IMG/VR virus record: IMGVR_UViG_3300028364_000013
Source of the DNA: a virus
Lineage: Duplodnaviria > Caudoviricetes
Reading direction: 5' to 3' (one strand)
DNA: 64,000 nucleotides
Below the pieces are notes generated by a model, which was not told the DNA's origin, ran no database searches, and worked only from the letters and a program-made list of their open reading frames with translations. Positions 1 to 64,000 of the stretch are shown here, one piece after another (the stretch's first letter is position 1; the number at the start of each line of letters is the position of its first letter). The position numbers and the translations under genes were made by a program.

Positions 1-10
1 TTGTTCCATT

Positions 11-1552
11 TTACTTATTTAAAATTAATTCTTTCTCTTCTTCTGTTAATTCAAAATACTCAAACAACATCTCATTATTCCATTCTCTATCAAAAGGAAC
101 CATTGGAATAAATTTTGTTGTAGCTCCAGTTGTATGATGAGTTTTCTTTCTCAAACTAAGCATAAAATTACAAAATTTTGTATTCATGTAGGAAAGTAAG
201 CTTTTAGCCTCCTCTTCTGAATTTACATAAAAACAAATATATGAACCACTATAAGCCTCGCTTGGATAGCCAATAAACTTATTTCCAAACCCATCTCCTC
301 CTTTACCGCTTGCCTCAGTAACAATTACTTTGTAAGAATCAATGACTGGTTGATTTTTAATTAAAGTTCTGTCTACAAACTTTTCAAATCCTTTTGATTT
401 TGAAACATAACACTTTATGAAGTTTTCGTTTTCTTTAATATTTGATAATTTTTTGTCATTCGTTCTAATATTTAGGAAAACCTTTCCCTCAGGAAGATAT
501 AGGTTATATAAACTTTCATATTTTACAAGTTTTTTAATAATAGCGTGAAATATAGGTTCAACAAAAATATCAAACTCATTTAATTTACATTCAACTCCAT
601 TATACTTAGTTAATCCATTATGATTTTTATCAATCAAAAAATATTGAATTCCTCCCCTAATATCCACATGTTTTCCAAACACTTCTTGTGAATCATTCCA
701 ATGCTTAATAGATTTAATATCAGTTTTATTAAGCATCATTTTTCTAAATTTAGACAACCCCATTCCACCAGTCATCCAACGAGAAGGGTGAATAGAAATA
801 AGTTTATCAGAAATCTTAAGAGCCTTTTCAATAAATGTGTGATAAAGTGGTTTCATTATATTATTACCCTCAATAAGCTCTTGATATGGTGGGTTTTGGA
901 TTACATAGTCATATTTTTCAACACCCCAAACTTCTTTTGAATGTTCGTCAAATTCATCTAACAAAAATGAGCCATTAAATATATTCAACTCATAAATATC
1001 TTGTGGGTCCAAAGCTGCGAGAATCAAAAAAGCATTCTTAGCCTGCAGTTCTGCCATGTGAATCATATTTTCTACAATATGAGTATAACGTTCTTCCTCA
1101 TTTGTAAACACTTCAGAAAGGCCATTCATGAGACGCTCAATAATGACAGCAGGAAAATTGCCAGCTCCAGCGCAAGAATCCAAAAACTTTAAATTCGGAT
1201 TTGACCAATCTTCAGCGGGAATTAAATCCAACATTTCTGAAATTGTCCAATACTTTGTAAAAACTTCACCATACTGCTTCTGTTCTCTATCACCAACTTC
1301 CACATATGACCTTAACATAGAAACAACTTCTTTAATGTGCTCAGTCTTTGTTACATCATTATCGCCAACAATGCCTTTAATCTTAAGAAACATGTCTCTA
1401 TCCTTATCTAATATAGATAAAATTGCCATCCTCTTCTTATCAGTGTCAAGATTCTCAAGCGCTTCTCTAATATCTTGGTCAATCCCTGCGACTTCATCAA
1501 TCATCATTGCATCAATCAATTCCTCAAACTGATTCTTTCTAACTGTTGTCAT
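11..1552 (-). CDS. N6-adenine DNA methyltransferase, Eco57I-like, probably solitary
   Basis: Motif I DSCAGAGNF, motif IV IQNPPY, C-terminal TRD-like region; no adjacent restriction nuclease in the window. Confidence 0.85.
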   Translation of the reverse strand: MTTVRKNQFEELIDAMMIDEVAGIDQDIREALENLDTDKKRMAILSILDKDRDMFLKIKGIVGDNDVTKTEHIKEVVSMLRSYVEVGDREQKQYGEVFTKYWTISEMLDLIPAEDWSNPNLKFLDSCAGAGNFPAVIIERLMNGLSEVFTNEEERYTHIVENMIHMAELQAKNAFLILAALDPQDIYELNIFNGSFLLDEFDEHSKEVWGVEKYDYVIQNPPYQELIEGNNIMKPLYHTFIEKALKISDKLISIHPSRWMTGGMGLSKFRKMMLNKTDIKSIKHWNDSQEVFGKHVDIRGGIQYFLIDKNHNGLTKYNGVECKLNEFDIFVEPIFHAIIKKLVKYESLYNLYLPEGKVFLNIRTNDKKLSNIKENENFIKCYVSKSKGFEKFVDRTLIKNQPVIDSYKVIVTEASGKGGDGFGNKFIGYPSEAYSGSYICFYVNSEEEAKSLLSYMNTKFCNFMLSLRKKTHHTTGATTKFIPMVPFDREWNNEMLFEYFELTEEEKELILNK

Positions 1553-1579
1553 AACATATGTTTTATTGGTTCTATCTTA

Positions 1580-1605
1580 TTATACGCAAATATATAGATA
1601 ATGTT
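1580..1605 (-). promoter_or_regulatory. ECF-sigma-type phage promoter AAC-N16-CGTATAA
   Basis: Minus strand TGAAAC-N16-CGTATAA, 27 nt upstream of the MTase ATG; one of 16 copies. Confidence 0.75.
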
Positions 1606-1792
1606 TCATCAATCATAAAAGTTATTCAATATTAATATAATTATTTTTACAATCAAATTAACCCTCGAATTCCAATCTTTCTTTTTATTTTCTTTTTTCA
1701 TCTCTTTGTTTTTATATATTGGGCTTAATAAAAAAAACCACTATTATAAGTCAAGTATTTTGTTTTTCTTAAGCAAATTCTTACATTTCTAC

Positions 1793-1954
1793 ATGAGCAC
1801 AAAAAAGACATATAAGAGCATCAGCATCGTACTGGAGCCACAAATTCTAAAAAAACTTGAGGAAGGAAACTATAATAAATCCAAGCTAATTGACTCACTT
1901 CTAAGTGATTATTTTAGTAGTGAGGATAAATCTTCAGAAAAAAAGTCGTGTTGA
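1793..1954 (+). CDS. small ribbon-helix-helix-like DNA-binding protein
   Basis: MSTKKTYKSISIVL...NKSKLIDSLLSDYF; strand-helix-helix pattern; ATG at 1793 preferred over track start 1706. Confidence 0.5.
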   Translation: MSTKKTYKSISIVLEPQILKKLEEGNYNKSKLIDSLLSDYFSSEDKSSEKKSC

Positions 1955-2001
1955 CACGGTTTTTACTTTTTTATTCCTATTTATAATAAAACACACAAAC
2001 A

Positions 2002-2172
2002 ATGGGAAGAAAAAAAATAGACACAGAAGATAAAAAACAGAAATTATCAGTAACCATATCTCTTGAGAATGCTCTTAATTTCGATGAGCATGAAATCAAA
2101 AATAAATCTAAATTAATTAACTGTCTCCTGATGGAGCATTTCGGATTAAATAAAGGGGATGGTGTCAAATGA
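2002..2172 (+). CDS. small RHH-like protein (56 aa, not in ORF track)
   Basis: MGRKKIDTEDKKQKLSVTISLE...NKSKLINCLLMEHF; ATGA overlap with next ORF; TATTTATA upstream. Confidence 0.65.
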   Translation: MGRKKIDTEDKKQKLSVTISLENALNFDEHEIKNKSKLINCLLMEHFGLNKGDGVK

Positions 2173-3116
2173 TTATTACAAAAAATGTTAAAATAAAAAC
2201 AATAGGAAAATCAATTAAGTATTATAAAGATTTAGGGTATCCTGCTGAACATAAAAAAACAATAACCATAGATATTAAAGACTTAACTCTTGGTAGTGAC
2301 ATTTTAATAGAAGCTGCATGCGATTATTGTGGTGATTTAAAAGAACTTTCATACAATAGATATAATAATAGTTTAAAGACTTTGAATCTATTCAGCTGCT
2401 TGAATTGTAGGAAATTTAAAATAGAAGAAATATGCTTAGATAAATATGGAGTTAAAAATGTATCTCAAATAAACGAGGTTAAAATAAAAAAGGAAAATAC
2501 ATGTATGAAAAATTACTCTGTAAAGAATCCATCTCATTCTAAAGAAATTTTAAATAAAATAGGAGACTCATTAGAGAAAAAATTAGGAGTTAGACATGCT
2601 CTGCAAGATAAAAATATACTTAAAAAAGCACAATCAAAAACAGAAGAAAAATATGGAGTTAAACACGCTCTTAAAAATCCTCAACTATTAGAAAAAAGCA
2701 AGCAAACTTGCTTAAAAAATAATGGAGTAGAATTTTGTATGCAATCAGATGTTTTTACAAATAAAGCAAAAAACACAAGAATTGAAAATGGTACGCAAAT
2801 TCCTGATGAATTAGTTGACAAATGGGAATTATATAAAAGAAAAGTTAGAAACGAAACTAATAAGTATAAAAAATCTCTTTTTAAAGAATGGGATGGATAT
2901 GATTTTTATGATAATGAATACATAAAAGATAATTTAGATAACTTTAAACCAAGAAATCCAAACTACCCCTCAATAGACCACAAAATAAGCGTAAGCTATG
3001 GGTTTTTAAATGATATATCAGAAAAAACTATAGGAAATATAGAAAATCTATGTATTACAAAAACAATGATAAATTGTTCAAAAAAAGAACTAAACTATAA
3101 TGAGTTTATTTTATAA
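2169..3116 (+). CDS. putative free-standing homing endonuclease (KYGV repeats, C-terminal HNH-like domain)
   Basis: CDYC/CLNC pairs, repeated KYGV units, SIDHKIS...NLCIT...NCSK; antisense to neighbours. Confidence 0.6.
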   Translation: MIITKNVKIKTIGKSIKYYKDLGYPAEHKKTITIDIKDLTLGSDILIEAACDYCGDLKELSYNRYNNSLKTLNLFSCLNCRKFKIEEICLDKYGVKNVSQINEVKIKKENTCMKNYSVKNPSHSKEILNKIGDSLEKKLGVRHALQDKNILKKAQSKTEEKYGVKHALKNPQLLEKSKQTCLKNNGVEFCMQSDVFTNKAKNTRIENGTQIPDELVDKWELYKRKVRNETNKYKKSLFKEWDGYDFYDNEYIKDNLDNFKPRNPNYPSIDHKISVSYGFLNDISEKTIGNIENLCITKTMINCSKKELNYNEFIL

Positions 3117-4348
3117 CACTCCTTTCTAATTTTAATCAACATATTATTTATCAACTCTCTATCAATTTCATTAGGTAAATCAGAATTTACAAATAAATCA
3201 TCTATAATTAAAAGTTCTTTCTCAGCCCATTCAATTATATCTTGAAGGTTCTCTTCCCCTCTTCTTATTGATTTAAGATATTCTGCATCTGGTCTTCTAA
3301 TAACAAACTCTTTTCTTTCTGCTATTTCACGAGACATTCTAATAAGTCTAACTAAATGCATTATATTTTTAGAATCAATTTTCTGATTATGCCCTTTATT
3401 ATCAACATACCTTTGTTCATTCCTATTATTAATCCAATCTATGTATGACTTATAATCTTTACAATGTTGAGAATATCCATCTTTATTAAAGATTATATTA
3501 CAAATTGCTTCTTCTCCTTTTGGAATTGATGAAAGTCTAAGTTGGTTTGATACTCCTGCATTGTCAGATTCACCAACTTTTTGAATTCCTTTATACCCTA
3601 ATCCAACAGCATTACCCTTTTGTTTATAAATTAATTTATTGTGTTCCTTATTAGATTCTGATTCATCAATAGAAAAACAATTGGAGGCTATAGAATCAAA
3701 AAACAACGCATAAACATCACGAGCATTAGACACATTAACAACACCACAAAATTTTTGAACATCACTGTTATATCCATTATTTACAAACCAAGTATTCAAA
3801 GGTATTGTTTTTTGACCATTAATCACATAACAGAAATCAAATATATCTTTTCGAGTTACTTTATCTTTTTCCCAATTTTGTTTTTTATCAAGCCCTTTTG
3901 CTTTTTTACATTGAGCTACAGCATATCCTGCAAAACTATTTTTACACATCTTTGTAACAAAGTCTTCCTTTTTATTTAAAATAACATCAAAAATAGGGTG
4001 CTTATAAATTACACAGTCTTCAGGTGAAAACAAAATAGATAAAGTTGTTGGATTAGCTTTTTGCAAAAGCTGTAAAAATCTTTTAACTTCATAAAACACA
4101 GCGTCATCTTTTTCTTTATCTCCAAAGTCTGATTTACCCTTTTTTTCGTCTATTTGTTCAATATAATTGAATCCGAAAATATCTTCTTTTGATTGTAAAA
4201 ATACTCCAGCAATATCTAAATCTGAAGTCGGAAGATTTGTTCCATATGCTTGAGAACCAACAACAACTATAAATAAAGGTATTGCTCCATTACATTTTGA
4301 ATTAATTAAGTCAAAATATTTATTTTTAATTACTTCCTTATCTTTCAT
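3095..4348 (-). CDS. Pol-beta-superfamily nucleotidyltransferase (PF10127-like)
   Basis: GSQAYGTNLPTSDLDIAGV; C-terminal KNIMHLVRL...IRRG. Confidence 0.85.
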   Translation of the reverse strand: MKDKEVIKNKYFDLINSKCNGAIPLFIVVVGSQAYGTNLPTSDLDIAGVFLQSKEDIFGFNYIEQIDEKKGKSDFGDKEKDDAVFYEVKRFLQLLQKANPTTLSILFSPEDCVIYKHPIFDVILNKKEDFVTKMCKNSFAGYAVAQCKKAKGLDKKQNWEKDKVTRKDIFDFCYVINGQKTIPLNTWFVNNGYNSDVQKFCGVVNVSNARDVYALFFDSIASNCFSIDESESNKEHNKLIYKQKGNAVGLGYKGIQKVGESDNAGVSNQLRLSSIPKGEEAICNIIFNKDGYSQHCKDYKSYIDWINNRNEQRYVDNKGHNQKIDSKNIMHLVRLIRMSREIAERKEFVIRRPDAEYLKSIRRGEENLQDIIEWAEKELLIIDDLFVNSDLPNEIDRELINNMLIKIRKECYKINSL

Positions 4349-4455
4349 AGTGCTTGCTCTTTTAGGAAATGATAAAACTCAAGGGCTTTTTGCTCCTTGA
4401 GTTTCATCTCTTTTTCTTTATCTTTTAAATCTTTTTCAATATCAGTCATAGTAAC

Positions 4456-4481
4456 TTATACGAAATTGATTATAAAATGTT
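4456..4481 (-). promoter_or_regulatory. ECF-sigma-type promoter
   Basis: AGAAC-N16-CGTATAA, 6 nt above an ATG at 4449. Confidence 0.75.
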
Positions 4482-5906
4482 CTAATTATCAAGACCTTTT
4501 TCATGCATGTCGTCTCCTTCTCCCAAACCTATGTCTTCATTGAAGCCTTCGTTTGACCTTAAAGGCGCCTCGTCACAATCCTCTTCTATGCAATAATCTT
4601 CACTATCATCATAATTGTTAGGAACAAGACCCATTTTTTTAGATGAATCTTCACCCTTAAGTTGTCCGCTTTGTAAATAACGAGCATTTGTAATTGTCTT
4701 AACAGTTGTAAGCTCATCTTCAAGTTCTTCTAAAATCCAATTAGCATCATACTTAGTGATGTCAAGAGTTTCTATTTTACGCATAATTTGCTTAGTGTAA
4801 ATGTAAACGTGAGAACCAGTCAACTTAGAGTCATAGAAAAAGTCTACAACTTTTTTGTCAGTGAACTTAGATGTTGCTGGATGATTCTTTCCAAAACCAA
4901 AGTTACTTCTAAGAGATTTCAAAATAATATTTCTAATGTTATCTTGAGTGATTGTTTCGAATGACATAATCTTATCAAAACGACCAGGCCTTTGAGCTGC
5001 AAGGTCAAGAAGGTCAATAGAGTTTGTTGTTGCAATAATTCCAACACCAGCAGAAATCTTATCTGTACCATCAAGGGCATCTAAGAATGTTCCAAGAGAC
5101 CTTGAAACTCCACCCTTAGTTCTTGAACCAAGTGAAAGGTCAATATCATCAAAGATAATAAGCGAAGGCGCAAGTAATTCTGCAAGCTCTACCTTTTCTT
5201 TAAGAGCATCACAAACCACAGTCTTAATAATTGTAACTCCACCATCTTTAAGGATGTTAGAAATAGCAAGAGTAGACTCTGTTTTACCTGTTCCTGGTGT
5301 TCCAGCAAAAAGGTATCTCATTATTTCACCTTTCTTTTCATAAAGACCAGTGAACAATTGAAGGTCTTGCATTGTTTTTTCTGGAAGGTATATGTCTCCA
5401 TAATCTCTTCTCTCAAGAGTTCTTTTTTCCCAAGCCAAAGCATCTGGAGGCATTGTGAAGTAAGACCCTTTAAGGTTTGAATGCGCAATAGCACTATAGA
5501 TTATTTTCTTATAAAGAAACTCAGAACTTACATAAGAAGACTTGTTTGATGTAAATGAAACTTCACTCACCCAATTGTTATCAATTTGGTATCTTGACAA
5601 AACTAAAAGAAGAGTAAGGTCTTCTGATGAGCTTTTATATCCAAGATTGACTTTAAAGTTCAAACCTCCAGAAGCTCTTTCTGGAAGGTTTTCGCAGAAT
5701 GAATTGGAACCATTTACGAAACCATTTACGAACAATCCTTGTTCCTTCTGCATTTTAGGTTTATCATTCAATACATTAAAGTAATCAAACAATATTTTCA
5801 TCAAAGGAGAATTAATTCTCTCACCATGCGATACTCTCGCAATGTACTCATTTTTCACTTCAACCAAAGTGTCTTTCTTCAGTTGTTCAAAATTTAACTT
5901 TTCCAT
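4482..5906 (-). CDS. AAA+ ATPase
   Basis: Walker A GTPGTGKT, Walker B IIFDDID, ATTN sensor, RPGRFD Arg finger. Confidence 0.9.
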   Translation of the reverse strand: MEKLNFEQLKKDTLVEVKNEYIARVSHGERINSPLMKILFDYFNVLNDKPKMQKEQGLFVNGFVNGSNSFCENLPERASGGLNFKVNLGYKSSSEDLTLLLVLSRYQIDNNWVSEVSFTSNKSSYVSSEFLYKKIIYSAIAHSNLKGSYFTMPPDALAWEKRTLERRDYGDIYLPEKTMQDLQLFTGLYEKKGEIMRYLFAGTPGTGKTESTLAISNILKDGGVTIIKTVVCDALKEKVELAELLAPSLIIFDDIDLSLGSRTKGGVSRSLGTFLDALDGTDKISAGVGIIATTNSIDLLDLAAQRPGRFDKIMSFETITQDNIRNIILKSLRSNFGFGKNHPATSKFTDKKVVDFFYDSKLTGSHVYIYTKQIMRKIETLDITKYDANWILEELEDELTTVKTITNARYLQSGQLKGEDSSKKMGLVPNNYDDSEDYCIEEDCDEAPLRSNEGFNEDIGLGEGDDMHEKGLDN

Positions 5907-5973
5907 TATGTTATTTATTTTAGTTGTCTGTTAATTTAGAAGGTCTCTTCAATTCCCTTTCTAAATTTATAAT

Positions 5974-6369
5974 TTATAAAATTTCAGTCTTAGATGTTTC
6001 CATGTCCAGATTCATTCTATATGATTTTGTCTTTCCATTTCTGCTTTTCAGAACCTTGAGTGTAAAGTTATTCCTTTTTCTCCAGAACAGCAAAAAATTT
6101 ATCACTTTTTTCCAAAAACTTTTCTTTTCTCTCTTAATTCCTAATACAAAAGTTGATTCTTCTACCAACTTAGAAGATACCTCCATCATTTCTGCCATTG
6201 TAGTGTTAGCAAGCATCTTTGCTTCTTTTTCAGCTTGTTTTGGGTCTTTAATTGCTGTTACTAAAGGTGCCCCAGAAGTGTTTACAATTATTTTAGTAAA
6301 CATGCTCATAAAGCTAATGTCTCTTAATGTTTTTGTCAATCCCTCTTGATTGTTCTTGATGAAGTCCAT
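5974..6369 (-). CDS. hypothetical protein
   Basis: Probable start MDFIKNNQ at 6369; the longer track ORF runs into the antisense endonuclease fragment. Confidence 0.5.
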   Translation of the reverse strand: MDFIKNNQEGLTKTLRDISFMSMFTKIIVNTSGAPLVTAIKDPKQAEKEAKMLANTTMAEMMEVSSKLVEESTFVLGIKREKKSFWKKVINFLLFWRKRNNFTLKVLKSRNGKTKSYRMNLDMETSKTEIL

Positions 6370-6754
6370 TACACCAAGCAATATATTACAAGGAAAAGGT
6401 TGTCCATCATGTAAACTTTCTAAAGGAGAAAGATTAGTAGAAACATGTCTTAATAAAAATAACATAAAACACAAAAAACAACATAGATTTACAGGTTGTA
6501 AAAATATTTTACCATTACCATTTGATTTCTACTTACCAAAACACAATATATGCATAGAATTCAATGGAAGACATCACTACGAATCAGTAGCTGCTTTTGG
6601 AGGTAACAAATCTTTCAATGCTATTAAGGTAAATGATGAAATAAAAAAAGAATATTGTATTAAAAATAATATTAAACTACTTTCAATTCCATACTATAAA
6701 ATAAAAAACATTGATTCATTAATAAATCACTTTTTATTTGCCAATACCACGTAA
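6350..6754 (+). pseudogene. N-terminally truncated Vsr/DUF559-like PD-(D/E)XK homing endonuclease
   Basis: KGCPSC-SKGE...LPFDFYLP...CIEFNGRHHY; matches only the C-terminal third of 32866..33786. Confidence 0.65.
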
Positions 6755-8439
6755 TTATTTTCCCATATTACTAAGCCACAATTACTTTTTTGAATTACTG
6801 ATTGTGTTGAGATTAAATCAAAACATAAACTTCCTATTTTTTCAAAATCATTAGTGCGATATATATCTATTCTACCATCTTCTGGAGAAAATATCATTCC
6901 CTCAGTTTCATAATTGCCATTGTTATCAACATTTGGAACATAGGCAAAATTCCTCATGCCATCAATATCCAGTTGAGACACCTTAATATTCATTCCATCA
7001 ATCTTAAAGAATTTTTGCTTAATATTTTTCTTGTCTTCATACTGAAGTATACCAACGTTTTTACTTTGATAAATCCCTTTAAGCTTAACTGGAGATTGTA
7101 CAATTGAAGCGTCTTTACCAGAATTGTAGAATAGATTCTGCTTACCAGATGAATTGTGAATGAATCCATTGTGGTTTGTAAAGCTCCTTCCAAAAACAGA
7201 AGAAGTTTTCATAACAATCATTCCTGGACCAATTTCATCCAAAAATAGCTTATACATATCATCCTCTCCTATTACAATAAGAATGTTTCCCATTTGAGTT
7301 ATAATATGCTTGTCTGGAAATGTGAAATTATTCATCTTTTCAAACTTGCCACCACTTTTACATCTCCAAAGCTCACTACCTTTCTTTGCAAGAACCTCGC
7401 TGTTACCAATGAATACTTTATCCCAATCACTCTTGTTAATTCTATGTCTAAGATTAATAAATCCTTTATTTCTTGTATCATATACAATAAATTCAGACTT
7501 AGTTTCAATAAGACCTTGCTTTTCTAAGAAATGGATGTTAACTATTTGCTCACCTTGAATTACCATTGTAATTATAAGCTCATCCTGCTCATAACTCTTA
7601 ACAAGGCTTGGCTTAGCTAAAGGGCTAACAGCAACAATGTCACCATCTACTCCAGATAAAGTTAATATAAACCTTTCTCCATCAATATACATCCTCTTAA
7701 ACTGGGCCATAAAATTAGAATCCTGAATTGGCTCATAGCACTTAGGGGTCTTGATGTCGCTTCCAACAAATACTGGAAGCTTGTTTATCATTCTATCTGA
7801 CAACTTTTTGTATGTGTTATGCATTCCTTTAAAAGGGTGCAAAAATGCAAGCATATTAAATGACAGCACAGAAAGAGCAAAGAAATCACTATCTTTACCT
7901 ACCTTGCCTCCATAATAGTAATCTCTAATATCTTCAAGAAGTCTATCAGAGTGTAGTGAACCTGGAGTTTGATATGAATCTGTATCAATGAATTTAACAA
8001 CACCTCTGTCATTTACAAGGATGTTATAAGGATTAAGGTCTCCTATAACTACATTCTCTCTGTGAGCATAGTTTACAGCTGAAATTAATTTCTCAATAAT
8101 CTTCATCTTAACCTTTTTGTCTATACCATGATTACTGCAAAATTTCTTGCTGTAAATACTTGATAAAGGGAAAAATTCCTGCTGATTTATATAAGCCATT
8201 GTATATCCAATAACAAAACCTTTATCATCATATAAAAGCTCAATAGGAGCCACAAAGTAATTTGGGTCAAGACTACTCAGGAATCTAAATTTACTTGGGT
8301 CTATTGGTTTAATTCCAGCATGATAAATCTTAGCAACTGTATTTGGGTCTATTTCATAAACAACACCTTCACCACCTTGGTTAATTTCACGCTCGGTCCT
8401 GATTTGTATCTTACCCCTCTTTGTTACTGCTGTTATCAT
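6727..8439 (-). CDS. Ser/Thr protein kinase (YegI-like)
   Basis: GGEGVVY, VAKIY, IGDLNPYNILV, IDTDSY, SDFFALSVL. Confidence 0.85.
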   Translation of the reverse strand: MITAVTKRGKIQIRTEREINQGGEGVVYEIDPNTVAKIYHAGIKPIDPSKFRFLSSLDPNYFVAPIELLYDDKGFVIGYTMAYINQQEFFPLSSIYSKKFCSNHGIDKKVKMKIIEKLISAVNYAHRENVVIGDLNPYNILVNDRGVVKFIDTDSYQTPGSLHSDRLLEDIRDYYYGGKVGKDSDFFALSVLSFNMLAFLHPFKGMHNTYKKLSDRMINKLPVFVGSDIKTPKCYEPIQDSNFMAQFKRMYIDGERFILTLSGVDGDIVAVSPLAKPSLVKSYEQDELIITMVIQGEQIVNIHFLEKQGLIETKSEFIVYDTRNKGFINLRHRINKSDWDKVFIGNSEVLAKKGSELWRCKSGGKFEKMNNFTFPDKHIITQMGNILIVIGEDDMYKLFLDEIGPGMIVMKTSSVFGRSFTNHNGFIHNSSGKQNLFYNSGKDASIVQSPVKLKGIYQSKNVGILQYEDKKNIKQKFFKIDGMNIKVSQLDIDGMRNFAYVPNVDNNGNYETEGMIFSPEDGRIDIYRTNDFEKIGSLCFDLISTQSVIQKSNCGLVIWENNYVVLANKK

Positions 8440-9220
8440 CTTCTTCAGAATTAGGTATTATTAATCTTATTATGCTAATGTCATCTTTGTGAGTTGTCTT
8501 GTACTTAGAGCCAAGCACATTAACTTTCTTTGATAACATTATTTTGTTGTCTACCCAATTTTGGTCCACAAGCAAAAAAGTCAATGGGTCAACTTCTCCA
8601 ATCGGAGTGTTGAATGTTAACAGTCCATCTGTGGAAATACTGATGTCTTTTGGATTGTCATGTCTTGTTAAAGTTACGAACCTTTCAAACCATACATCGA
8701 AACCAGAAGGTTGAAGTCCGAGGTCTACAATATCGTATGCAATGTAATTTGGCATATCTCTATATCTAATTGGGTCAGCTAATTTAAACCTTTCATTCTC
8801 CAGGATTGTGAACTCTCCATCATGACAAATTATTCCATCACCAATTGTCATCGTCAGACACTCACCATGAACTTTATCATAAATAATCATCATGAAGGTG
8901 GCGAGCATGTCGTGGTCAAGCAATTCAAGAGTTACTTTTGATTGGAAAAGTTTTCTTACAAACTTTCTCATAAAGTCTTTCGACTTATCTTCTATGGTAT
9001 CTCCAGACATAGCACCTTCTCTAATAATCTGTTTAAATATCTTTCCAAACAATGAAGATGCGAAGTGTGAATCATTTCCACCACTGCAACCATCAAATAC
9101 TGCTCCTATAAAATACCTACCTGCGTCTTCAGTAGACAAGAAGTCTTCGCAAAACACTGGATGGTCACTTCCTTTTCTTATAACTGTTTGCACTTTCATT
9201 CTTCTTCGTTTAGTACCCAC
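8411..9220 (-). CDS. PP2C-like phosphatase (YegK-like)
   Basis: AVFDGCSGG, IGDG, ISTDGL, HKDDISII. Confidence 0.85.
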   Translation of the reverse strand: MGTKRRRMKVQTVIRKGSDHPVFCEDFLSTEDAGRYFIGAVFDGCSGGNDSHFASSLFGKIFKQIIREGAMSGDTIEDKSKDFMRKFVRKLFQSKVTLELLDHDMLATFMMIIYDKVHGECLTMTIGDGIICHDGEFTILENERFKLADPIRYRDMPNYIAYDIVDLGLQPSGFDVWFERFVTLTRHDNPKDISISTDGLLTFNTPIGEVDPLTFLLVDQNWVDNKIMLSKKVNVLGSKYKTTHKDDISIIRLIIPNSEEDDNSSNKEG

Positions 9221-9402
9221 TGAAGGGTTTCAATTTCTTTTTTGAGAATTTCATACTCTGATTCTATTTTTAGAAAATCAGATTCATTAATGCGACCACC
9301 AGTTTGCTTCTCATTAATCATAGAATAATAAGACTCTTCTGCTGCAAACACTTCTGGTTCAAGTGCATCAATTTTGTTTTGTATTTCTTGCTTATTTCTC
9401 AT
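9196..9402 (-). CDS. hypothetical protein
   Basis: 68-aa ORF in operon orientation. Confidence 0.55.
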   Translation of the reverse strand: MRNKQEIQNKIDALEPEVFAAEESYYSMINEKQTGGRINESDFLKIESEYEILKKEIETLQWVLNEEE

Positions 9403-9407
9403 AATAA

Positions 9408-9436
9408 AAAAGGGACCCCAGAAGGAGTCCCTTTCA
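9408..9436 (-). terminator. intrinsic terminator
   Basis: AAAGGGAC/GTCCCTTT stem followed by a U tract on the minus strand. Confidence 0.7.
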
Positions 9437-9460
9437 CCTTCTTAATGTATAAAAGTTATC

Positions 9461-10195
9461 TTAGAAGTTTACAACAGAAATTGCATTTCCGTTTCCACTT
9501 GCATTAGAAACTGAAGAAGAGATGAAGTTTATCATCTTTTTTATCTCGTCTGCCGTGTTGTCGATTGTAACTACGTTATCACCAAACCCCATATCTAAAG
9601 CAGCTTTCTTAAAAGTAGCCTCTTCAGATTTGTTGATTCCGAACAACATTGTTTCAAAAGATGCAAAGTTTCTTTCTTCAGTCAATAAGTCAACAATAAC
9701 TTTCTTAACATCAGCAGCAGTTCCTTTGTCTGGGCAGTTGTCATCACCATCGGTCATAACAAACACAAGAGTTTTGCAATTTACACCAGCATTCTCAAGA
9801 CCTTCTCTATAATTAAGAGCGTTATCAAGAGCTACCTTAGTTCCACCAAACAATGCAGTGCTTCCACCGACATATTTACCGAAATCAATAACTCCAACAC
9901 TTTTAATTGGTTGGTATCCTGAAATTGTTTCTATGTTGTGATTGAATACAACTACAGATACAAATATTTTACTTGCTGAGTGTGAAGTTTGCATTCTTGA
10001 TACAAATTCATTAAACCCTGCATTCAATTCAGCTACATATCCTCCTACTGAAGAAGATACATCTACTACGAATTGAACATTTATTGTGTCCTCTACATCT
10101 ACATCATCTGGGTTAAAATCCCCAAATCCATAGTTGAAATCCACATTTTCTAATCCGCTTTCGGATTTTTCTTGACTTGTCGTTGACGTGTCCAT
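9461..10195 (-). CDS. vWA-domain protein (TerY/YegL-like)
   Basis: MIDAS VVDVSSSV, GGSTALFG, VMTDGDDN. Confidence 0.85.
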   Translation of the reverse strand: MDTSTTSQEKSESGLENVDFNYGFGDFNPDDVDVEDTINVQFVVDVSSSVGGYVAELNAGFNEFVSRMQTSHSASKIFVSVVVFNHNIETISGYQPIKSVGVIDFGKYVGGSTALFGGTKVALDNALNYREGLENAGVNCKTLVFVMTDGDDNCPDKGTAADVKKVIVDLLTEERNFASFETMLFGINKSEEATFKKAALDMGFGDNVVTIDNTADEIKKMINFISSSVSNASGNGNAISVVNF

Positions 10196-10258
10196 AATAT
10201 ATGATTTTATTTGTGTTTAAAAAAGCCAGAGACCAATTGCCTCTGGCAATAAGTTTTC

Positions 10259-11104
10259 TTATGCTGGTTGACCAGCTGTTGAGTTAGAAGCAACCCCTTC
10301 TGCAACAGTTGTTGAGAATCGAACTCCAATCTTAGCTGCAGCATCATAGATAGGCTGAGCTAACTCATCAAACGTAGGAGTAGTTCCTGGTCCGTTTGGT
10401 CCACCTCCAACTGGAGACATCGTATCTTCAAGTACAACAACTTTTTTAGCTACATCTGGAGCCTTGTCAACTAATTGCTTCAAAGTGTTAGCAACACAGT
10501 GAGACTTAGCTTGTCCAGTCAAGTAAATTACATCATACTTCTCAAGAGTCTTTTGAAGACCTAAGTTGTATTGAGTAGCTGGCACATTTTTAATTGGCAC
10601 CTGCGCTTCGAATGCTCCAAAGTGCTCAGAAAAAGGATTTGCCCCCTTTGATACATATTGAACAAAGTGACCTTGTGATGCCCATGATAAAACAGCGTCA
10701 TTAACTTTTGGGTCTAATTGATTTCCCCAAGTTCCAATAACACAGTGTACTGGCCAAATTACGTGTGGGAATGAATTTGTAGCCTCAAGGTCTTGCAAAT
10801 ACTTAAGTGCCGTCTGAGGCTTAACTGCGCTCCAGGTTCCGTTCTCTACATCTGCAGCTGTAATAACTGAAAATGGGTTAGGGTGATTTCCATCTTTGTC
10901 AAACCAAAAATTTGGATGAGCGATGTCCATCATTTGATGACTGTCAAGTGTACAACCAATAAAGTTGATGTCCTCTTTGTTGTCAACAATGAATTTAGAT
11001 AATCTTTCATTATCCTCTACTGCTCCATCAACGAATAAAGAACCCTTTGGGTCACAAAAATCGTTCTGAGCATCAATAATAAGTAATGCTACTTTCTTTT
11101 TCAT
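10259..11104 (-). CDS. pncA: nicotinamidase / isochorismatase-family hydrolase
   Basis: LLIIDAQNDFC, TLDSH, WPVHC, GQAKSHCV. Confidence 0.85.
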   Translation of the reverse strand: MKKKVALLIIDAQNDFCDPKGSLFVDGAVEDNERLSKFIVDNKEDINFIGCTLDSHQMMDIAHPNFWFDKDGNHPNPFSVITAADVENGTWSAVKPQTALKYLQDLEATNSFPHVIWPVHCVIGTWGNQLDPKVNDAVLSWASQGHFVQYVSKGANPFSEHFGAFEAQVPIKNVPATQYNLGLQKTLEKYDVIYLTGQAKSHCVANTLKQLVDKAPDVAKKVVVLEDTMSPVGGGPNGPGTTPTFDELAQPIYDAAAKIGVRFSTTVAEGVASNSTAGQPA

Positions 11105-11139
11105 AATTGTTTATTTTATATTAATACAAATTTACTTCT

Positions 11140-12231
11140 TTATTTAACTTCATCCAAATTTTTCTTCAAATCTCTTAATTGTTCGATAAGGTGAATTTCA
11201 TCTTCAGAATATTCTTCTTGAATAATAAGGTCAAGCTCTACCATGTAATTTCCAAAAGCTCCTTCTGGGGCTGCAGATACACTAAAGTTCTTGCCCAAAT
11301 TCAACATTGGCATTCCATAACCTTTTAGTCTGAATACTTTGCGATTTTGAGTTCCAGGCTTAATTACAAGGTTTGTAACTTTGCCATGAATAGTTGGAAT
11401 CTCCATCTTTGTTCCTAATGCAAGGTCTTCAAAACTAACTTTATGTCTATAAACTAAGTCTTTTCCAAATCTCTCAAATTTATCATGAGCAATTTCCTGA
11501 ATAGTAAAAATAGCATCACCTCTCATTCCTCCTGGATATACTGAATAATGACCCTTTTGCTCTGTCATAAGACTCTCTCCATTTTGAACTCCTCTTGGAA
11601 ACGTTATGATAGCATTTTCAGTTTCAATTACAGTACCTTGTCCTTTGCAGTCCGAGCAGTTTTCGTCAATTATAACTTTTGCACCTTGGCACACATTGCA
11701 GGTAACTATATCTTGTCTTGTAAACGCCCCCATATTTTGAACTACAGCTCTATGCCCAGTTCCTCCACATGTAGTGCAAGAATGATAAGCAGTACCACCC
11801 TTAGCTCTGGTTCCATGACAACTTCCACAAACCTTTTTAACATTAAAAGGAACCTCTTTTGTACATCCAGTGTAACACTCTTCAAGAGTAAGCGCTATTT
11901 TTATAACAACATTATGACCCCTTTGTCTCATCATCTCCTGCTCTCTCCTAAGCTCTTCAAACATTTCTCTGGCAGAACTTCCAAATCCTCCTCCAAAACC
12001 TTGTTTGCTTGCGCCTTCCCAGTTGTGACCATACTGGTCATATAATTTTCTTTTCTCTGGGTCGCTAAGAACATCGTTTGCTTGGTTTAGTTCTTTAAAC
12101 TTTTCCTCTGCATCTGAGTCTCTAGGATTAACGTCTGGATGATACTTCTTAGCAAGTTTTCTGAATGCTTTTTTGATGTCAGCATCAGCAGCGCTTTTTT
12201 GAAGCCCTAATATTTCGTAATAATCTCTCAT
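11140..12231 (-). CDS. dnaJ: DnaJ co-chaperone
   Basis: J domain with HPD, four CxxCxGx repeats, C-terminal domain. Confidence 0.95.
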
Positions 12232-14171
12232 TATAATCTTGGGTCAATTTCTCGTTCGTTTCTTTCTTCAATTACCATCTCACCAAAAGCTTGCACATAA
12301 TGCGCATTTTCTTTGCTGATTTTGTTATATGGAATTTCAAGCAATCTTTTTCCTATTTCCCACTCGTTAACAGATGTTTCCAATTTTCTGAACACTTTTT
12401 TTCTGTTAATAAGCTTTTCAAGTTTTGTGGACATCAAGTAATCTGGTCCATAAATAATTGTCAAGTATCTTGGGTTTCTAACCTTCATTGCAGGAACTAC
12501 ACCTTTAACATAAACAGTCAATGGCTTAAGCATTATTCCCTCCATTTCTTCATCAATGGTAGTCGTATCATAAAACGCTTTAAGCTTCTTAAGGTCTTCT
12601 TCACTCTCAAGGTCAACAACAATATAGTTATCGCTATTTATGGCTTTGTAGATGTCTTCATTTGAAGCGTCAAAGAATAATTTCTCTGCTCCACCTGTGA
12701 ACACTTGCTTTAAGATAGAGAAAGGCTTAAAGTGAACTTCTCCTTCAGAACCGTAAAGCTCAATCTGACGAGAGTAAATCTTAATCATTGCATCAAAATC
12801 ATCTATGCTATCAAATTCTCTGATGTAATCTTTTATTGCTCTAAACGTTCTTTCGTTGTTAGAACCAACCTGATTGATTATATCTTTTCTTGATGTCTTG
12901 TGAGATATTGTTTCAAAATCACAATCTTTATAAGGGCCGTTAACAATTTCGTTAAGAGCTTCTTCAAAACCGTTTTCTTTAAGGAATTCTATCTCACTGG
13001 TAACAGCTTTGTCAACAGTTACAAAATTTCTTTCAATCAACCCTTTTCCAATTGAAGACCAAGGAAGAAGTTCTGCATCCAATATAAGAAGCTCAGTTTT
13101 ACCTTCAAATGCTTCTTTTATAAATGGAATCTCATAAAGAGGCTTGTACGCTTCAGTAAGGTCAAGATTCTCTGGCTTAACCATATAACCCTGTCTTGTT
13201 GTAGTATAATTCTTGCTTGAGTCTTTAAAAAGGTAGATATTAGCTCTTGAACCCATGTATTTAGGTTGTGCTATAATCTTGGTAACTCCATTTTTTCTGA
13301 AATATTCCACCCCTTTATCAAGAGACTCTAATTCACTTTCTTGAAGGTAAATATCTTTATTCTCGTCTCTAACAATGTTTTTATCCGCAGGACATATTGT
13401 TCCAGACACAAAGTTTACACTCTGCTCTGAAGCGTGGAAAATCCTCCCCCTCTCTTTGCCTTCCAGGTTATCCATAGAGATTCTTGGAGGAGGAGTAAAG
13501 AAGAAATCATTTAACTCTTTCTTAACAATGTTTTCATTTGTTGCAGGAGTTTTTCTTGAGATATTTCTACCAAACGGGTTGATAATAATAGAACTCAAGT
13601 GCCCACCGCTAACTGCACCGCTATCAAGGTTTACTTTGTTTGCTTTAATTGCAATCCCTCTTGTTGAAACGTGTCCAAACAAATGGTAAGGCAAAGAACG
13701 ACTTGCTTGCTTTCTAAAGAATCCGAAAAACTTAGACTTTGCAGCCAAGTAATCTTGCGGAGTATCAAACTCTGCTTGCTTAGGGTACACAATCGTTCTC
13801 TGATTTCTTTCTGAAACAGAGCCAAGTTTACCAAGGTACTTCTGGTCACAAGGAGCATGAGTAACAATAAAGTGGTCAGACTTCAAAAATGGCTTCATAA
13901 CTTCGTAGATGTCAAAAAACTTTTGCTTAAGCTCTTCGTCTGCTTCGAAAGTTTTAATGCTATCAAAGTAAGTGTCCATCACATCTTGTGGTGGCAAATC
14001 CTTGGCAGCCATATCATTCTTAAGAAATCTGTATACGAAATTCTCATGATTACCTCTAACCATGTAGAACATATCCATGTTATTGTGAATTAACTCAATA
14101 ACAGAACGAACATCATAACCTTTGTCTATAACGTCTCCACATAAAATGATGCGTTTTTCTTTTTTTTCCAT
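12231..14171 (-). CDS. pnkp: Pnkp C-terminal piece (rest of metallophosphatase plus adenylyltransferase/ligase domain)
   Basis: [20 protein letters not shown], then [34 protein letters not shown] end; lacks the GDIHG motif. Confidence 0.88.
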
Positions 14172-14195
14172 ATTTATTAATGTAACTTATAACAG

Positions 14196-14221
14196 TTATA
14201 CGCAAATTTAATAAAAATGTT
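14196..14221 (-). promoter_or_regulatory. ECF-sigma-type promoter dedicated to the Pnkp C-terminal piece
   Basis: TGAAAC-N16-CGTATAA, 24 nt above the ATG at 14171. Confidence 0.75.
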
Positions 14222-15263
14222 TCAAAATATGGGAAAAAAATGGACAAATAATGATTTTATTTTTTTAAAAGAAAATTATCCAAAAAAAGGCGCTCAGTAT
14301 TGCTCTGAAAAATTAAATAGAACTGTGCAGTCCATTCAAACTATGACTAATAAATTAAATATTAAATTATCTAAAGAAATTAAATCAAAAATACTAAAAC
14401 AAAGTCATATAAAAAAGTTTGACGAATACAAAATTAATCCACAACAATTTATACAAATAAACACCCCTGAAGTTGCATACTTTCTTGGATTTATTTGGGC
14501 AGATGGTAGTGTTTGCAAAAAAACGTACAAAATCACTTTGGAAATAATAAAAGATGATTTAGATACTATTTTACCTAATCTTAATAAACTTGGAGAGTGG
14601 AATATGTATGAAAGAGATAGGAATGATTGGAAGGCTCAAAAATCAATATCAACAAGTAATTATCACATACACTCTTTTTTATCTGAAAATGATTATTTAA
14701 TAAAATCTACAGCATCACCAGATAAAATTATTTCTAAAATTCCAAAAGAATTAAAACATTATTTTTTTAGAGGCTTAATTGATGGAGATGGACACTGGCA
14801 AAACAAAGGTGGAAATTATTATTTTTGCATAGCAGGTACTAACGAACAAAATTGGAATTCTTTTGAATTGATGTTAAAAGAAATAAAAATATCTAACTAT
14901 AAAAAAGAATTGCAAATAAACAAAAAAGGTGGTGGCTCTATTTTAAAAATAACCAACAAAAAAGATATTGCTAAACTTGGTGATTATATTTATAAAAACT
15001 ACGAAAATTACCAAATAGGATTGCCAAGAAAATATGAAATTTATAAATCTATAAAAGAAAAATCTTCAGTTAACAGACATTTAACAAAAGAACAGAGAAA
15101 AATTGCAAGAGAAAAAAACTTAGGAACAAAAAACCCAAACTACAAGCATGTTGATATTAATAAGATAAAAGAGTTAAGGAAAAATGATTATTCTCTTAAA
15201 AAAATAGCCATTGAATTAGGTGTTAGCACTACTATTGTTTCAGATAGATTAAAAAATAAATAA
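14217..15263 (+). CDS. LAGLIDADG homing endonuclease
   Basis: AYFLGFIWADGS and HYFFRGLIDGDGH; antisense, between the two Pnkp pieces; real start may be 14229. Confidence 0.85.
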   Translation: MFQNMGKKWTNNDFIFLKENYPKKGAQYCSEKLNRTVQSIQTMTNKLNIKLSKEIKSKILKQSHIKKFDEYKINPQQFIQINTPEVAYFLGFIWADGSVCKKTYKITLEIIKDDLDTILPNLNKLGEWNMYERDRNDWKAQKSISTSNYHIHSFLSENDYLIKSTASPDKIISKIPKELKHYFFRGLIDGDGHWQNKGGNYYFCIAGTNEQNWNSFELMLKEIKISNYKKELQINKKGGGSILKITNKKDIAKLGDYIYKNYENYQIGLPRKYEIYKSIKEKSSVNRHLTKEQRKIAREKNLGTKNPNYKHVDINKIKELRKNDYSLKKIAIELGVSTTIVSDRLKNK

Positions 15264-15268
15264 TTTAT

Positions 15269-15520
15269 TTAGTAATCATAATCATCTGGATAATGATAAC
15301 CCTCTCTATTACAATTTTCACAATGCAGAGTTCCGTCATCTCCACTATTTATGTGCTCATCATTTTTAAAATGTTCTTGATAATATGAATGTGTATCTAA
15401 TTTTGTTTTCTCTTTATCAGAACTCCACCCACAAGATTCATGATTATCAGAGAAAGGTTTATCACACAAGTCTGTCACTGAAAATTGTTTTTTACACACA
15501 CAACACAACACTATGTCCAT
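15269..15520 (-). CDS. small Cys-rich hypothetical protein
   Basis: CCVC...CENC; lies inside the Pnkp interruption. Confidence 0.55.
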   Translation of the reverse strand: MDIVLCCVCKKQFSVTDLCDKPFSDNHESCGWSSDKEKTKLDTHSYYQEHFKNDEHINSGDDGTLHCENCNREGYHYPDDYDY

Positions 15521-15579
15521 TACAACAAGAGCGCATTGTTATACCATTATCATCAGATTTATATAAACTTTTATTCACA

Positions 15580-16350
15580 TTAACCATCGTCTTTATGTCC
15601 TAATATTTTCTTATTTTCTTTATCAATTACAAACCCATTCTTTTCAAGAAGAGCAACAAATTCATCATAACACCCGTGGATGTCACCAATTGTTACGTAA
15701 TCAAAACCAGAAGGAAGAATACATTCTTGGTATTTATCGTAATCAATTATATCAATACTGTAATCATCAAGGTTATGAGATTTAATCTTTGTAATGTTGT
15801 TAAAAGTCTTTTTACTTACTTCTGACATTACACTTTCTCTCATGTATTTGATTTGACGAGAAGTAACAGCTTTGCTTTCCTCATCCTGAGAAAGGAACTC
15901 GTAGTATGGTTGTCTTCCTTTGTAGTCAAACATTACTACAGCAATGTTGTAGTTATTATCGTCAGCAATTCTTTTAATAGAATCTCTAAAATCTTTACTA
16001 AGACCAGTTGAGTCAACGACAACGAAATCAGCGTTAACTGGGTATGAAGTAAGAGCTCTCACTCTTGCATCAAGAAGTTCGAACGCTGGCTTACTTGCGT
16101 AAAGCATTTTTGCATCTTTCTTTGAAAGAGTTTGGTCTCCAAGAATTTCTCTACGAATTTCATCAGAAGCAATGTGATGAATTTTCACATCACCCTTAGC
16201 TTTTAATTCTGGAATTAATTTGTTTTCAGTAAAGTAAGTTTTACCACATCCAGAAGGCCCAATCAAAAAAACGATTGTATTCATTCTCAATTCAATCTGA
16301 GTAATATCAGACTTAGTTTTCGCTTTTATTTTAAGAGTTTCTTCTTGCAT
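15580..16350 (-). CDS. pnkp: Pnkp N-terminal piece (polynucleotide kinase plus first phosphatase motif)
   Basis: GPSGCGKT, ASDEIR, VVDST, then IGDIHGCYDEF before the stop. Confidence 0.88.
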   Translation of the reverse strand: MQEETLKIKAKTKSDITQIELRMNTIVFLIGPSGCGKTYFTENKLIPELKAKGDVKIHHIASDEIRREILGDQTLSKKDAKMLYASKPAFELLDARVRALTSYPVNADFVVVDSTGLSKDFRDSIKRIADDNNYNIAVVMFDYKGRQPYYEFLSQDEESKAVTSRQIKYMRESVMSEVSKKTFNNITKIKSHNLDDYSIDIIDYDKYQECILPSGFDYVTIGDIHGCYDEFVALLEKNGFVIDKENKKILGHKDDG

Positions 16351-16356
16351 ATTATA

Positions 16357-16382
16357 TTATACGTTATTTTTTAAAAAATGTT
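16357..16382 (-). promoter_or_regulatory. ECF-sigma-type promoter
   Basis: GAAAAC-N16-CGTATAA, 6 nt above the ATG at 16350. Confidence 0.75.
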
Positions 16383-16392
16383 TTCTGTTTTG

Positions 16393-17703
16393 TTACTTAA
16401 ATTTTACAATAAATCCTTGACTTGGTGTTACACCGTCAACAACATCTCCAATTCCAAACCATTCAGCTAACTCAATTCTGTTATTTGGCATTTCAAGAAC
16501 ATCGTTCATAAAATCCTCAAATTCTTCTCTTGTTGGCTCCCAATCATGGTCATCATGACGCATTCCTTCCATAAAGTAGTTATCATTAAATCTTGCATCT
16601 GGAGTTGTAACAATAAGAGTGCTAACGTTGCATCCAAGAATGTCATTCATTAACAACTTAGCATCTTCAATTGGCATGTGCTCAATAACCTCAGTGCAAA
16701 CAACATCAAGTTTTTTTTCTTCATCATAATTGTGATGCTCTGTTTTCATAAACCCCTTGACAGACTCAAAGAAATGAACATTCTTCATGCTCTTTTGCTT
16801 AACTCTCTTTTCGGCCTTAGCTCTCTCAACTGGGTCAATGTCCACAGCAAAATAATCTTTGTCCTTCATGAATCTATTGAACCTGGTGATGTACTTTCCT
16901 TCGCCACAACCAACATCAAGAATGTTGTTATTGAATTCAAGCCTATCTTGTATTGCCATTTGTCTGGCTTGCCATGTGTTACCAAGAGTCATAGTGATTT
17001 CATTCTTTCTATTTTTAGAAAGCTCTTCCTGCAGACCTCTGAATAACTTAAAGTTTTCAAGAAATCTAATCTTAAATAAGTATCTCACAAAGTAAGGAGC
17101 ATCCAAAATATTCATACACCTAATGTATTTAGACGCACTCTCTTCACTCACAAACATTGGTTCATTATTCACAATCGCTTGGAAGATAGAAAATAGACTT
17201 GCGAAATTTAATAATTCGTAAATAGATTTTTTAGTAGTGATTGTGATTTTATAGTTTTTTCCAGAAATTAATTCAGAATTAACCTCAAACCCTGGAAAGT
17301 AATCTTGAAATGCACTTATGTATCTTTCGTTTTTAACATATATCATGTTAATGAAAAATGTGCTCTCAAGTCCACCTTCATCTTTTTTATCTCCATCTGG
17401 AGCAGTGTATTCATCACTTTTAAATGCTGAACGAAACATTTCATCAATTGCGCTAACAACAAATGAAGCAGAATTATATCTACTTGTATTAAGGTATTCA
17501 AACGTTTCTCCTTCATAAGATGGGAATGAAACTTCATCACTACCATCTTTAAAGTAGATATTAAAACTTTGTTCATTGCCTTTGGTGAAAAACCCAAACA
17601 CAACTCCTTGTTTAATATTCTTTGCTACCAACCCTGTTCCAGGATTCTTTTTTATGATAAAGGAAAAATCCTTATTATCACTTTTCAATTGAACTATGCT
17701 CAT
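16393..17703 (-). CDS. hen1: Hen1-type RNA 2'-O-methyltransferase
   Basis: LDVGCGEG, EVIEH, VTTPDARFN, RHDDHDWE, TPSQ; directly upstream of pnkp. Confidence 0.85.
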   Translation of the reverse strand: MSIVQLKSDNKDFSFIIKKNPGTGLVAKNIKQGVVFGFFTKGNEQSFNIYFKDGSDEVSFPSYEGETFEYLNTSRYNSASFVVSAIDEMFRSAFKSDEYTAPDGDKKDEGGLESTFFINMIYVKNERYISAFQDYFPGFEVNSELISGKNYKITITTKKSIYELLNFASLFSIFQAIVNNEPMFVSEESASKYIRCMNILDAPYFVRYLFKIRFLENFKLFRGLQEELSKNRKNEITMTLGNTWQARQMAIQDRLEFNNNILDVGCGEGKYITRFNRFMKDKDYFAVDIDPVERAKAEKRVKQKSMKNVHFFESVKGFMKTEHHNYDEEKKLDVVCTEVIEHMPIEDAKLLMNDILGCNVSTLIVTTPDARFNDNYFMEGMRHDDHDWEPTREEFEDFMNDVLEMPNNRIELAEWFGIGDVVDGVTPSQGFIVKFK

Positions 17704-18448
17704 CAGCTATTGTTTTTTGTACATTTATCATATTCTACCATTACTCTATCATGTTCATCATTAATAAAGTCAGTGAAATACTTAATCTTCTGTGTAGGAG
17801 ATAGATTTTTTGATTTGTCCTTATGCTTATGGTTAACAATCTTTATTGCCTCTTTAAAAGCAACAATGCTTGCCATAGCAGTGTCTAACATGTAATCTTT
17901 TGATATATCGTCCATAAAAATCTCGTATAGTAGTTAGTTATACGATATTTTTTATAAAATGTTCTTAAAATTTAACAAGAACTGCAAGAACCATCATCAC
18001 AATCTGCATCTCCACCATTTCCAATGTTTTTTTGGATTAATTTGTTAATGTTTTGATTGATGTGGTTTTTTCCAAACTTCTTATCTAACTCTTCAGAAAG
18101 AATCTCGTGTGCTAACTTCTTTCTTGGTGCCAATCCAAACTCTACAGCAATCACCTTCTTAGCGTCATCAATTGCATTGTTAAATATGTCGTTAGCAACT
18201 TGTCTTGATTCTTTTTTTGCAAGAGCATCGTGTAGAGCAATCATGTCTTCATCATCTTCTAAAATTGCTTTTAGGTTGTCCCAGTTTAAAACTGCATACT
18301 TGATGAAACCTTTTTGAATTACTTTCTTTAGACCTTCTGCTCTTTCAATTCTTTCTCCTTCATCTTCTGGAGCTAACAATTGTGGTTGAACAAAATATTC
18401 TTGAATGAAACCTCTAAGGTCTTCATTAATTGTCATGTCTTCTTTCAT
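17703..18448 (-). CDS. two hypothetical proteins (17703..17915, 17972..18448)
   Basis: Co-oriented ORFs with normal composition. Confidence 0.6.
17938..17963 (-). promoter_or_regulatory. ECF-sigma-type promoter
   Basis: AGAAC-N16-CGTATAA. Confidence 0.75.
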
Positions 18449-18451
18449 AAT

Positions 18452-19165
18452 TTATCTATTTGATTTATCAGGGTTTTGTGGAGTTGTCTTATTTATAATT
18501 CTTGCAACATTACCCTTAAGTTCCTCTTTGTCGTATTTGTCAATGAGGTGTTCATGTAAAATCTCATGTTCTTTTTTGACTCTTTCTCCATAGTTTTCAT
18601 TACCCATTAGTGGTATAAACACCTTTTGAAGAATCCTTGCTATATTGTAGGCATCATCATCTCCTCTGTGTGGTGTCCCTTCAAATTCTAACCCAAGATG
18701 GTCTAAAGCTTGTCCAACACCAAGGTCTGTACCTATTCCATAGGCAATACTAAACAAAGGCTTCATGTTTATGTGAGTTCTACCAAATGGATACTTTACA
18801 CCCTTTGCTTCACAATCTCTTTCGAACTGCTTTCTATCATATTCACCCCAACTCATCCATATCCTATCGCTGGACTTAAATTTATCTTTAAGAATATTAC
18901 AAGCTTCTTCAAAACTAACACCATGCTCTTCGAGATACTCATCTGTAAGCGTAGTTAATTCGTTACAAAACTTTGATACAGTTGAATATTCTGGTTTAAC
19001 TATGATTGTATCCTTGAGTCTAATTTCTTTTGTCTTGTAATCAACAGCAGAAATTCCAATCTCAATTATCTCACTCTTCATCCCCTCTGGAGTTGGATGG
19101 TCCCAACAGGTAGCTTCCACATCAATCAACAGAACTACATCTCTTTTCATTTTTCTTCTTCCCAT
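18452..19165 (-). CDS. DEDDh 3'-5' exonuclease (ERI1/KapD-like)
   Basis: IDVEATC, EIIEIG, WGEYD, HRGDDDA. Confidence 0.9.
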   Translation of the reverse strand: MGRRKMKRDVVLLIDVEATCWDHPTPEGMKSEIIEIGISAVDYKTKEIRLKDTIIVKPEYSTVSKFCNELTTLTDEYLEEHGVSFEEACNILKDKFKSSDRIWMSWGEYDRKQFERDCEAKGVKYPFGRTHINMKPLFSIAYGIGTDLGVGQALDHLGLEFEGTPHRGDDDAYNIARILQKVFIPLMGNENYGERVKKEHEILHEHLIDKYDKEELKGNVARIINKTTPQNPDKSNR

Positions 19166-19166
19166 T

Positions 19167-19709
19167 TTAATTTCTTTTTATATATTCTGGTGGAACTTCA
19201 TCAGTCAGATAAACACCATTTTCAGAAATGTAAATTTTATGACCATCAGCTCTAAATCTCATGGCTTCAACTTCAAGAATTTCAAACTCACCCCTTCTTG
19301 AACCTACTTTTGCAGCAGTTTCTTTATCAATACTCAAGTGAACGTGATGCCTATTCATTTTCTTCAACCCCTCTTTCATTATTGCATCAATAACTCCCAC
19401 TGGAGCTCCATGATAAAGTGTTACTGGAGGCATAATTTCTGAAAGCTCCAAGTCAACTTTAACTGAGTGACCTTGGTTTGCTCTTATGCTACAAAAATCT
19501 CCACTCAAAGAAAATCTTTGTTTCTCATTATTTTGAACCACGTATTTAAGCTCATTAAAGTCGAACAATAAATTGCTACTCGCCTTTTCAATTAACTCTC
19601 TAACATCTGTCCAACCACTTGAGTTAAGCTTAATTCCAATGTCTTCTGGTTTGTGTCTCAACCAATATGACAATGCTTTGCTTATTTTTTTTTCTCTACT
19701 CTTTTCCAT
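19167..19709 (-). CDS. kptA: RNA 2'-phosphotransferase Tpt1/KptA
   Basis: SYWLRH, KQRF, IRANQGHS, LYHG, RHHVHLS. Confidence 0.95.
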   Translation of the reverse strand: MEKSREKKISKALSYWLRHKPEDIGIKLNSSGWTDVRELIEKASSNLLFDFNELKYVVQNNEKQRFSLSGDFCSIRANQGHSVKVDLELSEIMPPVTLYHGAPVGVIDAIMKEGLKKMNRHHVHLSIDKETAAKVGSRRGEFEILEVEAMRFRADGHKIYISENGVYLTDEVPPEYIKRN

Positions 19710-20244
19710 CTAATTTTTTAATTACATCATTAATAATAAAATCTAAACTTTCTTTACCAATTCCATTTACAGATGTAAAATCAATATTGTTAGATTTCAA
19801 GAAATCTTTTACATTATTATCAACCTCTTTTGCTCCATCAATATCTTGATACCTTCCCTCTTGCTCGTAAGCAACAGTCGTATCTCTTTCAATGAAGTAC
19901 GTCATGTTATCATATTTATTGAATTCCTTCATAATAATAGTTCTTAATTCGTCACAACCAGAAGTGTCATATATACTTGAAAGCACAAATGGAGAATCTG
20001 TAACAATTACATCAACCTCATCTTTCATTGTAAAAAGTTGATACTGTTGTTTTCCAAATATATAAATTTGACTCTGGACCGCTTTCATCGAGCCTTCTCT
20101 AAGTTTCTTTTTGATATACTCTGGAGAAATTTCAGCTGATATAAACTTTCTCTTTAATTCTACAAACACTTCTGATGTTAAAATTGACTTCCCAACTCCT
20201 GGGCCTCCAATTAGGTTTACTACGATACATTGTTCTTTATACAT
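19696..20244 (-). CDS. AAA_28/NadR-like P-loop NTPase
   Basis: GGPGVGKS, VTDSPF, QEGRYQ. Confidence 0.7.
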   Translation of the reverse strand: MYKEQCIVVNLIGGPGVGKSILTSEVFVELKRKFISAEISPEYIKKKLREGSMKAVQSQIYIFGKQQYQLFTMKDEVDVIVTDSPFVLSSIYDTSGCDELRTIIMKEFNKYDNMTYFIERDTTVAYEQEGRYQDIDGAKEVDNNVKDFLKSNNIDFTSVNGIGKESLDFIINDVIKKLDGKE

Positions 20245-20356
20245 ATTTTATCTACAAATAAAAAGAGCCCATATTAGAAGGCTCTTTGTGGTTATTAATT
20301 TACTCTTCTGGAGCAAATGTAGTGAAAATATTTTATGTGACAAACACAAATGTGCT

Positions 20357-20764
20357 TCAATTCTTTTTATCAAGTTCTTTTTTTAATTTTTCAGCTCTTT
20401 CATAATTCTCTTCAGCAACTGCTTTGTTTAATTCCTTTTTCAACCATTCAGCGCTGTCCTTGAAGTTTTCTAAATTTAGAGACTTAATTTCTTCTATGTT
20501 TGTGTCTGGAAAAACTCCAGATATAGAATCTCTATCTTTAAGCTCTATTAGAAGATAATGCTCTCCATCTCTCATGTTTAGTTTTTCATTTACACTTACC
20601 CAATCCATATTGGTTGTAAACAAAACGCCATACTCATTTACTCTTTCTGCTTTTTCAGCAATCTCATTAGAGATGTGAGCTTGTTTAACAGCAACATAGC
20701 TATTCGTCAACTTTTTATTATCTCCACCTTGAAATAATAATAGATATGTTTTTAAATTGCTCAT
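20357..20764 (-). CDS. protein with C-terminal UVR domain
   Basis: LNKAVAEENYERAEKLKKEL. Confidence 0.55.
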   Translation of the reverse strand: MSNLKTYLLLFQGGDNKKLTNSYVAVKQAHISNEIAEKAERVNEYGVLFTTNMDWVSVNEKLNMRDGEHYLLIELKDRDSISGVFPDTNIEEIKSLNLENFKDSAEWLKKELNKAVAEENYERAEKLKKELDKKN

Positions 20765-21273
20765 ATTGAAACCTCCTGTTTTACTGATAGGTTCTGATTG
20801 CTAAAAACTCTTTGACCAGTAACTTCAACAATAACTTCTTTTTCTATAATTTCTGGAATTGTTATGTCTTGATTAATATCATCCAACTCAACTTCCAGAG
20901 TTACCAATTTAACATCATGGTACTCATCAACCTCCCACTTCAAACCACCATGCTCATAAACGTATCTTGTTTTGATGATGTAAGTATGGTCTTCGTGGCA
21001 CATGTCTCTGAATTTCTCTTGAGTAATTTCTTTCTCAATTTCTTCAAACACTCCTGGAGATAAAACTTTCTTTACACATTGAATGTAGTGTCTTTCAACT
21101 TCTGGCTCCGAACCTTTTGTATTGAATTTCTCAGACATACGAAACCTGGTAATTACACCTTTGACATCAACATAGATTTGATGTATGAGATGCTTCTCAA
21201 TTTCTTTCCTATTAAAATTTGGAACATTCTTTAACAAGAACTTCCTTTCTATTTCTAAATTGTCTTTATTCAT
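20761..21273 (-). CDS. CYTH-domain triphosphatase
   Basis: EIERKFLL, IIKTRY, WEVDEY, LEVEL. Confidence 0.88.
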   Translation of the reverse strand: MNKDNLEIERKFLLKNVPNFNRKEIEKHLIHQIYVDVKGVITRFRMSEKFNTKGSEPEVERHYIQCVKKVLSPGVFEEIEKEITQEKFRDMCHEDHTYIIKTRYVYEHGGLKWEVDEYHDVKLVTLEVELDDINQDITIPEIIEKEVIVEVTGQRVFSNQNLSVKQEVSI

Positions 21274-21275
21274 AA

Positions 21276-22754
21276 TTAATTAAATTCGTTTTCAACTGGC
21301 GTTTTAGTGTAATCATAAACTTCGCCAAGCGTTTTTCTCATGTCACCTATATTCAAAACCACATCATTTGTTGTAAATTCACAAGGATGTTTATATCCAG
21401 CAGCATGTGTTACTTGAATTATATCTTTCTTTAAGGTATTAATAAAATTTCCAACTCTATCACCCTTCTCGCTAACATTAACCCCTTTTTCCAACCACCA
21501 CTTATGAGTTGCAATCCCAGCTGGACAATTTCCAGTATGACATATTTGCGCTTGAATGCATCCTGCCGAAATCATTACTTCTCTCGCAATGTTGATAACA
21601 TCAGCTCCCATTGCAAATGCTTTAGCAGCTCTTGTTGGATGCCCCAATTTTCCGCTGGCAATCCAAACCATATTATCCATTGCTCCTCTGAGTTGAAATA
21701 TCTTATAGACAGATGTGAATGCATCATCCAAAGGAAGACTCATGTTATCTGCAAACGCTGCAGGAGCAGCTCCAGTTCCACCCTCTCCGCCATCAATTGT
21801 TATAAAATCTGGACCGACACCTCTTGTCATTTTCTGAGCAAGCTCATGCCAAAATTCTAATTTACCGACAGCGGACTTGATTCCAACTGGCAGCCCTGTT
21901 AGCCTCGCAATGTCTTCAATTAAAGCAATCAGCTCATCAACATTTGAAAACGCACTGTGGTATGCGGGGGAATTAACATCTTTCCCCTTTTCAATACCTC
22001 TTATGTCTGCTATTTCTTTTGTTACCTTCTTCCCTGGCAACATTCCACCTTTTCCTGGCTTCGCACCTTGAGATAATTTAATCTCAATCATTTTGATGTT
22101 CTTGCCCGTGTCTATAAGGTGCAGTAATTTATCCATGCTAAATTGTCTGTTCCCATCCCTATCTGTAGTGCCGCATCCAAAATACCCAGTTCCAAAGTGA
22201 AATACAACATCTGCACCTCCTTTGTGATATTTAGAATATCCACCTTCGCCAGTATTGTGATAAGAATTTGATTTATATGCCCCTCTGTTATTTGCTTCAG
22301 TTGCTCTTTTGCCAAGAGAACCATAACTCATCGCTGAGATATTAATTACCGAATTAGGTCTGTATGGCTTTTCTCTTCTCATCCCAATTGTCTTAGCACA
22401 AGGAAGTACGTCTGGAGCAATTGCGTTAATTGTGTTGTTAATGTTCGTTGGAAACGCATTTGTTTTAATAAAGAAGTTTCCACTTTTATCGAAGTCCATG
22501 TCGGAACCAAATCCAGTCAGATTGTTCTGCTTCTTTGCGCTTGCATAAATATAGTTTCTCCAAACCCTATTAAAAGGTCCCTCCTCTCTATTGTTAGCAA
22601 CCCAGTACTGTCGAAGTTCTGGTCCAATCTTCTCAAGGAAATACCTTAACCTCCCAATCAATGGGAAATTGCTTTTGATTGTATGTTTTCTATTAAAGGT
22701 GTCGTAAACCACCAGCAACAATAACAATCCCAATATAGTGTATAATATGTTCAT
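21276..22754 (-). CDS. FMN-binding glutamate synthase family protein
   Basis: SAMSYGSL, NTGEGG, EIKLSQGAKPGKGG, IDGGEGGTGAAP, CHTGNCPAGIATH. Confidence 0.92.
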   Translation of the reverse strand: MNILYTILGLLLLLVVYDTFNRKHTIKSNFPLIGRLRYFLEKIGPELRQYWVANNREEGPFNRVWRNYIYASAKKQNNLTGFGSDMDFDKSGNFFIKTNAFPTNINNTINAIAPDVLPCAKTIGMRREKPYRPNSVINISAMSYGSLGKRATEANNRGAYKSNSYHNTGEGGYSKYHKGGADVVFHFGTGYFGCGTTDRDGNRQFSMDKLLHLIDTGKNIKMIEIKLSQGAKPGKGGMLPGKKVTKEIADIRGIEKGKDVNSPAYHSAFSNVDELIALIEDIARLTGLPVGIKSAVGKLEFWHELAQKMTRGVGPDFITIDGGEGGTGAAPAAFADNMSLPLDDAFTSVYKIFQLRGAMDNMVWIASGKLGHPTRAAKAFAMGADVINIAREVMISAGCIQAQICHTGNCPAGIATHKWWLEKGVNVSEKGDRVGNFINTLKKDIIQVTHAAGYKHPCEFTTNDVVLNIGDMRKTLGEVYDYTKTPVENEFN

Positions 22755-22790
22755 AAAAAACCCGTTTTCATTAGTTATACGAAAACGGGT
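22755..22790 (-). terminator. intrinsic terminator after gltX, overlapping a promoter
   Basis: CCCGTTTTC/GAAAACGGG stem plus U6. Confidence 0.7.
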
Positions 22791-22801
22791 CTATAAATGT
22801 T
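22775..22801 (-). promoter_or_regulatory. ECF-sigma-type promoter (spacer 17)
   Basis: AGAAC-N17-CGTATAA. Confidence 0.65.
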
Positions 22802-22810
22802 CTATTAAAT

Positions 22811-24352
22811 CTACGCTAATTCCTTAATTTTATTAAGTAGAGCTTCAATTCTTGCTTTAGTTTCTTTAGAACCAATTACATACATTACATCTGGCAGTTG
22901 TGGGCCAGAGGCACCTCCACAAATAGCCACTCTAAGCATTGGCATTATTTTACCAACACCAATGTTCATATTACCAGAGATGTGCTCAAGTTCATACCTA
23001 ATGTTCTTGGGTATCCAGTCGTATTCCTCGAAATTACTCATGAAGTCATCAGCTGCAAATACATTCATAACCTTTATAAACTCTTCAACGTTCTTCATCT
23101 TGATTTCACCTTCAAGAGTAGGAGTATTATAAATGTAGCTCAAGCTATCTTTTAGTTCGTGAGAAAATTCAACACGCTCAACAGCCATACTTGCAATTAA
23201 ATCAAGTTTGTCATGGTCCATAGACAAAAGGAAGTCTTCTGGCATATCAGTCATTTCCGACAGAATAGAGTCAGCATCCCTCGACCTTAAGTAATGAGAA
23301 TTGAAGTTCATCAATTTCTTCTTATCGAACATTGCACCAGCCTTATTAACACTTTCAAGACTAAATAAATCAATCATTTCTTTGATTGACATTATTTCTA
23401 CATTGTTCTTAGGATTCCAGCCAAGAAGAACTAAGAAGTTTAAAAGAGCATCTGGCTCGTAACCTTCATGCTTAAACCCAGTTACATGAGCTTTTTTGTC
23501 CTCATGAGTGATATAGTCCCAAGTCAACGGGAAAATAGGGTAGCCATACTTATCTCCATGTCTCTTGCTTAATTTCTTTCCATCATCTCCAAGAAGAAGT
23601 GGTAAGTGAGCAAAAATAGGAGCATCCCATCCAAAAGCTCTATAAATAAGAACATGAAGTGGCGTAGCAGATAACCACTCTTCACCACGAATAACATGAC
23701 TAATTTCCATTAACTTATCATCAACAATATTTGCAAGATGATAAGTAGGGAGTCCGTCAGAAGATTTCCAGATAACTTTGTCATCAAGGTCTTTCGTATT
23801 GAACTTAACCCATCCTCTAACTTCATCATGAAACTTAATATCTTCAGCTCTTGGCATTTTAAACCTAATTGTATACGCTTCTCCAGCATCAATCTTAGCT
23901 TTAGCATCACTGGCAGACATTGTTAGTGAGTTTTTCATTCTTTCTCTAACAACGCCAGTGTAACCACCTTTAACTCCAGCAGCCTCAAAGTCATCTCGCA
24001 TCTTTGTCAAGTCTTCTTTTGTATCAAATGCATAATAAGCATTTCCAGACTCAACAAGCATTTCAACATGCTCTTTGTAAATATCTTTTCTTTCAGATTG
24101 GATGTATGGCCCATGGTCACCACCTATGCCGTAACCTTCGTCTGGACTTATTCCAAGCCACTTAAGAGAGTCTGTTACATAATCAATTGCTCCATCAACC
24201 TCTCTGCTTGAGTCGGTATCTTCAATCCTTAAAATAAAATCGCCCCCATGCTTCTTGGCAAAGAGGTAATTAAATAAAGCAGTTCTCACGCCACCTATAT
24301 GCAAAGGTCCCGTGGGACTTGGTGCAAATCTTACTCTTATTTTCTTATCCAT
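22811..24352 (-). CDS. gltX: glutamyl-tRNA synthetase
   Basis: RFAPSPTG, HIGG, RIEDTD, IRGEEW, KLSKR. Confidence 0.97.
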   Translation of the reverse strand: MDKKIRVRFAPSPTGPLHIGGVRTALFNYLFAKKHGGDFILRIEDTDSSREVDGAIDYVTDSLKWLGISPDEGYGIGGDHGPYIQSERKDIYKEHVEMLVESGNAYYAFDTKEDLTKMRDDFEAAGVKGGYTGVVRERMKNSLTMSASDAKAKIDAGEAYTIRFKMPRAEDIKFHDEVRGWVKFNTKDLDDKVIWKSSDGLPTYHLANIVDDKLMEISHVIRGEEWLSATPLHVLIYRAFGWDAPIFAHLPLLLGDDGKKLSKRHGDKYGYPIFPLTWDYITHEDKKAHVTGFKHEGYEPDALLNFLVLLGWNPKNNVEIMSIKEMIDLFSLESVNKAGAMFDKKKLMNFNSHYLRSRDADSILSEMTDMPEDFLLSMDHDKLDLIASMAVERVEFSHELKDSLSYIYNTPTLEGEIKMKNVEEFIKVMNVFAADDFMSNFEEYDWIPKNIRYELEHISGNMNIGVGKIMPMLRVAICGGASGPQLPDVMYVIGSKETKARIEALLNKIKELA

Positions 24353-24358
24353 AATTTA

Positions 24359-24384
24359 TTATACGATATTTTGATTAAAATGTT
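24359..24384 (-). promoter_or_regulatory. ECF-sigma-type promoter
   Basis: AGAAC-N16-CGTATAA, 6 nt above the gltX ATG. Confidence 0.75.
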
Positions 24385-24791
24385 CTTGTAGAACCTGAAA
24401 AACTATTGAATATTCTCTTTCTCTCCATGAAATTCTCAAAGTACTCTTTAGATTCCTTAAATCCCATGCCAGTATTTTCCTTTACAAACTTAACCGCTGC
24501 AAGTTTAGATTTGCCACCATCAGATAGCCTAACCATGTTTCTTTCTAAGAATTTTCTGTCGCTGTCGTCTCTTATATCCAATTTCTTAACTCCAGCAGCA
24601 ACAAGATGAGGTTTTGAAGAAGGGAAAGCAGTCGCATACATTTCTTCAAGAATATCATGCTGCTCCTTTGTTACTTGGTGATTTGTTTTAAACCTTCTCC
24701 ACTCAACTCCGTTTTTCAAAACCAATCTCTTATATTTCTTTTTTCCAGTGAAGATAACTTCTCCAGATTCTATTTTTTCTGTTAATACCAT
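24375..24791 (-). CDS. protein with a ribosomal bL12 C-terminal-domain-like motif
   Basis: KLAAVKFVKENTGMGFKESKEY resembles bL12 [22 protein letters not shown]. Confidence 0.6.
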   Translation of the reverse strand: MVLTEKIESGEVIFTGKKKYKRLVLKNGVEWRRFKTNHQVTKEQHDILEEMYATAFPSSKPHLVAAGVKKLDIRDDSDRKFLERNMVRLSDGGKSKLAAVKFVKENTGMGFKESKEYFENFMERKRIFNSFSGSTRTF

Positions 24792-25135
24792 TACTTATGT
24801 TTTAAAGTTATTTCACCTTGCTTAATCTCAATGATTACAGCTATCGTGTTTAATGTGTTTGTGGGTGTCCAATCAATTCCTCTAAGAACTTTTTCTCTTT
24901 CAGCTCCTTCAAGACCAGGAAGTGTCTGTTCCATATACTCTTCTGGAGTCAGCTTTTTTACAAACTTCTTATTGAATTCAGCCTTAGTCATACCATAATG
25001 ATAATAACCATTCTCATCAACAATATCAGTCCTATCTCCGTTAGTAGGAGGTATGGCCATCATATTAGTTCTAACCAACTCTTGGCCTCCAACAGTATAG
25101 CTATCTCTTATATTTAATGTCCACTTATTCTTCAT
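24791..25135 (-). CDS. hypothetical protein
   Basis: Co-oriented 114-aa ORF. Confidence 0.6.
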   Translation of the reverse strand: MKNKWTLNIRDSYTVGGQELVRTNMMAIPPTNGDRTDIVDENGYYHYGMTKAEFNKKFVKKLTPEEYMEQTLPGLEGAEREKVLRGIDWTPTNTLNTIAVIIEIKQGEITLKHK

Positions 25136-25586
25136 ACTTCTTTAAATCTGTCAATAATCTAAGCTTGCCAACAACTGGCTCACAATCTTCAACGTAATTA
25201 GGACCAACTGCAATGCAGGTAAAATTCTCTCCCTCTAACCCATAAAGACCAGCGTCCTTTATCAAAGAAACATTAAGACCAGCCTCTTTAGCTTGGTTAT
25301 ATACTTTTAGAAGTTGACCTTCATTTTTTACTTTCTTGGCAATCTTTGTAAACTTACCCTTCATCCATTGCCTTTCTTCATGCGTACCTTCAAAAGAAAA
25401 AGTTCCAGCAATACCTTCTTCATCACTATTACCTGGAGCACCAGGACAAGTTCCTGTTTTTTCTCTAAAAGTCATTTTATCAAAAAACACTTTTAAGCAT
25501 GCATGAGCAGCTTGTGCCGCAACCTTTCCTGCATTCATTGGAAGGTCTGTTCTTACGATTATATATTGCTTAACCTGCTTTTCCAT
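25125..25586 (-). CDS. peptidyl-tRNA hydrolase, PTH2 family
   Basis: IIVRTDL, GKVAAQAAHA, IKDAG, TCIAVGP; start MEKQVK. Confidence 0.9.
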   Translation of the reverse strand: MEKQVKQYIIVRTDLPMNAGKVAAQAAHACLKVFFDKMTFREKTGTCPGAPGNSDEEGIAGTFSFEGTHEERQWMKGKFTKIAKKVKNEGQLLKVYNQAKEAGLNVSLIKDAGLYGLEGENFTCIAVGPNYVEDCEPVVGKLRLLTDLKKYEE

Positions 25587-26091
25587 CTTCAATTCTTTTG
25601 TTAACAACTTTCTCCCACTTAACATTCTTTACAGCAATCTTATCAACCACTTCCGATTCTTTAATACCATAATAACTTGCCAGGCTCAACACTTTTGAAA
25701 TGCATGTGTTGAATTGGTAAATCAACTCTGGATGATTCTTTTCGAACCTATAACAAATACCTCCAACATATTTATTAACCTTGATTAATAAGTTCTCTGG
25801 GCGAGTGCCATCTGGCTTGTGAGAACCATCTCTAAATTCATCTTTGAAATGGTCGTAGTCAAGCTCGTAAGTGTCAGCAAAAGAAAGCAAGCACTGAATT
25901 GTGTCTGCAGCCTCTTCTTTGATTTCCTCAAGAATCTCATCTGGAGTTAGATTTGTCGCTTTTCTTCCAAGCTTCATATTGACAGCACGAGAAAACTCTC
26001 CTGCCTCTTCAAAAAACTTACACAACCTAAGTTCTGAAGTTGCTGGGTCAAGAGCGTTAATTCTTTGAATATCTTTATAAACTTCTTTCAT
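25570..26091 (-). CDS. MazG-like NTP pyrophosphohydrolase
   Basis: EEAGEF...EEAAD motif. Confidence 0.7.
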   Translation of the reverse strand: MKEVYKDIQRINALDPATSELRLCKFFEEAGEFSRAVNMKLGRKATNLTPDEILEEIKEEAADTIQCLLSFADTYELDYDHFKDEFRDGSHKPDGTRPENLLIKVNKYVGGICYRFEKNHPELIYQFNTCISKVLSLASYYGIKESEVVDKIAVKNVKWEKVVNKRIEDGKAG

Positions 26092-26599
26092 TATTTTTGT
26101 TTAATGCGTATTTTTCTCTAAATTTCCAAACCGTCTCCTGCGCTCTATACAAAGCAACGCTTAATTCAGTCATTTCCTCAATGGTTTCAACCATATAAGC
26201 ATTTGGAAGGTCTAATTGTTTGAAATGTGCCAAAACAAGAGCTCTTGCTCTAATAGATTCCTTTGCAGCAACTTCATTGTCCATTAACTCTGGAGAAAGT
26301 TCTTTTTCAATCAAAAAGATAAAGTCTCTTGAACTATTGAACTTCATTGCTTGAGCAATTGAGAATCCAGTCTCAGCTAAACTACCAGTACCATAAGTTT
26401 CTCCTAACACTGGAAAAAGTACTATCTGGTCTGTAGCAAGATGCTCTGCTTCAATATCAGCAAGCTCTGGCTTCCAATCATCAACTTGAGGATTGAAAAA
26501 CTCAATATTTTCTTTTTCATATGCAGGAATTAACACCTCCTTTCTAAATGTAGAATTCCCACATGTACCAAACATTCCTATTACTAGCTTCTTTTTCAT
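26075..26599 (-). CDS. nucleoside 2-deoxyribosyltransferase-like protein
   Basis: FGTCG...FFNPQVDDW...SLAETG. Confidence 0.6.
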   Translation of the reverse strand: MKKKLVIGMFGTCGNSTFRKEVLIPAYEKENIEFFNPQVDDWKPELADIEAEHLATDQIVLFPVLGETYGTGSLAETGFSIAQAMKFNSSRDFIFLIEKELSPELMDNEVAAKESIRARALVLAHFKQLDLPNAYMVETIEEMTELSVALYRAQETVWKFREKYALNKNNERSL

Positions 26600-26602
26600 A
26601 TC

Positions 26603-28000
26603 TTATAATTTACCTGGTGTTCTTGGGAAAAGAGTCACATCTTTTATGTTCTTCATACCCGTTGCAAATTGAACCAATCTTTCAAACCCTAATCCGAAAC
26701 CAGAGTGAGGTGCTGAGCCAAATCGTCTTGTATCAAGATACCAACTCATTTCTTCATGAGATATTCCAAATGCAGTCATTTTATCTTCAAGCACACCAAG
26801 TCTTTCTTCTCTCTGACTTCCGCCAACTATTTCTCCAATTCCAGGAAAAAGAATATCCATTGCAGCAACAGTTTTTCCATCTTCGTTATCACGCATATAG
26901 AATGCTTTGATTTCTTTTGGATAATCTGTAACAATTACTGGAACCCCTTTGAAGTGTTTCTCAACAAGATACCTTTCATGCTCTGACTGGAAATCCATTC
27001 CCCAATCTTCTACTGGGAATTCAAATTTACCTTTCTTTGCTGGCTTTGAGTTCTTAAGAATATCAAAAGCTTCAGTATATGTAACTCTTTCAAACTTGGT
27101 AATAGCTACATCTTCGAGCTTATCTCTAAGAGGAATACTTCTATCCTCTTTTTTCATGTTCTTTTCCTCTTCTTGAATATACTCATCAAGATAATCAATT
27201 TCAGCAGAACACTTCTGCAAAACATATCCTATAACATTTCTAAGATATGCTTCAGCAAGCATTGCTGTATAGTCAAGGTCGGCAAATGAAATCTCTGGCT
27301 CAATCATCCAGAACTCAGCAAGATGTCTTGATGTCTGACTTTTCTCTGCCCTAAATGTTGGACCGAATGTATAAACTCTACCAAGCCCAAGAGCTGCAGT
27401 TTCAGCTTCAAGTTGTCCAGACACAGTTAGACCCGCATCCTTTCCAAAAAACTCAATAGCCTCATCTACTCTAAACATTTCTCCAGCTCCTTCACAATCA
27501 CTTCCGCTTATAATAGGTGTATCAACCTGAATGAAACCTCCTCTATCGAAAAACTCGTGAGTCGCCATCTTAAGTTGGTGTCTTATTCTGAATATTGCTT
27601 GAAATAACTTTGTTCTTGTTCTTAGATGTGGATGAGCTCTAAAAAACTCCATCGAGTGTCTTTTTGGTTGCATTGGATAATCTTCTCCAGCTGCCCCTAT
27701 CAACTCTACAAATGCAGCATCAAAATCAACAGCTTGTTCTGAACCTTTTGATTCAACAGCTGCTCCAACAACTCTAATTGACGCTCCAGATGAAAATCTA
27801 GTTAAGTCAATTCCAAGTTCAGCACTAACAACCACTTGTAGGTTTTCAAACGTAGAGCCATCATAAAATACAATAAAAGAAACATTCTTGCTACCTCTTA
27901 TCGTTCTTATCCATCCAAATAATTCTACTTCTTCTCCAAATTTAATTAGAGGCATCTGCTCTGATGCTGTCAATATTGAAAATACACTTGCTCGTTTCAT
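26603..28000 (-). CDS. asnS: asparaginyl-tRNA synthetase
   Basis: GWIRTIR OB fold, LTVSGQL, FRAEKSQTSRHLAEFWMIEPE, GGSQREER, GFGLGFER. Confidence 0.95.
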   Translation of the reverse strand: MKRASVFSILTASEQMPLIKFGEEVELFGWIRTIRGSKNVSFIVFYDGSTFENLQVVVSAELGIDLTRFSSGASIRVVGAAVESKGSEQAVDFDAAFVELIGAAGEDYPMQPKRHSMEFFRAHPHLRTRTKLFQAIFRIRHQLKMATHEFFDRGGFIQVDTPIISGSDCEGAGEMFRVDEAIEFFGKDAGLTVSGQLEAETAALGLGRVYTFGPTFRAEKSQTSRHLAEFWMIEPEISFADLDYTAMLAEAYLRNVIGYVLQKCSAEIDYLDEYIQEEEKNMKKEDRSIPLRDKLEDVAITKFERVTYTEAFDILKNSKPAKKGKFEFPVEDWGMDFQSEHERYLVEKHFKGVPVIVTDYPKEIKAFYMRDNEDGKTVAAMDILFPGIGEIVGGSQREERLGVLEDKMTAFGISHEEMSWYLDTRRFGSAPHSGFGLGFERLVQFATGMKNIKDVTLFPRTPGKL

Positions 28001-28029
28001 AATTTTTTTTATATTCTGTCCACAATACA

Positions 28030-28055
28030 TTATACGCAAAATATGAGCAAATGTT
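28030..28055 (-). promoter_or_regulatory. ECF-sigma-type promoter
   Basis: GTAAAC-N16-CGTATAA upstream of asnS. Confidence 0.75.
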
Positions 28056-28235
28056 TACTTGTTAGCCTTTTTTATTTTCTCAATGAAAATTTTATTAATT
28101 TTTGATGGCGACTTTCCACCTGGATAATCTTCCATAAAGTGATGATTTCTAACAAAGTGTTCAGCACCCCAAGGATAAGTATCAACTACTCCTATGTACC
28201 TTCCTTGTTCGTACCATTGCCCTTTTGTGTAAATG

Positions 28236-29216
28236 TCATTTTCCATCTCTTGATTCTTTGTTGAGTTTATATAAATCTTCCGCTAAGGTATGAATTTTTT
28301 CTGACCAAGTAATCTTTTCTCTCCAAGGAATTGCATTTAATCCATAATATGCTCCTGCAATCTGTCCATAGACAGCTCCAGTTGTATCTGTGTCATCTCC
28401 AAGAGAAACAACTTTTTTAAGACCTTCTTTGTATGAATCAGTATTCAAAAAAGCCCAAAGAGCAGCTTCCAATGTGAGCACACAATATCCATCACCACTA
28501 ATTTTGTCTGATAAATAACCAGAATACTTCATCTCCTTGATGTCTTCTATTTTTCCATTATTATGACAACCATACTTGGAATACATCTCTTGATAATAAT
28601 TCTTTCCATTTTCATCGAAAAGATATTCAAATTTCAAAATTCTCGTCTTATCTCTTTCTCCAGAAAGTATTTTGTCAATAATTGCCCCCATAAGCATGGT
28701 GCATTCTATTGATTGACTCGATGGGTGTGTCATTCTTGATTGCTCAGCGCATGATGCCAGGACCGAATTTACATTACCATGAAGAATCATTGGAATGGCT
28801 CCCATTCTCATAAGAACCCCATTTCCTGCAGCTTGAGTGTCTTTTACATATTCTCTACCTTGAGTCATGTTAAACCACCCAAGAGCTTTCCTTGTTGCTC
28901 CTCCAATGTCGAAGCACTCTCCAGTAACAGAATTATACCCTTGTTGCCACCAGTTGATGTATTTCTTCATCTGGTCACGAGGGTCCCAACCTTTCTCAAC
29001 TAATGATTCTGCAAGACAAAGAGCCATTGACGTGTCATCAGTCCAATCTCCTGGTTGAAGCTTAAACGGTCCGCCTCCAACAATTTCATCTGGCAGCTCG
29101 TTTTCATCTGGCATTTGATTTCTACCTCTAAATTCGTATGTGGTTCCATAGGCATCGCCTACAGCAAGACCAACCAAGCAGCCCATTACCATATCTTTCT
29201 TTCTATCTTCTGTCAT
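28236..29216 (-). CDS. ADP-ribosylglycohydrolase
   Basis: AVGDAYG, WTDDTSM, GNGVLMR, GDDTDTTGA. Confidence 0.95.
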   Translation of the reverse strand: MTEDRKKDMVMGCLVGLAVGDAYGTTYEFRGRNQMPDENELPDEIVGGGPFKLQPGDWTDDTSMALCLAESLVEKGWDPRDQMKKYINWWQQGYNSVTGECFDIGGATRKALGWFNMTQGREYVKDTQAAGNGVLMRMGAIPMILHGNVNSVLASCAEQSRMTHPSSQSIECTMLMGAIIDKILSGERDKTRILKFEYLFDENGKNYYQEMYSKYGCHNNGKIEDIKEMKYSGYLSDKISGDGYCVLTLEAALWAFLNTDSYKEGLKKVVSLGDDTDTTGAVYGQIAGAYYGLNAIPWREKITWSEKIHTLAEDLYKLNKESRDGK

Positions 29217-29222
29217 ATTGTT

Positions 29223-31146
29223 TTATTTTGATAGCTTGCAGTCTTCTAAATCCTTCACCTCTCCATAATAAGTTTTTCTGTATTCATGTAAAGTTTTTAT
29301 TGGAAATAAACCGAAAAAAAACACCTTAATTCTTACTACTGGGACTTTTAATCTTCCCATTTTTTTATGGTATCTATTTTCGTATTTAGTTTTTCTTTTT
29401 ATTTTTAAAAACATATTTTTATTTTTCAAGCGCTTTATGAGCTGACTCTAAATTATCAATTTTAACCCAAGATGTAGCAACAAAACAATTCACACACCTA
29501 TGGTCTCTGAAGAGTCTACCCCAAGTATACTCCATATTACCACCTCTTGCTTTTCGAGCATCAAGGTCAACAAAAGAATATGTTTTATTGTCTTTATTTA
29601 GTTGAAGCCGCTCTCCATCATCAACTCTATCTATGATAAATGGAACATATCCCATATTAAATTCAGCAACATCCACTACTTCGTCATCTTCAAAATCTTG
29701 AAGGAACTTATCAAAAAAATCTTTATTACGCTTCGGGGTCATATAATGTATATTTAGCAGTTAATTCTTCTCCAGCCTCAATGCCTCTTAGGGTCTCAAA
29801 GAAGATATATTTTTCTTCGTGGATTACAACGCAATTTGGGCCCTTAGAGTTGTGGTTGAAAAATCCTCCAATTGGAAGCCTTATTAGACCGTCTTCAAAA
29901 ATAGGGTCATCTGTCACAACATGCGTCATCCACCTTGTTCCCTTTAAAATTGCTATGTTTGCAAACAAGCCCAACTCGCTCCTGCCAGTTATGTCACTTA
30001 AATATTTGCTTTCTCTAATTCCAACTTCTGGAGGTAATGGTCTGTAATGGCTCATAATTTATTTTCTAATTCCTAAGCGCAAATTTAATACATATTCATG
30101 AGAACTCAAAATTCTTGACTCACAAACTTTATTTGAAATAAGAGTTGTTTGTCCTTGGAATCTGGAAGCTATGAATTTTCTTTGCTCTTCAAGCATTGTG
30201 TTAACTTCCTCAACTGTGTAAGAAGTTCTGTTCATAAATAACATAACCTCTGCTCTTTCGTTCTCTGTTAGAGAGCCCCAGGACTTCGGATTGCATACTT
30301 TCTCCCATTCTAAATTCATAATTTTTGTTTTAACTCTTTTCAAAAACTCTATTGCATTCTTCTCTTTTAATTGAGAACACAAAATCACTATTCAAATCTT
30401 TGCAAAATAATACTTCACCAAAATCGTTCTTAATTTCCACGTTCCACTTGCTTATTATATCAAAACCAATATAGTCTTCTCCAGTATTTGGAAATGTTAT
30501 TATTACTTTATCTTCCAATGTTTTTGTTCTTGGTATTCCACATTTATCCAACCACCTTCTCCAGTTTTACTGCTAAACCAATCATTAGCTCTCTTTCTAC
30601 ATAAAAAACTACTCATAGACCTCTTACCTGTCACAGTATCTCCACTACCATCATCTTTTTCCTCTTCACCAACTCCAACATATTTATCTATATAAATCTG
30701 GTATCTCTCTTCTGTAGTCAACTCAATCATATTTCTCTTTTATTAATTTCGTGCTGAATTCTGCTTGCTTCTTCATACTCCTCTTTTTCAATTGCGCTAT
30801 CAAGGTCGCATACAAGAGCAGTGTCAGACATGCTATCATATTTGCTTCTCGGCATTGCGTTAACTATGGTTATTGGGTCTATGTAGTGAGCCCATCCATT
30901 TTCAAATTTGTGAAGCGGAAGACTGACTGGTTTTCCTTTCTCCAACAGATAAGTAAATGAATCAGTCGGCTCAAAATAAGCACAACCGTTTGCTATTCCA
31001 ATGAATATCATTTTCTCACCAACATAGGCACCATCGTAATCAAGGCCGCCCATAAACATGACTTGGTTAATCTTAACCACTGGTTCAATCCTGGTAACTA
31101 TATCACCAGGCTTGAAATCATAAATTGATTTTGGTTCTTGTTTCAT
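29223..31146 (-). CDS. run of small hypothetical ORFs (29223..29429, 29419..29742, 30059..30388, 30330..30551, 30503..30730, 30727..31146)
   Basis: Tightly packed or overlapping co-oriented ORFs without recognisable motifs. Confidence 0.5.
29726..30055 (-). CDS. SET-domain protein
   Basis: GLFA, FFNHNSKGPN, ELTAKY. Confidence 0.8.
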   Translation of the reverse strand: MSHYRPLPPEVGIRESKYLSDITGRSELGLFANIAILKGTRWMTHVVTDDPIFEDGLIRLPIGGFFNHNSKGPNCVVIHEEKYIFFETLRGIEAGEELTAKYTLYDPEA

Positions 31147-31210
31147 AAAATATCTTTTTATAAATATAGAAATTCAATGGCACTAAATCAAAATTATTTC
31201 AATTTGTTAT

Positions 31211-31879
31211 TTATTTTTCATATGACTTGAGCCATTTTCTAATAGCATTATCAGACACGCCATACTTTCTGCCAGTGGCAGAATACCCTAATTCGTCTAT
31301 TTCCTGTTTAAGTTGTGCAAACGGAGGTCGTTTAACTATTCTTTTTTTAAAATCAGATTTTTCCCTAATACTTGGGTCTTTTTTTTGTTTTGGTTTTGCA
31401 TTATGTTTACCGCAGTGAGTTGGAAGTGTTGCATTACAATTTGCGCAAACAATTCTGAGATTTTCAAGTCGATTATCATTATAGACCCCATTGATATGGT
31501 CGATAATTAAACTCATCTTCTTTCCCATCCAAATCTCGCCCTGGCCACAACCTGACATCTCGCATTTTTTTTCCTTTAAGCCCTCTTCATATAATCTCTT
31601 TTTTAAATGAGTCCTTCCATATGTTGAATCTTCGATAAGTATTTCTGAAAGAGGTTTCTTTCTTCTTAAAGCATTAGCGCCTAATGACCTTTTATATATT
31701 TCATCTCTTGTCTCAAAATGAGATGTATCAATACAGTGCATTTTTACATATTTGTGAAATACTTTATAGTTTCCACCTGCAGCTCTTAAATCTAAGTTTT
31801 TTAGCGCCCCTTTTATTGACCTTGCACTCTTTATTGCTTTCTCAAAATTTTCTTTTGAGTATCTTTCTTGTCTATTCAT
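31211..31879 (-). CDS. HNH homing endonuclease
   Basis: IDHING...DNRLENLRIVCANCNA; C-terminal HTH (YGVSDNAIRKW). Confidence 0.88.
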   Translation of the reverse strand: MNRQERYSKENFEKAIKSARSIKGALKNLDLRAAGGNYKVFHKYVKMHCIDTSHFETRDEIYKRSLGANALRRKKPLSEILIEDSTYGRTHLKKRLYEEGLKEKKCEMSGCGQGEIWMGKKMSLIIDHINGVYNDNRLENLRIVCANCNATLPTHCGKHNAKPKQKKDPSIREKSDFKKRIVKRPPFAQLKQEIDELGYSATGRKYGVSDNAIRKWLKSYEK

Positions 31880-31944
31880 ATTTATAAATAGACAATAAAA
31901 AAGGAAACACTATTGTTCGAACCTAATAACGTGTTTCCTTCTTG

Positions 31945-32020
31945 CTGCTCAGGAAGGCTTCGAACCTCCAAAAACTCCACATTCAAAGTGTGGCGACTTT
32001 ACCAATTTGTCCACTGAGCA
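31945..32020 (-). tRNA. tRNA-Gln(UUG)
   Basis: TGCTCAG/CTGAGCA acceptor, CCACA-CTTTGAA-TGTGG, TTCGAAG T loop. Confidence 0.9.
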
Positions 32021-32026
32021 ATTTAG

Positions 32027-32100
32027 TTGTAAGAGAAGGCTTCGAACCCTCAAATTCTCGATTCAGAGTCGAGTGACTTTACCAGTTTGTCTATCCTACA
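32027..32100 (-). tRNA. tRNA-Gln(CUG)
   Basis: CTCGA-CTCTGAA-TCGAG anticodon arm, full cloverleaf. Confidence 0.9.
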
Positions 32101-32166
32101 ATATCGCACACATTACTAATATCCCAACCCCTGCAGAGGTTGTCGTTCATAAAGCATATGCATACT

Positions 32167-32252
32167 TGGTTGTACAGGTAGGGCTCGAACCTACACGCCT
32201 TTTGGGCACCCGCTTCAAAGGCGGGCGAATCTGCCAGTTTCTCCACTGTACA
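32167..32252 (-). tRNA. tRNA with Gln anticodon UUG and a Leu-like long variable arm
   Basis: CCCGC-CTTTGAA-GCGGG, variable arm TGCCCAAAAGGCGT, A73, encoded CCA. Confidence 0.85.
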
Positions 32253-32293
32253 ATATTACACTTTACTATCAATGGTCAATAGTAAAGTGTTTG

Positions 32294-32364
32294 TTTCGGG
32301 GAGAAGATTCGAACTTCTATGGTCACTGTCAAAAAGTGAAATCCTGCCATTAGACGACCCCGAA
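32294..32364 (-). tRNA. tRNA-Gln(UUG)
   Basis: TTCGGGG/CCCCGAA acceptor, TCACT-TTTTGAC-AGTGA. Confidence 0.85.
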
Positions 32365-32375
32365 ATATTAAACAC

Positions 32376-32407
32376 AAAAAAAAGCCTGAACGTTCAGTCC
32401 AGGCTTT
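32376..32407 (-). terminator. attenuator terminator of the Gln leader
   Basis: AAAGCCTGGAC-TGAAC-GTTCAGGCTTT, 8-U tract. Confidence 0.9.
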
Positions 32408-32436
32408 AAATATTTTTGTTTTATTAACTAAAATGT

Positions 32437-32517
32437 TCAGGCACCACCAGGACTGTCCTCTTTCGAAGATTGTTGCTGCTGTTGCTGCTGTACGTTTATG
32501 TTAATTACTGTTTTCAT
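32437..32517 (-). CDS. poly-Gln leader peptide MKTVININVQQQQQQQSSKEDSPGGA
   Basis: 26 codons with CAG CAG CAA CAG CAG CAA CAA; terminator 30 nt downstream, then four Gln-anticodon tRNAs. Confidence 0.9.
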   Translation of the reverse strand: MKTVININVQQQQQQQSSKEDSPGGA

Positions 32518-32577
32518 TACTTTTAAATAGTATTCTTTTTTTGTTTACCAATAATCAGCGTGGTAATCCGCTATTTG

Positions 32578-32659
32578 TGACCCAGGTCGGAGTCGAACCG
32601 ACACGTCTTGCGACACACGCCCCTTAAACGTGCGTGTCTACCAATTCCACCACTGGGCC
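32578..32659 (-). tRNA. tRNA-Leu(AAG)
   Basis: Class II cloverleaf, CACGT-TTAAGGG-GCGTG, A73. Confidence 0.88.
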
Positions 32660-32763
32660 AATTTAACCATAACTTAGTAAAGTGCCTCTACCGTTCTACT
32701 GTCGAAGTTTGTTCGGGTGTTTACTCGCCTTGATAAGGACTGTCGATTGTTATAATTAATTTC

Positions 32764-32789
32764 TTATACGCAAATGTAATACTTTTGTT
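32764..32789 (-). promoter_or_regulatory. ECF-type promoter of the Leu(AAG)-Gln tRNA unit
   Basis: TGAAAC-N16-CGTATAA with embedded TACATTTG. Confidence 0.8.
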
Positions 32790-32865
32790 TCAATTATTCA
32801 ACTCTTTTTTTAATTATTTTTGTCGTAAGCAATAGGGTTCAGAAATTTTTAATATATTTATTGAT

Positions 32866-33786
32866 ATGAACAAAGAATCTAAAACAGAAAAGTTTATTCA
32901 AAAAGCAATTTGTGCTCATGTAGATAGATATGACTATTCTCTATCTAAATATTCAAATTCTAAAATTAAAGTTATAATTATATGCTCAAAGCATGGTCAG
33001 TTTAGTGTAACTCCAGATAATCATATAAATAAAAAATCTGGGTGCCCTAAATGCAATGGTGGGGTTAGATTATCTATCAATGAATTCATTGAGCAATCTA
33101 ACAAATCTCACAATAGCAAGTATGATTATTCTTTAGTAGAATATAAAAATAACGCCACTAAAGTGACAATAATATGCCCAGAGCATGGAAAATTTAAACA
33201 GAGGCCTCAAGACCACATGAACAAACTTGGATGCTCTAAATGTGGCATTAAAAAAAGAGCTAATTCAAGAACTTCAAATGCAGAAGAATTTATTAAAAAA
33301 GCAATTTATACTCATGGAGACAAATATGATTATTCAAATGTTGAGTATAAAAAATCAAACTTAAATGTAACAATAATATGTAATCAACATGGTGAATTTC
33401 AACAAAAACCAAATGACCACCTTAGCAATAAAAATGGCTGTCCTATCTGTTGTGAATCTAAAGGAGAAATTGCAATAAGAAATTTCTTAACAGAAAATTC
33501 AATAAAATTTATACCTCAAAAAAGATTCAAAGATTGTAAAGACAAAAGAACACTTCCTTTTGATTTTTATTTGCCAAAATTAAATCTTTGCATAGAATAT
33601 GATGGCATTCAGCATTTTAATAAAAAAAACAGATACTATTCAGATGACAGAAAGAAAAAAGATGAAATCAAAAATCAATATTGCACAGGCATAAATGATA
33701 AACCTAAAATTTTAAGAATATCTTACCTTGAAATTGATGATATTAATCAAATTCTAACAAACTCTGTCAAACGACAAAAACAATAA
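32866..33786 (+). CDS. homing endonuclease with DUF723-like repeats and a Vsr/DUF559-like nuclease domain
   Basis: Three YDYS...ICxxHG.F repeats, SKGE, LPFDFYLP, CIEYDGIQH. Confidence 0.8.
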   Translation: MNKESKTEKFIQKAICAHVDRYDYSLSKYSNSKIKVIIICSKHGQFSVTPDNHINKKSGCPKCNGGVRLSINEFIEQSNKSHNSKYDYSLVEYKNNATKVTIICPEHGKFKQRPQDHMNKLGCSKCGIKKRANSRTSNAEEFIKKAIYTHGDKYDYSNVEYKKSNLNVTIICNQHGEFQQKPNDHLSNKNGCPICCESKGEIAIRNFLTENSIKFIPQKRFKDCKDKRTLPFDFYLPKLNLCIEYDGIQHFNKKNRYYSDDRKKKDEIKNQYCTGINDKPKILRISYLEIDDINQILTNSVKRQKQ

Positions 33787-33796
33787 ATCAAAGAAC

Positions 33797-34045
33797 TTAA
33801 AATAGATTTCTCAAAAAACTTTTTAGTGAGTTGAATCTATTCTTAATATATTTAAAAACGTTAATTTTAGCTACAAAGAAGTATGCTCCAAAAAACGAAG
33901 CTGACAATAGGTAGAAAATAGACATAGTAGTCCAATAATCTCCCGTCCATTTCATCACAACTGCCGTTGCAGCATCGAATCCTATTGGACAAAAGAACAT
34001 TCCCATCATTAGGAACATTATACCTATGTTCTTTCTGTTTCTCAT
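33797..34045 (-). CDS. small membrane protein
   Basis: Two hydrophobic segments. Confidence 0.55.
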   Translation of the reverse strand: MRNRKNIGIMFLMMGMFFCPIGFDAATAVVMKWTGDYWTTMSIFYLLSASFFGAYFFVAKINVFKYIKNRFNSLKSFLRNLF

Positions 34046-34124
34046 AATCCCCTATACTGTCTGATTCCATTTAATCAAGTTTTGTTAATAATTTTCCACC
34101 AAAAGTGGACTCTTCTATAAATAG

Positions 34125-34796
34125 TTTAAATTCCTTCAACAAGAATTTGATACAGCTAAAAGCGATGACAAACTACCTTGTCAATGCTCAGTTTGCAAAG
34201 AAACTTTTTATCTAACAAAACACCAAACACAAAGAGTATTAAATCCAAATCAACAAAAAAATGGAAATTTTTGTTCTAACAAATGTAGAGCAAAAAACAA
34301 CACTAAAAAAGAAACAATAAATTGCACAAACTGTGATGAAGAATTTGAAAAACAATATAGCCAAATTAAAAAATCAAAAAACCACTTTTGCTCTCTCTCT
34401 TGTAATGCAACCTACAACAACAAACACAAAACCCACGGCACTCGTAGGTCAAAACTTGAAGTTTGGCTGGAGGAGCAGTTAACCAAGCTTTATCCAAATA
34501 TCCAAATAGACTTCAACAAGAAAAATACTATAGAGTCTGAACTTGACATCTATATACCTTCATTAAACCTTGCTGTTGAGCTCAATGGAATCTTTCACTA
34601 TGAACCTATATACGGAGTTGATAAACTCCAGCAGATTCAAGAGAACGACATCTCCAAATCCAAGGCATGTCATGACTTAAAAATCGACTTATGCACCATC
34701 GACACAAGTGGTCAAAAATACTTCAAAGAATCTACTTCCAAAAAATATCTTGACATCATAAATAATATTATCAAAGAACGCATGTTAACCTCTTAG
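34125..34796 (+). pseudogene. start-less Zn-finger PD-(D/E)XK homing endonuclease (not in ORF track)
   Basis: 224-codon open frame after an in-frame TAG with no upstream ATG; CSVC, FCSNKC, CTNC, FCSLSC, ELDIYIP, VELNGIFHY. Confidence 0.75.
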
Positions 34797-34852
34797 CCAG
34801 CTTTACCTGTTTCCAACAACCGCTACGTGGAAGCGGGTTAACTTTGGTTGTC

Positions 34853-34943
34853 TACTCCTGGTCGGACTCGAACCGACAACGTTTACCTGCATGGGTATCA
34901 GATTTTAAGTCTGATGCGTTTCAACCAATTTCGCCACAGGAGC
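34853..34943 (-). tRNA. tRNA-Leu(UAA)
   Basis: TCAGA-CTTAAAA-TCTGA, long variable arm, A73. Confidence 0.9.
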
Positions 34944-34952
34944 ATTTGTTTG

Positions 34953-35033
34953 TACAGATAGCGAGAGTCGAACTCGCACGCCTCTCGGCCATAGCTTCTA
35001 AGGCTATTGTGTCTACCATTCCACCACATCTGC
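34953..35033 (-). tRNA. tRNA-Leu(UAG)
   Basis: ATAGC-CTTAGAA-GCTAT, long variable arm. Confidence 0.9.
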
Positions 35034-35046
35034 ATGGCGCTGTAGA

Positions 35047-35595
35047 TTAATCTACAGCTTTATATTTTCTAAAAGTCATACTCACTCTTGGGCCACAATC
35101 TCTATCGTGCTTAGGAATCCTGTGCAAATTTGTATCTTGGAATCCTGGAGGCATATAGAATAAAGAACCATTTTCTAACTTTCTCTTATTCTCTTCTGGA
35201 ACTACTCCTTTTTCTCCTTTTAACTTCCACCAAATTTCTCTTTCAGCCCCAAATGATACAACCGCTATCCCATCATTATGGTCAATTGAATGAGAGTCGT
35301 CAGCGTGCCATCCTAATCCATTTCTTGAGTTCATATATAAATTCAAGAAGCAAATATCCAAACTTGTTCCCAACTTTTTATTAACCTTTTCCATTATTTC
35401 CCTAATCGCAGGCAACATTGGTGTTGATTTATAAGTTGGAGCTCCACTGTGGTCTAAGTAAGAGTATTCAATGTCAGAATCTGCCATAAAACACTCTCTT
35501 CTCATCTTCGTCTCATCAATCCAACTAACATCCCTTACCAAGGTGTCAATAAAATCTTCATTGACCAAATCATTTATGTATACTAACTTTTTCAT
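35047..35595 (-). CDS. AlkB-like 2OG-Fe(II) dioxygenase
   Basis: NLY, GWHADD, HRIPK, RVSMTFR. Confidence 0.88.
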   Translation of the reverse strand: MKKLVYINDLVNEDFIDTLVRDVSWIDETKMRRECFMADSDIEYSYLDHSGAPTYKSTPMLPAIREIMEKVNKKLGTSLDICFLNLYMNSRNGLGWHADDSHSIDHNDGIAVVSFGAEREIWWKLKGEKGVVPEENKRKLENGSLFYMPPGFQDTNLHRIPKHDRDCGPRVSMTFRKYKAVD

Positions 35596-35609
35596 TTCAT
35601 TTTTATTTG

Positions 35610-35682
35610 TAACTCCACCCAGATTCGAACTGAGACTTTAACGTTCGTAGCGTTAGGTGCTAATCCATTACACCATGGAGCT
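35610..35682 (-). tRNA. tRNA-Arg(ACG)
   Basis: TAACG-CTACGAA-CGTTA. Confidence 0.9.
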
Positions 35683-35985
35683 ATGAATTTCAAAGTGACA
35701 ATTAGCACAAACCAACATACACTTATCTAATTCTTCTTTTATTTTTTTATCAAACTTATGCGACTTCATTTTACTTAAAGCAAAACCTTTTTCTTTTGGG
35801 TCAAGGTGATGAAACTGTAAAGCTCCAACATATTTATCATATCCACATTTTTCACAACAACCACCTTTGTATTCAACGCATTTAATTTTAAACTTTCTAC
35901 CACGTTCTCTACTCTCTTCTTTATATCCAAGAGCCTCTAAAATTATTGGAAGTGCTGATTCTGTGTAAAATATTCTCGGTTTCAT
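35668..35985 (-). CDS. HNH endonuclease
   Basis: YKGGCCEKCGY, LQFHHLDP, CMLVCANCHFEIH; probable start MKPRIF. Confidence 0.85.
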   Translation of the reverse strand: MKPRIFYTESALPIILEALGYKEESRERGRKFKIKCVEYKGGCCEKCGYDKYVGALQFHHLDPKEKGFALSKMKSHKFDKKIKEELDKCMLVCANCHFEIHSSMV

Positions 35986-36000
35986 ATTTAAAATTTTTTG

Positions 36001-36081
36001 TACAGATGACGAGAGTCGAACTCGCACGCCTTTCGGCACTGGTTTCTAAAACCAGCGTGTCTACCATTCCACCACATCTGC
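36001..36081 (-). tRNA. tRNA-Leu(UAG)
   Basis: CTGGT-TTTAGAA-ACCAG, variable arm TGCCGAAAGGCGT. Confidence 0.92.
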
Positions 36082-36141
36082 ATATTTTTGGATAGTTAGT
36101 CGGAATATTTCCGATTATCCTATCACAATTTTACATTTTTG

Positions 36142-36215
36142 TAGGAGTAGAGGAATTCGAATCCCCGACATCTGACATGTAAAATCAGCGCTCTAACCAA
36201 CTGAGCTATACTCCT
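36142..36215 (-). tRNA. tRNA-Val(UAC)
   Basis: CTGAT-TTTACAT-GTCAG. Confidence 0.9.
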
Positions 36216-36394
36216 ATTTTTTCTAAATTTATAAATTTCATCTTAGGTCAAACCAAGAAGGGCTCGAAATTTAATTTTTAATATATTTTTTAATAAAAAC
36301 TATTAAAAAATATCTTGACATCATAATCAATATTATCAAAGAACGAACATTAAATGCTAAAACCTAAATAATAATTATTTCAAAGAACTTATAG

Positions 36395-36468
36395 TGGAAT
36401 AGGGTGGATTCGAACCGCCAACGCTCACCGCTTCAAGATGACGCTCTACCAATTGGAGCTACTATTCC
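36395..36468 (-). tRNA. tRNA-Phe(GAA)
   Basis: TCATC-TTGAAGC-GGTGA. Confidence 0.88.
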
Positions 36469-36521
36469 ATTTATTTCAATAATTTTCCTTTCGAATACCA
36501 ATGGACGTTTCCATAGGGCAC

Positions 36522-36554
36522 AAAAAAAGCCCGAACAATTATGTTCGGGCTTTT
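36522..36554 (-). terminator. attenuator terminator of the Leu/Phe leader
   Basis: AAAAGCCCGAACA-TAAT-TGTTCGGGC followed by 7 U. Confidence 0.9.
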
Positions 36555-36584
36555 AAAATATCTTGTGTTATATAATTTACATCA

Positions 36585-36689
36585 TCACACTAAAGACATA
36601 TCACGTCCGAACTTTTGTCTACTAAAGACAAACAGTAACTGCAAGAATTGCAGTGATAACTGACGTAATATGTTGTTAATGTTTTTCAT
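36585..36689 (-). CDS. Leu/Phe-rich leader peptide MKNINNILRQLSLQFLQLLFVFSRQKFGRDMSLV
   Basis: 7 Leu, 4 Phe, 3 Arg, 2 Val in 34 codons; between promoter 36730 and the terminator. Confidence 0.8.
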   Translation of the reverse strand: MKNINNILRQLSLQFLQLLFVFSRQKFGRDMSLV

Positions 36690-36729
36690 GTTATTTCTAA
36701 ATATACTAAAATTTTGTTTTCTCGTTTTA

Positions 36730-36755
36730 TTATACGCAAATATAATACTTTTGTT
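36730..36755 (-). promoter_or_regulatory. ECF-type promoter of the Phe/Val/Leu/Arg tRNA unit
   Basis: TGAAAC-N16-CGTATAA with embedded TATATTTG; nearly identical to 32764..32789. Confidence 0.8.
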
Positions 36756-36821
36756 TCAATAAAACCTAATCTTTTTTAGATAAAATTAAAATTAATTTAT
36801 AATCACTTGATTGTTAGCGCT

Positions 36822-37304
36822 TTATTCTATACTAATTTTTCCTTCATCATCCCAGAAAACATTTCTCTCTCCCATTTTTGAAGCTATTTGTGATAATTTT
36901 TCTCCGACATCTCCAAGTCCTCTATCCCAAAAACCAGCACCATGACCATTTCTTGTAAGCCAAAGGTCATGTCCAATTTGAGAAGGGTCTATATTATTAA
37001 GAAGACTTCCTGCAGCATTAACAAAATCTCTAATATCTGTATAGGCATCAATTTTTGAATCGTTGTTTATATAAGATTCAAGGTCACCTTCTGAACCAAG
37101 CTCTTCTTCTGCTGTGAAAATAGCAGCTTCAATATAACTATCCAGCATGCTTATTGTATCTTTGCTTGCTACTTCATTTTCTATCATTAGAAATTCATCT
37201 TGAAGCTTTTTTTTCTCATTCTCAAGAATTGACTTTTTTGTAACTTTATTTGTTCCTTCAGATATAATAGAACTTAATTTTGATATGATTTCTTTTTTTT
37301 TCAT
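36822..37304 (-). CDS. phage protein of unknown function, possibly virion-associated
   Basis: IGHDLWLTRNGHGAGFWDRG; N-terminal IISE; TATTTA upstream. Confidence 0.6.
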   Translation of the reverse strand: MKKKEIISKLSSIISEGTNKVTKKSILENEKKKLQDEFLMIENEVASKDTISMLDSYIEAAIFTAEEELGSEGDLESYINNDSKIDAYTDIRDFVNAAGSLLNNIDPSQIGHDLWLTRNGHGAGFWDRGLGDVGEKLSQIASKMGERNVFWDDEGKISIE

Positions 37305-37370
37305 GATAAAAGTACCTTTTCTATAAATACAAAAAAAAACCCGACACTTATGTACCAGGTTTTTAAAATT

Positions 37371-38696
37371 TTACCACCAATCCCAAAGGCAACTGTGCTT
37401 GTGGTTGTATCTGAATTCTACGAAGTCATCGCAGTAATCAGAAAGCCAACATCCCCAGTCATCGTTGATGTCATCATACTTCGCAAACATCATGCTCATG
37501 TTCTTTTTGAGCGCTTGCTTGTTGTGATGTCTATCGGCTCTGTTGTAGAGTTGAACCATGTCTTTGCTTGGTCCACTTCTCCATCCGTGCTTTTTCTTTT
37601 CATTAAAAAATGTAGTTTCTAAAGCAGCGTCAATTTCAGCCTCTTCTTGCTTAAGCACTTCATCAATCACTTTGTAGTGAGTCTTGTAGTGCTTAGACTT
37701 TTTTAGCTTAAAGTAGTACTCAGGTAAATTAACCTTGTAAAACTTTTTAACACTTCCCCAGTAAACTCTGTCTTCTGATGGGGCGTATACGAAGAATCTT
37801 TTGCACCACGGAAGAAGTCTTTCATAAGTACCTTCGTCAATTAATTTGAAGTAAGGCTTAATGTCAACTTCTCTTTTTTGCTTATAATCATATATGGTAA
37901 AAGACTTGTCTCTGCACCAAACTGATTTACCAAAGTGATAAATTAGATTCTCAATATCCTCTCCATCTTTACTTCTGGCAATGTCTGCTCTAAGCTTCCA
38001 TTCGCCATCGTAACCATCGTGGATTGGTTTATCAAGTGGTTTGTAACCAAGAGCTCTTTGAGCTTCCCAGTTTTCGTTTAACTCATTTTCCTTTCGGAGA
38101 TAAGCCTTGAACTTTTCAGTTCTCTCATTTCTTTTCATGCTCTGTGTTTTTCTAAGTGAATACTTAGAACACGGAGCCCTTTCTTGAAATTTTTGTCATT
38201 TTTTTGTCGCTTGTTTATATATACGTAAAATTATGTAAAATGTTGCCTTTAATCTAAATAAATTTCATATTTATTTATCATATTGAAATCATGAGCATAA
38301 CCTTTTGCTATCCAGAAGTTAATTTCCCACTCAGTTGTAGACTCTTCTAACCTTGTGATAATCATATCAGCATACCACTGGGCCCACTTGTGAATTTTAC
38401 TTAATCTCCACTTTTTAAACTGTTCTATCTTCTTTTTCATCTTCTTTTTCATCTTCTTTTATAAATACTGTTTTACTTGGGTCAACCCACACTGGAGGTT
38501 GGCTCTGTCCAGATACAACCCCAAGCCATACCTTCCCATAGAATAAAGTTTTTAACCTTTCTTTCCACGTCATCTTCCAGCAAGATATGCATTGTTGACC
38601 ATCACTATAGACCCACATTGAATTACATTCTTCGTCAGTCATTGACGCTGGCTTGGCCAAGTTCTTTGTCGCCTCTTCAAATTTAATTGGTTTCAT
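37371..38696 (-). CDS. three hypothetical proteins (37371..38138, 38249..38452, 38415..38696)
   Basis: Co-oriented ORFs. Confidence 0.6.
38219..38244 (-). promoter_or_regulatory. ECF-sigma-type promoter
   Basis: GCAAC-N16-CGTATAT. Confidence 0.65.
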
Positions 38697-38846
38697 CTTC
38701 TTTGATATTTAATTTTTCTTTTATGTCTGTCTCAATCTTCTCTGCTATAGCTGCACAAAATTCAGCCTCCCAATCCATGACACACAAAACTCCTCATAAA
38801 ACTCCATTCTATTTTGAAGTTATGTAAGGATTTTTTTGAAATATAC

Positions 38847-39161
38847 TTATCGTACATAGCTCTTTTTGTAATCGTCATAATCCTTGTGTTCTCTATCTCG
38901 ATGATATGAGCTCCACTTTGGAAGTACGACATCATACAAATACTTCATATACCTTTCCTCTCCAGTATAAATAGCTTTTGCCAGAGGAGAATTGTAATGT
39001 TTCTTACAAGTGTTTATTATCTCTGGAATGTAGTCTGCAGCTTCAGGTGTTTTTGAAACTATCCTTCTAATTATAGGAAAAATAACTGTATCTAACTTTT
39101 CATTTATTTCGATAACACGGCCAGTTATTTCGTGAACCATATCAAAATGCTTATAGTCCAT
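38847..39161 (-). pseudogene. 3' part of a gene interrupted by the IS605-type element
   Basis: Rejoins in frame with 40952..41119 when 39164..40953 is removed. Confidence 0.75.
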
Positions 39162-39218
39162 TAGTGAACTACCCACAAACGTAAAAACGATTTGTGGGCT
39201 TCGTAATCAAAGCGTGTA

Positions 39219-40337
39219 CTAATGTACTACTTTAGCGATTGCAGGATTGTTCCTAATCCCGAAATTCATTATATTTTTACCTGCATTAACATCTCTATCT
39301 TCCGAATGTCCACACTTATCACAATTATATGTCCTATCTGAAAGTTTAAGGTCTTTCTTGATATTCCCACAAACATTGCACAATTTACTACTTGGTTCAA
39401 ATCTTCCGATTACAACAAGGTTTTTACCTTGCCATTCAGATTTATATTCAAGCATTGTTCTTAATTGCCCCCAACCCATATCAGATATAGCCTTTGCTAA
39501 ACAATGGTTTTTAACCATATTAGAAACTGCTAAATCCTCAATACAAATTGTTTCATAAGTATCCACTAATTCAGTAGATATTTTATGCAAATAGTCAGTC
39601 CTTTGGTTACGGATTTTCTCTTGCAATAATGCTACTTTTAATTTTTGTTTTTCTCTATTACTACTTCCTTTTACTTTTCTTGCTAAACTTCTTTGTTCAA
39701 CTCTCAGCCTTATTTGTTGTGATTTGAAAAAGTTTTTATTTTCATACACAACTCCATCAGAAGTGATAGCTAAATCTTTAATCCCAAAATCAATTCCTAC
39801 ACTTGTACTTGTTGTAATTATTTTCTTTTTAGGTATTTCTTTATCATTATCAACTAAAATAGATACAAAATATTTACCTGTTACAGTCTTAGTTAATGTT
39901 ACTCTTTTTGGTATTCCTTTAAATTCTCTATGATAATCAATAGCAACTTCTTTTAATTTAGGAAGTTTAATAACATTGTCCTTAAATGATATTTCAAAAC
40001 CTTGCGGAAATGTAATTGATTGTTTAGAATATCTATTTTTATATTTAGGAAATTGCCCCCTGCCTTTAAAAAAGTTTTGATATGCAGTATCTAAATTAAT
40101 TAAACTATGTTGCAAAATTTGGCTTGGGCATTCCTTTATGTAATCAAATTCTTTTTTTAATTCGGGTAATTGTTTAATTAAATCATACTTAGATATTGAT
40201 TTTTTGTTTGAAGCATACGCAGTAGTCTTAGTTTCTAACCCTAAGTTAAAAACCAATCTATTAACTCCAAAGTACCGTTGTAATTGGTCTTTTTGAGTTT
40301 CCGTTGGGAAAATTCTGTATTTATATCCTTTTAACAT
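39219..40337 (-). CDS. tnpB: TnpB RNA-guided nuclease
   Basis: YKYRIFPT HTH, VGIDFGI, ICIEDL, SSKLCNVCG, CDKCG, DRDVNAGKNI. Confidence 0.93.
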   Translation of the reverse strand: MLKGYKYRIFPTETQKDQLQRYFGVNRLVFNLGLETKTTAYASNKKSISKYDLIKQLPELKKEFDYIKECPSQILQHSLINLDTAYQNFFKGRGQFPKYKNRYSKQSITFPQGFEISFKDNVIKLPKLKEVAIDYHREFKGIPKRVTLTKTVTGKYFVSILVDNDKEIPKKKIITTSTSVGIDFGIKDLAITSDGVVYENKNFFKSQQIRLRVEQRSLARKVKGSSNREKQKLKVALLQEKIRNQRTDYLHKISTELVDTYETICIEDLAVSNMVKNHCLAKAISDMGWGQLRTMLEYKSEWQGKNLVVIGRFEPSSKLCNVCGNIKKDLKLSDRTYNCDKCGHSEDRDVNAGKNIMNFGIRNNPAIAKVVH

Positions 40338-40483
40338 CTATTATTAAATAGTCTAATTTTTTGTAAAGATACATAATTTTTAATTAAAACTTGTGTTTTG
40401 GTTAAATTATATTTAATTAATACCGTATTTAGTTTAAATCATTCCGTCTTTGGTTGTAAATAATTTAAACTAAATACTACATT

Positions 40484-40888
40484 ATGCAATCAAATTACAT
40501 TTCTACAAATCATTCAAAACATTACTTAAAAGCTCATATTATTATAGTTTGCAAGTATCGTAAGCCATTATTAGTTGGTCAACTCAAACAAGATATGCAC
40601 AATATTCTACAAAATATTATCTCTAATTCAGATTTTAGTGTAGAAGTATATGAGTCAGATTTAGACCACTATCATTTTCTTATTCGTTACATACCCCGTC
40701 TTTCAATCTCTCAAATAGTTCGTAGGTTAAAACAAGAATCCACTAAACACATTTGGCTACTACACCCAGCATTACTTCGTAGAGAATACTGGTACAAAAA
40801 TACATTTTGGAGTGATGGTTATTTCGTTTGTTCAATAGGCAAAGCAAGTCCTGATACTATTCGTCAATATATTTTAAGTCAAGGTTAA
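40484..40888 (+). CDS. tnpA: IS200-type Y1 HUH transposase
   Basis: AHIIIVCKYR, DHYHFL, LKQES, FWSDGYF, IRQYI. Confidence 0.93.
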   Translation: MQSNYISTNHSKHYLKAHIIIVCKYRKPLLVGQLKQDMHNILQNIISNSDFSVEVYESDLDHYHFLIRYIPRLSISQIVRRLKQESTKHIWLLHPALLRREYWYKNTFWSDGYFVCSIGKASPDTIRQYILSQG

Positions 40889-40951
40889 TCGTTACCTTTG
40901 TCGCTTACATCTCACCCACGCAAAAGCGATGAGTGAGTTTTACGCTCCGTT

Positions 40952-41119
40952 TTATAAAAAATGTGATGTTATCTCATAAGATAACGCTACTTTCATTGCA
41001 ACCTCTTTATCAAGACCTTCTAAAAAACCATACTCATCCCATCTATTAAAGATGTAGTGATTGGAAATTCTGTCTTTATCAAGGATTCCAAACCTTCCGC
41101 TGTTTAATAATTCACTCAT
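40952..41119 (-). pseudogene. 5' part of the IS-interrupted gene (MSELLNSGRFG...RWDEYGFLEGL...)
   Basis: 55 codons; its TAA is created by the element junction. Confidence 0.75.
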
Positions 41120-41246
41120 GAGGAAATATACAAAAGATAATTCATAAAATCAAAAAAAGCCCTTAGAATAATCCAAGAGCTTTTTATATTATTCAGCGCA
41201 AAACCTAATCATCACCGTTGGTGTGACTGGGAGGATTGGGGGTTTT

Positions 41247-42275
41247 TTATTTAATCAAAAATTCTTGGAGAACCTCACTCCCAAACTCTCCTTTGGTTAA
41301 ATTAATTATTTCTGTAACTGAATATTTTTCTTTCTTATTTATTTTATTTCTCTCAACAAAATCTTTAACACCAAAACTGCAAGCTCCAGTTATAGCTCGA
41401 TAACAAGAAACTGCTTGCTCAAAACTTAACTTATCTGTTAGCTTTAAGTTTTTAAAATCATCTTTGTTTACATCAGAATTTAACTTATAAATCAAATCTT
41501 CTCTTGCTTCTGAAAGAGAGTCTCCATGAGCATATCTGCCATTCCCATCTGTAACCAAATAAAAAACCTTCTCTTTAAATAGCTCTTTAACTCTGAAAAC
41601 ACCGCCTCTCACAGAAATAATCTCTGTAAATATACCATCTGCCTTTATGTATTTATCGCCCCACATAACTGGTCCAATTAATTTCGTGTAATCACAAGTC
41701 AAACCTCCCAAGTCCAAACCTCCTCCAACGGTTGGGTTAAATCCCTCTGGAATCGAAGTCAAGTTGTTCAAGTACAAACCTTCTCCAACAGTTGGGTTAA
41801 ATCCCTCTGGAATCGAAGTCAAGTTGTTCAAGTACAAACCTTCTCCAACAGTTGGGTTAAATCCATCTGGAATCGAGGTCAAACTGTTCAAGTCCAAACC
41901 TCCTCCAACGGTTGGGTTAAATCCCTCTGGAATCGAAGTCAAGTTGTTCAAGTACAAACCTTCTCCAACAGTTGGGTTAAATCCATCTGGAATCGAAGTC
42001 AAACTGTTCAAGTCCAAATATCCTCCAACGGTTGGGTTAAATCCCTGTGGAATCGAGGTCAAACCGCTCAAGTCCAAACCTCCTCCAACGGTTGGGTTAA
42101 ATCCCTCTGGAATCGAAGTCAAGTTGTTCAAGTACAAACCTTCTCCAACAGTTGGGTTAAATCCATCTGGAATCGAAGTCAACCCTCTCAAGTGCAAGCT
42201 TCCATTTATTTTAACTTCACCAGTAAACTGCTCTTCAGTTAAATTGTATTCCTTGCAAAATTCTTTTTTATTCAT
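41247..42275 (-). CDS. 20-aa LRR-like repeat protein, copy 1
   Basis: 8 tandem LTSIPEGFNPTVGxxLxLxx units; 342 aa. Confidence 0.85.
   Translation of the reverse strand: MNKKEFCKEYNLTEEQFTGEVKINGSLHLRGLTSIPDGFNPTVGEGLYLNNLTSIPEGFNPTVGGGLDLSGLTSIPQGFNPTVGGYLDLNSLTSIPDGFNPTVGEGLYLNNLTSIPEGFNPTVGGGLDLNSLTSIPDGFNPTVGEGLYLNNLTSIPEGFNPTVGEGLYLNNLTSIPEGFNPTVGGGLDLGGLTCDYTKLIGPVMWGDKYIKADGIFTEIISVRGGVFRVKELFKEKVFYLVTDGNGRYAHGDSLSEAREDLIYKLNSDVNKDDFKNLKLTDKLSFEQAVSCYRAITGACSFGVKDFVERNKINKKEKYSVTEIINLTKGEFGSEVLQEFLIK
41700..42195. repeat. 60-bp coding tandem repeat x8
   Basis: GTTGGGTTAAATCC recurs every 60 nt. Confidence 0.95.
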
Positions 42276-42283
42276 AATGTTTT

Positions 42284-43831
42284 TTATTTTGTTTCTAATT
42301 TTATAAATGGTTTAATCTTTTCACACTGTTTTAGTGCGACTCTAATTTCTTCAAATTTTCCAGGAATTACTGGATAGTAGAGTTCATTTATTTTCGTAAT
42401 GGCATAGTGAATCTCTAGGACTAGCGGCCAACCTTTCTCAAGGTCTTTCCAAGGTTCTGCATCACCAATTCTCTTATTAAGTTCTTTTACAAGCTTGTTT
42501 GTCTCTTGAAGGGCGTCTGAAATTAGATAGTTGTTCCAAAGTGTTTTTATATTGTCAATTCTCTGGTCAAGTCCAACACACCATTTTTCTTCAGACACAT
42601 AAGAGTGGTCTAATTCAATATTTGGGTCATCCACGAACTTGTCGAGAGTCTTACTAGCCAATACGGTGACTCTGGTGACTAAATTACCATAATCATCAGC
42701 AAGGTCATTGTTGTATTTAGCTACAAGCAACTCTTCATCCCAAGATGAGTTTCCATAAGTTCTTAAACCCGCAAGCGCATAGTAACGAACTGCATCAACT
42801 CCATATTTTTTAACTTGGTCAATAGGGTCAACAACATTTCCAACAGACTTACTCATCTTACGTCCATCTTTATCCAAAATAGTTCCATGAACAAGTAATT
42901 TATCTGTTTTTTTGATTCCTGCAGACATTAATAGTCCCTGAAATATTACAGACTGGAATTTAAGGTTATCTGGGCCACAAATCTGAATTACTTCAGACTC
43001 ATTCCACCTTTCTTCAAAGTCATGGTCGTCATGAAGGTCATTAGGGTAGTATCCTGCAGCAAATATGTAGTTTAACAAAGCATCAAACCATACATATATG
43101 ATTTGGTCTTCATCTCCTGGAACTGGGATTCCCCAACTAACAGTTTCTTTAACTCTGGATATAGAAATGTCCTGAAGATTCTCTATAATCTTATCGAATT
43201 CTCCAATCTTATTCTTTGGTTCAAAAAATTTGTCATTTACATGCAGCCACTGAAGAAACCTTTCTCTATATTTAGAAAGTTTGAAGAAATAGTTTTCTTC
43301 TTCAACTTCTTGAAGCTCTGTTGTTGGGTGGTCTGGACAAACTTTTCTTTTGTGTATATGCACCTTAGGATATTCAAGAGCAGGGTCAACTCCTCCAATA
43401 ATTCTATCCTCAAGTTCTCTATCGCTTTTGAATGACTCGCATCCAACACAATAGGTTCCAGTGTATTTCTTTTTGTAGATGTCGCCTCTATTGAAGGCTT
43501 CAACCCAGAACTGCTGAACATTCACATAATGCTCTGAGTCAGATGTTCTGTAAAATGAATCCCAGCTATCAATCTTAAGTTCTTTAATGAAATCTTCCCA
43601 ACTGTAAAGAAGGTCATCAACATATGCTTGAGGAGAAATACCCTTAGCTTCAGCTGCTTGCTGAATCTTTAAGCCATGTTCATCAAGACCAATATTGAAA
43701 AATACATTATCACCACGATATTTGAAATATCTCACCAAAGCATCAGCTATGATAAATTCAAAAGCGTGTCCTATGTGCGGATTTGAGTTCGCATATGGCA
43801 ATGTGGTCGTTATGTATTTATTTTTATTCAT
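42284..43831 (-). CDS. metG: methionyl-tRNA synthetase
   Basis: YITTTLPY, HIGH, YCVGCE, YVWFDAL, KMSKS. Confidence 0.95.
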   Translation of the reverse strand: MNKNKYITTTLPYANSNPHIGHAFEFIIADALVRYFKYRGDNVFFNIGLDEHGLKIQQAAEAKGISPQAYVDDLLYSWEDFIKELKIDSWDSFYRTSDSEHYVNVQQFWVEAFNRGDIYKKKYTGTYCVGCESFKSDRELEDRIIGGVDPALEYPKVHIHKRKVCPDHPTTELQEVEEENYFFKLSKYRERFLQWLHVNDKFFEPKNKIGEFDKIIENLQDISISRVKETVSWGIPVPGDEDQIIYVWFDALLNYIFAAGYYPNDLHDDHDFEERWNESEVIQICGPDNLKFQSVIFQGLLMSAGIKKTDKLLVHGTILDKDGRKMSKSVGNVVDPIDQVKKYGVDAVRYYALAGLRTYGNSSWDEELLVAKYNNDLADDYGNLVTRVTVLASKTLDKFVDDPNIELDHSYVSEEKWCVGLDQRIDNIKTLWNNYLISDALQETNKLVKELNKRIGDAEPWKDLEKGWPLVLEIHYAITKINELYYPVIPGKFEEIRVALKQCEKIKPFIKLETK

Positions 43832-45613
43832 ATTAATACGTCAAAATTTTCAAGTAATTCTTTTAATGTTCTATGTTGTAATACTTTTGGATTTTTTGCT
43901 ATCATCTCTATTACCGACAACTGGTCAATCCTAACCTTATGGGTGTCATCTAAGTCTTTTTTTTCTACATGAAATAAAGCACATTGAACATCTACAACCC
44001 ATTCTTCAAACTCTTCTTTATTCATTATCTTGTACAAAATTTAAAGGGTTTAATGGGTCTCTACTTTTCTTCCATTGATTATTCATGTCTGTCCAGAATT
44101 CAATTGCCTGGCTGTATGTCAAACCATACTTCTCAGCAATCTCTTCAACTTCCTTGAAGTTTTGAGAATTCTTTTTATCAATTGAGTGATGGCTGTAATC
44201 TGATTTCTTATTCTCAGTGTTGTTGAAGCTGTATTCACCAGAGTGAATGCTTACATTTACTCCATACTTATCAAGTTGCTCTGCAAACTTTTCGTAAATA
44301 ACCTCAGTATAGTTTTCAGCCCTAAATGTTGACTCTTGCCAATCATAAAAAGCATCAGATAATTTTTCATCAATTAGAAGCCTCCTCATCTCATCTTTTT
44401 CAGACCAACCATTTGGAAAGGTCATAGCATCCTTGGTGAAGTCATCCACCATCTTTCCAAACCTATACCAGAACATGAATTTAATCATCTCGTCTCTGGT
44501 AAGCCATTCATCATTAATCCAACCATCAGCAACAGAAGTCCAGAATTTATATCTTTTCCCATGCTTCTTAGTTTCTTGTATTTTTAAGCTCCAACCCATT
44601 ATTCTTCTATTTTAAGACTACTGTAAGCAACATCCATTTCTGCGCCATTGTCAAATTTAACAGCCACAAAATGGTCAAATTTACCAAAAGTTCCAAATGC
44701 TTTATTTGGTATTGTTTTGCCCTCAGAGCCAACCACACATTTACTATTGTATTTGGTCAAACCTGATTTTAATGTTACCTTCTGAGGTTCTCCGCCTAAC
44801 TGCATAATATAAATTTTTAATAGTTTACAATTCGTGGAGAATCAACTTTAAGTCGAAGTTCAAGCCACTGAAGCAATCTTTTAGAATCATCTTCAGCACC
44901 TTTGTAGCCTTCTTCCCACTTGACAATAAAAGTTGGAATCGTGTCCACCTTTCCATCAAAATTGAGCTCCACACTTTCGTTATACGATAATTTCTCAACT
45001 TTGTTGTAATTTATTTGAATTTCTTTTTCGATTTCCAAAAGAGGAACACTTGTTTTGTTTAAATTAGACAATTGTGACTCAAGGAATTTAATCTTTTCAT
45101 CCTTGTCATGAATTTGAATATCCTTCTCCTTATAAAGGTCTTCAATAAAGTCTGCACTCAAGTGGTCTTCAGCAATTTCTCCAGTCATATTCTTAGCCTG
45201 GCTTACTGTAAACTTTGCACCTTCAAGACCGTGCTCATCTAACTGTTGCCTCCAAGCTTCTCAAACATTGTGACAGCTCCGTATATGCCACCAATTTCAT
45301 TACAGAAATCCATCATCCACTTTCCAGTTGGAGATGTTGTTCCTCTTAATCTAATTACAGCCCCTTGAAGCTGGCTTCTTTCTATGCCATCCTTGCCTTT
45401 GACTTTAATAGCACTTTTCTCTTCCCAAATCTTGTCACTATCTTCTTTTGATAGGATGTCAACTTCATCAATACTTTTAAGGTGCTCTAACTTCTCTTTA
45501 TCGAAATTCAGAAAAATATATGAATCATTAAACCCCCAATATTGAGTTGTTCCAAATTGTCCTTTTTTAAGAGCAGTTTTTCTATGTCCTGGTTTTTCTA
45601 TTATTTCTTCCAT
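43828..45613 (-). CDS. run of hypothetical ORFs (43828..44037, 44018..44599, 44599..44805, 44817..45188, 45239..45613)
   Basis: Tightly packed co-oriented ORFs. Confidence 0.55.
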
Positions 45614-45638
45614 TAATAAAATTATTGGTTCACTTAGT

Positions 45639-45663
45639 TTATACGAAAAAAAAGAGGAATGTT
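45639..45663 (-). promoter_or_regulatory. ECF-sigma-type promoter (spacer 15)
   Basis: AGAAC-N15-CGTATAA. Confidence 0.6.
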
Positions 45664-46077
45664 CTAATTCCTCTTCTTATTTTTATTATTTCTATATGTA
45701 ATGTGGTCTACAAAACCTTTTTCAGTATGATAACCCCACTCTTTTTCTTTTCTCTTTCCGACAATTGCCAACGTGATTACTTTCTTTGACACAACCTGTC
45801 TGATGCAGTGGAATCTATCCGAATTTCGGTATCCCATGTTTAAAAACGTTCTAACCTTATGAGTTTTATCCTTCCCGTTCTTCATCAAGAGCTCCTCTAC
45901 ATAAGAGCCCCACAATATCATCGTCCAAATACTCCAAGGATGATTGTGAAGATGGTCATCCTGGTCTTCCTTGTAAATACCATGGATGTACACACAAAAC
46001 CATAGAGTCTTTAACAACTGCCATCTCCTGAAGTGCAATTCTCCAGATTTGCTTATTATTTCTTTTACTAAATTCAT
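45664..46077 (-). CDS. cupin-fold protein
   Basis: HLHNHPW...GSYVEE...FHCI. Confidence 0.6.
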   Translation of the reverse strand: MNLVKEIISKSGELHFRRWQLLKTLWFCVYIHGIYKEDQDDHLHNHPWSIWTMILWGSYVEELLMKNGKDKTHKVRTFLNMGYRNSDRFHCIRQVVSKKVITLAIVGKRKEKEWGYHTEKGFVDHITYRNNKNKKRN

Positions 46078-46093
46078 AATTCAAATATTAAAA

Positions 46094-46334
46094 ATAAATA
46101 AAGGCTCATAACCAGGTTCCTGTCGTGGGTTATCATTTGTCTATTGTCCTCTACCCGTACCTCACTGGAGCAGCTCACCCTCCTAAGTACTGTTTGAGTT
46201 TCATCTCGGCAGGAATTACACTTATGGTGGTACAATAACGCTTTTCAGCTCCCACACCGCCTAAACTGTGATGGCCTGAGTTTGTCCTCTCATCCCAACA
46301 AGTGGGGTAGAGCGATAACCTCGCCTTTATTTAT
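46094..46334 (-). ncRNA. rnpB: RNase P RNA-like ribozyme, reduced (about 240 nt)
   Basis: P1 ATAAATAAAGGC/GCCTTTATTTAT, P2 GGTTATC/GATAACC, P4 AAC-U-CAGG/CCTGGTT with bulged U, CR-like GAGGACAAA, GGGTAG, AGACAAATGAT, ACAGGAACC. Confidence 0.75.
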
Positions 46335-47133
46335 ATTCTTTCAACACTGGATACATTGCAAAAGCTTCTGCATCTGTTGTTGGCATCTTGTGGTAACGAA
46401 TGTAAATCTTTTTCTTATAATTCTCTTCATAAGCTTCATGACCCTCTTCATCCTCTTTAACATATCTCAAATTAGGGTCGTAATCTGGAGCAGTAAACTC
46501 AAGACTATACTCACACCCTCTATACTTGTATTTTTTCCAACCAAGTTCTTCAAGCAAATTTAAGAAAAATTCTTGATTAAGAAAATTCTCTTTTGATTTC
46601 ATCGCTTCTTCATGCTTTTTTTTGCTCCAGTGTCCACCTTCTGTACTCCAAATGTGTCCACCATTATGTTTGATGTCGCTGTTGAAGTCTTCTTTAATTT
46701 CATATAAATACCAAGCAACTGGAACTGATTCATGCGAAAGTGTTTTGAATATAGCGAAGTTTCCAAGTTCGTCTACCCAATGTAATTTCTTCATGTGAGA
46801 AGTGGTGTATCCAGAATAAAATTCACAAAACATGTCAACAAGGTCTTGGTTGTAATCGTTTACATCCAAACCTCTCTTCATGTCATCAAGCATATCTTGC
46901 AGATATGATATTTCTCCTTTTTTAAATTTTATTTCATCTCTAACTTCCTCTTTATAGTCAACAACAATCTCTGTCTGCTTTCTCTCAGCAAGAGTAAGCT
47001 CCTGGCGAAGTCTTTTGACCTCATCAGTAGCATCCTGATATTCAGGCAAGAATTTATAACCATCAAGAATCTCTTTCAAGTCTTCTCTCTCCTTGGCTAT
47101 CATTCTTTTTATTTCTGCTTGAGTATGTGACAT
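46327..47133 (-). CDS. hypothetical coiled-coil protein
   Basis: Probable start MSHTQ (or TTG at 47151); stop overlaps the 5' end of the RNase P-like RNA. Confidence 0.65.
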   Translation of the reverse strand: MSHTQAEIKRMIAKEREDLKEILDGYKFLPEYQDATDEVKRLRQELTLAERKQTEIVVDYKEEVRDEIKFKKGEISYLQDMLDDMKRGLDVNDYNQDLVDMFCEFYSGYTTSHMKKLHWVDELGNFAIFKTLSHESVPVAWYLYEIKEDFNSDIKHNGGHIWSTEGGHWSKKKHEEAMKSKENFLNQEFFLNLLEELGWKKYKYRGCEYSLEFTAPDYDPNLRYVKEDEEGHEAYEENYKKKIYIRYHKMPTTDAEAFAMYPVLKEYK

Positions 47134-47156
47134 TTTAATATATTGGTTCAATTTAG

Positions 47157-47182
47157 TTATACGTCAAAATAAGAAAAATGTT
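47157..47182 (-). promoter_or_regulatory. ECF-sigma-type promoter
   Basis: GGAAC-N16-CGTATAA. Confidence 0.75.
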
Positions 47183-47287
47183 CCAAAAAAAATAATTATC
47201 CAATTATAATGTTATTAAATTGAAAAGTTTTGTATATTTGCGCCTGGTTTCAAAATCTTAGTATATTTACTTTAGAAGATAAACAAG

Positions 47288-47491
47288 ATGAACACAGAGA
47301 TAATAGAGATGAAAGAAAAGAAAGAGACGTTCAACGTTCCATTGTTACCAGTTACAACTAAAGTTCCTGCTAAATTATTGGGTCCTGATATTTTGACCCT
47401 GGAGCAGCAGGCAAAAAACTACAGAACTTCAAGAATAGAAAGGGTTATCAAAAGCTTCATCGCAGTAAAATACATTGGAGAGTTAAAATAG
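47288..47491 (+). CDS. hypothetical protein
   Basis: Preceded by Bacteroidota-like TATATTTG (47233..47240), followed by a hairpin terminator. Confidence 0.5.
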   Translation: MNTEIIEMKEKKETFNVPLLPVTTKVPAKLLGPDILTLEQQAKNYRTSRIERVIKSFIAVKYIGELK

Positions 47492-47769
47492 TGACCATAA
47501 AAAAGGGCGAACTCCAAAGAATCCGCCCTTAAAAAATAAACAACCCAATCACATCGGCATGCCCTTATTCAAATGGGAAACTCCGATAAACTCAGGAAAC
47601 ACTCCTGGCAGTGATGGTTCGCAACTAATCAACATAATCAAACTTTTATTATTAAACTTAATAGTAGTAAGTCAAATCATGTGCCATAGCAATTTATATG
47701 ACATAATGACAAAAAAGACCTAAAATTTAAAAATTTAGGTCTGCCATATTATTCATTATATTTCAATTT

Positions 47770-48441
47770 CTATAAATATTGGTCATACCAATAATTTTCT
47801 GCAACATCAATCGCTTTTTGTATGTCAAAGCCATTTCTAATAAACTTACTTGCTCTTGTCAATAGTTCTTTATATTGTTCGTCTTTATTTAGATAATAAG
47901 CAGTATTAAATATTTCAATGGTTTTAATTTCTTCTTGACTTGCTTCCTGAAACCATTCTTGTTTTTCTTCTTCTGAACCAAAATCATCTTCACTAAATAA
48001 GATGTCAAACTTAAAATATGGACTATCTGGTGAAAGCGTCTTTTTCTTGATGTCAGCTCTATCATAAAACTGTTTCCAAACACCCCACGCTTCGCCTCTA
48101 ACATCTCCATCTCTTGACGGCATAAGTCCTTTACCATTTCTTCCAGCATGCATCATTGCAAGTTCATATATAAATGGCCCAAACCCTTTTTCTGCAGCAA
48201 CACCAGTTACAAAATAATCTGGACCAAACTCATTTCTATAAACCACTGTTATTGTTCCATAAATCTTTTTATTAGTTGGGTCATAAATAACAAGGTCATA
48301 ACCTTGGTTTATATCTCTTACAAATAGCGCTGCTGTTTCTGGAAGGTCTTTTGTTCTTAGTGCGCTCTCTTTAAAAAAAACTTCATCAACAACTTCTCTT
48401 ATTATTTTTATAATATACATATTGTCATTTAATTTTCTCAA
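47770..48441 (-). CDS. putative virion-packaged protein, GNAT-like
   Basis: IIREVVDE N-terminal motif; VAAEKGFGPFIYELAM resembles GNAT motif A. Confidence 0.5.
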   Translation of the reverse strand: MRKLNDNMYIIKIIREVVDEVFFKESALRTKDLPETAALFVRDINQGYDLVIYDPTNKKIYGTITVVYRNEFGPDYFVTGVAAEKGFGPFIYELAMMHAGRNGKGLMPSRDGDVRGEAWGVWKQFYDRADIKKKTLSPDSPYFKFDILFSEDDFGSEEEKQEWFQEASQEEIKTIEIFNTAYYLNKDEQYKELLTRASKFIRNGFDIQKAIDVAENYWYDQYL

Positions 48442-49012
48442 TAAATTCTATAGCTCCTGGATTAAATACTATAATATGCTTATCTCCAGACACTCCAGAT
48501 GGAGCATCTACAATTATTCCATCATAACCAAGCTTAACCATATTTCTAACATAATCAACAGAATTATATCTGTAAAAATCTGCCTCTATTTGTTGAAAGG
48601 CTTCAGCTTCATCGTTATTATATTTAATTGCCATGTTAGCTGCTTCGTAAGCGCCAGTTTCTGGGTCTTCAGAATAATCTTGAGCATCCATCTCCCATTC
48701 ATCCTTCATTTTAATAAGCCTAACAAGCTCTTCTGGGTCAACACTGTCAATTGGAGCGTTTCTATCAAGAAACTTTCCCTTTATAAGAACTTTGTAAATG
48801 TGGTCACCATAATAAGAAGCATCTTCAGCGTTAGTTGCAAAATATATCCCAGCACCTTGTGCGTCATTAGCTTTTTCTCCTCCAACAAAGTCATCTGTAA
48901 ATCTTTCAATCTCATTTGGACTACCATGATATGCTTCAAACGAATCTTCTATTATTTCATTAATAAATGATTCTTTTAAAACTTCTCTTATTATGTTTCT
49001 TACCTCTTTCAT
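48425..49012 (-). CDS. putative ADP-ribosyltransferase-fold protein
   Basis: Start MKEVRNIIREVLKE; AYHGS...QGAGIYFAT...GYDGII. Confidence 0.65.
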   Translation of the reverse strand: MKEVRNIIREVLKESFINEIIEDSFEAYHGSPNEIERFTDDFVGGEKANDAQGAGIYFATNAEDASYYGDHIYKVLIKGKFLDRNAPIDSVDPEELVRLIKMKDEWEMDAQDYSEDPETGAYEAANMAIKYNNDEAEAFQQIEADFYRYNSVDYVRNMVKLGYDGIIVDAPSGVSGDKHIIVFNPGAIEFIEKIK

Positions 49013-49842
49013 TAAACTTTTTGATAACGTCCTTTGAATTTTGGAATGTCTTCTTTTGCTAAGTTCAAGCACACATATTCTTCACCAGCTTTAATGGCTC
49101 CCATAATTCTATGGTGACCATCTCTCAATTGAACTACGAACTTATTGAAGTCTCCTTCTTCATTTACTTTGGCTGATTTTAATGCTATTTCTAAATTTAT
49201 AAACTCGCCAAATGCTTCAACTTCATCTTCATCTGGACCAATGGCCATAAATCCTTCTTTAAGTTGTTCTGGAGTATATCTTTCACCAATAACATCAAAT
49301 TTATGATTTTCAAAAAACTCTAAAGCTTCTGGTCCAACGCTATATGCAAAATCCATGTCTTCAATATTTTTCCCCGCATATTGGTCAAGCTCTTCGCTTC
49401 CAGTTGATGCTGCCTCTATCTTTCCATCATAATCACTATCAAACCTATCTTCGGCTACAGCGTTCTGCTCTTCCTTGATGTCTATAATATCTATGATTCC
49501 ACCAATTCCATAAGAACACTCAAGTTCTATTTTCTCTGGATAATCTGAAATAAGTTTTACAATGTATCTCATTTTGGCTGGGTCATATATATTTCCAAAC
49601 ATACCCTCAATCTGGTCTTTATGGATTACAATCATTTGGTCTGGGTCTCCATACCAAACAACGTTACGGCCTTCATATTTGTGGCTCCACCCTTTTATTT
49701 CATTTGAAATTGTTGGAGTAAAATATTGTTCACCCTCATCTTCCATATAGTGCTCATCATCACCATATTCTTCCTCATCTTCGTAATACTCTTTAAGAAT
49801 TACTTCACGAATAATCTTCCTTATTTCTAATATAATATCCAT
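49012..49842 (-). CDS. acidic protein with C-terminal ParB/Srx-like motif
   Basis: IRKIIREVILKE; LRDGHHRIMGA. Confidence 0.55.
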   Translation of the reverse strand: MDIILEIRKIIREVILKEYYEDEEEYGDDEHYMEDEGEQYFTPTISNEIKGWSHKYEGRNVVWYGDPDQMIVIHKDQIEGMFGNIYDPAKMRYIVKLISDYPEKIELECSYGIGGIIDIIDIKEEQNAVAEDRFDSDYDGKIEAASTGSEELDQYAGKNIEDMDFAYSVGPEALEFFENHKFDVIGERYTPEQLKEGFMAIGPDEDEVEAFGEFINLEIALKSAKVNEEGDFNKFVVQLRDGHHRIMGAIKAGEEYVCLNLAKEDIPKFKGRYQKV

Positions 49843-49853
49843 TCCAAAGTCAT

Positions 49854-50642
49854 TTAGTTAATCATATTTTTACCTAACAAACCTTCACGATACATTCTTT
49901 TTAGCAAATCCCTCTTCCATTTAGTCTTAATATCACCAACTAATTGACTGTTTACAATATTCAATGTAGTAGATAATTTTAACAAATCTTCAAACGTCAA
50001 TGAATCCCATATATCAGAATATTCTTTTTTAAGTTGGACTATATTATGTATCTGTCCTTGTATCTCCATTTTGTCTGCATTAATTGGCAAACCTCTTTTA
50101 GTCATTCCGCCACCAGTCTCAAGAGCTTTATTTGCTCTTAATTTTATATGACCATTATGAAGTGTATCATCAATCCAGTGTGCAAGCTCATGATGAATAC
50201 TTCCTTTTATTTTAGACTCTGAAAACTCATTGCTTAAATTTATAGACTGCTCCTTATTTCCACTAAGTTTTAATTCTAAAATTGCCTTATTTAAGTTTCC
50301 ATTAAAATTTTCTAAAACAAAATCAACTGCATTATCTGACACACCCAACGCAATCACAGATGCTTTTGGATTGTAATGATTAGCTCCTATATTTATAAAT
50401 ATTTTACACCTATTTAGCTTATCCGCTTTCTTTGCAAGGGAAGAATTTAAGAAACTTGTATTATATTCTTTTTTTTCAAAATCAACATCATATAAAGAAT
50501 TTGTGCTTTTTACCTTTTCAATATCATCTCTGAAGTAATAATCATATATCATATCAACATCGCTGTCAACATCCATCAACCTCTCATTGATTAGTTCGAC
50601 ATCTTCACTCAACACTTCTCTTATAATTCTTCTAATATCCAT
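49854..50642 (-). CDS. putative zincin-like metallopeptidase
   Basis: IRRIIREVLSE; HHELAHWID. Confidence 0.55.
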   Translation of the reverse strand: MDIRRIIREVLSEDVELINERLMDVDSDVDMIYDYYFRDDIEKVKSTNSLYDVDFEKKEYNTSFLNSSLAKKADKLNRCKIFINIGANHYNPKASVIALGVSDNAVDFVLENFNGNLNKAILELKLSGNKEQSINLSNEFSESKIKGSIHHELAHWIDDTLHNGHIKLRANKALETGGGMTKRGLPINADKMEIQGQIHNIVQLKKEYSDIWDSLTFEDLLKLSTTLNIVNSQLVGDIKTKWKRDLLKRMYREGLLGKNMIN

Positions 50643-50644
50643 TT

Positions 50645-51712
50645 TTAATGTTGTGTAAGTAAGATGCTCTTAACATCACCTCTAAATGCTGCGTCATCTC
50701 CATCATTAGGAGTTACTATAACATTCCACTTAGCAGGACCATCTTTTGGAGTAGACATAAGGTCATCATAAGTTATGACATCCTTTGGGTCAAGTTTAAA
50801 AAACTCTGCAACTCTTGCTTTAAGTTTCTTCTCATCATCAACTCTCATTAAATCTAAATCCTTAAAAAGAGCCTTTGGAACTACAAGCGCAGACTTGTGA
50901 CCTGCTCCCATTTGAGAAGACTGTCTCTTATTTGCTCCAGACGAAAATGTAGTATCAAGGTTAGAATCATTTGCAACACCAGCAACTTTTGTATAAGCGT
51001 AGCTATCTACATTATAACCTTCCGCCTTTAGCCTTGACATAACATTTTCAGCTATGTCTGTATATTTTTTTGCAAAGAAATCTCCAGAATCATTCCATCT
51101 TAGAATAACTCTTGACTTATAGCCTTCAAGCGCTTTGTACTCTTTAGCTTTAGCTTTAAGCTCGTTGTACATTTGCATTTCATATTCTTCTGGGTGATTA
51201 AGAAGAAAGTTTAACCTTCTGGTCATTGAATCGTGAGATGCTGGATATTGAATATATCTGCCTTTTAAAGCGTAGCATATTACAGCACAACTTCCTGCCC
51301 CTGGGCAAGTGTTGATGTAATGGAACTTGCCTGTACTTTCATCATAAGCAATTCCTCTAAAAGCTGGGATACCAGTTTTATAAACATATTCATGAGGTCC
51401 ACCAGACTTTAAAATCTTCTCATTTGTATTAATTACATTAAGTGGTGGCTGCGTCATCTTTGCGATAAAGTGGTCGATGTCAACGACATCTTGCTTTGAA
51501 TCGAAGAATGAAGACTTAGCGTGAACAAATGGTTTGTCTGCTTTAAATTTCTCTCTATCCTTTGTTTTAAGAGGAGCATTGGCTCTAACTCTATTGAGAT
51601 AGTCAACAACATCTTTAGGTGCAATGCAGCTTTGCTTAACGTCACCAAAAGTGTCTTCCCAGTCAATTTCGTTTAATACCTCGCTAATGATTTTTCTTAT
51701 ATCTTTACCCAT
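50645..51712 (-). CDS. Gp88-like protein
   Basis: IRKIISEVLNE; CPGAGSCAVICYA, LRWNDSGDF, YAYTK. Confidence 0.65.
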   Translation of the reverse strand: MGKDIRKIISEVLNEIDWEDTFGDVKQSCIAPKDVVDYLNRVRANAPLKTKDREKFKADKPFVHAKSSFFDSKQDVVDIDHFIAKMTQPPLNVINTNEKILKSGGPHEYVYKTGIPAFRGIAYDESTGKFHYINTCPGAGSCAVICYALKGRYIQYPASHDSMTRRLNFLLNHPEEYEMQMYNELKAKAKEYKALEGYKSRVILRWNDSGDFFAKKYTDIAENVMSRLKAEGYNVDSYAYTKVAGVANDSNLDTTFSSGANKRQSSQMGAGHKSALVVPKALFKDLDLMRVDDEKKLKARVAEFFKLDPKDVITYDDLMSTPKDGPAKWNVIVTPNDGDDAAFRGDVKSILLTQH

Positions 51713-51791
51713 GACTATAAATAGCCATAAAAAATATGATTTTTAACCTATAAACAACAAAAAAGGCGAGAATTTCTTCCCACCTTATTAT

Positions 51792-53219
51792 TTAGTATTT
51801 CCTTTTTGAAGGGTCGTCATCAGCCATCCTAACCACTTGTGGTGTGAATGTACCAAGAATATCAATCAAGTTGTTTTGCGCTTCCATTACTTTCGTAATA
51901 TCTTTATAAGCATATGGAGCCTCATCGAGACCGCCACCAACAAGTGTTACCTTGTTATCTTTAAGAAGCTTAGTAACTGAGCTTTGAGTAAACGAGTTTC
52001 TCGCCACCTTTCTTGACATAGCTCTACCAGCACCGTGAGAAGCTGAAGATATTGAGTCAACAACACCTCTTCCTCTAACAATGAACCCTGGAGAAACCAT
52101 AGAACCTGGGATTATACCAAGGACACCTTTTCCAGCAGGAGTTGCTCCCTTACGGTGAACAATAACCTCTTTACCATCAATGATTTCCTTCCAAGCAAAG
52201 TTGTGGTGATTTTCAATCTTAGCCACTGGGTTTAACTTTAGCTCTTTGGTAATTCTTCTGTGAATCTCGTTGTGACAAGCTTGCGCATAATCACCAGCCA
52301 TATTCATAGCTATCCAGTATTCCACACCAGCTTCCGAATTCATATCAAGCCACGCAAGGTGTTGAGCTGCCTTTGGAAGAGGTGTTGTGTTCATAGCAAT
52401 TTCATGATACTTGTTGGCAAGTGTAGCACCGAACCCTCTTGAACCAGAGTGAGTTAATACACCAACATATTCTCCAACCTCAAGACCGAAGTCGTTAGTT
52501 GGGTCAGTTATCTTAACTATACCAAAGTCCACAAAGTGATTTCCACCTCCTGAAGTTCCAAGTTGTTTCCAAGCTTTGTCCTTAAGAGCTTTTATGTTTG
52601 GTATTTCATTGAACTCTTTCCTATCAAGGAATTCGTGTTCAGTTAATTTACCATCATTCTCAACTCCCATTCCGAAGAATGACTCAGACTTAAGAATGTT
52701 TTCAATCTTATCTCTATTTCCATCAATGTATGAACCACCTTTATCGTAGATGGTCATGTGCATTCTACAACCTATGTCAACACCAACTGCATATGGAATA
52801 ATAGCATTATCTGTAGCAAGGACACCTCCAATTGGAAGTCCATAACCTTGGTGAGCATCTGGCATAAGAGCTGCAGCAACAGAGATTGGCAATCTTGCAG
52901 CAAGTTTTATTTGCTCGTGAGCGCCTTCTTCTATGTTGTCTCCACCATATACAGTATATGGCACACCAACTTCTTTAAGTGGGATTTCAATCACTTCCTC
53001 TTCTACAGCTGGAATCAATAATTCAGCGATTGGCCCAAGAACAATGTCTTCAACATAATCTTCTGGAGTCAAAAGTACAGCCTTTAAAATATCACGTACA
53101 GTATCAAGGTCACTGTGCTTGTAAGCTTTTGTTACAATCTTCAATGTTACACCCATAACTTTACCTGGCTCCATTCCGAACGCCATAAGGTCTTTGCCTG
53201 TTATCTTTAACTTTACCAT
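51792..53219 (-). CDS. rtcB: RtcB RNA ligase
   Basis: MPDAHQGYG, GVDIGC, GTSGGGNHF, HSGSRG, HHN, VHRKGA, SHGAGR, DEAPYAYK. Confidence 0.95.
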   Translation of the reverse strand: MVKLKITGKDLMAFGMEPGKVMGVTLKIVTKAYKHSDLDTVRDILKAVLLTPEDYVEDIVLGPIAELLIPAVEEEVIEIPLKEVGVPYTVYGGDNIEEGAHEQIKLAARLPISVAAALMPDAHQGYGLPIGGVLATDNAIIPYAVGVDIGCRMHMTIYDKGGSYIDGNRDKIENILKSESFFGMGVENDGKLTEHEFLDRKEFNEIPNIKALKDKAWKQLGTSGGGNHFVDFGIVKITDPTNDFGLEVGEYVGVLTHSGSRGFGATLANKYHEIAMNTTPLPKAAQHLAWLDMNSEAGVEYWIAMNMAGDYAQACHNEIHRRITKELKLNPVAKIENHHNFAWKEIIDGKEVIVHRKGATPAGKGVLGIIPGSMVSPGFIVRGRGVVDSISSASHGAGRAMSRKVARNSFTQSSVTKLLKDNKVTLVGGGLDEAPYAYKDITKVMEAQNNLIDILGTFTPQVVRMADDDPSKRKY

Positions 53220-53222
53220 ACT

Positions 53223-54170
53223 TTAATTTTTTTTCAAATCCTCTACTTTAATAGGGAAAATATTTTTATTTTCACAAGCCTCATTAAACAGAGGCTCATA
53301 CTTATCTTCTATTTCATAATCTAAAAGATAATAAGAATTATTACTAAAATAGTAATCTGATTTTTCTTGCCAATAATTCTGTAGTTTTATATATTGAACT
53401 AACAATTTTCTTAGCCTAATTTGTTTTCTCATTTCTCAAACACATCTTCAAACCAACATTCAAAAGCTGTTTCTCTACCTTTTGTTTCTAATTCTAACTC
53501 ATCATCACTATAAAGTTTTCCCATCTTCAAACGCCCTCTTAAGGTCTACTTGTGAATACTCTATCTTTGTATCCATTGGAATTGTTTCTGGGAAATGCTC
53601 CACAATCTTCTTTACTGCACCAGCGGTTCCTGCAAGACTTCCTGCTCCCATAGAAACTGCAGAGATAATATTACTCTGCACAAGAGGCCTAAGCCTTTCA
53701 AGTGCTTGTTTTTTTGTTTGAACTTTTTCACTTTCCAGCCACTTAATTACTGGTTCTGTGCTATGCATATAAAGGTATAACTCTAATGCTTTCGAATTCA
53801 TAATTTATTTTTTTGGTATTTTACTTAGGTCAATTTTGCCAACCACTTTGAAGTTTGCATTTTCAATATCAAGAGCTCTCTCTCTTCTTTTTCTTATTGC
53901 AATTTCCTCTGGAGTTGGCACATGCTGCTTCACATTAAGCTTGTCTCTGTACTTGTCGGTTATGGTTTTGCCATTTCTACCAATGTGGTACTTGTGACAA
54001 CACTTACACTTGTAAGATACAACCTTGCTAATCCTATGAGCTTGCGCATTTAATTTTTTACAAGCCTCAATAGCCTCGTCAAGAGAGTGAAACTTCTTTT
54101 TATCCTTATATACTTTTGTGCCATCACTTTCTTCTCTGACTAAAGTATTACAAAATTTTTTTTTATTCAT
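53223..54170 (-). CDS. three hypothetical proteins (53223..53432, 53508..53801, 53805..54170)
   Basis: Last has YKCKCCHKYHIG and begins MNKKKFC like the repeat proteins. Confidence 0.6.
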
Positions 54171-54233
54171 AATGTTTTTTGTCTGCGGAAACCAAATCAT
54201 CACCTTATGTGTGACTGGAATTAGCAGAGCTTT

Positions 54234-55262
54234 TTATTTAATCAAAAATTCTTGAAGAGCTTTACTTCCGAACTCTCCTTTGGTTAAATTAATTATTTCT
54301 TTAACTGAATATTTTTCTTTCTTATTTATTTTCTCTCTCTCAACAAAGCCTTTAACACCAAAACCGCAGGCTCCAGTTATAGCTCGATAACAAGAAATTG
54401 CTTGCTCAAAACTTAACTCATCTGTTAGTTTTAAGCCTTTAAAATCATCTTTATTTACATCAGAATTTAACTTGTAAATTAAATCCTCTCTGGCTTCAGA
54501 AAGAGAGTCTCCATGAGCATATTTGCCACCCCCATTTGTAACCAAATAAAAAACCTTCTCTTCACATAACTTCTTAACTCTGAAAACACCGCCTCTCACA
54601 GAAATAATCTCTGTAAATATACCATCTGCCTTTATATATTTATCGCCCCACATAACTGGCCCAACCAATTTCGTGAAATCACAAGTCAAACCTCCCAAGT
54701 GCAAACTTCCTCCAACGGTTGGGTTAAATCCCTCTGGAATCGAAGTCAAACTGTTCAAGTCCAAAGTTCCTCCAACGGTTGGGTTAAATCCCTGTGGAAT
54801 CGAGGTCAAACCGCTCAAGTCCAAATATCCTCCAACGGTTGGGTTAAATCCCTCTGGAATCGAAGTCAACCTGTTCAAGTACAAACCTTCTCCAACAGTT
54901 GGGTTAAATCCCTCTGGAATCGAAGTCAACCTGTTCAAGTACAAACCTTCTCCAACAGTTGGGTTAAATCCCTCTGGAATCGAAGTCAACCTGTTCAAGT
55001 ACAAATATCCTCCAACGGTTGGGTTAAATCCCTCTGGAATCGAGGTCAACCTGTTCAAGTACAAACTTCCTCCAACGGTTGGGTTAAATCCCTCTGGAAT
55101 CGAAGTCAAGCTGTCCAAGTACAAACTTCCTCCAACGGTTGGGTTAAATCCCTCTGGAATCGAAGTCAAGCTGTCCAAGTCCAAAGTTCCATTTATTTTA
55201 ACTTCACCAGTAAACTGCTCTTCAGTTAAATTGTATTCCTTGCAAAATTCTTTTTTATTCAT
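54234..55262 (-). CDS. 20-aa LRR-like repeat protein, copy 2
   Basis: 342 aa, 8 repeats, termini nearly identical to copy 1. Confidence 0.85.
   Translation of the reverse strand: MNKKEFCKEYNLTEEQFTGEVKINGTLDLDSLTSIPEGFNPTVGGSLYLDSLTSIPEGFNPTVGGSLYLNRLTSIPEGFNPTVGGYLYLNRLTSIPEGFNPTVGEGLYLNRLTSIPEGFNPTVGEGLYLNRLTSIPEGFNPTVGGYLDLSGLTSIPQGFNPTVGGTLDLNSLTSIPEGFNPTVGGSLHLGGLTCDFTKLVGPVMWGDKYIKADGIFTEIISVRGGVFRVKKLCEEKVFYLVTNGGGKYAHGDSLSEAREDLIYKLNSDVNKDDFKGLKLTDELSFEQAISCYRAITGACGFGVKGFVEREKINKKEKYSVKEIINLTKGEFGSKALQEFLIK
54690..55190. repeat. 60-bp coding tandem repeat x8
   Basis: GGGTTAAATCCCT recurs every 60 nt. Confidence 0.95.
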
Positions 55263-55319
55263 AATGTTTTTTTCTTCAGAAACCCAATCATCACCGCATG
55301 TGTGGTTGGGTTATTGACA

Positions 55320-55345
55320 TTATACGCAGTAAATCAAAAAATGTT
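55320..55345 (-). promoter_or_regulatory. ECF-sigma-type promoter
   Basis: AGAAC-N16-CGTATAA. Confidence 0.75.
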
Positions 55346-55346
55346 C

Positions 55347-55616
55347 TTAATCTTCAGAAGCATTTTTCTGCATCTCTTCCACAAAGTTTCCAAAATGCAA
55401 CACCAAAGCGGGTTCATAACCAAACATTTTAAATGGATGCTCTGAAGCAAGTATCACATCCATCGGAGATTTAGGATACCAACTTTCAGCTTTTTCATCA
55501 CCCACTATTTTTCTCAAATACTTATCAAACTCAGGCCACATTTCATCGAGACCATCATTACTCAACTCAACACCTGGGTATTGAATTCTTACAAAATGTC
55601 TAAAACAATCTTTCAT
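55347..55616 (-). CDS. hypothetical protein
   Basis: 89-aa ORF directly below a promoter. Confidence 0.6.
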   Translation of the reverse strand: MKDCFRHFVRIQYPGVELSNDGLDEMWPEFDKYLRKIVGDEKAESWYPKSPMDVILASEHPFKMFGYEPALVLHFGNFVEEMQKNASED

Positions 55617-55622
55617 TCTACT

Positions 55623-55648
55623 TTATACGTAAAATAATTAAAAATGTT
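55623..55648 (-). promoter_or_regulatory. ECF-sigma-type promoter
   Basis: TGAAAC-N16-CGTATAA, 6 nt above the ATG. Confidence 0.75.
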
Positions 55649-55661
55649 TCAGAGATAGCGG

Positions 55662-56468
55662 TCAGATTGTATAATTTTCATCCCACTCCCTAATTTTCTC
55701 TTTCAATTCTTCTAACGTTATTGAACTATCGTAGTTCTTGACATTATTATCACTATGTTTCATCAACCCGCAGTTTGCTGGGTGAGCTATTATCTCTGGA
55801 GCAACCTTATTAATAAAACCATCTCTTACACTATACGAATGGTCTCTACTGACCCCGTTAATATTATTTCCTTTATTTGATGGGCTGTACCAACCATGTT
55901 GTTCAATCAATGTGAAATTAAATTCTTCTTTAAAATCTCTAACATCAAACTTAAACTCACACGCAGGCCGATAAGCCTCGTAATATTCCATCCTACAATC
56001 GTCACAAATCAACTTATGCTTCTTGGATACTTTAAATTCATCACAATATCTACACTTCTTTTTTCCATTCACTTTTTTGGTTCTTTTTTCTATACTAATT
56101 CCACCTTTCCATCTTGAATTATTTTCTCCACTATTCTTTTTTATTGTTTCATCACTTACTACATGCCCAAAAAGACTTTCTCCTATCTTTTTTTTAGTTT
56201 CATTACTATGAGTACTTCCAAAATTATTAAATGAAGCAGAACAAGAACTTGAACAGAATTTTCTTTTTGATTTAATTAAATCAAAAAAACTTACACCGCA
56301 GTTATTACAACTATATTCTTTATGATTAATGATATTCAACCCTAATCTATAACACCTATTTCTAACACTACTTTTAGTGACCCCTATAACTTGAGCAATA
56401 TCTTCATGTTTTTTACCAATAAGAATTAATTTCCTTAACTCTTCATCCAAATTTTTACTCCATCTCAT
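55662..56468 (-). CDS. putative homing endonuclease (HTH, Zn finger, NUMOD3-like, HNH-like)
   Basis: FCSSSC, HSNETKKKI, NSRWKGG, SRDHSYS...HPANC. Confidence 0.7.
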   Translation of the reverse strand: MRWSKNLDEELRKLILIGKKHEDIAQVIGVTKSSVRNRCYRLGLNIINHKEYSCNNCGVSFFDLIKSKRKFCSSSCSASFNNFGSTHSNETKKKIGESLFGHVVSDETIKKNSGENNSRWKGGISIEKRTKKVNGKKKCRYCDEFKVSKKHKLICDDCRMEYYEAYRPACEFKFDVRDFKEEFNFTLIEQHGWYSPSNKGNNINGVSRDHSYSVRDGFINKVAPEIIAHPANCGLMKHSDNNVKNYDSSITLEELKEKIREWDENYTI

Positions 56469-56523
56469 ATTAATAAATATGATAAAAAAAGCAAAAACAA
56501 GATTTCGAGCCAGTATGATTTTG

Positions 56524-56595
56524 AGACAGCGAAGGGATTCAAACCCTTATAACCACACTTTGCAGGTGCGTACCTTATCAATCGGCCACGCTGTC
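56524..56595 (-). tRNA. tRNA-Cys(GCA)
   Basis: CGCAC-CTGCAAA-GTGTG, U73; D loop TGAT and T loop TTTGAAT. Confidence 0.85.
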
Positions 56596-56608
56596 TTATA
56601 TTTTATTG

Positions 56609-56693
56609 AGGTCAGGGAGGGATTCAAACCCCCGATGGGCTTGCGCCTACAGATTTGCAGTCTGTCGTCTTCAATCACTCGAACCACCCGACC
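56609..56693 (-). tRNA. tRNA-Cys(GCA) with long variable arm
   Basis: ACAGA-CTGCAAA-TCTGT, variable arm GGC-GCAA-GCC, U73. Confidence 0.82.
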
Positions 56694-56712
56694 TTATAAA
56701 GGGGAAAGTCAA

Positions 56713-57384
56713 TTAAGACCTTCCACCTTTACAGATTATATCAGCTGCACAAGTTGCAGCCCAAGAGTTAGGCTTAAACCTTACTCTGTATCCTAATCCC
56801 TCAAGATGCGCTTTTGCAGCAGCATAAACAATGTGGGACCTGTTCTTTGGAATACCTGGAGACTTACCTGCTCTGATAAGTTCTTTTTGCCAAGAAGTCC
56901 AACCAGCATCTGGGTTAATGTCAATATCAATATCAACTAACTTGGTTTGGTTTGACTTGTAACCTTTAGCAACAGCTTCTTCTGGTGTCATCCTCTTGTA
57001 CTTCCCTTCAAGCTCTCTCTCAAAGTATTCTCCAAGTTCGAAAAGCCTTTCGGTTTCATGCCAGATTCTTTGGAAAATAGATGAAGTCAAATTCTTTCTG
57101 TGAAGCTCTTTGTCTTTAACTTTGTTTCCAGTCTTGCTGAATTTAACTTGGTTACCAGAAATAAGCTCTCTATTGAAAATGTAGTGTACACCGTCATTTC
57201 TGTCGTTATCGTAAAACGCTACAACATCTGCATACATAATTTTTCTACCATTTCTTCTTACATCAGAGTCGCATCCAATGTAAACAGTTTCTCCTGGAAA
57301 TTTCTCAATGTGTCCTCTAACGTACTCACCAAGGTCAGCAATTATTTCACCTCCAAATTTCTTAAATACTCTTTCTTCCATCAT
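56713..57384 (-). CDS. RNase H-like protein (DUF458-like)
   Basis: VYIGCDS, IWHET, IDIDIN, KPNSWAATCAAD. Confidence 0.75.
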   Translation of the reverse strand: MMEERVFKKFGGEIIADLGEYVRGHIEKFPGETVYIGCDSDVRRNGRKIMYADVVAFYDNDRNDGVHYIFNRELISGNQVKFSKTGNKVKDKELHRKNLTSSIFQRIWHETERLFELGEYFERELEGKYKRMTPEEAVAKGYKSNQTKLVDIDIDINPDAGWTSWQKELIRAGKSPGIPKNRSHIVYAAAKAHLEGLGYRVRFKPNSWAATCAADIICKGGRS

Positions 57385-57475
57385 TTCTTCTTTTTTTAGT
57401 AGTCCTAAAAAGTTGTCAGTTTTTTCCAGTCTAATTCATCATTATTACTTGTTTTTTGTTTTTAAATTTGCGCAT

Positions 57476-57512
57476 AAAAAAAAGCCCAAACTATTCGAGA
57501 TAGCTTGAGCTT
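57476..57512 (-). terminator. attenuator terminator of the Cys leader
   Basis: AAGCTCAAGCTAT-CTCGA-ATAGTTTGGGCTT, 8-U tract. Confidence 0.85.
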
Positions 57513-57536
57513 AAAATTTCTTTTATTATTATAAAT

Positions 57537-57647
57537 CTACTTCATAACACTCAAACTAACGTTTTTTTTGCAAAACGGACATACCCCTTCCAGGCCGCAA
57601 TCAATCGCTTGCGAAGTTGGTCTCCAATATGTCATGTTAGTTTTCAT
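57537..57647 (-). CDS. Cys-containing leader peptide MKTNMTYWRPTSQAIDCGLEGVCPFCKKNVSLSVMK
   Basis: 36 codons, 3 Cys; terminator 24 nt downstream, then an RNase H-like gene and two tRNA-Cys. Confidence 0.7.
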   Translation of the reverse strand: MKTNMTYWRPTSQAIDCGLEGVCPFCKKNVSLSVMK

Positions 57648-57669
57648 CTGTTTATAAATATATTATTTT

Positions 57670-57945
57670 TTATCCAAGCAGCAATCCGCTCTTTTTTTCT
57701 TGTTTTTTTGCATCTTTCCATTTCCATCCGAGGAAGAATCTGGTACACGCTCTATGAAACCAATTTGGCTTCTTTGTATAGTTGAAGACGATTGAACCTT
57801 CTACTTGGTTGCTTCCTGTTATATCATATCCTCCAACAACTGGTGGTGGAGTGTATATTTTAACATCTGCAACATCAATTGCTTCATCAATTTCTGGCTT
57901 TTTTCTTTCACCAGAATATTCTTGTTCTTCCCAATATATATTCAT
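57670..57945 (-). CDS. hypothetical protein
   Basis: KKPNWFHR...FFLGWKW. Confidence 0.6.
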   Translation of the reverse strand: MNIYWEEQEYSGERKKPEIDEAIDVADVKIYTPPPVVGGYDITGSNQVEGSIVFNYTKKPNWFHRACTRFFLGWKWKDAKKQEKKSGLLLG

Positions 57946-58022
57946 ATTGTAAATATATAAAAATAATATTTAATATCAAATTAATAACCTTTTATTTACG
58001 CAGGGACTTATATTATTAATTG

Positions 58023-58096
58023 TGGGCCCCATCAGACTCGAACTGATAACCTTTTCATTATGAGTGAAATACACTAACCAATTGTGTTAGAGGCCC
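58023..58096 (-). tRNA. tRNA-Ile2(CAU) (or elongator Met)
   Basis: TTTCA-CTCATAA-TGAAA; C4-G69 and C5-G68 (TilS determinants) favour Ile2. Confidence 0.8.
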
Positions 58097-58105
58097 TTAA
58101 ATTTT

Positions 58106-58184
58106 GTCGGGAAGGTGAGATTCGAACTCACATGTAACCAATTACCCTTTCTACAAGATATAAGCTTGAGGGGATACAACCCGA
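58106..58184 (-). ncRNA. rearranged tRNA-like RNA with a UAU anticodon-like loop
   Basis: TCGGG/CCCGA acceptor, canonical T arm, hairpin CAAG-CTTATAT-CTTG, no normal D arm. Confidence 0.65.
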
Positions 58185-58225
58185 TACATATGTCTATTTC
58201 ACTTTCCATTTTATTTATTTTTTTG

Positions 58226-58323
58226 TGGACAATACGAGAATCGAACTCGTATCTCCAGTTTGCGCTATCCTGTGTGGTTGCACTTCATAGCCTTCACCGA
58301 TTTACCAATTAATCTAATTGCCC
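58226..58323 (-). ncRNA. tRNA-Ala-like RNA with an extended anticodon region
   Basis: G3:U70, A73, normal D and T arms, 47 nt instead of about 22 between them. Confidence 0.75.
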
Positions 58324-58328
58324 TTTTG

Positions 58329-58398
58329 TTGGTGTAGAGGGACTCAAACCCCCGACCCCCTGAATTACAGGTGCTCTAATCAACTGAGCTATACACCG
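58329..58398 (-). ncRNA. tRNA-like RNA with a shortened anticodon arm
   Basis: CCTG-TAATT-CAGG (4 bp, 5-nt loop), C1:A72, TGAT/TTTGAG elbow. Confidence 0.7.
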
Positions 58399-58442
58399 AA
58401 CTCTTCAATCGCCTTAAGTCGATTTCCGAGCTACTTAAGTAG

Positions 58443-58525
58443 TAGTGACGGTGGGAATTGAACCCACTTTGTACTTACGTACCCACGTTATCAGCGTGGT
58501 GCCTAAACCATCCAGCCCCGTCACT
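58443..58525 (-). tRNA. tRNA-Ile(GAU) with long variable arm
   Basis: CCACG-CTGATAA-CGTGG, variable arm GTAC-GTAA-GTAC, A73. Confidence 0.82.
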
Positions 58526-58536
58526 ATAAAAACTCT

Positions 58537-58773
58537 TTAGAAGAGTCTTTCTATTTCAATCCAAGTATAGGAATAAACTCCATTTTGAACTGGTATTCTT
58601 TTGCTAATATCCGCTCTTAACACTTTGAACATTGGATACTCTACCAAAAATCTTTCAAGCGCCTCGCTTGGCGTTATCATGTCTCCATCAAAATCAACAA
58701 GCCCGCCAACTACTTCCCACTTGTGTGATTGCCTCCATGTAGTGCAAATACTAAATAAAATATACTCTTCCAT
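58537..58773 (-). CDS. hypothetical protein
   Basis: 78-aa ORF inside the tRNA array. Confidence 0.5.
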   Translation of the reverse strand: MEEYILFSICTTWRQSHKWEVVGGLVDFDGDMITPSEALERFLVEYPMFKVLRADISKRIPVQNGVYSYTWIEIERLF

Positions 58774-58780
58774 TGCTCTA

Positions 58781-59551
58781 TTAATTCTTTACTTCATCTA
58801 AAATATTATATTTTAAACACCATTTTCTAACTGTATTATCAGAAACTGCATACTTATTTCCAACCCTTGTAAAATATTTAAATTTTTTAAAATCATCCAA
58901 TAGAACCATTTTGTTTGGTATTCTGCTTTTTCTTTTACAATTATATTCTTTGCACCACTTTTTAATTACACCCAATGAAACCCCTAAGTGTTTAGATAAT
59001 TCTAAATCACTTTTAAATTTCGAAAATACCAACACAAATTCTTCTTTATTTATTTTTGGTAAAATATTTATTTCACTAATTACCTTTCCAAGTTTTTCAT
59101 ATTCTCTTTTTATTTTATGACATCTTTTATAATTACCACCTTTAGGGGTTAATCCAGTTTGTATTAATGACTTTCTCATATTCCAGTCATTAATCAACAA
59201 ATATTCTAATAATTTTTCATTACTAATTTTTTCTTTTTTTATTTTATTTCTACCCCTCCAATTACTTGTTAAACCATGGCAGTTTGGACATAGACACTCA
59301 AGGTTTGTTTTTTTATTATTTGTATTATCCCCATCAATGTGATTAATTTCCAAAGGTATATTACACCCTTGCCATTTATTTAATTTACATTTTTTACAAG
59401 TTCTTTTATTTTCATATATAATATATTCTCTAATCATATCCCAAGATAAATCATCAAAATTTTTACTTAAAATATATTCTTCACGTTTTTTTCTTTCTTC
59501 TAAATTATATAACTCCTTTTTTTCACTAATTCTTAACCACTGACTTGACAT
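58781..59551 (-). CDS. HNH homing endonuclease
   Basis: LEINHIDGDNTNNKKTNLECLCPNCH; C-terminal HTHs. Confidence 0.88.
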   Translation of the reverse strand: MSSQWLRISEKKELYNLEERKKREEYILSKNFDDLSWDMIREYIIYENKRTCKKCKLNKWQGCNIPLEINHIDGDNTNNKKTNLECLCPNCHGLTSNWRGRNKIKKEKISNEKLLEYLLINDWNMRKSLIQTGLTPKGGNYKRCHKIKREYEKLGKVISEINILPKINKEEFVLVFSKFKSDLELSKHLGVSLGVIKKWCKEYNCKRKSRIPNKMVLLDDFKKFKYFTRVGNKYAVSDNTVRKWCLKYNILDEVKN

Positions 59552-59637
59552 AATATTTGTTTTTTATTATAAATATTATGAAAAAAGTAAAAGTTCGATT
59601 TTTTGTTAAATTAATTCGAACTTTTACTTTAAATTAG

Positions 59638-59710
59638 TCTCCCCGATAGGACTTGAACCTATTCTCTTTCGATTAAAAGTCGAAGGCTTCCCCTGTTAAG
59701 CTACGAGGAG
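59638..59710 (-). tRNA. tRNA-Lys(UUU)
   Basis: TTCGA-CTTTTAA-TCGAA. Confidence 0.88.
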
Positions 59711-59726
59711 GTTTTTAATTCTTTCG

Positions 59727-59798
59727 TGAACCCACCGAGAGTCGAACTCGGTTCCATAGATTAAGAGTCTATAGCATCACCACTAATGCTTTGGGTCC
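59727..59798 (-). tRNA. tRNA-Lys(CUU)
   Basis: ATAGA-CTCTTAA-TCTAT. Confidence 0.88.
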
Positions 59799-59899
59799 AG
59801 AATATGTTTATTATCAAGGCCTGCAACTCTATTGCTTGAGCAAGCCTCTTAACGTTTCTTATATTTCATCTTTTTATATTTCATTTTCTTTCTTTTTTG

Positions 59900-59972
59900 A
59901 GCTGTTGACAGGGGTCGAACCTGCGACATCTTCATTACAAGTGAAGTGCTCTACCAACTGAGCTACAACAGC
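59900..59972 (-). tRNA. tRNA-Thr(UGU)
   Basis: CTTCA-CTTGTAA-TGAAG. Confidence 0.93.
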
Positions 59973-59990
59973 ATATTATTATTTTTCTTG

Positions 59991-60063
59991 AGCTGGAGAT
60001 GGGTCTCGAACCCACAGCCTACTGCTTACAAAACAGTCGCACAACCAATCGTGCTCCTCCAGC
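59991..60063 (-). tRNA. tRNA-Thr(UGU)
   Basis: ACTGT-TTTGTAA-GCAGT. Confidence 0.88.
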
Positions 60064-60069
60064 ATTTTA

Positions 60070-60750
60070 TTACCAAGATTTTCCTTCTTTATAATTTTTT
60101 CTTCTTCTCTTTCTTCTTCTACTATACCTACCATCCCCTTCTGATATAGCTTTCCAACTTTTAGTTAATGCATGATGATTTGGGCATAAAATCTGCAAAT
60201 TATCTACTTTATTATTATCTGGATTACAATCTACATGATGCAACTCCAGCGGTATTTTACCTGAATATTTATTTACCTCTTTCCATCCGCACTCCATGCA
60301 TTTTTCTCCATGTATAGATATAAGATAAGTCTTATAAATTTTGGTATGCTCAGTAGTATATTCTCCTTTTTCTATTTTATCAAAAATCTCTTTTCTTTGA
60401 AATTCTTGTTGACACTTATTATTACAATATTTCTTATTTCCATCTATCTGCTCTTTACAGTTTGTACAATTATTAAACTTTTTTCTTTTTCTATTGTTAT
60501 AACTCACCCCACATGATTTGCAACAAAACTTTTTTGGATTAGACTTATTAACTTCAAACCCACATTTACACTCTAAACAACTCCTATCCTCACTACTTGA
60601 ATTATGTTCTGAAAATTTAACTCCAGATTTATTCATTTTATTCCTAACAGAATCAACACTCCTATTTAATTCTTCAGCTATATGATGAAATCTAAACCCA
60701 TCTATAACAAGCTTTTTAGCTTTTTCAAACTCTTCTTTGCTCCATTTCAT
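60070..60750 (-). CDS. HNH homing endonuclease
   Basis: LELHHVDCNPDNNKVDNLQILCPNHH. Confidence 0.88.
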   Translation of the reverse strand: MKWSKEEFEKAKKLVIDGFRFHHIAEELNRSVDSVRNKMNKSGVKFSEHNSSSEDRSCLECKCGFEVNKSNPKKFCCKSCGVSYNNRKRKKFNNCTNCKEQIDGNKKYCNNKCQQEFQRKEIFDKIEKGEYTTEHTKIYKTYLISIHGEKCMECGWKEVNKYSGKIPLELHHVDCNPDNNKVDNLQILCPNHHALTKSWKAISEGDGRYSRRRKRRRKNYKEGKSW

Positions 60751-60830
60751 ATCTATCTATTTTATAATAAATAGTTAAAAATAATGAGCTTTCAAAATTA
60801 TTCGAAAACTATACCACTTTCATATACCAG

Positions 60831-60904
60831 AGCCTTGTATGGGACTCGAACCCATCTTTCAGACTTACCGAATCTGTACATCAATCCAACAATGCTTACA
60901 AGGC
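60831..60904 (-). tRNA. tRNA-Thr(GGU), atypical C33
   Basis: CAGAT-TCGGTAA-GTCTG. Confidence 0.8.
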
Positions 60905-60930
60905 ATATTTCAAATAACTTTTACTTTTTG

Positions 60931-61016
60931 GGTGAAAGATGGGTTCTGACCCCACGACCTCCCGATTCACAGTCGGGCGCTCTACGACTTTCGTCTCCAG
61001 CTGAGCTACAATCACC
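60931..61016 (-). tRNA. tRNA-His(GUG) with an extra hairpin in the D loop
   Basis: G-1:C73, CCCGA-CTGTGAA-TCGGG, GAC-GAAA-GTC insertion, T loop GTCAGAA. Confidence 0.75.
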
Positions 61017-61053
61017 ATATTAAATTAAAAAGAACTTTTTCTTTTTTTTGTTG

Positions 61054-61126
61054 AGGACCCACCGAGACTCGAACTCGAAATCGCAGATTAACAGTCTGAA
61101 GTGATAACCAATTTCACCATAGGTCC
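61054..61126 (-). tRNA. tRNA-Asn(GUU), atypical U73
   Basis: TCAGA-CTGTTAA-TCTGC. Confidence 0.82.
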
Positions 61127-61136
61127 TTAATTTATT

Positions 61137-61595
61137 TTATTTACTCTTTTCTATTTCTTCATGTATTTCAGCATGACAATTAGAACACACTAAAATACAT
61201 TTATCTAATTCTTTTTTTACTTTTTCCCAAGACCTCGTATAACCTTTGTGACCTATACCAAATTCTTTTTCATTTGGGTTTAAATGATGAAACTCTAAAG
61301 CTCTACTACATTTATTATACCCACACCTTTCACAACAACCACCTTTATACTCAATTGACAATTGCTTAACCTTTTTCCTTCTATTTTGAACTGCTTCAAC
61401 ATTTTTCTTTCTTTTATCTTCTTTTTGAAGGGGTGATAAAGTTCTTTTACTTACATATTCTAACACTGTAGTTTTACTCACTCCAAACTCTTTAGCTACA
61501 ATCCTTGATGATTTTCCAGAATTATACTCTTTTTTAATTAATTTAATTAGTTCTTCACTAATTTTTTTTCCTTTTTTACTTTTTAATTCGTCCAT
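61137..61595 (-). CDS. HNH endonuclease
   Basis: YKGGCCERCGY, LEFHHL, CILVCSNCHAEIH; same family as 35668..35985. Confidence 0.88.
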   Translation of the reverse strand: MDELKSKKGKKISEELIKLIKKEYNSGKSSRIVAKEFGVSKTTVLEYVSKRTLSPLQKEDKRKKNVEAVQNRRKKVKQLSIEYKGGCCERCGYNKCSRALEFHHLNPNEKEFGIGHKGYTRSWEKVKKELDKCILVCSNCHAEIHEEIEKSK

Positions 61596-61649
61596 AATAT
61601 TAACTTTGTTTGTTAAAAAATAGGACTAAATTTTTCAAAGCATCACTTG

Positions 61650-61721
61650 CGACTCCAACGGGGCTCGAACCCATAACAAATGATTAACAGTCAAACGTGA
61701 TACCAATTTCACCATAGAGTC
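61650..61721 (-). tRNA. tRNA-Asn(GUU)
   Basis: Loop CTGTTAA, G73, weak anticodon stem. Confidence 0.8.
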
Positions 61722-61770
61722 ATATTTCAAATTTTAAGATTCTGAACGTTTCTCAAAAACCTTTGGACAC

Positions 61771-61799
61771 AAAAAAAGCCCGACCTATTGGCCGAGCTT
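61771..61799 (-). terminator. attenuator terminator of the Asn/Ile/Thr/Lys/His leader
   Basis: AAGCTCGGCC-AATA-GGTCGGGC followed by 7 U. Confidence 0.9.
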
Positions 61800-61825
61800 C
61801 TGTATATTTTAAATTGTACTTGTGA

Positions 61826-61936
61826 TTAAATTAGTTCATCACTTCCATTTTTGCTTATACATAGCTCGACCATACCATTTTGCTTTTTATTGCAAATCGT
61901 ATTATTAATCGTTGTATGTATATTTAATGAGTACAT
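61826..61936 (-). CDS. leader peptide MYSLNIHTTINNTICNKKQNGMVELCISKNGSDELI
   Basis: 14 of codons 5-20 are N/I/H/T/K; between promoter 61985 and the terminator. Confidence 0.85.
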   Translation of the reverse strand: MYSLNIHTTINNTICNKKQNGMVELCISKNGSDELI

Positions 61937-61984
61937 TGTGTTTCTTTTTTCTAAATAGTAATTAAAAATTCTTTTTTTGTTTTC

Positions 61985-62010
61985 TTCTACGCAAATATAT
62001 AACTTTTGTT
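61985..62010 (-). promoter_or_regulatory. ECF-type promoter of the Asn/His/Thr/Lys/Ile tRNA unit
   Basis: AGAAC-N16-CGTAGAA with embedded TATATTTG. Confidence 0.7.
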
Positions 62011-62115
62011 CTATTAAATCCAAATCTTTTTTAAAGAAATATTGAAAATAATTCGTAACTGCTTGATAATCAAATAAAAAGGGAGTAAACTTTTTTTCAC
62101 TCCCTTTCAATTATT

Positions 62116-62415
62116 TTACCTGTTTGGCTGTGGTCTACGTGTCCACGTTCCATTTTCAAGTCTGTAAACTCCTTGTTTAACCCATTTCTCCCAGCCGTTA
62201 GATTTGATTTTGAAGTGGTCCTCCAAGTGTGATACAGTAAAATTCCAGGATTCGAATCGACCTAAGCCTGATTCATCTCTCGCTATCCTGATAGCCTCTT
62301 GTTCCGATTTCTCTCTTGTCCAAGCTTCTGGTGTAGAAGTTTCGATGTAGAAAGAGGGGGCACGATGGCCAGCGCTGTGCTGGGTATCCACCCTCCATAA
62401 TCTTAGTTTATTCAT
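62116..62415 (-). CDS. hypothetical protein
   Basis: 99-aa ORF followed by a hairpin terminator near 62077..62108. Confidence 0.6.
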   Translation of the reverse strand: MNKLRLWRVDTQHSAGHRAPSFYIETSTPEAWTREKSEQEAIRIARDESGLGRFESWNFTVSHLEDHFKIKSNGWEKWVKQGVYRLENGTWTRRPQPNR

Positions 62416-62492
62416 AATATGAATTTAATCCATTGACTAAATCCAAGTTATGTGCTATCGAGGTAATATGTTTTTGTGTTCTTCATGCGTTT

Positions 62493-63227
62493 TTAAATAA
62501 GTATTTTTTTTGTAATCTCATCCCAACGTGCCTCAAGCATTTTGCAATAAGCAATTTTATTTAGTCCATATGCACTAAGACCAAATGCGTCATTCATTTC
62601 TATAAGAAGCGTTTTTCCATCTGCAGTAACTCCGAAATCAATTGAGTAAGCCATTGGCTGAACTGCATAATCTCTTATTGCAGACTCAATAATACTATAA
62701 TCTGGAGATATAGTAAAGTCCCCAGTATAATTCTTGCTCCCTATAAGACCTCCATTTAATACAAAACATCTATACTCTGTGACAAAATCAACACATTCTG
62801 ACACTATCAAAGGAGTGTTCGGATTGCATCTAAGCTTCGCTTGCAACAAGTCATGCTTTGATTTAACTACATAACCAGTAAACAACTTATGCTGATATAG
62901 CGGCTTTATAAAGAAAGGAAAAGCTCCTTCTGTTTTAGAATATTCTTCAACATCTTTAAATTCCATTTCAAAAACTTTTCTTCCCATATATTCTGGAAGG
63001 TGGTGATGCGGATTATCTATCCTTGGCTGAAGTATGTGAAGCTCATCAAATATTTTTCTGATTGTATTGATTCCTCCTACAACAATTGGGTTTGTACTAT
63101 GATTAATTTCCTCTGAATTTTCAAAACCAATCACTCTATATCCCATTTGCCCAAAACCAGCAGCGGCTTCATAACAGTTAACGCTTAAGAATTTATTCCC
63201 AGCTCTTTGTATATAGACTTCTCTCAT
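62493..63227 (-). CDS. ATP-grasp protein (DUF4343/R2K-like)
   Basis: FFIKP...KLFTG, EYRCFV, SIDFG, LIEMND. Confidence 0.8.
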   Translation of the reverse strand: MREVYIQRAGNKFLSVNCYEAAAGFGQMGYRVIGFENSEEINHSTNPIVVGGINTIRKIFDELHILQPRIDNPHHHLPEYMGRKVFEMEFKDVEEYSKTEGAFPFFIKPLYQHKLFTGYVVKSKHDLLQAKLRCNPNTPLIVSECVDFVTEYRCFVLNGGLIGSKNYTGDFTISPDYSIIESAIRDYAVQPMAYSIDFGVTADGKTLLIEMNDAFGLSAYGLNKIAYCKMLEARWDEITKKILI

Positions 63228-63295
63228 TATTCAAATTTAGTAAAAAAAGGGGGAAACTAAAATATTAATTTCCCCTTTCTCTTATAAGATGGTTT

Positions 63296-63676
63296 TTAGA
63301 ACGGTAAATCATCCGCAGCTTGAGCTCCTGGAGCTGCTACTGGCGTTTGGTTTACTGGGGCCTCTGTTGGCGCAGAAGCTGCCGCAGGAACACCTGCTTC
63401 AATTCTCCACATGTCAAGAGAGTTCCAATATCTTACGTTACCTTGAGCATCAGGTTTCCCTTCTCTACCTCTAAGGTTGTAGTGTACTGTTACATCACTT
63501 CCTACTGTGAATGTGCTCAACGCATCGCACTTATCGTTTGTTGCTTGAACTGTGATATGTTGTGGGTATTGACTATCTGCATCAATAGTTACAACAAATT
63601 CTCTTACTTTAAAAGTATCAGAAATGTTTTTCACTTCGTTTAATACTTTAATTTTTCCTGTTAATTCATTAGACAT
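63296..63676 (-). CDS. DUF3127-like OB-fold ssDNA-binding protein
   Basis: ELTGKI, REFVV, YPQ, YNLRGRE, acidic DDLPF tail. Confidence 0.8.
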   Translation of the reverse strand: MSNELTGKIKVLNEVKNISDTFKVREFVVTIDADSQYPQHITVQATNDKCDALSTFTVGSDVTVHYNLRGREGKPDAQGNVRYWNSLDMWRIEAGVPAAASAPTEAPVNQTPVAAPGAQAADDLPF

Positions 63677-63750
63677 AATCTTTCTTTTTTATTTTCTTTA
63701 AATTATTATATTTTAATATACAGAATTCCAGTACTAAAATCAAGTATTTT

Positions 63751-63981
63751 TTACTTTTTTTTCACTTTTTTTTCTATTCCAAAATCATAATTATACCACG
63801 CCCTCTCGTGAAGGTAATATAAAACAAATTTTATGATTACATCTGCAGCTCCAATAGACAAACCAGCCTTAATATCTCCCGTAACTCCCCAAGCAAGAAA
63901 AAAACTTGTCAAGGATGCAATTATTCTCCAAGTTATAGCTTTGAATAAATGTCTTTTCCTATCTATATTTGGTTTAGTCAT
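63751..63981 (-). CDS. DUF2061-like membrane protein
   Basis: RHLFKAITWR...LYYLHERAW. Confidence 0.85.
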   Translation of the reverse strand: MTKPNIDRKRHLFKAITWRIIASLTSFFLAWGVTGDIKAGLSIGAADVIIKFVLYYLHERAWYNYDFGIEKKVKKK

Positions 63982-64000
63982 TGATTAAGTATTTTGCCAC

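What the first reader, a model, noticed from the sequence alone, without database searches (positions are those of the whole stretch)
61771..61936. Multi-amino-acid leader that mirrors the downstream 13-gene tRNA array
Seen: codons 5-20 read NIHTTINNTICNKKQN, 14 of 16 being N, I, H, T or K. The downstream array (61721 to 58023) encodes Asn x2, His, Thr x3, Lys x2, Ile(GAU), Ile2(CAU) and three odd tRNA-like RNAs, the same five amino acids. GGTCGAGCT (61863..61871) pairs over 9 bp with terminator arm AGCTCGGCC (61790..61798). Established: multivalent leaders exist (thr, ilvGMEDA). Caveat: N, I and K are common in AT-rich ORFs, so H, T and the antiterminator carry much of the weight.
Basis: partly seen in the sequence, partly recalled or inferred. 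Interest (0 to 1): 0.9.

Follow-up and report, generated by a model that had tools for sequence, protein, structure and literature searches.

The report
Leader-peptide switch gating phage tRNA genes
A 36-codon mini-gene written mostly in Asn, Ile, His, Thr and Lys codons, followed by a switchable transcription stop, sits in front of the phage tRNA genes for those same five amino acids. It most likely lets the phage make these tRNAs only when ribosomes read those codons slowly, a control I could not find described for tRNA genes.

Summary
The window is part of a 195-kb uncultured lake-water phage with Bacteroidota-type promoters.

At 62024..61771 (minus strand) the order is promoter, 36-codon ORF, intrinsic terminator, then 50 nt later a tRNA array: Asn x2, His, Thr x3, Lys x2, Ile, CAU and three tRNA-like genes.

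- **Composition.** Codons 5-20 are 14/16 N/I/H/T/K. Only 2 of 168,409 stop-free 16-codon windows in the genome reach this, and 1 of 1,672 short ORFs.
- **RNA switch.** The RNA has the classical four regions. Masking a ribosome at codons 3-14 drops terminator probability from 0.97 to 0.0-0.3.
- **Paralogues.** Five other cassettes in the same genome each mirror their own tRNA cluster. The true pairing is the best of 720 permutations.
- **Orthologues.** Six Asn-type leaders in related metagenomic phages keep the N/I/H/T/K core before N/H/T/K/I tRNAs. They show compensatory changes in helices 1:2, 2:3 and 3:4.

This is most likely a ribosome-mediated attenuator that gives feedback control of tRNA transcription. 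No RNA or experimental data exist. Six literature searches found no description. Earlier notes of this scan report the same design in at least 13 other genomes.

The parts
62077..62108 (-). Intrinsic terminator of the preceding 99-aa gene (62415..62116). It isolates the leader unit from upstream transcription.
   Evidence: 13-pair stem plus T tail
61992..62024 (-). Bacteroidota-type promoter: -33 TTTG (62024..62021), 21-nt spacer, -7 TATATTTG (61999..61992). It is part of a motif, AACAAAAGTnnTATATTTGCGTA, shared with the paralogous cassettes.
   Evidence: the only full-consensus match on the minus strand in 55-64 kb; 7 copies of the extended motif in the genome, all on the coding strand
61948..61957 (-). 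Conserved 5'-UTR box TATTTAGAAA in an A-rich, Shine-Dalgarno-less region upstream of the start codon
   Evidence: present before the Ser, Pro, Asn and Phe leaders; variants before Gln, Cys and L031
61826..61936 (-). Leader ORF, 36 codons plus TAA: MYSLNIHTTINNTICNKKQNGMVELCISKNGSDELI
   Evidence: The in-frame 94-aa TTG extension was rejected because paralogues have stops 2-22 codons upstream.
61877..61924 (-). Sensor codons 5-20 (N I H T T I N N T I C N K K Q N). 14 of 16 are read by anticodons of the array (the ATA codon only if the CAU tRNA is Ile2). TGC (Cys) matches the Cys tRNAs further downstream.
61892..61922 (-). Region 1, which overlaps sensor codons 5-15. It pairs with region 2 in the free RNA (helices of 8+5+4+4+2 bp).
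   Evidence: covariation
61856..61883 (-). Region 2 (codons 18-27). It contains UGGUCGAGCU (61872..61863) and UGUAUA (61861..61856), near-copies of the terminator 3' arm and its flank.
61789..61806 (-). Region 3: the terminator 5' arm plus UAUACA. It forms a 10+6 bp antiterminator with region 2.
61771..61785 (-). Region 4: the terminator 3' arm GGUCGGGCUUU (61785..61775, including 3 U of the run) and the 7-U run (61777..61771). Hairpin energy is -16.7 kcal/mol.
61649..61721 (-). tRNA-Asn(GUU), the first gene of the array, 50 nt after the U-run
61137..61595 (-). HNH homing-endonuclease gene inside the array
   Evidence: phrog_2255, E 2e-30
60830..61126 (-). tRNA-Asn(GUU) 61126..61053, tRNA-His(GUG) with a D-loop insertion 61015..60931, tRNA-Thr(GGU) 60904..60830
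60070..60750 (-). Second HNH endonuclease gene
59637..60063 (-). tRNA-Thr(UGU) x2, tRNA-Lys(CUU), tRNA-Lys(UUU)
58781..59551 (-). Third HNH endonuclease gene
58022..58525 (-). tRNA-Ile(GAU) 58525..58442. Odd tRNA-like genes at 58398..58329 and 58323..58226, plus a sub-threshold one at 58183..58107. tRNA(CAU) 58096..58022, either Met or Ile2 (unresolved).
57482..57647 (-). Next cassette: Cys-type leader (57647..57537) and terminator (57512..57482). This is the first strong terminator after the Asn-type one and marks the end of the unit.
36522..36689 (-). Paralogous cassette: leader MKNINNILRQLSLQFLQLLFVFSRQKFGRDMSLV plus terminator, before tRNAs Phe, Val, Leu, Arg, Leu, Leu
32376..32517 (-). 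Paralogous cassette: leader MKTVININVQQQQQQQSSKEDSPGGA plus terminator, 12 nt before four tRNA-Gln genes

Best explanation
The region 62024..61771 is a ribosome-mediated (leader-peptide) transcription attenuator. It gates a phage tRNA operon of 13 tRNA or tRNA-like genes with interspersed HNH endonuclease genes.

Proposed mechanism:
1. Host RNA polymerase starts at the Bacteroidota-type promoter, and a ribosome translates the 36-codon leader.
2. If Asn, Ile, His and Thr codons (and probably Lys codons) are decoded quickly, the ribosome moves over or past region 2. Region 2 is then covered or re-pairs with region 1, the terminator (3:4) forms, and transcription stops 50 nt before tRNA-Asn.
3. 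If decoding of these codons is slow, the ribosome stalls on region 1 (codons 3-14). Region 2 is free to pair with the terminator's 5' arm as it emerges (a 10+6 bp antiterminator), and polymerase reads into the tRNA genes.

Because the products are the tRNAs that read the sensor codons, the circuit is a negative feedback on tRNA supply.

Shown from sequence: the architecture, the statistics, the paralogues, and the orthologues with covariation.

Inferred: translation of the leader, coupling of translation to transcription, and the physiological signal. That signal could be low tRNA abundance (from host tRNA depletion or mismatched codon usage) or low charging.
For: 1. Composition. 14/16 sensor codons are in the set. 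This is unique among 1,672 short ORFs and one of 2 among 168,409 windows. 20 of 36 codons are read by anticodons of the array, in a contiguous run of ten.
2. Layout. The order is upstream terminator, the only consensus promoter, ORF, terminator, then tRNA. In the paralogous Gln and Ser units, and in relatives L017 and L031, the tRNA starts 2-15 nt after the U-run. No separate promoter fits there, so these tRNAs can only be made by read-through.
3. RNA switch. The free RNA folds as 1:2 plus terminator (-47.1 kcal/mol, z -5.6). Without region 4 it folds as the 2:3 antiterminator. With a ribosome mask at codons 3-14, terminator probability falls from 0.97 to 0.0-0.3, and it is 1.0 from codon 16 on. 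Orthologue L121 behaves the same way.
4. Six paralogous cassettes share the promoter, the UTR box, an MKT-type start in most, a stop-to-stem spacing of 21-31 nt and the terminator tail. Each mirrors its own cluster, for example QQQQQQQ before 4 tRNA-Gln. The true leader-cluster pairing ranks 1 of 720 permutations, and 2 of 40,320 with two relatives added; the only better arrangement swaps two orthologous sets.
5. Each leader's distal codons pair best with its own terminator arm: rank 2 of 720 and 16 of 40,320.
6. Six orthologous Asn-type leaders (L121, L126, L128, L131, L132, L137) keep 14-15 of 16 N/I/H/T/K in their best window, before N/H/T/K/I tRNA arrays.
7. Compensatory changes among orthologues:
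 - Helix 1:2: TATACATA/TATGTATA becomes CTTACATA/TATGTAAG.
 - Helix 2:3: GGTCGAGCT/AGCTCGGCC becomes GGTCGGGTT/AGCCCGACC and GAATCGGGT/GCCTGATTC, with A-U to G-U to G-C intermediates.
 - The terminator arms differ but stay paired.
8. Arg codons are split by isoacceptor. AGA is used in the leader before tRNA-Arg(UCU/CCU), and CGT in the leader before tRNA-Arg(ACG).
Against: - There is no transcript, ribosome-profiling or reporter evidence, and no RNA sequencing run holds this DNA.
- N, I and K are favoured by the 34% GC content, and N/K/T/I/H codons are mutational neighbours. Conservation of the set among orthologues is therefore weaker evidence than it looks.
- Codons 15-20 (C N K K Q N) lie where a stalled ribosome would cover region 2 in my simulation. 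Lys sensing in this copy is therefore doubtful.
- In the other five paralogues and in four of six orthologues the terminator wins at equilibrium whatever the stall position. The switch there would have to be kinetic.
- The 2:3 helix is only 5-6 bp in L131, L132 and L137.
- The 50-nt spacer before tRNA-Asn holds a 7/8 match to the -7 box. A weak constitutive promoter cannot be excluded (my reading).
- Whether transcription and translation are coupled closely enough in the unknown host is not known.
Confidence: 0.8

Rival explanations
1. The attenuator mechanism is the same, but the signal is amino-acid supply (tRNA charging), as in classical biosynthetic operons, rather than tRNA abundance. The phage would tune tRNA transcription to the host's nutritional state instead of running a tRNA-supply feedback.
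For: A stalled ribosome cannot tell a missing tRNA from an uncharged one. All structural evidence fits both readings. The phage also carries a MetRS gene, and its relatives carry other synthetase genes.
Against: - Making more tRNA does not relieve amino-acid starvation, so this loop would have no obvious benefit.
- Leaders sample isoacceptor-specific codons, such as Arg AGA versus CGT according to the tRNA-Arg that follows, and both Lys and both Gln codons. This fits a tRNA-level sensor.
- The genome also encodes the RtcB tRNA ligase, which points to pressure on tRNA integrity.
Confidence: 0.2
2. The short ORF is an ordinary small phage gene, or a chance ORF, with its own terminator. The resemblance to the tRNA set comes from AT-rich composition.
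For: N, I and K are common in a 34% GC genome. The whole-leader enrichment alone is modest (18/35, P = 5e-3).
Against: - It is unique among 1,672 short ORFs.
- Five paralogues with quite different compositions (Q; S/R/W; P/D/A/Y/G/M; F/V/L/R; C) each match their own cluster, with permutation rank 1 of 720.
- Orthologues conserve the amino-acid set and the RNA pairings but not the distal peptide.
- In sister cassettes the terminator is immediately followed by tRNAs with no room for a promoter.
Confidence: 0.03
3. The element is an RNA-only sensor. Like a T-box, the leader RNA would bind tRNAs directly through its codon-like triplets, or a phage or host protein would govern the terminator. No translation would be needed.
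For: T-box riboswitches show that tRNA can control a terminator/antiterminator directly (established knowledge). The leader is highly structured (z -5.6).
Against: - No T-box or any other Rfam family reaches threshold. The best hit is Leu_leader at 25.5 bits against a cut-off of 50, and it lies over the terminator.
- The cognate triplets lie in one frame, between a conserved ATG and a stop at a conserved distance (21-31 nt) from the terminator stem, in all cassettes.
- Ten or more different specifier triplets in a row have no precedent in T-boxes.
Confidence: 0.05

Closest known systems
Multivalent leader-peptide attenuators of enterobacterial amino-acid operons (thrL: Thr+Ile; ilvL of ilvGMEDA: Ile/Leu/Val), textbook knowledge
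   Same: A short translated leader rich in several regulatory codons. Four RNA regions with mutually exclusive 1:2, 2:3 and 3:4 helices. An intrinsic terminator before the first structural gene. Read-out by ribosome stalling.
   Different: - The genes controlled are tRNA genes, not biosynthetic enzymes, so the product feeds back on decoding itself.
- Five amino acids are sampled.
- The element is phage-borne with a Bacteroidota-type promoter and no Shine-Dalgarno sequence.
- The leader is longer (36 codons), with its stop 25 nt before the terminator stem.
- There is no sequence similarity and no Rfam match.
hisL / pheL / trpL single-amino-acid attenuators (Rfam His_leader, Trp_leader, Leu_leader)
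   Same: The sister Gln cassette (seven consecutive Gln codons before four tRNA-Gln genes) looks like hisL with its seven His codons. The terminator/antiterminator logic is the same.
   Different: Different targets, host phylum and sequence. None of these Rfam models reaches its gathering score here.
T-box riboswitches
   Same: They sense the tRNA pool for a specific amino acid and control an intrinsic terminator upstream of translation-related genes.
   Different: A T-box binds one uncharged tRNA directly, without a ribosome. It has a conserved Stem I, specifier loop and T-box sequence, and it controls synthetase, biosynthesis or transport genes. None of these features, and no Rfam hit, is found here.
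Phage tRNA clusters with interspersed homing endonucleases (T4, T5 and large phages), general knowledge
   Same: Clustered tRNA genes on one strand with HNH endonuclease genes between them. A tRNA repair enzyme, RtcB, is encoded nearby.
   Different: As far as I could find in six full-text searches, no leader-peptide control has been described for such clusters.

Membership tests
Leader-peptide (ribosome-mediated) transcription attenuators | Short ORF with a start codon in the 5' leader, downstream of a promoter | tested here: met
   ATG at 61936, 36 codons. The promoter at 62024..61992 is the only consensus match nearby. The start position is conserved in paralogues and orthologues.
Leader-peptide (ribosome-mediated) transcription attenuators | A run or enrichment of regulatory codons cognate to the operon's function | tested here: met
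   14/16 codons are in the set. Genome-wide controls are, permutation tests, and the codon-anticodon match.
Leader-peptide (ribosome-mediated) transcription attenuators | Intrinsic terminator between the leader ORF and the first structural gene | tested here: met
   11-bp stem plus 7 U at 61800..61771, 50 nt before tRNA-Asn
Leader-peptide (ribosome-mediated) transcription attenuators | Mutually exclusive antiterminator (2:3) and anti-antiterminator (1:2), with region 1 overlapping the regulatory codons | tested here: met
   Folds. Ribosome-mask simulation. Compensatory changes among orthologues.
Leader-peptide (ribosome-mediated) transcription attenuators | Read-through rises when the cognate aminoacyl-tRNA is limiting, and depends on translation of the leader | not testable with these tools
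   No RNA run holds the DNA. This needs a reporter or in vitro assay.
Leader-peptide (ribosome-mediated) transcription attenuators | The regulated genes are amino-acid biosynthesis (or synthetase/transport) genes | tested here: not met
   The downstream genes are tRNAs and HNH endonucleases. This is the point of novelty.
Rfam curated leader families (Thr_leader, His_leader, Leu_leader, Trp_leader and others) | Covariance-model score at or above the gathering threshold | tested here: not met
   There is no hit at gathering level. The best sub-threshold hit is Leu_leader at 25.5 bits against 50.
T-box riboswitch (RF00230) | Stem I with a specifier loop and the conserved T-box antiterminator bulge, giving an Rfam model match | tested here: not met
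   No T-box match at gathering level or at E <= 1

The most novel reading that the evidence does not exclude
Phage tRNA genes are under ribosome-mediated attenuation. Each tRNA block of this phage has its own 'test gene' written in the codons its tRNAs read. Six parallel feedback loops would thus hold the supply of each tRNA set at the level that phage translation needs, for example when the host pool is poor in A/T-rich-codon tRNAs or is being destroyed by host nucleases. This would be the first class of tRNA genes controlled by decoding speed, and a conserved design across a family of aquatic Bacteroidota phages.
Probability: 0.6. Interest if true: 0.9.

Novelty: new variant of a known kind. 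Interest (0 to 1): 0.87.

Why it matters
Leader-peptide attenuation is a textbook mechanism, known for amino-acid biosynthetic operons. Here the same logic is wired to tRNA genes, so the sensor (decoding speed of given codons) and the output (the tRNAs that read them) form a direct feedback loop.

If confirmed, it would:
- explain how large phages regulate their many tRNA genes;
- give a way to predict which codons limit phage translation in an unknown host;
- link tRNA arrays to the conflict over host tRNA pools, since RtcB and synthetase genes lie nearby;
- provide compact, orthogonal, codon-specific sensors of translational capacity for synthetic biology.

The six cassettes in one genome, plus orthologues with covariation, make the hypothesis directly testable with simple reporters.

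Tried and rejected
- **RNA evidence.** The look-up of sequencing runs listed no RNA holder.
- **Natural variants.** Read laying on four lake-water DNA runs gave only short contigs. They were either identical to the window or cross-mapped from the paralogous Pro cassette, so there was no variant information.
- **Promoter motif searches in IMG/VR.** The exact extended motif gave 0 hits. The looser pattern TATTTGCGTA..TATTTAGAAA gave 12 loci without any tRNA, which I take as chance matches.
- **ATP-grasp neighbour in viral contigs.** No relatives were found. The protein database search did succeed later.
- **RtcB-based scans.** The metagenome scan returned mostly large, probably bacterial contigs. 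The RtcB profile scan of IMG/VR added no new cassette.
- **Formal pair counts.** The MAFFT alignment A2 of the six orthologues misaligned region 2 between the two subgroups. I therefore did not use the count of structure pairs and counted pairs on motif-anchored segments in a script instead.
- **Equilibrium ribosome-mask simulation.** It shows no switch for the other five paralogues or for L017, L031, L066, L126, L128, L131 and L137.
- **The 94-aa in-frame TTG extension of the ORF.** Rejected: it overlaps the upstream terminator and the promoter, and paralogues have nearby in-frame stops.
- **A separate promoter in the 50-nt spacer before tRNA-Asn.** Only a 7/8 match to the -7 box exists, and it is not conserved in the paralogues.
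- **Ile2 versus Met identity of the CAU tRNA.** Could not be settled.

Full report
**Context.** The window is the reverse strand of positions 108,042-172,041 of a single 195,333-bp contig. The contig has 33.9% GC and 40 ARAGORN tRNAs, including a CUA suppressor. It is classed as a virus record. It is held at full word share by two lake-water metagenome runs, both possibly its source, and in part by other lake-water runs. It encodes RtcB, a MetRS and a TnpB-like protein, and its promoters follow the Bacteroidota TTTG-N19-21-TAnnTTTG consensus. No close relative is in the phage record collection. Only the HNH endonuclease gene matches other phages there.

**Observation.** On the minus strand the order is as follows.
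- Terminator of the preceding gene, 62108..62077.
- Promoter 62024..61992, the only full consensus match on this strand in 55-64 kb.
- An A-rich 5' UTR.
- A 36-codon ORF, 61936..61826: MYSLNIHTTINNTICNKKQNGMVELCISKNGSDELI.
- An intrinsic terminator, stem 61800..61790 / 61785..61775 followed by seven U.
- tRNA-Asn, 50 nt after the U-run.

The array down to 58022 holds Asn x2, His, Thr x3, Lys x2, Ile-GAU, a CAU tRNA and two to three odd tRNA-like genes. The His tRNA has anticodon GUG and a D-loop insertion, and ARAGORN missed it. Three HNH endonuclease genes lie inside the array. The next strong terminator on this strand is that of the Cys-type cassette at 57512..57482.

**Is it more than chance?** N/I/H/T/K make up 29.4% of the phage's long ORFs.
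- The binomial probability of 14 or more in 16 is 2.3e-6.
- Only 2 of 168,409 stop-free 16-codon windows in six frames reach 14, one of them this leader.
- It is the only one of 1,672 ATG-ORFs of 20-60 aa to reach even 13.
- At codon level, 20 of 36 codons are read by anticodons of the array, with ten in an unbroken run. The ATA codons count only if the CAU tRNA is Ile2.

**RNA architecture.**
- The free leader RNA folds into a long 1:2 hairpin plus the terminator: -47.1 kcal/mol, z -5.6, with no shuffle folding as well.
- Without region 4 the fold switches to a 2:3 antiterminator. It has 10 bp (61872..61863 with 61798..61789) plus 6 bp (61861..61856 with 61806..61801).
- The leader-to-arm duplex is -18.7 kcal/mol, reached by 0 of 1000 shuffles.
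- I masked a 28-nt ribosome footprint at each A-site codon. Mean terminator pair probability is 0.97 for free RNA, 0.0-0.3 (0.6 at two codons) for stalls at codons 3-14 (S L N I H T T I N N T I), and 1.0 from codon 16 onward.
- Under a stall at codon 10 the antiterminated and terminated folds are nearly isoenergetic, -32.1 versus -31.5 kcal/mol. The order of synthesis would therefore decide the outcome.

**Paralogues.** Earlier notes of this scan on the same genome pointed me to five further cassettes, which I checked myself. Their start codons are at genome positions 80165, 95710, 114395, 135353 and 139525.

Shared features:
- Two cassettes (Pro, Phe) share the Asn cassette's promoter motif directly upstream. 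The Ser and Gln leaders have it further upstream, and none was found before the Cys leader.
- The cassettes share the TATTTAGAAA box or a variant of it, an MK(T/N)-type N-terminus in four of the five, and a strong terminator ending GGGCTTTTTTTG or close to it.
- The stop-to-stem spacing is 24-31 nt.

| Leader core | tRNAs that follow |
|---|---|
| RWSRWSSSS | Ser x5, Cys, Arg(UCU, CCU), Trp |
| PMGYMGAPAADD | Pro, Asp, Pro, Asp, Ala, Tyr, Gly, Gly, CAU |
| LRQLSLQFLQLLFVF | Phe, Val, Leu, Arg(ACG), Leu, Leu |
| QQQQQQQ | four tRNA-Gln |
| three Cys codons | two tRNA-Cys |

Statistics:
- Using whole leaders with no hand-picked core, the true leader-cluster assignment scores best of all 720 permutations.
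- The leader-to-own-terminator-arm duplex energies rank 2 of 720.
- Of 30 strong terminators on the coding strand, five lie 12-78 nt before the first tRNA of a cluster.
- In the Gln and Ser units only 12-15 nt separate the U-run from the tRNA. Those tRNAs can only be transcribed by read-through.

**Relatives.**
- *Through RtcB.* L017 has the leader MKTRRTHSTLSPLTPSLSRT... plus a terminator 2 nt before tRNAs Pro, Pro, Ser, Ser, His, Thr, Arg, Arg, Leu, Ser, Leu, Leu, Thr, Leu. L031 has MKTYNTNIAMTYAPIGNGYDAAPDYGD... before Tyr, Pro, Tyr, Pro, Gly, Asp.
- With these two added, the composition match ranks 2 of 40,320. The only better arrangement swaps the two orthologous Pro-type sets. The antiterminator match ranks 16 of 40,320.
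- *Through the ATP-grasp gene 560 nt upstream of the leader and its encoding contigs.* I recovered six orthologous Asn-type leaders in L121, L126, L128, L131, L132 and L137.
- All six keep 14-15 of 16 N/I/H/T/K in their best window, and all precede Asn/His/Thr/Lys/Ile tRNA arrays.
- Their distal peptides differ (MVELCI, MVGLCT, RIGYVS, EFGYVG), but the RNA pairings are kept.

Compensatory changes:

| Helix | Sequences in different orthologues |
|---|---|
| 1:2 | TATACATA/TATGTATA; CTTACATA/TATGTAAG (two double changes) |
| 2:3 | GGTCGAGCT/AGCTCGGCC; GGTCGGGCT/AGCTCGGCC; GGTCGGGTT/AGCCCGACC; GAATCGGGT/GCCTGATTC |
| 3:4 (terminator) | arms differ and remain paired |

- The 2:3 helix shows an A-U to G-U to G-C series and keeps 9 bp in four of six orthologues.
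- L121 shows the same simulated switch as the window copy.
- Pro-type and Leu/Cys-type leaders in these relatives again mirror their own clusters.

**Mechanism.** The best-supported reading is classical ribosome-mediated attenuation applied to a tRNA operon. Slow decoding of the sensor codons holds the ribosome on region 1. Region 2 then captures the terminator's 5' arm, and polymerase reads into the tRNA genes. Fast decoding lets 1:2 and 3:4 form, and transcription ends. Because the products decode the sensor codons, this is a negative feedback on tRNA supply.

The isoacceptor-specific choice of Arg codons, and the sampling of both Lys and both Gln codons, favour sensing at the level of tRNA species rather than amino acid. 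That point remains an inference.

**Weak points.**
- No expression data exist.
- Codons 15-20, including both Lys codons, lie where a stall would favour termination in my simulation.
- Most sister cassettes and four of six orthologues show no equilibrium switch and must work kinetically if they work at all.
- The 2:3 helix is short in three orthologues.
- N/K/T/I/H codons are mutational neighbours in an AT-rich genome.

**Comparison with known systems.** In function the element matches the multivalent thrL and ilvL attenuators, and the Gln copy matches hisL. It does not belong to any curated Rfam leader family or to the T-box family. It also fails the usual criterion that the regulated genes are biosynthetic.

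Six full-text searches returned nothing on leader-peptide or attenuation control of phage or cellular tRNA genes. The single co-occurrence paper was unrelated.

Earlier AI notes of this scan report the same design in at least 13 other genomes. I treat those as leads, not as evidence.

**Verdict.** It is a new variant of a known kind of regulation, conserved across a family of aquatic phages, and it can be tested with simple reporters.

Noticed in passing
L002:15621-16047 (genome 105621-106047, about 2.4 kb beyond the window's end): A GOLLD RNA (Rfam RF02032, 169 bits, above the cut-off of 150) lies just upstream of the Asn unit, after two odd tRNA-like genes at genome 104045-104301.
   Followed up: no
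window 58107-58398: Three odd tRNA-like genes. 58329-58398 has an unusual anticodon loop. 58226-58323 is 98 nt long. 58107-58183 is below the Rfam threshold. They could be decoys or tRNAs altered in the anticodon loop.
   Followed up: partly
window 60931-61015: tRNA-His(GUG) with a large D-loop insertion and two acceptor-stem mismatches. ARAGORN misses it at default settings and Rfam scores it at 41.5 bits.
   Followed up: partly
window 57537-57647: The Cys-type leader ends in TAG, and the genome encodes a CUA suppressor tRNA (genome 73284-73356). Read-through of that stop would carry ribosomes across the terminator.
   Followed up: no
window 61722-61770, 36469-36521; genome 95890-95966: A conserved box GAAACGT(C/T)CA lies in the spacer between the terminator and the first tRNA in the Asn, Phe and Pro cassettes. 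Its function is unknown; it could be a processing site.
   Followed up: no
window 51792-53219, 42284-43831, 39219-40337: The phage encodes the RtcB tRNA ligase (fused to a weak nucleotidyltransferase match), a methionyl-tRNA synthetase and an IS605 OrfB/TnpB-like protein. Relatives also carry release-factor fragments and another class I synthetase next to the same locus.
   Followed up: partly
L070:6137-6350, L072:4287-4465, L076:5029-5205, L037:3510-3730: In large RtcB-bearing contigs, possibly bacterial, tRNA arrays are preceded by one or two terminator units. These carry a conserved short ORF or RNA (...SLS.HWYAQ...IVPIGN...QRP...) whose distal residues partly match the tRNAs that follow. 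This may be a related or independent control element.
   Followed up: partly
L066:5375-5536 and L081:30-191: An activated-sludge contig has a Bacteroidota-type promoter, the leader MKTIKHTNQNNAFGQRTNLF... and a terminator, then a second ORF-terminator unit, before tRNAs Pro, Gln, Leu, Lys, Asn, Phe, His, Tyr. It is a probable further member of the family, arranged in tandem.
   Followed up: partly
L128:11085-11336, L131:9172-9426, L132:11050-11328, L137:7098-7352: In four orthologous loci an 83-92-aa lysine-rich ORF is inserted between the Asn-type attenuator and the first tRNA-Asn.
   Followed up: no
window 61937-62110: The leader's reading frame stays open for 58 codons upstream of the ATG, across the promoter and the upstream terminator. 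This is unusual for AT-rich DNA. I judge it accidental because the paralogues have nearby in-frame stops.
   Followed up: yes
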